Origin: Paragordius varius
Taxonomy: Eukaryota > Animalia > Nematomorpha
Assembly: GCA_964247055.1 (NCBI GenBank)
Contig: OZ176052.1
Span: 3,596,001-3,660,000, forward strand
DNA: 64,000 nt
Direction of reading: 5' to 3'
In this document: positions 1-64,000 of the stretch, in pieces
Layout: each line of letters opens with the position of its first letter
How positions within the stretch are numbered: position 1 is the first letter of the stretch
Notes under the pieces: generated by a model
Database searches by the model: none
What the model was told of the DNA's origin: nothing
What the model saw: the letters and a program-made list of their open reading frames with translations, nothing else
Made by a program: the position numbers and the translations under genes

Positions 1-605
1 TCCAGGGGCTAGTCTAAATAAGCGCTCGAAAAAAATATTTGCCTTTCTAGGATTACCTAAAAACATTATCGAATATTACAGTCTCATAACTTGGGCGCAA
101 ATTGATTCATATATTATATTTGGGGATTATTTATGAAAATATTGTAATTTAATTACGAATATAACAAAGTTTTTACCACCTTTGTGGCCCTTCTATATTA
201 AGAATCCAATATTCGGATACATTTTGCTAAATAAAATTTTTATTGTGATAGCCAATTGCTTCATTTAGGATAAATCAATAAAATACATGACAAACTACCT
301 TGAAAAGCAAAATATATTTTTAGAAAAATTATGTGAAAAATTCTTAACTTTTTGGATTCGCCTAATGGACAGGCTTTTTTGAAGTAAGCGCATAAATGCC
401 GATATTGTGCGATAAAAATTTTGAATATATCTATTTAAAATAATAATATTTTGCTAAAATATAGTTTAGAAGACATATTTCGAGCTCTATGGCATTTTAA
501 AGCATTGTGGAAATTATTATAAAGATGCATATGTTATAAAAACACTTTAATATATGACTTAAAACGGCGTTTGACATATAAAATAATTTTTTGTTAAAAA
601 CAAAA

Positions 606-607
<2 letters not shown>

Positions 608-654
<47 letters not shown>
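608..654. repeat. (TA)n microsatellite; others at about 2430-2456, 7927-7958, 14424-14443, 25980-26028, 26180-26206, 51975-52011 and 63268-63289; (TG)n at about 24153-24176
   Basis: Read directly from the sequence. Confidence 0.95.
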
Positions 655-660
<6 letters not shown>

Positions 661-1719
661 TGAAGCTGATAGAAATGTTCAGCCCCATCAAATTATATAA
701 AAATGATATTATAATATGTTATAGTGTTATACCCTTTCCACCATGCTAAATTAAATTAACAAAATAACTAATGATATGAAAATTTTTTGATGTCATTTTA
801 TATTTAATATTCTTATCGTTTTACCTGACACTTAGAAAATTGCCCAATTGTCCAAAATTTTGATACTTTCGGAGTTAGATCTAAAATTTTAAATTTTAAA
901 AAAATATTTGCTTTTTTATATATTTAATTTTATACATAGGATTATTGGGATATATAAATCCTTATACTATGAAAGCAAAATGTATCAGAATTATCACGGT
1001 GCTTTTGGTTTTGGCTATTACGAGCTATATAAGAAAGTTATGTACACTTATGATAACTACTCCATCTCAGAAAATGGCAAAATTTGCGACATTAATTTTA
1101 TTTTGATGACAAAAAATATCACACCATAAATAATATAAAAAACAAGAATATTTTTTAATTGATATAGCTTTGAAAGACCCAATTTTGCCTTAATTCGGGG
1201 TAGTGTCCATAAAATACACGTAAAAATGCCGACATATGGCAATAAAAATTTATTATATGCTAAATTTTGACATTAAAAAAGTTTTTTCCCCGAAAATTAT
1301 TTTAATTCATAAAAAATTTATTGAAGCGTTCTTCCTACTGTTTTAAGGTAGGATGGAAAAGGTATTAAAATAGATATTATATAATTTTCTATATAATTGA
1401 TGAGCCTAATCATTTTTATCTTTCAGAATTTAATTAAACATTTTATTACATTTTAGTGCAGCTTTATATCCCAAAACTATTTAAAATTTTGTTATCTTAA
1501 AAAGTTTTGGTATTAAGCGGATTTAAATATATGCACTTTAGTTTTTTAAGCAGATTATACAAAAAATTTTTTATATGGTAACTCATCTCAAACTTTTTCC
1601 GCCATTTTTTTTATAATTTTTTTAAATCGCTTATGCCACAGGCTAAAAATTATTGGAAAATGTAAATAATTTATTTTAAAGAGCTTCAGTCTGTATTTTA
1701 GCAGCAAAAACTTGATATT

Positions 1720-1800
1720 TTAATATCAGCTGTTTATTTTAATCATGTTTTGGAACTGACCCGATAGGCTCTAGAAGTCATAATAAAAAAACTTTTTTCT
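1720..1800. repeat. Dispersed repeat with copies at about 7770-7850 and 20795-20880
   Basis: Shared AATCAGCTG...TTTAAT...GGAACT...CTAGAAGT(C/T)A(T/A)AA pattern. Confidence 0.5.
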
Positions 1801-2424
1801 TATACATGAGAGCAATGTTTGATATATTTTAACTAATATAACTTTCAAAACTGTAGTTTAATTATGAAATTGAGTTTTGGGATATTAAACTATCCCAGAA
1901 GTTAAAATATGCTAATGAAGTGTTAAAGGCTCCTTTGAATTCAAATTTAGGTGCATTTTAGTAATAAAAACAATTTATATTTAACATAAATAAATAAAAC
2001 GAACGAATATTATTTTATTTTGAGGTGTTTAAAATATTGACATCATGGAATTCTATAGAAATTATTATTTATAAATAAATCGTTGTTATATCGTTTCTAT
2101 CTTATGTTGAGATAGAATGAAGTGCCCAACAAAAGGGTATAAATAAAATATTGAAGCAATATATCCATTAAATTTGAAGTCAGAATTTAGCATATGTTTC
2201 GAATTTTTATTGCGCAATATTTTTACCTTTATTTTAACACTTGGATACAACTCATTCATTTCACTCCTTCGATTCGAATTGGGGTAGTTGGTTACCCCAG
2301 GCTTAATATTAAATATTACAAAAAATGGAACTTGCACTTATATATGAACCGAAATAGAATAAATTCATTATAACTTGCAAGGTCTAAAAGCGAAAACAGT
2401 AGGTTATCTTGATTATTTATCTAT

Positions 2425-2459
<35 letters not shown>

Positions 2460-3021
2460 CACTTGGATATAACACATTCATTTCAGTCCTTCGATTTTAA
2501 ATTGGGGTAGTTGAATACCCCAGGTCTGTCAAAAAATAAATAATTAAAAAATTATGGAATGAATTGAAACCATGGCAATAATTTGCACATTTATAACATT
2601 AATGAACCGAAATATAAAAAAAAATATTATTCAAAAATACTTGATATTAGTTATTTTTAGTTAAAACTTAAAGGTAAAAATTTAGTCAACATGACATGTG
2701 TGCTCATGCTAAATATTATACAATACAAAATAAACCACTTTTTCTGTTTCTATCTATGTTGGATGTGTTTTAAATGATAAATTAGCTTAAATATTAGCTC
2801 TAAAAACAAATAAACATGATATTTTGCAAAAATGGCGTCGAAGTAGTTTGATATGAAACTTTTTTTCAACACCAAATTTTATATAGATATTTCGGCTTAT
2901 ATATATAATTTTAATTAGGATAGAGGGATAAATTAATATCAGGACCGTTTCTTTCAGCAGTTAAAAAAATTTGCTTAGATATAGTTTGGGGTATTTATAT
3001 ACCCCAATTTGAATCCAAGTG
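2460..3021 (+). mobile_element. piggyBac-like non-autonomous element (family C), about 560 bp; partial tandem copy at 2238-2400
   Basis: TTAA|CACTTGGAT ... ATCCAAGTG|TTAA. The internal sequence is shared with the copies at 37088-37638 and 53960-54506. Confidence 0.75.
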
Positions 3022-3431
3022 TTAATCAGGATTTTGATGTTCACTGTGTATATATATAAAATAGTTTGCTCTATACATTTACCAAAAAACAATACTATGC
3101 CCCCCTCATTTAAATCCAAACGCATAACTCAATTTTACAAACATTCATAAACTTTTTGAGTATATATGTGATCAAATTTAGCCGTAGAATGGCACAAAAT
3201 ATTTAATTAACAGAATTATAATTAAAATATTTGAGATGGTAATTTTTAAAACTTTATTCCTCAATAATATCCTAAACTTTTTTTGAAATATAAAAAATTT
3301 AAAATATCATTTTTGAAATGTATCATCCCTAAGTGTAAAACCCAATTCATAATGCGTTAATGTTAATAATATATATCACTACATCGCCTACTGAGTGCCA
3401 CACATTCATTTATTCTGATGCGGAGTATTAG

Positions 3432-27347
<23,916 letters not shown>

Positions 27348-27610
27348 AAATAAAATATTTTTTTGAAAAAATTGTTGACAATCACGATTTTTGACAATAT
27401 ATTATTGTTTTGGGTCGCAAAATAGGAAAAGAGACTAAGTTGATGGTTTCTTTATTTATGTAACAATTATAATTATAAAAATTATATTGAAGAAAATATT
27501 AACCAAGATTTGAAAAAGTATGGCTATCTTCATACCACACATTAGTTTTTGCGTTTTGTCTTTACAATTCTAAATAATCTTTATTGTATGTATGTATGTG
27601 TGTATGTTAG

Positions 27611-27819
27611 GACAACACAATGTTATAACATCAAACACAAACTCAAATGCCCCAAACCTATATTCCATTAATCAACAACAAAATCAACAAGCCCATCACG
27701 GGCAAAGTCATTCCCCTTCCCCCATATTTAGCGGTGCTGCTGGCGGTAATTCAAATTCCAACCTAAACTCTCAAACTATTCCCACGGCTACACCAAAACA
27801 ACTTATAAACCATCATTAA
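27611..27819 (+). CDS. Candidate alternative terminal exon of CaMKII (GQHNVITSN...LINHH*)
   Basis: Acceptor TTAG|GA at 27610/27611 is in phase 1 with an internal donor AGT G|GTTATC at 27273/27274. The exon is 69 codons, open to TAA, and Q/N/S-rich. Confidence 0.6.
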
Positions 27820-28413
27820 TGAAATACTGATCTTTTCAAAAACTATGGATATGGATCTTGATTTTGATAGCTTTTTTTATACATATAATTATTATAATTC
27901 AAAACGATACAATAGTGCAATCAATATTGTTTTTGGCCAATTATAATAACCCAATCACGGAGGACAAATATATATCTGCTTTATTTATTATTTGAAAATA
28001 TTATTCTAATTATTGTATACAGCTATATTCATTCTTATGACAAACTAAAACTATTTATTGTGTATATATCATTTATGAATATACCTTGAAGCTTATATTT
28101 ATATGATTAGTTGCTTTTTATACTTATTTATGTGCATTATTACTTATTTATTTTTCCGAAAAACGGTAAAATTGCCATGTAAATTTTTGAAAATGAAATT
28201 CTTTAAATTTTAAAATCATGTGGTTTAAAGTTTGGAATCTAGAGGAAAATTTATGCTATGTATCATATGTCAAATTTTATTTTTACATATATTGACTTCT
28301 TTTAATTATATTTATATCATATTTTCTATGTTGTATGTATAAAAATAAATTTACAAATAACGCTCGCTACTCTACTAATAGCCAATTTTTAATTTAGTAG
28401 CATTGTCCAGACA

Positions 28414-28676
28414 TGAAATTATACGGACAAAACGGATCAATATATAGACAAATATTTTTTTCTAAATGACAGTTATACTTTTTCAAACTTTAATTTATTT
28501 ATATAAAGTAGTAAATTACAATCGTAAAATATATATTTAATAGTGTTACCTATATAGATCTATATATTATAATTTGCAGTTTAAAACAATCAGTTATATT
28601 AGAAAAAATTAAGATTTAAAAAGTATGATTGTCTTTTAGAAAAAATTTTTGTCTACGTTTTGTCCGTATAATTTCA
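28414..28676. mobile_element. MITE family D (21-bp perfect inverted repeat); related ends at 15067-15299 and about 16010-16047
   Basis: TGAAATTATACGGACAAAACG (28414-28434) and CGTTTTGTCCGTATAATTTCA (28656-28676). Confidence 0.65.
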
Positions 28677-29009
28677 ATTTTCAGTGTTTTTTACTAATAA
28701 TATCCTTCTATAAACTCTGAGGCACAAAAAATATGTAATTAAACTAAAAAAACTAACCAAGCATTTAAAACATGGCTTTAAGGAAGCCGAATTCAATATG
28801 TGTAAGAATGAAAATTTAAAATATATGGGATATACTGGTTGTACTATCTTGATTAAAAACGATTTAAAAATAAATAACTGCCAAACATGAAATTTTCAAA
28901 CGTGTGCGGTAAAATTGTTTTCATGATCGAAATCTATATTGGTTGGATAAAATATTGCTAGTCCCACCATCTTTCATTAAAAAACCGATAAAATCGACTA
29001 TATCATCCA

Positions 29010-29280
29010 AACTAATAGATTGCGTCTCTACGGTCATACTCAAAGAAGAGAACGCCACCTACCCTTTAAAAACTGTTAAATGTTGATGGCAAACGAAGAA
29101 AGGGCCAACTACTCTTTTCTTATTATGATAATATAAAAATGGATTTGAATCAACGTAGTCTTACTACCAAACAATGTAAAGATCGTAAGTTAAAGCGGGA
29201 ATTACCTCGTGGCGCCGCAAAATTCCGAATCTGGAGTCCTGAACCTTACCTACCTGGTTTCCGTATGGTTTATTTATTAC
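29010..29280 (+). mobile_element. Degenerate RTE-like LINE 3' fragment
   Basis: NRLRLYGHTQRR and, in another frame, VDGKRRKG...YDNIKMDL...CKDRK resemble the RTE C-terminal RLRW.GH..R / GKR..GRP..W.D.IK.DL pattern. Confidence 0.6.
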
Positions 29281-29653
29281 ACGATATTAAATCATTACAG
29301 GGATTAGAAAATTAAGAAATGTTTAAGAACCAAAAGAAAAAGCCTAATGATACCAAGAGTTTTTTCAACCGGAATTATTTGGTCAATTAAAGAAAATATT
29401 GTGGAACCGGAAGCAAAGGTTATAAATATTAGACACTTAAAAACGGTCCTGGTTCTAAACTAAACTTTTAAATTTGCCCGAACGTTTTCCCTCATGTTTT
29501 TTTATTCTTTAATATAATCATTAGTATTTGAACACATTTCACATCATGCACAATATTTTTCAATTATGACCAAATTAAAATTAAATATAACCAAAAACAT
29601 AGAGAATATTTATTTACAATTTAAGTTCATATCTATTTTATAATAATGTCCAA

Positions 29654-32600
29654 TTATAAAAAAGCTTCAAGCGTACAAATTTCATATAAAATTTCTTCTA
29701 TATTCATTCCACTAAGTTCTAAAATAATATTTAAAAATTTGTTGAGAATATATGAGTTTGCAATATTGTATTCTTGTAATCCCTCATCAGATTCATTGTT
29801 TTGAGCTTTGCTGTGATAGATTTTGTAACTTTTAACAAATTTATTAAAATGGGCCTTAAACGATTTGTGATATTTCGTATGTTTGTTAGGTGCATACATA
29901 CGATTAGATGGTATATTTAAACACTGATTAACATCACTTTTTAACGATTTATGGAGATCTAAAGTGTTATTGAACAAAGTTTCCATATCATCATTCCCAA
30001 AATGTTCATATATACGTTTATAGGTTGTCGCAATAATCATATTATATTGAGATAAATGGGTAAAAGATATCAACGTTGCATTTTGTAATGCATCAGAATT
30101 AAGATTAGAATTAATCGCGTTAGCATTATCGATGAATTGGGGCGTAAAGCCATGTTGTGATAGAAAAGGGGCCAGAGGGTCGTCTAAATCATCATAGTTT
30201 GAAGATTGCAAGAGCGTTTCATCATCTATGTGTAAAATTTGGTATTAACAATTATTTCTGTTTTACAATGTTAATGCTTAATAAAATTAATATTATTCTT
30301 TATATGATTATCAAATTCTTTTAATATCACTCCCATTTTAACGAAGTTGCATATTTTAATCATTAACAAAAAAATTAAACTGTTCAAATAGTCAAAAAAA
30401 CAAAATTTTTCCCCTGTTATGCATATGCGCTTACCTTGATTTTGACCACGATCATCGATAGGCGTTTTTGTTGAAGAGGTGGTAAATTCGGGTTTATATT
30501 GTTCAAAAAAATTTGCCAAATTATTTTTCAACAGTGTTTGTTTGACGGATGCAGAGCCAGTATCTGGTCGATATGCCCAAAATTGCATGGCATCTATGCA
30601 TTCATTAACACGTTGAGTCAGGGATTTTTTTGCATATTCTTGAGGATAAAACATCATAGCCAAATAATTTCGATAAATCTTATCATTAACACTTCCATGT
30701 TCATATTCAAGGGGATTAAGTAAAGCGTATTGTTTCAACAACTGTTTTTCATACCTTGCTTTGTATGATGAGTTAGATTGTGACAAAGATATCCACATAT
30801 TCCACCATAGGCTAAATTTAAAAACTGACGGTTTATTAATGTCTTCATTTGCTGTTGATACCTGGTCAGATACCTCGTCAGTATTAGATAAAACATGTGT
30901 GTTTTCATTAACATTAAAATGCGACTCAGTAGCTGAATGATAATAGTAAATGTGATAAATTTTAAAGGAAACAAAAAGTATGGCCCAAGCATGACCTTCC
31001 CAATTTATCCAATAACGTGAACCACGGAACATGTTATAAGGCGGATCTAAAATTCCAAACAACGGATTGTAAATAACATTGCTGGCTGATGGTAATTGGT
31101 CAGTTTGAGACGTAGTATTATTCGCCTTCTCATTTTCAAAACAATTGGCAAAGAGGTGTTGCAACATATCAAGATACGGTTGTTTGCAACATTTTTCGAT
31201 GATGAGTATGAGAGATTCTAAAACATACATTTATAAAATTTAAACCAAAAAAAGTCGTTTGAAAATCATTCAAGTGTATCAAGCAATTTTTTGAAACATA
31301 AGATTGATAATAGATGAAACGAGTATACTTGGTAAGTTCAATCGATGTGTCAAGAGATATACCATAGGCTGGATATACTTGTCAAATATTACTTTTCTAC
31401 ACATTAATGCTATTTCAATGTTAGAAGATTGATTCACATTACTATCCTTGTTTCCCCCAAAAGCATACTCGAAATATTGGGCATTTTTATCAAGTTCAAG
31501 CGTTTGGATTAGGTTTGCACATTGACGTCTTAGGCCTCGAATGAGTGGTAAGGTTCGTGTATTGAAAACGCAAGTATCAAACAGTACAAATTTCATTTCT
31601 TGTGGCAGAATGGAAAATGAATTACCCAAATAAGGGACAACACGTCGCGATATCAATCTATGAAAAAAAATAAAAAAACCAAGTAAAAAATTGAATAAAA
31701 ATCTCTTTCTAAAGTTTCCAAGATTTTAAAGCCTTAAAATTTTGAAAAATATGAATTAAATTGCAATTATAAAAAAATTTGATAGATTAACATAACATTG
31801 TTAAACATCATTTTATAGATATTTGGAAATTATTGTTAATAGAAAAACATGTACGAAATTATATCTGATATAAGGATCAAATATCTGTAGGATTCTTCCA
31901 CCAAGGATTGGTCAAAAACAGTTTCAGAAAAATTTATAAGAGTTGCACTAAGGCAGGTAAAACCAAGTGTTGAAAGTATTGATAAATCGTAGGCGTTCAA
32001 AACTCCTCTGTGTTTGAAATTTCTCGATTTAGTCAAAGGAAAAGGTCCACCGTTATTAGTTTGAGTAATAATTGGTTCGTTATCAAAATCTTGATCTAAA
32101 TTATCCTTTTCGCCCTCAAAATCTTGTGTGTTCTTATTATCACCAATTCCAGGTTGAGTATTAGATGCTCTAGTTTTACGGTACCTTAGAGGTATATTTT
32201 TGGTGAGATATTTATTAAGTATGGTTTGATTGGTAAGATTTGAATAATCAGAATTTTCGAGTTTTTCATCCAACTGTTCCCTGATTTGAGGGGTCAATAT
32301 ATCATTAAAATCGATTGATTTATCTTCTTCTTGCTGTTTTTTCGATGATGAATTATGTCTGGTGATCCTGGATATTTTAGAAATTTGAGTTGGAGTTTTC
32401 CTGGTTGAAATACGTACTTTTTGCAATTGCAGAGCACTGATGTTTGCAGCAATTCGTTGTTTTTTAGCGGGTGATGATATATCTAAAAAGGGTGATTAAA
32501 TCAAAAGCAAAAAATACATTTTTCATACAAAATATTTTAATTCATCGAATTAAAATGACTACCTTGAGGAGTATCATCCGTAACACGGGCCGGTCCTTCA

Positions 32601-33637
32601 AGGTCGATTAAATGTTTAAAACCCAGTTTTGAATCATTTTTAATATCGATATAATCATGTTTTTCAATAAAAACATTTTCTCCATATTCCTTATAGCCGC
32701 TGTTATTAAGTTCAAAAGATAAATTTACGGTTTCATCAACCAAAGTATCATGTTTGTTGAATAAGGCCTCAAATTGGTTTTCAAGCGAAAAAGTTTCTAT
32801 TTTTAATGATTTAGGATCCTCAAAATTGTTGGCTTGCTTAACCTTATGAACAGTATTTTTGATTTCACCGTCATCATAGGGAGACAAATCAATATTTTTA
32901 TCCATAACTTGGTTCAAGTTTGATTTGGCGTTCGGTTCTTTTTTTGTAAGTTCGTTTTCAGTTTTATTTAAAGAGCTGGCTGTATCGCGTTTAATGTAAT
33001 TAGTGTTTTTTATGTTAGTAACTGTTGATAACTTGGAAAGTATAGTTTTTATTTGGGGTTTGTCAGAAATTTGAACGCATTTAAATATGTCTCGGAGTCG
33101 TCTACTAAAAATTGGGTAATGCGATTGACCGTGAGGCGAAATAAAAATTGAGGATCCTGTAAAAAATAAAGATTCATAAATAATTTGTGAAAAAAATTGC
33201 TTAGTAATTATTTTTTGGTTAATTCAATAATATTTAATTACTATATCATCTATTTTCAAATTTCAACTATAATAAAAAACGCTTACGTTTTTGTAAAAAG
33301 TTATGGTAGAATTGAAGTGAATATGTCAATAAATCTTTGTTCACACCACATTTCAAAAGAGATTTTGATTGTTTTTTCAAGATGATTGCAAAAGCTTCTT
33401 GATATGTCCATGGCATCCCTTTATCCACTAAATTTATATATCAATCTTACAAAATAATGGAGCAATTTCGTTTAAATTAGATCTTTGAGAAAATTTTTGA
33501 CTGAAACCAGCGTTTATGGGTTCATCATCATCAACCTCATACATATCATATATTTGGACATTACATTGGGAACAAAAATATCGCCCATCCAAACAATCAT
33601 AATGAGTGGATTCGCATTGTTTGCATTTAAAAGACAT
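29654..33637 (-). CDS. TAF1B: RNA polymerase I initiation factor TAF1B/Rrn7-like, 7 exons, about 1077 aa
   Basis: Exons (-): 33637-33451, 33427-33287, 33156-32563, 32482-31855, 31657-31329, 31217-30435, 30225-29654; phases are consistent. Zinc ribbon CKQC...DGRYFCSQC; KGMPWTYQEAFAIILKKQSKSLLKCGV resembles human [44 protein letters not shown] resembles ITLSDLLRFVEEDHIPY, and the RLNLP motif and C-terminal helix resemble the human C-terminus. Human sequence is recalled from memory. The first intron and the exon 5/6 junction are the least certain. Confidence 0.85.
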
Positions 33638-33644
33638 TGTATGA

Positions 33645-33812
33645 TTAGGTATTTTTGAATCCCAGGTTTTCAAATTTTTCAGTTGCCATTAAGTTATTAT
33701 CCATTCGGCATTTCAAATATTTTTGGGATTCAGTTAAGCATTTTGACGAATTATTATCATTTTTACTGAGACAAAACATATATTTTAAAACAAATTCTCT
33801 ACAAATCTTTTC
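33645..33812 (-). CDS. COX19: COX19 C-terminal part (twin CX9C), 55 aa, with no local ATG for the N-terminus
   Basis: EKICREFVLKYMFCLSKNDNNSSKCLTESQKYLKCRMDNNLMATEKFENLGFKNT* shows CX9C-X10-CX9C spacing and the YLxCRM..NLM...E.LGF signature of COX19. Confidence 0.85.
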   Translation of the reverse strand, partial: EKICREFVLKYMFCLSKNDNNSSKCLTESQKYLKCRMDNNLMATEKFENLGFKNT

Positions 33813-33819
33813 ATCAAGG

Positions 33820-33960
33820 TGTATCAAGAAAAGGGTGTAGCAGACCCACGTCGCCACTGTCCACAAAAGACGTCCCTTGCTGCCCTTCCAAACACCAGTC
33901 AATGGTGGTTCAGTGACAGCCGTCTAGTTGCGTCAGGGGTCGAGTTGACTTCTAGGGATA
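33820..33960. ncRNA. Candidate structured RNA element (unassigned)
   Basis: About 55% GC, with a long imperfect hairpin AAGGG..AGCA..ACGUC/GACGU..UGCU..CCCUU and a short CACCA/UGGUG hairpin. Confidence 0.2.
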
Positions 33961-34478
33961 TAATGATAAGTTTATATAAAGATATGTATGAAATAAAATG
34001 AAGATATATTTGACATTTACTGGTAAAATAAATCCAATCGACTATGTCCTATATATTTATACTAATGTTTAATAGATCTAATATTCTTTAAGCTTAATTC
34101 AATCGAATGCATATTTTCATACTGTAACAGTATTTATCTTGTTTGATACGATTTTATAAACCAATATTTAACTTTTGCTAGTGTGTATTTCCGTTTTTAG
34201 TCCATGTTTTTTTATAGTCTATAAATTCCAGTTGGTATTCATAAAGTGTCTGATATTTAAATCAATTTTTCTCCTTTTATATGTAAATCTAACATTTATA
34301 GACCAATAAATTAAATTTTCTTTAATCAATCTCTTAATTAAAACAATTTTTTCCCTTTGTAAAGTCCTCTTAAGATACCGCATTCGTTATCTTTAATCTA
34401 TAAATTCCAGTTGTTATTTGCCTTTATAATACATTTAAAATACCGCATTATAAATCTTTTTAATTTTTACAAGCAAAT

Positions 34479-34628
34479 TAACAGTAGCAAATGGTTAAGA
34501 TTTAACATATTTTTTAATGACTTTTTTTATATAAATAATAAATGTGTAAAATCTAACAGTAGCAAATGGTTAAAATGTAACAAACTTTTTAGTGACTATT
34601 TTAAAAATAATAAATATGTAAAATCTAA
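34479..34628. repeat. Tandem duplication, two copies of a 75-bp unit
   Basis: TAACAGTAGCAAATGGTTAA recurs at 34479 and 34554, with similar downstream sequence. Confidence 0.8.
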
Positions 34629-34669
34629 AGGACATTTAAAATAAAGTAAAATATAAAAATGCTTATCTC

Positions 34670-34985
34670 TAAGTTACGCATGGAAGTTCCAAAGGGACTA
34701 CGTTCAGCTTGGTCGTAGCAACGAAACGTAAACTTTCCCGTGCCTGTGTCAATCTTTCCTCCTATGCGACTACAGCGGCACGCCCCACAGCGCTCCTATT
34801 ATTATGCTAAAAAGCAAAGGCATACAAATGGGGAGCCTAAGTGAGTGCATATAGAGTGACACCTTAGACGAAGCGGTACACATCCCGCTAAGCTATAGAC
34901 TATCCGGGAAAGATCGTTACAATCAACGTCATGCGGTCGTCCAACCAATACTGGCATGCAATACATTCCCTTGCGTGTTTGTTGA
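34670..34985. ncRNA. Candidate structured RNA or TE-derived GC-rich island (unassigned)
   Basis: About 50% GC over some 310 nt against a strongly AT-rich background, with several hairpins and no convincing ORF. Confidence 0.25.
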
Positions 34986-35832
34986 GAATATTTATTTTTA
35001 GTCATAATATTACCATTATTATAAAGTTCTCATTTTAGGCAAAGAATTACAATGACAATGTTCGTAAGTCCCAATAAAAACATAATTTTCATTCAATAAG
35101 CGTTCTTGTAGATAAGGTGCAATTAGGATTATCATATCTTATAAATAGTGCATGAAGTTTTAAGTATAGAAGCCAAAAACTCGTTTTCCAATTTTCAGCG
35201 AATAAAAGTATATAGTCTGGTTGTGATTCATAAATCCAAAAGTAACCGAATAAAATATCCAGGCGAAGAAGACAATTCCTAACTTCAGCAGTGGTGTAGT
35301 AACAACGTACAAATTGTTCTCCTATTTGCTTAACCTGTTCGTGATCGGATGCCGCATTAGTGTCTATTTAGGTAGGGAAATATTTAAAAATATCATATGA
35401 AATAAAGAATATATTATCGATCTAAGTAGGTCCTGAGATGTGAAGTTCGGATTTGTCTTGGCATATTGAGTAATATTATATAAACCATTTGTGGATAACA
35501 ATCAAATGTCATTTTTTTGGGAATTATCCATTGCCTGGCTTATTTTAAAAACTCATGTTTAAATTAAACATATCTGTATCATTCCATTTGTTGAGAGGTG
35601 ACACAGGATAATTGAATAAAATGCATATTTTATATAAAATATCTAGGTTCATAGAAGTTTTATGATGGTGTCAATTTTTGCAATTCAATTTTTTATTGTG
35701 TTGTTGTCATATTGAGATAGGTGAGAAGCTGCTTAAGGACTATATAGACTTTGAAGGAGACAAAATTCTTGCAAAATTTATATGTTTTTGATTTTATGTT
35801 TGGCTAATGCGGTCGATGATACACATATGTCG

Positions 35833-35901
35833 ATGATCCAATAAAAAACTCCCTTTGTCAGGAGGCGTGGGAGCCGGTGCTTTGGGATTAAACACACTCA
35901 T
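35833..35901 (-). pseudogene. COX19: COX19 N-terminal part (orphan exon or gene fragment), 23 aa
   Basis: MSVFNPKAPAPTPPDKGSFLLDH matches the COX19 PPDKGSFPLDH signature. The frame continues RHMCIIDRISQT* without further homology. Confidence 0.75.
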
Positions 35902-37087
35902 TACACATATGATTGATGTTTCAGAACAATCTGATGTAAAGACGGCATATCGGGGCAAAAAAATCCCATCCCTAAAATTTGTAATCGATATTACCGAAAA
36001 TTTGACTGATTATTAAATTCTTAACCTATATAAAAAATTACGCTGAAGTAATTTTTCGGAAAAGGTCTAGGCTTAAGTGGTTATTTTTTTAGAATATAAA
36101 TATAATTTAGCCGTATGAAACCCCTTCCACTGTAAAAATTAAATTATTGTATATTGCATTTTAAGTTTAAATGACGCTTCAAAAAAAATCGGAGGTCCAT
36201 TCAGTCTGAATTTTTAACATAAGCACATATGATGACTAATAAATAGACCTTGGCCCGTACCCATCGTCCCGAATGATAGAAGGCCTTCCATTATTGGCTT
36301 TAAAGTAATTTTTGGAAAAACGCGCTTATTTGAATTTTATAATGGACTTTTGGATCTTTACGAATGCACCGAAGATTACAAAGCCATTTTTCATTCGTCC
36401 CTTAGTGCTGGTCCATACTTGTAAAATGGGGTTTAATTAAATATTAGTTTTCAACCGAGTTTGCGGAAAGCATATATTTTAATTCTTTTTCAATAATAGA
36501 TTTTTTAATAATAATACGCCCTAGGGTGAAGAAAAATTCTATCAACACCACGTTAATAAAATAATTGTATTTTTAAGCAAAATATTTTGTAATATAAGTT
36601 ATATTTAAATTCGAGGGTAATGCTCCAGGGGTCAGTAGGCATGTTTTTAAATTTTTCTTGATTTGGGACCCTACCTCTTGGAAAGGTATTTAACTGATCT
36701 CTTTTGAGCTGTTTTACGAAAAACAAAAGCCAACCATTGTTTTTTAATAATAAATTGTTTATCTGCTACGTAGGCGCGAGTGAGATATTTCAGAATTATC
36801 TCAGAGTAACCAAAATAAATGGGTTTTTAACTATAAAACATGGGCTTTGATCCAGAAAACGCTTAATCTTAAATAAAGAAAAACTCAATTTTGGTCCGCG
36901 ATAACGTATTTTAATGCTCTTGTATTAGATAAAAAAAAGTTTATATTTTTTACAGTTATATAACTATTTAAATTTTAGAAATGACCAAAACAACTTGGCA
37001 GCCGATTTGAATTCTAATGATTACATGTTTTTGATGGTAAAATTAACTGAAAACTTAATAAAATTTCTAAATTTTGCCATGTTTTAA

Positions 37088-37638
37088 CACTTCGATTAAA
37101 ATTGGGGTATATAAGACTAAATTTGTGTTTGGATTTTGAAAAACTACTGAAGGAAACGGTCTCAATTAAAATTTATACTTCTATCCTAATAAAAAATATT
37201 TATATGCCAAAATATCTAAATAAAATTTTGTTTTGAAAAAAAGTTCGATGTCAAACTACTTCGACGCCATTTTTATTTTACAAAATTTTTGCAAAACATC
37301 GTCTTCATTTCTTAAGGGTATTAAACCAAATTTTTTATTTAAATTAAACATTGATAGAAATAGAAAAAGCGGTTTATTTTGTATTATTTTTCAATTTTAT
37401 TTTTGCACACATTAAATTATACCTTTCGGTTTTAGCTTAAAATAAGTAATATCAAGAATTTTTGAATATAATTTATATATATATATATATCAATTTATCA
37501 ATGTTATATAAGTGCAAAATTTTGTCATGGTTTCGATTCCTTCCATATTTTTAAAGAATTTAATTTTAAACAGGCCTGGAGTATTTAACTACCCCAATTT
37601 AAATTAAAGGACTAAAATGAATGTGTTGTATCCAAGTG
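37088..37638 (-). mobile_element. piggyBac-like family C copy, reverse orientation
   Basis: TTAA|CACTTCGAT ... ATCCAAGTG|TTAA, with the internal sequence the reverse complement of 2460-3021. Confidence 0.75.
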
Positions 37639-38109
37639 TTAAAAAAAATAAATAAAAAAAATGGCGGCAAAAAAGTTTGAGATGAGGATTATGGGCCTAA
37701 AAGATTAATAAAGTGTATTTTTAAATCGCCCCAGTCCCTTAATTAATTTAAATTTTATATCGCTCTGGGATATTCACAAAAGGCCATGAAGTGCTAAGAA
37801 GATTATCCTCGGAGCACTTCTCCATTAAGCCTAATAAATCAAAAATACAATTATTTTATTAATTAAATTCCTAGTTATTTTTTTAGCGACACTTTACCCT
37901 GCCTCATAAGAAAAAAGTATAAATCTGGACTATAATCTGTTGTTACACATCTATCAGATTTATAACATATAATACTATGGCATTCATCATGATATCATAA
38001 AACCGTCAAATACTTTAAATAACAAAAATAAAGTTAAATATTTATTTTCACTATATTTTGATTAATTTAAAGAGCTCAAGTAGCGACTCATAGCTTTCTC
38101 ATAAATAAA

Positions 38110-39210
38110 CGTTTGCTGTTCTAGACGATCTTGCAACTTTTAAATTAATTATGAAAGTATAGGGTTTGTAATTGATTTAAAGATATGAAGCCACCGCTTT
38201 TTGAAGCGGCCTCTTTTGCGGGTACTATCCACAAACCCATAAAAAGGTTTATTTCTAGAATCGGATTGGAGAATATGGCCAAGATATTTTAGTTTTCTAA
38301 ATATAACCAGATCGTAAAGCGTTTGACGCAATATATATGAATTGAAGATGTGGGCATTCCAAACCCAAACAAATTTCTAAACATTTGAAAAATGCGGGCT
38401 TTGTTGGTAAATTTACATACCCAAATAGCGACATGGTAAACGATTGCATTTAGAATGGCAAATTTGGTTGAAAATCTTATGACTGAAGAGCCCCGAACCA
38501 AATGCAAGCTGTGTTAGTATGTCGAGATCTGAATTGCCGTCAAATGCAATCATAAAATCTAAATATTTGCATGATAGGTTAGTCGATAGAGAAGGTATTA
38601 AGTGACAATGGTAACTGGGGAGCGTTGATGATCATAATTTTAGATTTAGGTGGATTTGGTCAGATTCATTAAACTTGCTTCGACGTTATGTCGTCTGTTA
38701 AGAGAACCGTATCATCGGCATACAGGAGATTGAAAGCAAGACCTCCAAAGCGCGATCCAAGGAGAAAGGACACGTTCCTATCTCATACCGTTGAGGATAG
38801 GGAAGCAGTCGGTGGGACCGTATTTTATTTTTAAGATTAAAACAAAAGTATTATATAGGGGGAACCTCCAAAAGAATGTAAAATCTTCCAGAGACAGTGG
38901 TGGTTGACTGTGTCAAATGCCATGCTAAAGTCAAAAAAATAACACTGCAAAATTTTACCGAATTCTATAATTCTCAATTATAGTATTAATATTAACTATA
39001 TGATTTGTAGTGTTTTGCTTTTATCTAAAACCAGGTTGTACATCAAAATTTTACCTGAAATTCTTTTAAGTATTATCTTGAGGAGGATGGATGGTTTGTT
39101 GATGATAGCAATCATACGGTACTGGCAGATATGAGGGCTATCGTTTAGGAAAATTGTAGGAGATACGATAGTCAATACGCCAAATGTAATATTAACATTT
39201 TGCAAAGAAT
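38110..39210 (-). mobile_element. Degenerate RTE-like non-LTR retrotransposon fragment (reverse transcriptase and C-terminus)
   Basis: Frameshifted motifs in the correct order: CQYRMIAII..LLKIILKRI, FDFSMAFDTVNHHCLWKIL, GMR*ERVLSP (GVRQG.VLSP-like), LLYADD (38722-38711), and RKLKYLGHI...RKRGRFKKRW. Confidence 0.85.
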
Positions 39211-39405
39211 TATAAATAGTTTATAAGAATTTTCTAATATTTAAATAATTTTTTTATATTCCCTGTTGTTACCAAATGCTTTGTAATTTTTCCAGAATTA
39301 TATGGATAAAGTATAATTTAACAAACTTATATCAAACAAAATTTTATTTTGAGCATTTCCACGCAAATCTTTTATTCAAATTTTATCGTTTTACTAATAT
39401 TGCTC

Positions 39406-42400
39406 ATGATTACGTGAGTGTCTACAATTCATGTCTTTCTTAAATGCGGTTAGGAAGGGTGTGGTAAAATTAAACTTGAGAAAGTTAAAAACGGTATATT
39501 TTCGATATAAAATAGCGAAATGTTGTACGTACTTGCAGCAAAACTAAAGAAGAAATTTCCCAAGATGATATTCCATTACTGATGGCCATTTTAACCTATT
39601 TTTGCTATGCAATCCTGATTATTTTTGGATACATCCGAGACGGTCTCCGTAAATATGGCTTTGAAAAAAGGCAATTTATGCATGATGAGAAGACGAAAGT
39701 TTATAAATCGATAAAACTTAGGATTTTGTTCCCCTTTATTCGAATTTTGAAAGTTTTTACACCAGAAACGTTTATATGAGATGCCGTGATGCCCTATCCC
39801 AACCAATATGCAGTACTCCTGGCGTTTATATTAAATATCTGGAACGGAAAAGTGACGATGAAAATTACACATTCCAGTAATTATTTTTTTGTAAATTTAT
39901 ATATAACCCAGTTTAATTTCATTTTCGCTTTTTGAAAATGATTTTTTTATTATTTAGATACACCGGAAAAATTTTTAAGGCTATAAATTTTGGTTCCTAC
40001 AATTACTTGGGTTTCGCTGAAAATAGTGGACTTTGCACAGAAGCTGTCAAAAATGCCATACTTAAACATGGTTTAGGGATATGTTCAACACCATATGATA
40101 TAGGTAAATTTTCAAATATTTGAAATTTTATAATTATAATTTAGGGACATCAATCCTACAAAATCGATTGGAAAAATTAACAGCACAATTTTTGGGTGTT
40201 GAAGATGCCATCGTTTTTCCTATGGGATTCGCAACAAACTCTAACAATATACCTTCTATTGTTGGAAAGGTTATATTATGCCAAAATTATTTATATTTGA
40301 TTATTTATCTTTTTTATATGGTGGTTAATTATAAAAAATACTTATTTATACAAGTGTTATATACTTGAGCTTACATAAAATCGATATTAATCCTTATATA
40401 TTTATTTATTTATTTGGTGGAAAAAAGTTATTTCTTGCTTATTACTATTGACCCATAAATATACCACATTGGGATACATATGAATGTGTTATCCTACATA
40501 GATTATATTTAAAAACAAAAATATCTTCAGAATAAAATTTTTTATAAAAATAAATGACTTTTGTAATTTGTGCAAATTTATATTTTTTCCACACAAATTT
40601 ACCCTAATGTTTGTTGTGATTTTTTGCATTTGAACAAGATTAGGTTTAATAAATGAAAACAGTTTTTAATAATATCTTTTATTATTTGTGTGGTCCACAC
40701 TTTATTGCCTAAAAAACAATAGTCAAATTTTTGACCTTGATATATATGTATAAGTATGTTTATATACAATTATTAAGCATTTTTAATACAATTATTTTTC
40801 ATAATTTGCATATTTTTGCGAGTTTTTTTCCATCAACCTATAATTATGGTATATAGAGTGAAAAAAAAAGATTAATTCCATTTTTTTGTGAACTTGACAT
40901 ATCATATATATACTTTTTGTTTTATATTTATATAAGTTAAAAACTTTGCATTTGTGAATTTGTCGATGACCTATTTAAAAAGGATATTTTGACTGCTAAG
41001 TAAGTCATTTAAATTCAAAGTTATTTCGAAATTATAATGGCGTGAAAGTAAACTTTTAATAACTTTAATTTTACATTTTTGATGTATGAAGTATTAATAC
41101 TATATATATAGAAATAAATGATAAACATTGTGGAATATTTTAAATTGGAAAATATTTTTTTAATTTTTTTAGAATATGAGCATGACTTTATGATGAATAA
41201 ATAACTTAAATTAATTATTAAGGATAACTAACACCTTATTTATTAAAACAATTTCATTATTTACGTTTGATAAATTTGACTACGAATATATAAAGGAATT
41301 ACTATTAACCCTTACAAATGAATACGAATAAAAATATACCATTTACAGTTTAATTTCACCCTCGAACAATTTAAATTTACCCTAAAAATAAATTATGTTT
41401 TCGGAATAGTATAACTCATCATTAATATGAAATATATTTTTACGACATAGTTTATTTATTTATCCAGAATTATATTAATTTTAAACAAAATTTCATATTT
41501 TAAAAATATATAAATAATATAGGTAATTTTTAATCTTAAAAAACATATAATTCATTTCAGGGTGAATTTGAATTGTTCAAAGGTGAATTTAAATTGTAAA
41601 TGCTATATTAAAAATTCGCAATTTTTTTTTATCATAGGGATGTTTGATTCTTAGTGATAAACTAAATCATGCTTCTATTGTCCTTGGGTGCCGACTCTCT
41701 GGAGCTGCCATAAAAACGTTTGAACATAATGGTATACGGTAAATTATTTTTACACATAAAAAAGAATAATAAACATAATAGTAGCCAATATAAATTTTTG
41801 CAAGCAAAAATTTTTTATCCTCATGGTAAATAAATATGTTTGAGTATGAAATAATAAATTCATTATGCTGTTTAGATTTTATTTTAAAAAGATTGTATTA
41901 TTATTAGATAGTAAAATTTATTTAGTTAAGTTTAGTGTTTGAAACTATCCAAATTCATTACGAATGTATGACCATATTATTTTTTATTTGTGCACACCTT
42001 ATAGTGTTTAAATATGTAAAATTTTAAATAAATATCTTTTCCACCTATTGCAAATAAATTAGATATGATTTTTATTTTAGCATTTTATTTTTTATTTTTG
42101 GTGGCCTGTAGATATGAAAGATTTGGAACACAAGTTACGGGAATGTATTGTGGCTGGACAGCCTAGGCATCACAGACCCTGGAAAAAAATATTGATTGTT
42201 GTTGAAGGAATTTATAGGTAACATTTTATCAAAGACTTAACATTTTTTAAGGAATATTTTAATTTTAAAGAAATCTTTTGTTTTAGGGATAATTGCTATG
42301 GTCATTAACTATTTTTGCGACTGTTTTGGAATTGAAATATAATTTTTTAGCTTCCGCGGTTCTTAACGGGTTCAAAATAATAATGACTTTTTAATTCAAA

Positions 42401-45315
42401 TGATGTTAACTTTACTTAAGAAATTTTTAACTGTATCATAAGGTGTTTGTTTTTTAAAGTTTCTTTCAAATAAAAGTATCACAAAAGTAAGGGGTTATTG
42501 TAGGCTATTATTTTTATTAGATGTAAAGGGACTAAAAATCAATGGATCGAAATCATTTTTTGGCAAAATTTTTGAAACAACCAGAACTAAAAATTCTTTG
42601 TAATTTACAAAAAAATATGTAGCCGGAACCATAGACTACAAAATTGACCTCAAATTTTTTTTCAAAACCGTTTTCTTACAAAAAAATTGGAATCGAAACA
42701 TCAATTAGAGCCAACAAAAATAACCGGGTGGCCATTTTATACGGAGCCGTTTTTTATTATAGTGGACATGTGTAACCGAAATTAAAAGTAACGAAAAATG
42801 ATTTGCGAAACTAAAACGGTTTCAGGGTTTCAAGCTTGAAAAAATAACTTTTTTAATTTTATAATTATTATGTGTTAATAGAGCCATACACAATAAACTT
42901 GAAAATTATGTTCGACAAACCATTTTTTATATAAATTATATCTATGAGCCGAACCATAATCAACAAAACGTGAATGTGGATTACTTTTTATAAATTCTGG
43001 TTTCATATATATTAATTTTTTGCGAATTTATACCATAGTTTCTCATATTTTATCACTAGTATGGAGGGTACGATAGCAAATTTACCTCAACTCATACGGC
43101 TTAAACAAAAGTATAAAGCATACCTGTACCTTGATGAAGCACACAGTGTAGGGGCTCTTGGACCCCGAGGTAGGGGTGTAACCGATTATTATGGGATTAA
43201 ATCCTGCCAAGTCGATATCTTGATGGGTACTTTTACGAAAAGTTTTGCTTCTGCCGGTGGGTATTTGGCAGGCTCTCATGTATGTGAGAAACACATTTGA
43301 TATTAATAATATTTTTTTGGGTTTCAAGAAAATTAAATGGATATACTGGTGTTAATATATGACTGAATCATAAATTCATAAGAAATATTTTTAAAAAAAA
43401 TTATCAGATATCTTTTGCCATAACAGTTTTTTTTAATTTCCTATTTAACAATTTGTGGACGAAATCGGTTTAAAACAGTCTTTAAAAACACATAGAGACC
43501 ATTTTTGGAAGAAAACTGTTTCGTTAATAATCACACTTAAACACTTTTTTTTGCTTAGAAATTAATTGCTCATATACGCAAACATTCTCAAGCAACGTCT
43601 CATGGTATGGGGATGTCAGCTCCAATAGCTCAACAAATCATTACCAGTATGGAAATTATCATGGGTTTAGATGGCACAAAGGATGGTACATATAAATATT
43701 ATAATTATGATATCATTTTAAATTTGGATTTCGAATTCCCTATATGATATTTTTAGCGTAAAATAATCCATTTTTTTAAATAAGAGAGCATATATAGATT
43801 TGCGTAACATTAACATTATATCTTCTTTTGAATTTTTATTTTATACATATAGATATACAATAATAAGCATATATTACATTACATTTATAATTTTACTATT
43901 TTTAATTTGCTATTTTAATGTGCTATTTTAATAAAAACTTTATTAATATAACTTTCACAATGTTTAATTTAATTTGATGATATTAATGCACAAGTGATAC
44001 AATACAATAAAAAATATTTTTCTATATTTGTTTTAATACTTACATTTTCATTTGGTAGAATTTTACGCCGTAATAGAAAAAGGTTTGTGGGATACGGTTA
44101 AGTTTTGGTTTTAAATCATGTGAAACCAAATATAAATTCTATGTAATTTATCCACAGGACAAACCCGTATAACGAATTTGCATCGAAATAGCCGATATTT
44201 ACGACAACGCTTAATTGAAATGGGTTTTCATGTCATAGGAAATGAAGACTCGCCTGTTGTACCAGTTTACCTCTATTTCCCGACCAAACTTGCGTATTTA
44301 TATAAATTAACTTTAATTGGAATATAAACTTTAATATAAATGTTATAATTTGGAATATAAACTTTAATATAAATGGGCCAATTTTACTAATACAAATATA
44401 ATCATATATTTTTACGCACCCATCCTCGAACAATTTAAATTTACCCTTAAACAATTCAAACACCCTAAAAACAATTATGTGTTTTTCGTACGAATATAAC
44501 TCATTATTAATATGAAATATATCTTTATGGCATAGTTTATTATTTTTTCAGTAATATTTTAATTTTAAACAAAATTTATTTTTTAAAAATATATAAAAAT
44601 ATATGTAATTTTTAGATTAAAAAACACATGACTTATTTGAGGGTGAAATTGTATTGTTCAAAGGTAAATTTGAATTGTTTTTGAATTGTTCAAGGGTAAA
44701 TTTAAATTGTAAATGGTACATAACATGCAACACCTTAAAATATTATTTTACATCTATTTTTACCCTATATCCCTTTTTTATATTTAGTGCATTTTACCGA
44801 GAAATGCTGAAACGTGGTATAGCAACAGTCACAGTAGGGTTTCCTGCGACCCCAATTATTGGGGCTCGGGTTAGGTTTTGTCTTTCAGCCGGCCATACTC
44901 GTGAAATGTTGGATAAAGTATATTCGTATATACCTTTTAAAATTTATATTATTAAAATAAGCTAAGCCTAAAAAATATAATTTATCTTGTTTTCACATGA
45001 ATATCTTAATTTTAACATTTTTGGAATCATATATAAATTCAGGTCATAATATATTCAATGGTACTCATGTTACATTAATCTTTTACCTTTTTTATATATT
45101 CTATATAAATTAAATTTTTATTGTACATTTAGTGTTTAGAGAAAATTGATGAAATTGGGGATTTGTTATCAATAAAGTACAAATTACAACGTATATTTAT
45201 ACCTATAAATCTCTTTAATAAACGTGCAAACTTTGTTAATGACGATGATCAGATAGATGTTGGAAAAAAGGGCTTTAAAACTTTATCATTTGAAAATGTT
45301 AAAAAATGTTTATAA
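39406..45315 (+). CDS. SPTLC2: Serine palmitoyltransferase long chain base subunit 2 (LCB2), 12 exons, 529 aa
   Basis: Exons: 39406-39413, 39539-39698, 39722-39876, 39958-40103, 40145-40269, 41638-41731, 42112-42217, 43060-43279, 43559-43685, 44158-44293, 44788-44917, 45133-45315. Motifs: [34 protein letters not shown], the PLP-lysine motif GTFTKSF, and VGFPATP...[11 protein letters not shown]. The 8-nt first exon (ATG ATT AC|GTGAGT) is the least certain part. Confidence 0.96.
41335..41606. mobile_element. MITE family A copy
   Basis: TATACCATTTACAG start, shared core and inverted end. Confidence 0.8.
44410..44720. mobile_element. MITE family A copy
   Basis: Shared core and the 21-bp units; left end degraded. 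Confidence 0.75.
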
Positions 45316-47022
45316 TGAGAGCATGTAACATTTATAAGCATTTACATTATTATAAATGTGTGGCTAATTGTAAATATATCATACATATTTATATCCATAT
45401 TTATATTTCGAGATATTGGCAATATATAACATATAAATATCATTGTTCAACAAGGCTTCCTTCATATTCAGGCGTATTAAAACCTCGCATCGTTATGTAA
45501 TTTTTTGAATCTCCCATGCATATATTTATATTATAATTATACGTTACTGTTTTTATGAATCTTTTATGTTTAGTCAATTTAATTAATTTTGTTTAACCCT
45601 TAAATGAATGTGATGGTATAACTATTCAAATTAATTTTTATTCCTAAAATATTAATTCACATCAAACAATTCAACGTTTTTACGATCAGTAAATTTGAAA
45701 CCATATTTTATGAGCATTCCAATAAATAATAACAATGTAAAATAATTATAATATTTGATAAAAAAATGAGAAATAATACATACCTAAGAAATTTGGATAA
45801 AAAGCATTTTATATAGAAAATGATAGAGTTTCGGAAACCGAGGAATATACTATAAATATAAGCCACTGACTGAAACAAATGTATATGTTCCCATATATCC
45901 ATTATTATCTAAGGATTTGATATGAGTCAGATGAACATTTTAATATCTATAACTTTTATTAATCAAATTTGAATTATCTATCTTATTTTTTTAACTGTAT
46001 ATTTTTTAATGTAACTTCTTATTTAATACCAACTTTTAATTCATTCTAGTTAAAAATTATTATTATTAGATAACGCTTATTACATTATATTTATATAGAT
46101 ATTTGCAATTTCGCACATAATAAGTTAATATTGATGAGTTAGAAAATTTTTGACAAAAAGTTGTTTTTGAAAATAAACTAGTAAACTTAAAAATTGATAA
46201 ATATATGCAATTATGGTTATACAGGCTAAAATTGTACAAACAACATTAATTGTTCAAGGAGCATTTTTAAGTGTAAAAGCAAACATGTGAAATGCAATGG
46301 CATTAGGAAAAACTAAATTTTGATCTCATATGGTGTGCAATGAGGATAATATTGATTAAGAAGTTAAAAATGTATAGCTGGAAGATTATAAATGTTCAAC
46401 AAAGCAAAACATACGAAACTGTTCTCGAATCCACTATGATTTACAACTTTTAAACATGGTGAGTTAATAAGGATGAGCAGAATGTATAAAAACGTGACAG
46501 ATGTGAAAACGCTTATAACGATGGGGGTAGGGTTCGGGAAGAGGAAAAAAATAAAAAATAGTTTACGAAAACTCATGCATCAAAGCAATAATAAAGAGAA
46601 TGAATCAATCAAAAAAAACTATGTGGGGAAAGTGTGGTGTTGGACATATACATATAATTTTAAAACAGTTATACCCAAACCGCGGCCCTAAAATTGCTAT
46701 TTATGGCCCTAATTTACTTATTTGGAGTATAAATATCTGCAAATATGTCAAACACCCATAAAATTTTTATCACAATATTGCCCTTGAGCCAAGAAGAATT
46801 CATAGACCATGTTATTTTTTTGGTAATTACCCTGGTTGTAGAAGGTCAATCCCGAGGTGACCCAAAATAAATAGTTTTCTCTTATTAAAGGGGCTTTAGA
46901 AAATTATAATCAATTATAAGTTCGCAGATGCAACCAATTTTGCCCTAAATCATGATTGATTTAGGGCATTATAATCAATGTTTGACAATATTTGTTTGCA
47001 ACAAATTAGTAAAATTTAATAA

Positions 47023-47422
47023 TATACCATTTACAGTTCAAATTCACCCTTAAACAATTCAAATTCACCCTTGAACAATCAAATTCACCCTTGAACAATT
47101 CAAATTCACCCTCGAACAATTCAAATTCACCCTAAAAATAAATTATGTGTTTTCGAACTAATATAACTCATTATTAATATAAAATATACCTTTATGGCAT
47201 AATTAATTATTTTTTTCAGTATTATTTTAATCTAAAACAAAATTTTATTTTTTAAAAATATATTAAAATATAGGTAATTTTTAATCTTAAAAAACATGTT
47301 ATTTATTTGAGGGTGAATTTGAATTGTTCGAGGGTGAATTTGAATTGTTCAAGGGTGAATTTGAATTGTTCGAGGGTGAATTTGAATTGTTTAAGGGTGA
47401 ACTTGAACTGTAAATGGTATAT
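47023..47422. mobile_element. MITE family A, best-preserved copy (long TIRs built from 21-bp tandem units)
   Basis: Ends TATACCATTTACAGTTCAAATTCACCC ... GGGTGAACTTGAACTGTAAATGGTATA. Four to five copies of the AATTCAAATTCACCCTTGAAC unit occur at each end in inverted orientation, with TA-rich flanks. Confidence 0.85.
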
Positions 47423-47942
47423 ATACATAGACTACTATCTGCTATGTTCAGACATTATCTTCATTCAAAAAATATAGAGGATGAACTATAATAATATGGC
47501 CATTTGATCTAATTAACTCGTATTAATAAAAACTCCTAAAATATTTGAACAAAGTAACCTTTATTAAGTTTTGCGTTAATAAATAAATATTATAAATATA
47601 ATTGTAATATAATGCTATATATTGGAACAGTATAACATAAAGAATTTCGTAAAGCTAAATATTATGGTATATATTAAATTTATGTTATGTTAATGGTAAA
47701 ATAAAAAAACTATGCAAACCAAAATATATGAAAGCAATTACACATATTAAATCATTAAATGATTCAGTTTTGTAAATCCAATCAAATCAAAGATGTAAAC
47801 CAAATAAATTTGATGTAAAATTTTCTAAATCTTATAACATTTCAAATATATTTTTGTACGTCATATGCAAATAAACATGAAAATAAGAAAGCTTTTCTTT
47901 AGTAGAGAAGAATACGAATCTAAAATTTTTCGAAAAAACCTT

Positions 47943-50900
47943 TTATATTATATCTGTCCCCTCATTATCATTAGTTTCTGTATTAGTTGTTGTCGCGCAA
48001 TTACTATTATTATTACTACTGTTTTCACCTAGATCAATCAAATCATCGATAACCATACTTTCTGAAATACCCGCCAACGTTTCTTCAGACATTTCCGGTT
48101 CAAGATTTATAGTAGTTGTTTGAAGGTGATCAGTAGTGCTGGATTCTTGAGAAATTGATAATCCAATATTTTCAGTATTTATATTCGTGTTTGCAAAACA
48201 CCCAAAATTGGAGATAGTCGCTAAACTAGTAGAATGGTCACCCAAACTTTCTGTGGCAATAATATTTGAAGTAGTTGGAAGAGTATTATTTGGTGGATCA
48301 AACATAAGGGCTTCATTGCTAAAACTAAGGGCAGATAAGGTTTCGCTGGTTGGAGATAACAATTCACTCGATGTATTATCCAAAACGCCAGTTTCTAAAA
48401 AATTAGTAGAAATAGTAATAAATTTTTCTAACTGCCCAAAACTACTTATGCAAGCAAAACACCCCAAACTATTATACAAAATGATTATATATAAATACCT
48501 ATATCATTATCTCTTGTGGATGATTGAGGTGGAATCGTTATAGTTAAAGGGGAGTTTAAGGCATTCCCTGCCTGATTTGAAGAATCTGTAGCAGTCGAAA
48601 TATAATTTTCGCTATTAATGTTTCGCCTGGAATTAGCTAATGATATGATTAATAAACATATAAAATTAAATTTAATGCATGTTAGTGTGTAAAAATCTGG
48701 AATGTTTTACCGTCCTAATGATTAGGTTAAATAACACCAAAGTTAAGAAACTTTATTGTATTTAACAAAGCGTTTTCTAAGATTTTGCCAATCATAAATA
48801 CATATATATTAAATTTTTTTAACGGTAACGATAGGCATTATCTAAAATATCTTACGTAAAATTTTCTATAATTCTATAAATAAAATTTTGGGGTATTATT
48901 CATTTTTTCAATTATATATCGCAAATTATGTTTGAAATATATACTATTTGCACTTCAAGTTGGGCCCTTCAACACTATAAGTTTGTCGTTCAACTTTTTA
49001 AATTTATTTAACTTTTTATAATCAAACCTAAAATTCATATGATTTATTATTTTAAGCTATTTTCTTTATTTAACCAAACTTTTAAATCAATTTTACCTTT
49101 TTATCATTCAGAAATCGTATACTTAAAAAATATATTTAATTCAAATAATATTTTTACATGTAATTCAAAAAAATATAAGTTTTCTGAGTTATTAAATATA
49201 ATTTTTGTTGAAAACATTTAATTTCAAACCAAAAAATTGGTTTTTAAATAAAAATTATTAATTTTAAATGAAATATATGCTAAATCAAGAAAATTAGGTT
49301 AAAAAATAATCTAATAAATAAATTTTTGCAAAATTTATAGTCATTTTAACTTGTAATGTTCAGGGAAACCCACTTAAAGTGTGTTAAAGGACACTCTTGA
49401 AACAGCAAATGATGTATTATATTCATCCAATATTCCAAAAAAACTAATTAATCTATGTTTAAAAAAATTACCAGAAGTTATTTCATTTCTCCGGCGACAA
49501 GTCATATGGCCAATATGCCCATGGTTAGGGTTATTATGATGTCGGTGATGATGTGGACATCGACACCTGTGGTGTAAAACTCGATTGCCATTCGTGTTAA
49601 TTGCAGTGCTTTGAGAATTATTAATATTATTGCTGTCAGTAGAATATGGTAAAGGTTGAGAAGTTGCAATTGTACTAAGCCCATTACTATCAAAATAATA
49701 ATTTATTATCAAATTTATTTTGATTTAAATTGATTGGAAACAATATTGGATGAGATTTAATGAATTTAAATATCCATATTATATATAAAAAATGATGACG
49801 ATTATCCAGCAATTAATTTTACCAATTATTTATTGTAAGATAACATAATCTAAAAAACTGTTAACAAGTGAGATCGATTTCTTGATATAGTAAAACATAT
49901 CTCCCCCCAAATCTCGCTTCCAAAATCAAATAAATCCTTCTTTTCAAGGATCATATATATATGTAAAATAATTAAATTTGATGAAAGAAAAGAAATTACC
50001 CAACTGTGTTGTTGACATGACCGTCAGATACAATAGGATGTATGGTGGTACCACCATTCCTATCATTTGTGTTATTGCTACCATTTAGATTGTTGTTTAT
50101 AATACAATTATTGTGACTACCATTACTAATTTCAGTTTGTTGTGTTCTGCTATTAACATTATCGTTTGAAGTAAATGGGCTGTGCTGTTCAAAACCACCA
50201 TTTCTTCTGGTGTGTCCTCTCAACATTGCACTCCTTGTGATTACTCCGCCGTTTTGTGAGTTATGTTGAGTGTTTCTATAAATCATATTCAAAAATTTAA
50301 ACGTAGTATATTAGACAAAATTATAATTTGGAGGGACCTTTTTACAGAAAATATACCATTTACAGTTCAAATTCACCCTAAAAATAAATTATGTGTTTTC
50401 CAAGTTACAAATTACCTATATTTTTTTCAAAAAAATAAATTTTTGCCTAATAAATACTTAAAAACTAATAAACTAAGCCATAAAGATATATTATATATGA
50501 ATGATGTATATTAGCCCGAAAACACATAAATTATTTTTAGGGACAATTTGAATTGTTTAAGGGCGAATTTGAATTGTAAATGGTATATATTGTATTAATG
50601 TCTAAAATTGATTGTAGATTTAACCAAAAATAAGAGTAGCTGGCTGAACGCAAGAAAACTTAGTTTTAGAGTGAGACATACTAAAAATTATTTTTCTGCG
50701 TGCACATATATATTATTATGATACAATTTATAACGTATATTTAATTAAAAGCATCATTTAATTTATCTAACCGACAGTTTTTAACTTTAACAACACATTT
50801 TTCAATTAACTGTGGTGAGTGAGCATTATAATAATGTGTAGTAAAAAAGATTGGCTTTGTGAACCTTATTTTTATGAATAAAGTGTTATGGCTTGCTTAA

Positions 50901-51971
50901 ACTTAATTTACACAAATATATTTGACGACTTTTTTACATACATGATATTTCCATTGTTGAAATTGTTAGTAGGAAGGAGTTGAAGATTGGTTTGATGACC
51001 ATTAGGATTGTTATTAAGGTTATTTAAATTATTGGGTCTGTGAGCTGCACAATATTGTATAGTTCTACGGTGATGATGATGGTGGTGATGAGAATGTCTA
51101 TGTTGTCGATGACTGTTTGAAGCAACATTTTCTAAACAAAATAGGAATAGATCTCAAATTTTATGACTAAATTGCAAAATTAATTGATCAAAATTACAAA
51201 CTTTTTTATTTTTTACATATATATATATATATAAACTTTTATTTCAAATTAAGGATTATTAGTAAAATTGGATATATTGAAATCATAAAGGCAACATAAA
51301 AACGGATCAACGTCACTTAATATTTTGTTATTTAAATCTTAAAATAAGATTACCTATCATTTGTTAAAAAATATGCAATATAATAAAAATAAAGTTTACA
51401 TGTTTAAAAAGAATAAGGTATTAATAATATTTTACCTTGTGGTTGTCTTGAATGCATGGTATTTGTCGGTATACCCCAATTGGCATTCAAAGAAGTTGTA
51501 ACCTTCAATTAAACAATAATTATGTTCAAAAAAATAATAAAAAATTTTGTTCAAAAAAATAATTTCAAAAGTTTTGTAAACCAGGGGTATCCAACAACAT
51601 GTGGCCCTTCAAGATTTAGGTGCAAAATGCTTACAAAATCTTATTAAAATTAATATCTTTATACAATTTTTCTAAATAACTCTCTAACTATTTGAAAAAA
51701 AAACTAAAAAAATGTTATATATTGTGTCTGCATTTTACAGTCTTATTCTTATATATAGTTGACATTTAATAAATTATTTATAAATGCCTCCGATACTTTA
51801 TTTAAAATTCATAATTTGCAAAACATGTTATTTACAAAATATTGATTGATATCCCATTGACAATAATTTTCTAAATAAGTATCCAAATAGCGACACCGAA
51901 AAAAATTGTTTCATTCCGTGTTTACCTTTTAAAGTCTTATTTTTGAAATATAATTAAGTATTTATGAATGC

Positions 51972-52013
<42 letters not shown>

Positions 52014-55000
52014 AATGCGGCCCGTCGTAATTTTTGACTTAAACCAAAAAATCCTTTTTAGTGAATACGTTTTACTAAAAATTATTTTTTAAAAAGTCAT
52101 ATATATATTGCGAAAACAAATATTTATAGGTGTGCTGGTAAAAATCATATTCATACAGCCAAAAAACTAAAAAAATGTTATATAAAAGAACAGCCATACC
52201 TTTACCATATTTTTTAATATATTTAGAATTAGAGATGTAGGATAAAACACACACAATTCCAAAATACTGTAATTATTTAGGTTAAATGGTAAGCATCATC
52301 AGGTTCAAACCATTTTTCCAATAACTAAATTTTAATTTTTACTTTCTTGTCTTTATTTTAATGATTTTTTTATCAGAAAATATATTGTTTACTCACCTGC
52401 AAAAGAAATTCTTGATTTACAGATCCCTGCCCTCAACCGAAAAGGGAGGCCTATAAAATTTGGACTCAAATCATAAAACAAAATTTTAAACTCCTGAACA
52501 TACCTACGCAACAAAAGAGAGATATATATCGTAAATTAATCCATGGAATCCCAATAACTGGGCCAAATTAATCATACCTTACTAAATATAAAAAAGCATT
52601 TAGTATATTAAAATAAATCAAAACTTGAGATAAGGTATCACCGGTATCATTGCTATTGCGTGTTACTTCACTTTGTTCCTCATTATTTAGACAAATATTG
52701 CTCAAATTTATTAAGGAGGATGGACTACCAGTTTTCTTAAACATTACGCGAGAGGCGGATGGTAAATTTGAACCAAATGCTTCAGTATTTGCAGAAGATA
52801 TAACATTAAAGTTAATGGTGGCAGCTGATAGTGATTCTTTAATGCGATATACAGTAGCGTATGGAGTAAAACAATATTAGTCCATAGAAAAGAATAAAAA
52901 AATGTTTTTTTTTAAAAAAAACAATCCGAGCTTTAAATACACATATCTATAATATCCCCTTGTATTTTTGGGAAAAAAAATTTTTTTATTCTTCTATGGA
53001 CTAATATTGTTTTACTCCATACGCTACTGTAAGAAAAGAGCTCTTTATTAATACACCAAGTTTAACGTAGTGTGTAAAAAAATGAGGGAACAATATATCC
53101 TTTAATGTATGTTATAAATGATCGGCGAAAAAAAGACTGGTTAAATTATTTAAACCTACTTTAAGCTCGCCGGGTATGATGTCATTTTCATGGTATTTTT
53201 ATAGAACATTTTAAGGAAATCCTCAAATCAAAAATGTTTTGTAAATTGGTTTTATAAATATTCTTTAAAACAAAAAAATATTAAACGGCAGAAAACATGA
53301 GCTAGGCCAAATTTAAATCACTTTTAGGGAATGTGTTAATACGGTTTTGAATTCAAGAATAAATAATCAAATATTAATTATTTATTTGATTACTTAATAC
53401 CGACATATAATAGGTTCAGGAGGAAAAGTATATGCAATTTTTAGCGGTTATATAATAAAAAATCTAAAAAATGTATGATTATCTTTACGAGTTAATAAAA
53501 CCCAAACATAAAAAGCTTACTATGAAATGTTTCAAATTATACTAATAGTTTTACCTAAAGATTTAGTTGAAGCAGTTTGATTTTTTTGTACATCCACAGT
53601 TCCCAATGACGAAAATGTTGCGGTATTAGAGTTATCAGTAATAGAGCTACTAATTCGATTTTGTTGATTGCTGCGAAGTATGCGTGAACTATAATAAATA
53701 TGAAAAAATAATAAAACTTTTAACCATCTCTAATATGTTTTACCTTAAAATATGTTATTGATATTGTTTATTTTAGTTTTCTACCGATGAAACATAGTAT
53801 ATTAAAATATAATGGTTATCTATCCAAATATTTCTAAAGCAAAATTTATAATGGTTAAATTAAACAGCTTATTACACTAGTTTGGAAGAAAATCTTAGTT
53901 TAAAAACGGCACGTATGTATCATAAAAAATAATAGTAGGACTTCAAATATGCCATTTAACAGTTGCACACATTCATTCAGTCTCTCGACCCAAATTGGGG
54001 TAGTTGAATGCCCAAAGCCTATTTAAAACTAAATACTAAAAAATAATGGGTTGAAACCACGGCGAAAGTTTGCACTTATATAACATTGATGAACCAAAGT
54101 AAATAATTCCATTATTACTTGATATCATTTATTTAAAAATCAAACCCAAAGGTAAAAATTAGGTCAACATGACATGTGTGCCTTAGCTAAATTTAAATAA
54201 AAACAAAATAAACCACTTTTTCTGTTCTATCAATGTCATATGTGATTAAATAAAAAAATAGCTTTATTATAGCTATAAAATTAAATAACCACGATATTTT
54301 GCAAAATTGTAAAATAAAAATGGCGTCAAAGTAGTTTGATATGGAACTTTTTTTTCAAAACCTTATTATTTATATGTTTCGGCCTTTTTAGATAATTTTT
54401 ATTAGGATAGAAGCATAAATTTAGATTTGAACTGTTTCTTTCAGTAGTTTTTAAAAATTATCAACTTTGGGGTATTTGGAGACCCCCCCCCATTTGAATC
54501 GAAGTGTTAAGAAATCATTCTTTCAAAAAAATAAAAACAGGCTATTTCATGAAAGCTCAAAAAAATCTTACCTAATATTAACAATGCTGGGTGGAATCGT
54601 ACCAGAACTGGGTATCATAGAGGATTGTATTGATGCTGATGAATTAACCAAATTTGCTGTGGAACCAATTAGTAAATTGGCAGAATTGCTACTAGATACT
54701 ATGGATTGTTGAGTGATAGGAGAAATATTATTCTGCGTGCTTTGCAAAGTAGCTACATTGATTGATGGGTTGATTGATTGAAATACTGAAGCGCTTTCGA
54801 CAAAACTACCACTGTATGAACGGCCTCGATTGATTGGTGCGGTGATGCCGGTTTGAGAGTTAATATCTAGCAAATAAAAGAAATTAATTAAAGGAATAAA
54901 GGAATTAAAATATATAAAAAAATATGTATATAAATATATTAATGTTTAATGAATTAAATTTAATGCTGTTAAAAGTAACTCGGATGAGATGGATATGCAT

Positions 55001-58000
55001 TTAGTATCCATTAACAGCTTTTTAAAACAGCAATAAAAATTAACCCGATTAATATTAAGAATTAACATAACAAATTATGTTATTCCATGGTGAAATTGTT
55101 GCAATGTTTTTAGTTATATGAAATCAGATTATTGTTATAGAAAGTAAAGGGCTTAATTTTTGAACCCTGATGGAGTCGAATATTGATGTTACAATAATTT
55201 GTGTTTCCGACTGGCGTTTTAACACAGCTTTAAGCATTTTCATAAAGCAGCATTATTAATTTTATTAAAAATTCCTCGATTTTTTGATACCATGCCTTAA
55301 TTATGAGATGTGTCTGGGTTTGGTGTCAAAAGTTCTCATCTATTATATCTTTAGCTAAAAAAATTCTTGCAACCGAATTGATATGAATAATTTCTGAGAT
55401 GTTTTTACCTTTCTTCTTTAAAACTAAATGATTTTTATTACATTTTTAATTCTATGTTTAGTTTCAAAAACTTATATTCCGTGTTTTAATACAGTTTTAA
55501 AGGGGGATTGGAGCAATCTATGGCATCTATCTCCCTTATTGTTATAGATGAGTAAGGATAATTGCTATGTGTTAAGTTAAAAACCTTTACTAATCGGTTA
55601 TCGGAGTGAATACCTTCATTAAATCTGCGGGAATCTCAGAGGACCAAGTGGCTTTGTTAGATTTCATATCTATTACGATTGCTATATAAGCCTCATCAGG
55701 GCTCAATTTTAAGCCCTTTTACTTTTTATTATAATAATAATTTATTATATAACCAACTTTACAAAGAATCCTCCAAGGAATATTTTATAAGCAGAGATTC
55801 ATACAAAGATAGCATATGAAATAAAAGTTCATATCGCAAATGGCATTTATGTTTTCAGAAGCATGGTCTTATAATAACACTAGTCGACAAATTTGGACAT
55901 TTTTAAGGACCACCACTCAAACTTTTTAAATTATGACTAATTTCAGTGTTTTAAAACCGAATTAGAAAAAAATTTTGATCCCGCCAATCAGATTTTTGAA
56001 ATTTTATAGGTTTTTCAATTTTTCAAAAACAAGAGAAAATCGAGAGAAAATTAAATATAACTTTATAATAAAATGTTATTATATTATAAACTTAATATCA
56101 TTTAATAAAGCGTTTCAAACTCTATCTTTTGAATATAAATATGTCATTTAAATATCAGAGAAAAAAAAATAGTACGGACTTAAACGTCAAAATTTAGTCT
56201 TTTTTCTTCAAGTGAATTTTTAACACATATAAAAAAATTTTTAAAAAAATACTAAAAAAGGCATTCTATGGTTTAAACCTTCCGCTTTCAGATAGGCTAT
56301 ATTTATTTTGTTAGATTTGGTTCTTTCGAGTACTTATTAGACTTTTTCTCTTGAGTTCTTATAAAAAAATCCTTTATTTATACCTAGTGGATATACCTTA
56401 TTTTTTTAAAATTATTGGTTGTTTTGTATTTTGAATTTCAGATGGATGTTGTGTAGCCACTTTTAGTAGAATTTACTGTTATGGGTTTGGACCATTTGTA
56501 TTTACCTAATTTATATTCAATTTAATTGTAGAATTTATCTAACTTTATTCTGTGAATTGAATTTGACATGTCAATTTGCCACGATTTTGCTTGCAAGTCT
56601 CTCTTATCGGACTTTACGATTACTTATTGTTATCTTTGCCATATCTGGCATAATTATAGGATCGCTTGGGGGATATGCAGAGCTTGTGCAGCCGCCCATA
56701 TCTATCACACTATATATAAGCCCCTTTTAGATTTTTAATACTTTGGCTCTTAGCTTGTTTAGTATCTTATTTAATGCCTAGAATTTGTTATCCATGCATG
56801 GAATATTACTTGTATCGACTTGCTTGTTTGAATATTTAAACATATGTACACGAGGAATGATTGTTATTTTTGAATTAAATACAAATTTAAAAATTAAATT
56901 TTGGAAAAATCCTATTGGTGGCCTCAATTTTCTTTTTTGTTTTGGCCTTTCCATGCCATTAGGTATCAGAAAATGCAAAAATAATGGGGTGGTGCAAAAC
57001 CTTGTTGAGCAGTGTAATCAATGTGGAAAAAAACCAAAGTAATGATTTTACATGTGATTAAAACATAACTGTAAAATTTACTGCTCTATCTGCCTGCACA
57101 CCGAAGTTAAAACAAATGCCATAACATATGCACCTTGTAAAATGTGGGTTCACAAAAATGCAATGGCATCAAAAGAAAATTAATCTAAAACAATAATTTT
57201 AAATGGAGTAGATGCATATTAGATAAATATCCAAATCACGGGAATTAGTTATAGAAATTAGATATGTGAACAAAATATCATTTATCTAGTCTATGTAACA
57301 GTAATAATAATGGAAATTCTTAAACAACCATCTTGCATAAGGCAAAATTTAACAAATTTAAACATGCATTAACGCATAAATACATAAAAAAATTAAATAA
57401 AATGAATGTCCGTTCAATCCTTATATATGCCATCAAAACTTGGGTCATCACAAAATAACTAGAATCAAGACTACAAAGAACAGAAAACAAAATGCTAAAA
57501 TATATGATAAACTCTATTATGTGAATCAGAAAACAAACCAGTTGACTCATCTGCTAAAGAAATTCTCGATTTACATATCCCTGCCTCCCCCCCTGACCGA
57601 AAAGGGAAGCCTAAACCAATTTGGCAAATTATTGAACAAGATTTTAAATTTCTAAATACCACAAAACGCAACAAAAAGAGATATACATCGTAATACTTAA
57701 AATCCTAGTATTTGGGCCAAATCAATAATACCTATGTTAACGTGTGCTAATGTTACTTTAAAATTATCCATAATTTTGTTTAAAATATATTCCAACGTAA
57801 ATCCAAATAAAAAAGTTGCTTGATGATAATATTAACAGCATAACAATACCAATTAATAAGCCATTTGTGGAAAAAACATAAAATCTATTATTGGAATACT
57901 GTGAACCTTTTTCCTCACCCATAGAAATTAACATTGGCTATTTTGGTATTATATTCTTTTAGAAAAAAATATAAAAATGAATTTTTTGATTAAAATTATA

Positions 58001-61000
58001 AATAATAATATTCCACAGATATTTCAAAAAATACGAAAAAAATGCTTTTGACTAATTATGAGGATTTATATAATATCCACAAACTAATTAGCAACACTCA
58101 TTTAAAACATTTAAAAAGTTTTACAATACTTTGTTGATTTATAGGGTTACATCGCCGGGCTGATACAGTACGCCCAACCAGAGTGCTTGATCGGGAAATA
58201 TTAGCCCCCGTCCTCCCGAATGCCGACGTAATCGGTCTTCTTGATTGTGAAAATTGTGTTGCTGTTCCCCCTACAAACAAAATTATTGTTTTTTTTATAA
58301 TTTTATGAATTTGCTGCTAAAATAATAAACCATTAGTTCAAATTCACCCTTAAACAACTTCAAATTCACCCATAAACAAACTAAATGTGCCCTCGAACAT
58401 TTCAAATTCACCCTAAAATAAATTATGTGTTATTTTAGGTTTAAAAATTACCTATATTTTCTTATATTTTAAAAAAATGAAACTTCGTTTAAAATTAATA
58501 TAATACTGAAAAAATAATAAAGTATGGCATAAGAATATATTTCTTCTTAATCATGAGTTATACTAGCCCGAAAACACATAATTTATTTATAGGGTGAAAT
58601 TGAATTGTTAGAGGGTAAATTTGTATTTTTGGAAATTTATGATGCTAAAAATATGGTATTTTGAACCATGAAAAATAAAATGCAAATAGATACAAAAAGA
58701 TATATTTGTGGAATAAAAACTCTAGCTAAAAATAAGGTATTGTAAATTATTTGATAAAACTTTTAAATGTAAATGGTTCACTATAACATATTATATAACA
58801 AAAACTATAGCCATGGATATCTTAAACCTATGTTCTTAACATAAAATGTCATTTATGGATAAATGACATTATAAACGAAAATGGGGCGCAAATTCCAGCC
58901 TAATAAAGAATAATGTATTTAAACTCAATATTATTTTTGTGATAAAAACTATAACTTTATATAGGGTATATCGAGTTAATTTATTATTTCATAAAATATG
59001 AAATGCCATTTTTATATTAAAATTTATTTATGGTTTTTCCCACCGAAACGGTAAACAACGGCGAAAAAGACGTCATGGAAAATAAATTAAGAATGCTACA
59101 CCTAGTGTACAATTTATAAAACTCTAATAATATAAATTGGCATATGTCGGAAAAAACAATGATCTGATTCTATTAAATTGTTAATAAACCATTAGCTTAA
59201 AATTAGAATACATTTCAAACCGCATCTTAAACAAACTCCAGACATATTTTAAAACCTAAAAAAGTAAGAAAACACATGCAGCATTTAATACATTTTTTTG
59301 CTTTAAAAGTTACAAAAAAGTATTTACCCATTAATGTGACAACGTTATTATTGTTATCGTCAGATGAATCCAAACTAGATGAAGGAAATATCGTGAAATC
59401 TCTATTATTATTGTTAAGTCCAACTGTCATTCCCCCTGGAATTCTTGAAGTAGCTATGTTACCTCTCTGATAGGCAGTATTCGATGCTATTAATGAAGAG
59501 GAACCAAAATTAAATATGGGATGTCTAGGGGGTAAGCTAGCTAACCCACTGCCAAAATGAGGACCACCAATCAGGGACCCGTGTTGTCGAAATAACATGG
59601 CGCCTTTCATATAAAATATATATTCCATTTATAGTTCTTCACCATTGAACAATTTATCACCCTTGAACAATTTAAATTTATTCTCGAACAATTCAGATTC
59701 ACCCTTGAACAATTCAAATTCACCCTAAAAATAATTATGAGTTTTCGGACTAATATTACTCATTATTAATATGAAATGTATCTTTATGACATAGCTTATT
59801 TTCAATATTATTTAAATTTAAAACAGAATTATATTTTTTAAAAATATATAAAAATAAGGTAAATTATTATTTTAAAAAAACATATAATTTATTTGAGGGG
59901 TTCAAGGGTGATTTTGAATTGTTTAAGGGACTTAAATTGTTTAAGGGTGAATTTGAATTGTAATTGTAAATGATATATACATATATATATGTTGAAAAAA
60001 ACGACAAAAATTATATCACAAATGAGGAGGGTGGGCGTCCCCAGTTACGAAGAAATGGCCGCGCATAAGTCCTTATAAAGTGCTTTTTTATAGCCATAAA
60101 TTATTTATTAAACTTTTTGTGGTACTTATTTAAAGTAAAAAAATATCCATGTTGTAACCAGCTATGAACCTATTATCGGTATTATGGTCCTTGAGACAAA
60201 AAAATATATTTGTTCGGCCCTTCATTTTTGATGAGTACCAATTATTTAGATAATATATCGTGGACAAATAGTCCTTTTCCCCTTTTGAATTCACCCTTAC
60301 ACATTTGAACAATTTAACACTTAAAAAATTTAACGCTGACAATTAGGAATTAATATTTGTTGTAGGCTCTTCCTACCATTTTTTTTTATTTTTCCACTTA
60401 ACTTTTGTTATTTATTAGCAAATTTTTAAATAAATAACTTTAATTATTGCATTAATATATATATAATTTTTAACAAAACACGTTATTTTAAATATTTTTG
60501 TATTAATAAGATTATTTTAAAAATTAATAATCTGGAAATAAATAATTTATTTGGATTTTAGCTCCCCGAAAAAAAATATTTTTGATGTGATTTTCTTATA
60601 TATATTCCATATGAATATATATTCCGAGTCCTTAATACTAAAGAGTGAAATCGATTGAATGGCCCTCCCCTAGACATTAAGTGCGACCCCAGATTTTGGA
60701 AATATAACATTTGCAAAAATATGCTTATAATAGCTTAGTCAAATTGCTAATAAATTCAACCAAATCTTTAGAATCATTCTCTCCAAGAATTAGGAAAAAA
60801 ATTGTTTACATTTTAAGTCTATAATGTTTTTTGAGATCCATTTGATATTTATGTATAATGCGCACGCTGGAATTTTTGATAATAAGATGCGGCCCGCGAA
60901 GCCATCTGTGTCAGACCACCCCTGATTTAAATGATTAGAAAAAATAATATCCCCCCATAAAAAGTATTAGAGTACGAATATTTCCAGGGATCCGTTCATC

Positions 61001-63556
61001 GCAATCTTCTGTAGTTGTGGTTGTACTACTATATGATGGATTTTGTATGCCAGAACCGATATTTGTTCTTTCGAACCTAGGGGTACGTCCTGTGCTTTGC
61101 AAAAGCGTTCTTTGACTGCCTCCTCCTCTATAAAAAAAAAAATTATAATCCTATCCTATAATGGTATTGACTTCATGTATGCCCCACCTTAGATATAAAT
61201 GTTTATATTGATAGAATTTAACAGCCAAAAGTAAGTAAAAACTTAAGGACAAATTTCAAAAGACAACCATACATGTTTAAACCTTGTGGTATTTACTACA
61301 TAAGCGATTAAATCTATTGTAAAATGTATTGAATGTGTTATCGATTCACACCTCTAGTCGTTATGTGACTATGGGTGTTAGCTAACAAAATCGAGGATAA
61401 GAAATACTTTCTTAATCAAATTATTTAACAACTAATAGATGTAATATATATATATATATATAATTTAGGATGCTATGAATTTAATTAAAAATAGAATGAA
61501 ATTTATTAAGACATTTCGAGATAATTCGTTGATTCTTCCATGGATGCGAATAAAAAAATTATGTTTATTTTTTATCACATTCATAATTAATACAAATATA
61601 TACAGTTTAAAGTATCCTTGTTACTTTTAATATTAAAGGGTTAACGACTTAAATTGTAAGGATTTGTGAAAACTTTAACGTTCGCCTGCCCAAGAGCTAA
61701 TTTACAGTTATGATAAAAAATTTACAATTTAAAAATCCGTCGCCCTATTTACTATACCATAACGCCTTCATTCATAACCAATATACCTATTTACTATTAT
61801 ATATAATCAATCTTCTTGTGCTCATTCTATCCGTGTTTATTTTTATACATATCAGACAATTTATAAGAGTTATATTCATTACCTGATAAGACTAATGTTT
61901 ATCTATTTGTACAATCATTTTGTCCATTTAATTTCAATTTTTGTTGTGTAAGTATACATATCTGACTGTTTGAAATTTATATTAATTAAATATATTCAAA
62001 TCCGTAGACTTGGCTACTACGGTCACATTCAAAGATTAGATAATGATAATTGGATTAAAAATATAACAATCCTTAAGCCAAACGAACAAAACACAGTTGG
62101 TCGTCCAGCAATAACATGGGACAAAAACATTACCCAATACCTACAGGCCAAAAACATAAAAGCCGGAGACTGGTTAAACAAAAAATCCTTCAATGCAATA
62201 ATCAAACACCTAAACCCGTCACGACGGGATGCCAAGGGACCCCTTGACAACAGCTATCTATCTATCTATCTATCTATTCATATAAAATTTAAGTATATGT
62301 CTGATTGTTTATTAATTATATTTATTACCTCATAAGATTACTACTAGACATGGTATTGCTGGTTTGATTTGCTCTCAACAACTCAAGTTGATCATTTGAT
62401 TCCTCCTCCTCTTCTTCTCCCACTGTATCGTCTGCGTCATCATCATCTTCATCTTCCTCTTGTTCTTCCGGGCTTTCAAACGTTTCCGTTGCCATGACAA
62501 CGGACGGTTGGCCATGGCGACGACCCACAGATACAGCTGTTGTTTGTTGTTGGGGAGTTGGATTGAGCGCTAACAAAGGTGAGGGTCGAAATAGGGCGGA
62601 AACCTTGAGCCATTAAAAAATATAATTTTTACATGTAAAGACTTTTCCCAATAAAAGTCGAAAGCTACTAATATCTAATTTTATGAAACAAGCTTTATTT
62701 TATGTTTTACATATTATTATATTGTTTAATAATGCAAAATTCTGACAAAATTTTAATTTTGATGCAAAACATTTTATTAAAATTCTAAGAATTGGAAACT
62801 AAATGGAGCTATAGCTAAAAGTAAACGATATCATAAACTCACGTATTTTCGCACTTGTGAAGCGACACAAACATAGTTTAAATAACACATATCGTCACAA
62901 TTCGTTATTGGTGTCTTTTTTTAATTTGTTATGTTTGATAAATTTTAATCAGCAAATTTACATTTAAAAATTTAATTATTGTTAATAATATTGAAATGTA
63001 CTCATTAAATAATCAAAGAATTAAGTTGTACCAATGAGTGCCTATTTATCATTTAAAATTCATTTTAAAAATTATTTATACAGCTAATTTTTCAACATAT
63101 GCAAACTTAATATTGAATAAAGAATTAAGGTTTTTTAATTAAAAATTTATATATAAAACTAATCGCAAATTTAAATAAATCAGTGTTTAAATATTGAAAA
63201 TATAAAGCCAAAACACAAAAACTAAAAGACAAATACGTTTTATAAGATTCAAATTTTTCACTTGATTATATATATATATATATATATATCCATATATCTC
63301 ATAATCGTAATCATACAGGTTATAAAGAAAAAATCAATGGTTTAAGAGAGTATCTTTAAAAAAAATTTGTCTTTTAGTTTCTATTTGTTGTCTCAAATAA
63401 ATTGTAGTACCTGAGCTCCAACTAACAATCGATTATTGCCACGAATACCAAAACCGGGGGGCAAGTTAGCCCCAATCAAGGCATAGGGGTGCAATTCGTG
63501 ATGATGGGCAGAAAATGAGGCAGATCGTGATGCAACATTTACATTTGATGGATTAC
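47943..63556 (-). CDS. 5'-partial gene for a long low-complexity (S/N/T/H-rich) protein, 13 exons and about 930 aa in the window, function unknown
   Basis: Exons (-): 63556-63411, 62603-62342, 59603-59328, 58270-58130, 54866-54572, 53688-53555, 52824-52625, 51502-51436, 51131-50942, 50275-50000, 49686-49472, 48636-48499, 48394-47943. All junctions are GT-AG and chain in phase without stops. No conserved domain was recognised; the first exon seen has a phase-1 acceptor, so the gene continues past 64000. Confidence 0.75.
50352..50586. mobile_element. MITE family A copy (reverse orientation, internally deleted)
   Basis: Both TIRs are present and the core is inverted. Confidence 0.75.
52390..52580. 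repeat. Dispersed repeat with a second copy at about 57540-57730
   Basis: Shared ACTCAYCTGCWAAAGAAATTCTYGATTTACAKATCCCTGCC...CCGAAAAGGGA and ACGCAACAAAAGAGAGATATA blocks. Confidence 0.7.
52852..53029. mobile_element. Tc1/mariner-like MITE family B
   Basis: TA|CAGTAGCGTATGGAGTAAAACAATATTAGTCCATAGAA ... TTCTATGGACTAATATTGTTTTACTCCATACGCTACTG|TA is a near-perfect long TIR. Confidence 0.9.
53960..54506 (+). mobile_element. piggyBac-like family C copy
   Basis: TTAA flanks and the shared core (GTCAACATGACATGTGTG, AAATGGCGTCAAAGTAGTTTGATATG). Confidence 0.75.
58329..58630. mobile_element. MITE family A copy (reverse orientation)
   Basis: AAATTCACCC units and an inverted core; ends degraded. Confidence 0.7.
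59621..59976. mobile_element. MITE family A copy
   Basis: 21-bp units at both ends and the shared core. Confidence 0.75.
61990..62275 (+). mobile_element. 5'-truncated RTE-like LINE 3' end with a (CTAT)n tail
   Basis: RRLGYYGHIQR...GRPAITWDKNI is followed by the stop and a TATC microsatellite tail at about 62255-62275. Confidence 0.75.
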
Positions 63557-63593
63557 CTATAGTTGTTTTTTCGATAAGTTTGATAAGGGATAT

Positions 63594-63880
63594 TTACCAT
63601 TTACAATTCAAATTCACCCCAAAAATAAATTATGTGTTTTCGCACTAATATAACTCATTATTAATATGAAATATAGCTTTATGGCATATTTTATTATTTT
63701 TTCAGTATTATTTTAATTGACACAAAATTTTTATTTTTTAAAATTATATTAAAATATAGGTATTTTTTAATAAAATCATAATTTGAAATGAGGGTGAATC
63801 GAATTGTTCGAGGGTGAATTTGAATTGTTCAAGGGTGAATTTGAATTGTATAAGGGTAAATTTGAATTGTAAATGGTATA
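63594..63880. mobile_element. MITE family A copy
   Basis: TACCATTTAC start, GTAAATGGTATA end and the shared core. Confidence 0.8.
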
Positions 63881-64000
63881 ATAAAAATGTGGAAAAATTA
63901 GAAAAATTCACATTTTAAACACCTATAGTTGTTAGTTTGAATAGTAATTAAAAATGTCCATAGATTGTATTTAGGACACAAATTAAATATGATTTAAGTT

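What the first reader, a model, noticed from the sequence alone, without database searches (positions are those of the whole stretch)
33635..33647. COX19 stop codon only 7 nt upstream of the TAF1B start: candidate bicistronic locus
Seen (- strand): ...AAT ACC TAA TCATACA ATG TCT TTT, leaving no room for a polyA signal, promoter or separate 5'UTR between the two frames. Known: conserved bicistronic mRNAs with a small upstream ORF exist in animals (for example SNURF-SNRPN and MIEF1 with its upstream microprotein) and are translated by leaky scanning or reinitiation. Inference: one mRNA may couple a mitochondrial complex IV assembly factor to Pol I initiation. Alternatively, a COX19 relic forms the TAF1B 5'UTR or promoter.
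Basis: partly seen in the sequence, partly recalled or inferred. Interest (0 to 1): 0.7.

Follow-up and report, generated by a model that had tools for sequence, protein, structure and literature searches.

The report
COX19 abutting TAF1B, split by insertion
In this horsehair-worm-type genome the small mitochondrial gene COX19 really does stop seven bases before the start of the RNA polymerase I factor gene TAF1B, so the two must share transcribed sequence and probably one messenger RNA. In the assembled copy COX19 is also broken by a 2 kb repeat insertion that other copies in the population lack.

Summary
On the minus strand, COX19 ends TAA at 33647-33645, a 7-nt spacer follows, and the ATG at 33637 opens the zinc-ribbon exon of TAF1B.

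There is a new result. The "2 kb intron without a splice solution" in COX19 is a polymorphic 2,020-bp insertion of a high-copy repeat (33813-35832). DNA contigs from three runs join 33812 directly to 35833 at single-copy depth. That join gives an uninterrupted 78-codon COX19 that aligns with named COX19 homologues without a gap. The reference haplotype therefore carries a broken COX19.

Three features mean the two genes must overlap transcriptionally:
- TAF1B has no AG acceptor within 130 nt upstream of its ATG.
- Its frame is closed 18 codons upstream of the ATG.
- No AATAAA or ATTAAA follows the COX19 stop for 407 nt.

A bicistronic mRNA is the best reading (about 0.5), but no RNA run could be reached. 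Seven AUGs lie between the two starts, which favours termination-coupled reinitiation over leaky scanning.

There is a precedent. Six other taxa have a flavoprotein (PPCDC-type) gene downstream of COX19 on the same strand, with spacers from -4 to 110 nt in five and about 1.5 kb in one. A twin-CX9C upstream ORF is published for the Drosophila flavoprotein gene CG30290.

Earlier notes of this scan list at least six similar stop-start pairs elsewhere in this genome.

Verdict: a new member of a known kind, with moderate interest.

The parts
35833..35901 (-). COX19 codons 1-23 (MSVF...PPDKGSFLLDH)
   Evidence: Translation. It aligns with the N-termini of COX19 homologues. In the assembled haplotype the frame runs on into the insert and stops after 35 residues.
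33813..35832 (.). 2,020-bp polymorphic insertion of a high-copy, non-autonomous repeat inside the COX19 coding sequence
   Evidence: One search gives three lines of evidence. A joint 33812->35833 is seen in contigs of X1, X4 and X5 at single-copy depth, with 2 ambiguous letters (AT). Depth is up to about 200 times single copy at the 33813 end and falls to about single copy at the 35832 end. Nine to twelve contigs per run have unlike flanks that end exactly at 33813. There are no terminal inverted repeats, no second copy in the window, and no Rfam, tRNA or Pfam match.
33645..33812 (-). COX19 codons 24-78 plus the TAA stop (twin Cx9C domain)
   Evidence: Translation; Pfam CHCH E=0.002, below cut-off; Atlas COX19 cluster 0.92; HMMER best E=2e-10 with named COX19 members.
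33660..33664 (-). UGGGA at the conserved Leu-Gly codons (CTG GGA), 27 nt upstream of the TAF1B AUG. Weak lead for a termination-reinitiation motif.
   Evidence: Sequence. The same pentamer sits at the same codons in 3 of 3 COX19 pairs with a spacer of 7 nt or less, and in 2 of 10 other COX19 loci. The region is not more structured than shuffles (z +0.51).
33638..33644 (-). 7-nt spacer TCATACA between the COX19 stop and the TAF1B start
33451..33637 (-). TAF1B exon 1 (start codon and CxxC...CxxC zinc ribbon)
   Evidence: Pfam PF11781 Zn_ribbon_RRN7 E=3.1e-4. The single-sequence AF2 model is a beta ribbon with pLDDT 72-83 over residues 1-30. Foldseek gives only non-significant zinc-ribbon hits. 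A at -3 of the ATG.
33428..33450 (-). 23-nt GT-AG intron 1 of TAF1B
   Evidence: It is needed to keep the frame from exon 1 into exon 2. Not confirmed by RNA.
33287..33427 (-). TAF1B exon 2
   Evidence: Frame-consistent model.
32563..33156 (-). TAF1B exon 3. It holds the first AATAAA after the COX19 stop, at 33053.
31855..32482 (-). TAF1B exon 4
31329..31657 (-). TAF1B exon 5
30435..31217 (-). TAF1B exon 6
   Evidence: The 125-bp deletion seen in sample S3 (30295-30419) falls in the intron that follows, which fits the model.
29654..30225 (-). TAF1B exon 7 with its stop
   Evidence: ORF; the model has no internal stop.
33233..33238 (-). First ATTAAA after the COX19 stop (407 nt downstream, in TAF1B intron 2). 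A possible short-form 3' end for COX19 mRNA.

Best explanation
COX19 in this species is a one-exon gene of 78 codons. Its stop codon lies 7 nt before the start codon of TAF1B on the same strand.

TAF1B has no usable splice or trans-splice acceptor upstream and no upstream start, so its 5' leader must be COX19 coding sequence. The COX19 stop is followed by TAF1B exon 1 with no poly(A) hexamer for about 400 nt, so the COX19 mRNA must run into TAF1B.

The most likely arrangement (inferred) is one capped mRNA, made from the promoter upstream of 35901, that carries both ORFs. Ribosomes translate COX19, terminate at 33645, and a fraction of 40S subunits resume at the AUG 7 nt further on (termination-coupled reinitiation). 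Leaky scanning would contribute little, because seven AUGs intervene.

Shown here: the assembled haplotype is an insertion allele. A 2,020-bp high-copy repeat cuts COX19 after codon 23. The uninterrupted allele is present in DNA from three runs of two samples. In run X1 the contigs break exactly where the two forms diverge and converge, which suggests a heterozygote.
For: - Stop, 7 nt, ATG are read directly.
- The nearest AG upstream of the TAF1B ATG is at 33767. The TAF1B frame is closed 18 codons upstream and has no other ATG.
- There is no AATAAA or ATTAAA between 33900 and 33239.
- The insertion-free joint is seen at single-copy depth in X1, X4 and X5. The joined ORF aligns with COX19 homologues without a gap (LDH|EKIC against LDHEGxC).
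- COX19 sits upstream of a same-strand PF02441 flavoprotein gene in six other taxa. Spacers are -4, 5, 55, 88 and 110 nt in five of them and about 1.5 kb in the sixth.
- One of those contigs (L003) begins with what I recall as a SMART-type cDNA adaptor tail and ends just after AATAAA, so it looks like a bicistronic cDNA.
- A 94-aa twin-CX9C conserved upstream ORF is published for the Drosophila flavoprotein gene CG30290 (PMC2276209).
- L003 and L008 also show no depletion of AUGs in the COX19 cistron.
- Earlier notes of this scan, which I did not check, list further small-gene/next-gene pairs with spacers of 1-10 nt in this genome. The genome itself is not compact: introns and intergenic regions run to kilobases.
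Against: - There is no RNA evidence at all. No listed holder is on record as RNA, and the runs that were laid behave as DNA: introns are covered and there are no splice joints.
- By established knowledge, a 78-codon upstream ORF is long for efficient reinitiation.
- The COX19 AUG has G at -3, and 7 AUGs (4.6 expected) precede the TAF1B AUG.
- A 50-nt AUG-free stretch just upstream of the TAF1B AUG would also suit a short leader from an internal start site.
- The 121 nt around the junction are no more structured than shuffles.
- No relative of this species could be found to test conservation of the pairing.
Confidence: 0.5

Rival explanations
1. Two overlapping but separate mRNAs. TAF1B is transcribed from an internal start site within the last part of the COX19 coding sequence, for instance in the AUG-free 50 nt before 33637. 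COX19 mRNA ends by polyadenylation inside TAF1B, for instance at the ATTAAA in intron 2. TAF1B protein then comes from its own monocistronic mRNA.
For: - This is the default rule for animal genes.
- An AUG-free leader of up to 50 nt is available.
- ATTAAA at 33238 in TAF1B intron 2 could end a short COX19 mRNA.
- The seven AUGs and the good context of the COX19 AUG make translation of TAF1B from a bicistronic mRNA inefficient.
- The insertion haplotype keeps 175 nt of native sequence upstream of the TAF1B ATG.
Against: - It does not explain why stop and start abut within 7 nt in a genome with kilobase-sized spacers. Nor does it explain why the same abutment recurs for other small genes here (unchecked notes) or for COX19 with another partner elsewhere.
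- Even under this model the COX19 transcript must contain at least TAF1B exons 1-2.
Confidence: 0.35
2. COX19 at this locus is a dead relic that only serves as the leader or promoter of TAF1B.
For: In the assembled haplotype COX19 is cut after codon 23. From its ATG it reads only 35 residues, and no in-frame canonical splice removes the insert (my reading).
Against: The insertion-free allele is present at single-copy depth in three runs from two samples. It encodes a full, gap-free COX19 with both Cx9C pairs. The insert is a high-copy repeat with exact ends, so it is a recent polymorphism.
Confidence: 0.05
3. A nematode-type operon. A polycistronic precursor is resolved by spliced-leader trans-splicing just upstream of the TAF1B ATG.
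For: Nematomorpha are the sister phylum of nematodes, which use such operons (established knowledge).
Against: There is no AG between 33767 and the ATG at 33637. An acceptor at 33767 would leave five upstream AUGs in the leader. The spacer is 7 nt, not about 100 nt. The paper library holds nothing on spliced leaders in Nematomorpha.
Confidence: 0.03
4. A single fusion protein made by a +1 frameshift or another recoding event near the end of COX19. TAF1B is in the +1 frame, which is open for 18 codons before its ATG.
For: Only the frame geometry.
Against: There is no slippery or recoding signal. The TAF1B zinc ribbon starts 4 residues after its own ATG, as expected of a native N-terminus.
Confidence: 0.01

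Closest known systems
COX19-type twin-CX9C upstream cistron of the flavoprotein/PPCDC gene (Drosophila CG30290 conserved-peptide uORF, PMC2276209; COX19-flavoprotein pairs in loci L002, L003, L004-L006, L008, L011, L013)
   Same: The same small mitochondrial protein family is the 5' partner, on the same strand. The spacer goes down to -4 and 5 nt. AUGs are not depleted in the upstream ORF.
   Different: The downstream partner here is TAF1B, not the flavoprotein. EST or cDNA support exists there and none here. That the Drosophila uORF is COX19 itself is my inference from the paper's words 'twin CX9C' and 'flavoprotein' plus the loci fetched here.
Green-algal polycistronic loci (PMC7896298; PMC11291117)
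   Same: A small conserved upstream ORF, a very short inter-ORF distance and independent translation of both products.
   Different: There the evidence favours leaky scanning tuned by a weak start context. Here the start has a purine at -3 and seven AUGs intervene.
Viral termination-reinitiation (calicivirus and influenza B TURBS; from established knowledge)
   Same: A long upstream ORF, stop and restart codon within a few nt, and a UGGGA pentamer 27 nt upstream of the restart AUG.
   Different: This is a cellular gene, no stable presenting structure is predicted, and the pentamer also encodes the conserved Leu-Gly. Function is untested.
Nematode SL2/SL1 operons
   Same: Tightly linked same-strand genes in the sister phylum.
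   Different: Such operons need an AG acceptor and usually a spacer of about 100 nt. Neither is present here.
   Same: A small upstream protein-coding ORF on the mRNA of a larger protein. p8MTCP1 is also a twin-CX9C mitochondrial protein.
   Different: The gene pairs are different, and the spacing is not stop-to-start in most of them (from memory).

Membership tests
Eukaryotic bicistronic mRNA (two conserved ORFs translated from one mature mRNA) | Two independent conserved ORFs, same strand, short inter-ORF distance, different frames | tested here: met
   COX19 and TAF1B, 7 nt apart, TAF1B in the +1 frame.
Eukaryotic bicistronic mRNA (two conserved ORFs translated from one mature mRNA) | One mature transcript contains both complete ORFs | not testable with these tools
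   No RNA run holds the stretch.
Eukaryotic bicistronic mRNA (two conserved ORFs translated from one mature mRNA) | No poly(A) signal or acceptor site between the ORFs | tested here: met
   No AATAAA or ATTAAA from 33900 to 33239; no AG from 33766 to 33638. An internal promoter cannot be excluded from sequence alone.
Eukaryotic bicistronic mRNA (two conserved ORFs translated from one mature mRNA) | Both products translated | not testable with these tools
   Needs Ribo-seq or proteomics.
Leaky-scanning type of bicistron (green-algal model) | Weak start context and few AUGs in the upstream cistron | tested here: not met
   G at -3; 7 AUGs between the starts against 4.6 expected.
SL trans-spliced operon | AG acceptor just upstream of the downstream ORF | tested here: not met
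   The nearest AG is 130 nt upstream, with 5 AUGs behind it.
COX19 (twin Cx9C assembly factor) | Two Cx9C pairs, the N-terminal PPDKGSFPLDH-type motif and homology to named COX19 proteins | tested here: met
   C-x9-C twice. The motif is in the 5' part. Atlas COX19 cluster 0.92. HMMER best E=2e-10 with members named COX19. The alignment is gap-free. Pfam CHCH is only E=0.002, below cut-off.
TAF1B / Rrn7 (Pol I TFIIB-like factor) | N-terminal zinc ribbon of the Rrn7 type | tested here: inconclusive
   PF11781 is the only hit: E=3.1e-4, 20.7 bits against a cut-off of 27.1. The fold model is a beta ribbon, but Foldseek matches are not significant.
TAF1B / Rrn7 (Pol I TFIIB-like factor) | Two cyclin-like domains behind the ribbon | tested here: inconclusive
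   Searched exon by exon: no Pfam hit, no PDB hit, no Atlas hit, and the exon 6 model is too poor (pLDDT 43). The spliced protein was not searched as a whole. Resemblance of exons 2, 5 and 7 to human TAF1B is from my memory only.
TURBS-type termination-reinitiation | UGGGA (complementary to 18S helix 26) presented by a stem upstream of a stop/start site | tested here: inconclusive
   UGGGA is at 33664-33660, flanked by a possible 6-bp A/U stem. That stem is not in the minimum-energy fold, and the z-score is +0.51. The comparative trend is 3/3 against 2/10, about p=0.035, post hoc.

The most novel reading that the evidence does not exclude
COX19 may be a portable 'upstream cistron' that brings its own reinitiation signal. 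The UGGGA pentamer sits in the codons of its conserved C-terminal Leu-Gly motif, 27-46 nt before the restart AUG in the tightly packed pairs. It would tether the terminating 40S subunit, as in viral TURBS elements, so that whatever gene sits a few bases behind the stop is translated: PPCDC in several lineages, TAF1B in horsehair worms. With the other pairs noted in this genome (NDUFAF8-UTP6, APC16-RCL1, COX17-DPH3), this would mean a spliced-leader-independent bicistronic system. That system would tie small mitochondrial proteins to nucleolar and ribosome-biogenesis genes in the sister phylum of nematodes.
Probability: 0.08. Interest if true: 0.8.

Novelty: new member of a known kind. Interest (0 to 1): 0.5.

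Why it matters
If one mRNA makes both proteins, a horsehair worm would couple a cytochrome oxidase assembly factor to the factor that recruits RNA polymerase I, in a phylum where no polycistronic expression has been described. The paper library gave nothing on this.

The locus would also show that COX19, already an upstream cistron of PPCDC in other animals, can change its downstream partner.

The insertion allele is a ready-made natural experiment. It separates the COX19 promoter from TAF1B by 2 kb, so allele-specific TAF1B expression in heterozygotes can tell a shared promoter from an internal one without any transgenics.

It also warns annotators that the reference haplotype carries a null COX19 allele, not an odd intron.

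Tried and rejected
- **RNA evidence.** The run search found no RNA holder. The four runs laid are DNA: introns are covered, there are no GT-AG joints, and only intronic indels appear.
- **Relatives, for synteny.** The word search was blank for the COX19 3' part, TAF1B exon 6 and TAF1B exon 1. The HMMER search found only relatives at 62% identity or less (the top dozen at about 50%), none with TAF1B downstream.
- **A splice solution for the 2 kb gap.** No in-frame canonical GT-AG pair restores the family alignment; the one frame-keeping pair would add about 18 foreign residues. I rejected this in favour of the insertion allele.
- **Class of the insert.** It has no inverted terminal repeats, no tRNA, no Rfam match and no Pfam match. 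Copy number rises toward the 33813 end and there are 2 nt of microhomology. This suggests a 5'-truncated retroposon-like or Helitron-like element, but the class stays open.
- **Structure at the junction.** None beyond chance.
- **Independent proof of TAF1B identity beyond the zinc ribbon.** PDB, Atlas, Pfam by exon, and folds gave nothing usable.
- **Other tight gene pairs in this window.** None found.
- **Joined sequences.** The joined COX19 (across the insert) and the spliced TAF1B have no reference. They were built only inside local scripts, for frame checks and one local alignment.

Full report
**What is in the sequence**

On the minus strand, reads ...AAT ACC TAA, then TCATACA, then ATG TCT TTT. 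The stop is at 33647-33645, the spacer at 33644-33638 and the ATG at 33637-33635. The window has about 25% G+C. Earlier notes of this scan call the genome horsehair-worm-type.

**The upstream gene is COX19**

- The 55 codons before the stop carry two Cx9C pairs.
- Pfam gives CHCH only below its cut-off (E=0.002).
- The nearest Atlas cluster is "cytochrome c oxidase assembly protein COX19" (0.92, 199 shared features).
- The exhaustive HMMER search found 259 relatives at E<=1e-3, best 2e-10. Named members are COX19 of Haliotis and a JGI "assembly protein subunit 19".
- The N-terminal 23 codons, with the family's PPDKGSF.LDH motif, lie 2 kb upstream at 35901-35833.

**The 2 kb gap is an insertion, not an intron**

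Laying contigs of four public runs on 30200-36100 explains it.

- Contigs of X1, X4 and X5 (two samples, one study) join 33812 directly to 35833. They skip 2,020 bp, at the depth of single-copy flanks, with two ambiguous letters (AT) and ends that are not GT-AG.
- The skipped stretch has a summed depth of up to about 200 times single copy at the 33813 end, falling to about single copy at the 35832 end.
- In every run, 6 to 12 contigs with unlike flanks stop exactly at 33813.
- The runs behave as DNA: all TAF1B introns are covered and no intron is skipped. The joint is therefore a DNA allele.

Joined in a local script only, the empty allele gives an uninterrupted 78-codon ORF. It aligns with ten COX19 homologues without any gap at the joint (LDH|EKIC against LDHEGxC). 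The assembled haplotype instead reads 35 residues from the same ATG and stops.

In X1 one contig ends at 33814, where the two forms diverge. The empty-site contig ends about 27 nt past the joint, where they converge. This is what a mixture of both alleles would give, so the sequenced animal is probably heterozygous. That last step is an inference.

The insert has no terminal inverted repeats, no other copy in the window, and no tRNA, Rfam or Pfam match. Its class is open.

**The downstream gene**

- Exon 1 (33637-33451) has Zn_ribbon_RRN7 as its only Pfam hit (E=3.1e-4, residues 2-29, below cut-off).
- A single-sequence model is a beta ribbon. Its Foldseek matches are zinc ribbons, including TFIIB-family chains, but none is significant.
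- I built a 7-exon model: 33637-33451, 33427-33287, 33156-32563, 32482-31855, 31657-31329, 31217-30435 and 30225-29654. All six introns are GT-AG, the first is 23 nt long, and the model has 1,077 codons with no internal stop.
- Indels seen in sample S3 fall in introns 2 and 6, which fits the model.
- The later exons gave no Pfam, PDB or Atlas match when searched one by one. Their likeness to human TAF1B is from my memory only.
- The spliced protein was not searched as a whole, because it has no reference.

**Why the two genes must overlap transcriptionally**

- Between 33766 and the ATG there is no AG, so no cis- or trans-splice acceptor.
- An acceptor at 33767 would leave five AUGs in the leader.
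- The TAF1B frame is closed 18 codons upstream and holds no other ATG.
- After the COX19 stop, the first ATTAAA is 407 nt away, in TAF1B intron 2. The first AATAAA is 592 nt away, in exon 3.

The TAF1B leader is therefore COX19 coding sequence, and the COX19 3' UTR is TAF1B sequence. This much follows from the sequence.

**How it most likely works**

No RNA run holds the stretch, so the rest is inference.

For one bicistronic mRNA:
- The abutment occurs in a genome that is otherwise not compact.
- Unchecked notes of this scan list NDUFAF8-UTP6 (3 nt), APC16-RCL1 (2 nt), COX17-DPH3 (1 nt), NAA38-TAF11 (9 nt), PTRHD1-TMX2 (10 nt) and SMIM12-TRNT1 (overlap) elsewhere in the same genome.
- COX19 has a precedent of its own. 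I looked up 14 COX19 homologues in their contigs. Six taxa have a PF02441 flavoprotein (PPCDC-type) gene behind COX19 on the same strand:

| Locus | Spacer |
|---|---|
| L004-L006 | -4 nt |
| L008 | 5 nt |
| L003 | 55 nt |
| L011 | 88 nt |
| L002 | 110 nt |
| L013 | about 1.5 kb |

- L003 begins with what I recall as a SMART-type cDNA adaptor tail and ends after AATAAA, so it looks like a bicistronic cDNA.
- Hayden and Bosco (PMC2276209) list a 94-aa conserved upstream ORF with twin CX9C motifs on the transcript of the Drosophila flavoprotein gene CG30290, conserved to crustacean ESTs.

On the mechanism:
- The COX19 AUG has G at -3.
- Seven AUGs (4.6 expected) precede the TAF1B AUG. L003 and L008 show the same lack of depletion.
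- This argues against leaky scanning, the mechanism favoured for green algae (PMC7896298). It points to reinitiation after termination, which the 7-nt spacing suits.
- A 78-codon first ORF is long for that (established knowledge), so efficiency may be low. That could suit a factor needed in small amounts.

The main rival is an internal TAF1B start site in the AUG-free 50 nt before the ATG, with COX19 mRNA ending in TAF1B intron 2. I put the shared mRNA at about 0.5 and this rival at about 0.35.

**A weak lead**

UGGGA, the pentamer that viral TURBS elements use to hold the 40S subunit (from established knowledge), sits at 33664-33660. It lies in the codons of the conserved Leu-Gly, 27 nt before the TAF1B AUG.

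- The same pentamer at the same codons occurs in all three COX19 pairs with a spacer of 7 nt or less (this window, L008, L004).
- It occurs in 2 of 10 other COX19 loci.
- That is about p=0.035, post hoc, and confounded by codon usage.
- The region is not structured beyond chance (z +0.51).

I record it as a hypothesis only.

**Unexplained**

In X3 (another organism label, depth about 5), one contig joins 35834 to 33611. That join would fuse COX19 codons 1-22 in frame to TAF1B from codon 10 and delete the CHCH domain and the first zinc-ribbon cysteines. It could be a real deletion allele or a chimeric contig.

**Verdict**

The bicistronic reading is plausible and now has a family-specific precedent, but it remains untested for lack of RNA. 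The kind is known (bicistronic mRNAs with a twin-CX9C upstream cistron). The partner (TAF1B), the phylum and the insertion allele are new.

Noticed in passing
L002, L003, L004-L006, L008, L011, L013 (fetched loci): In six unrelated taxa COX19 is followed on the same strand by a PF02441 flavoprotein (PPCDC-type) gene. Spacers are -4, 5, 55, 88 and 110 nt and about 1.5 kb. L003 looks like a full bicistronic cDNA. This matches the CX9C upstream ORF published for Drosophila CG30290.
   Followed up: partly
window 33611 / 35834 (run X3): One low-depth contig of a differently labelled organism joins 35834 to 33611. This would be an in-frame fusion of COX19 codons 1-22 to TAF1B codon 10 onward. It may be a real deletion allele or a chimeric contig.
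   Followed up: no
window 33428-33450: A 23-nt GT-AG intron is required to keep the TAF1B frame between exons 1 and 2.
   Followed up: partly
window 30295-30419 and 33161-33270: Sample S3 (about 4-5% diverged from the window) carries a 125-bp deletion in TAF1B intron 6 and indels or replacements of 74-82 bp in intron 2. All lie within modelled introns.
   Followed up: partly
window 34479-34628: Inside the insert there are two tandem copies of about 75 nt (83-86% alike). At 34680-34990 there is a G+C-rich patch with no Rfam match.
   Followed up: partly
window 35417 (runs X1, X4, X5): Several contigs leave the window sequence at 35417 with one shared continuation (agreement 0.97). The repeat family's usual sequence therefore differs from this copy beyond that point, and the insert is composite or rearranged at its low-copy end.
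   Followed up: no
window 35908-35888: An ATG 7 nt upstream of the COX19 ATG opens a 6-codon overlapping upstream ORF (ATG TGT AAT GAG TGT GTT TAA). Either the COX19 leader is very short or COX19 itself sits behind a mini-uORF.
   Followed up: no
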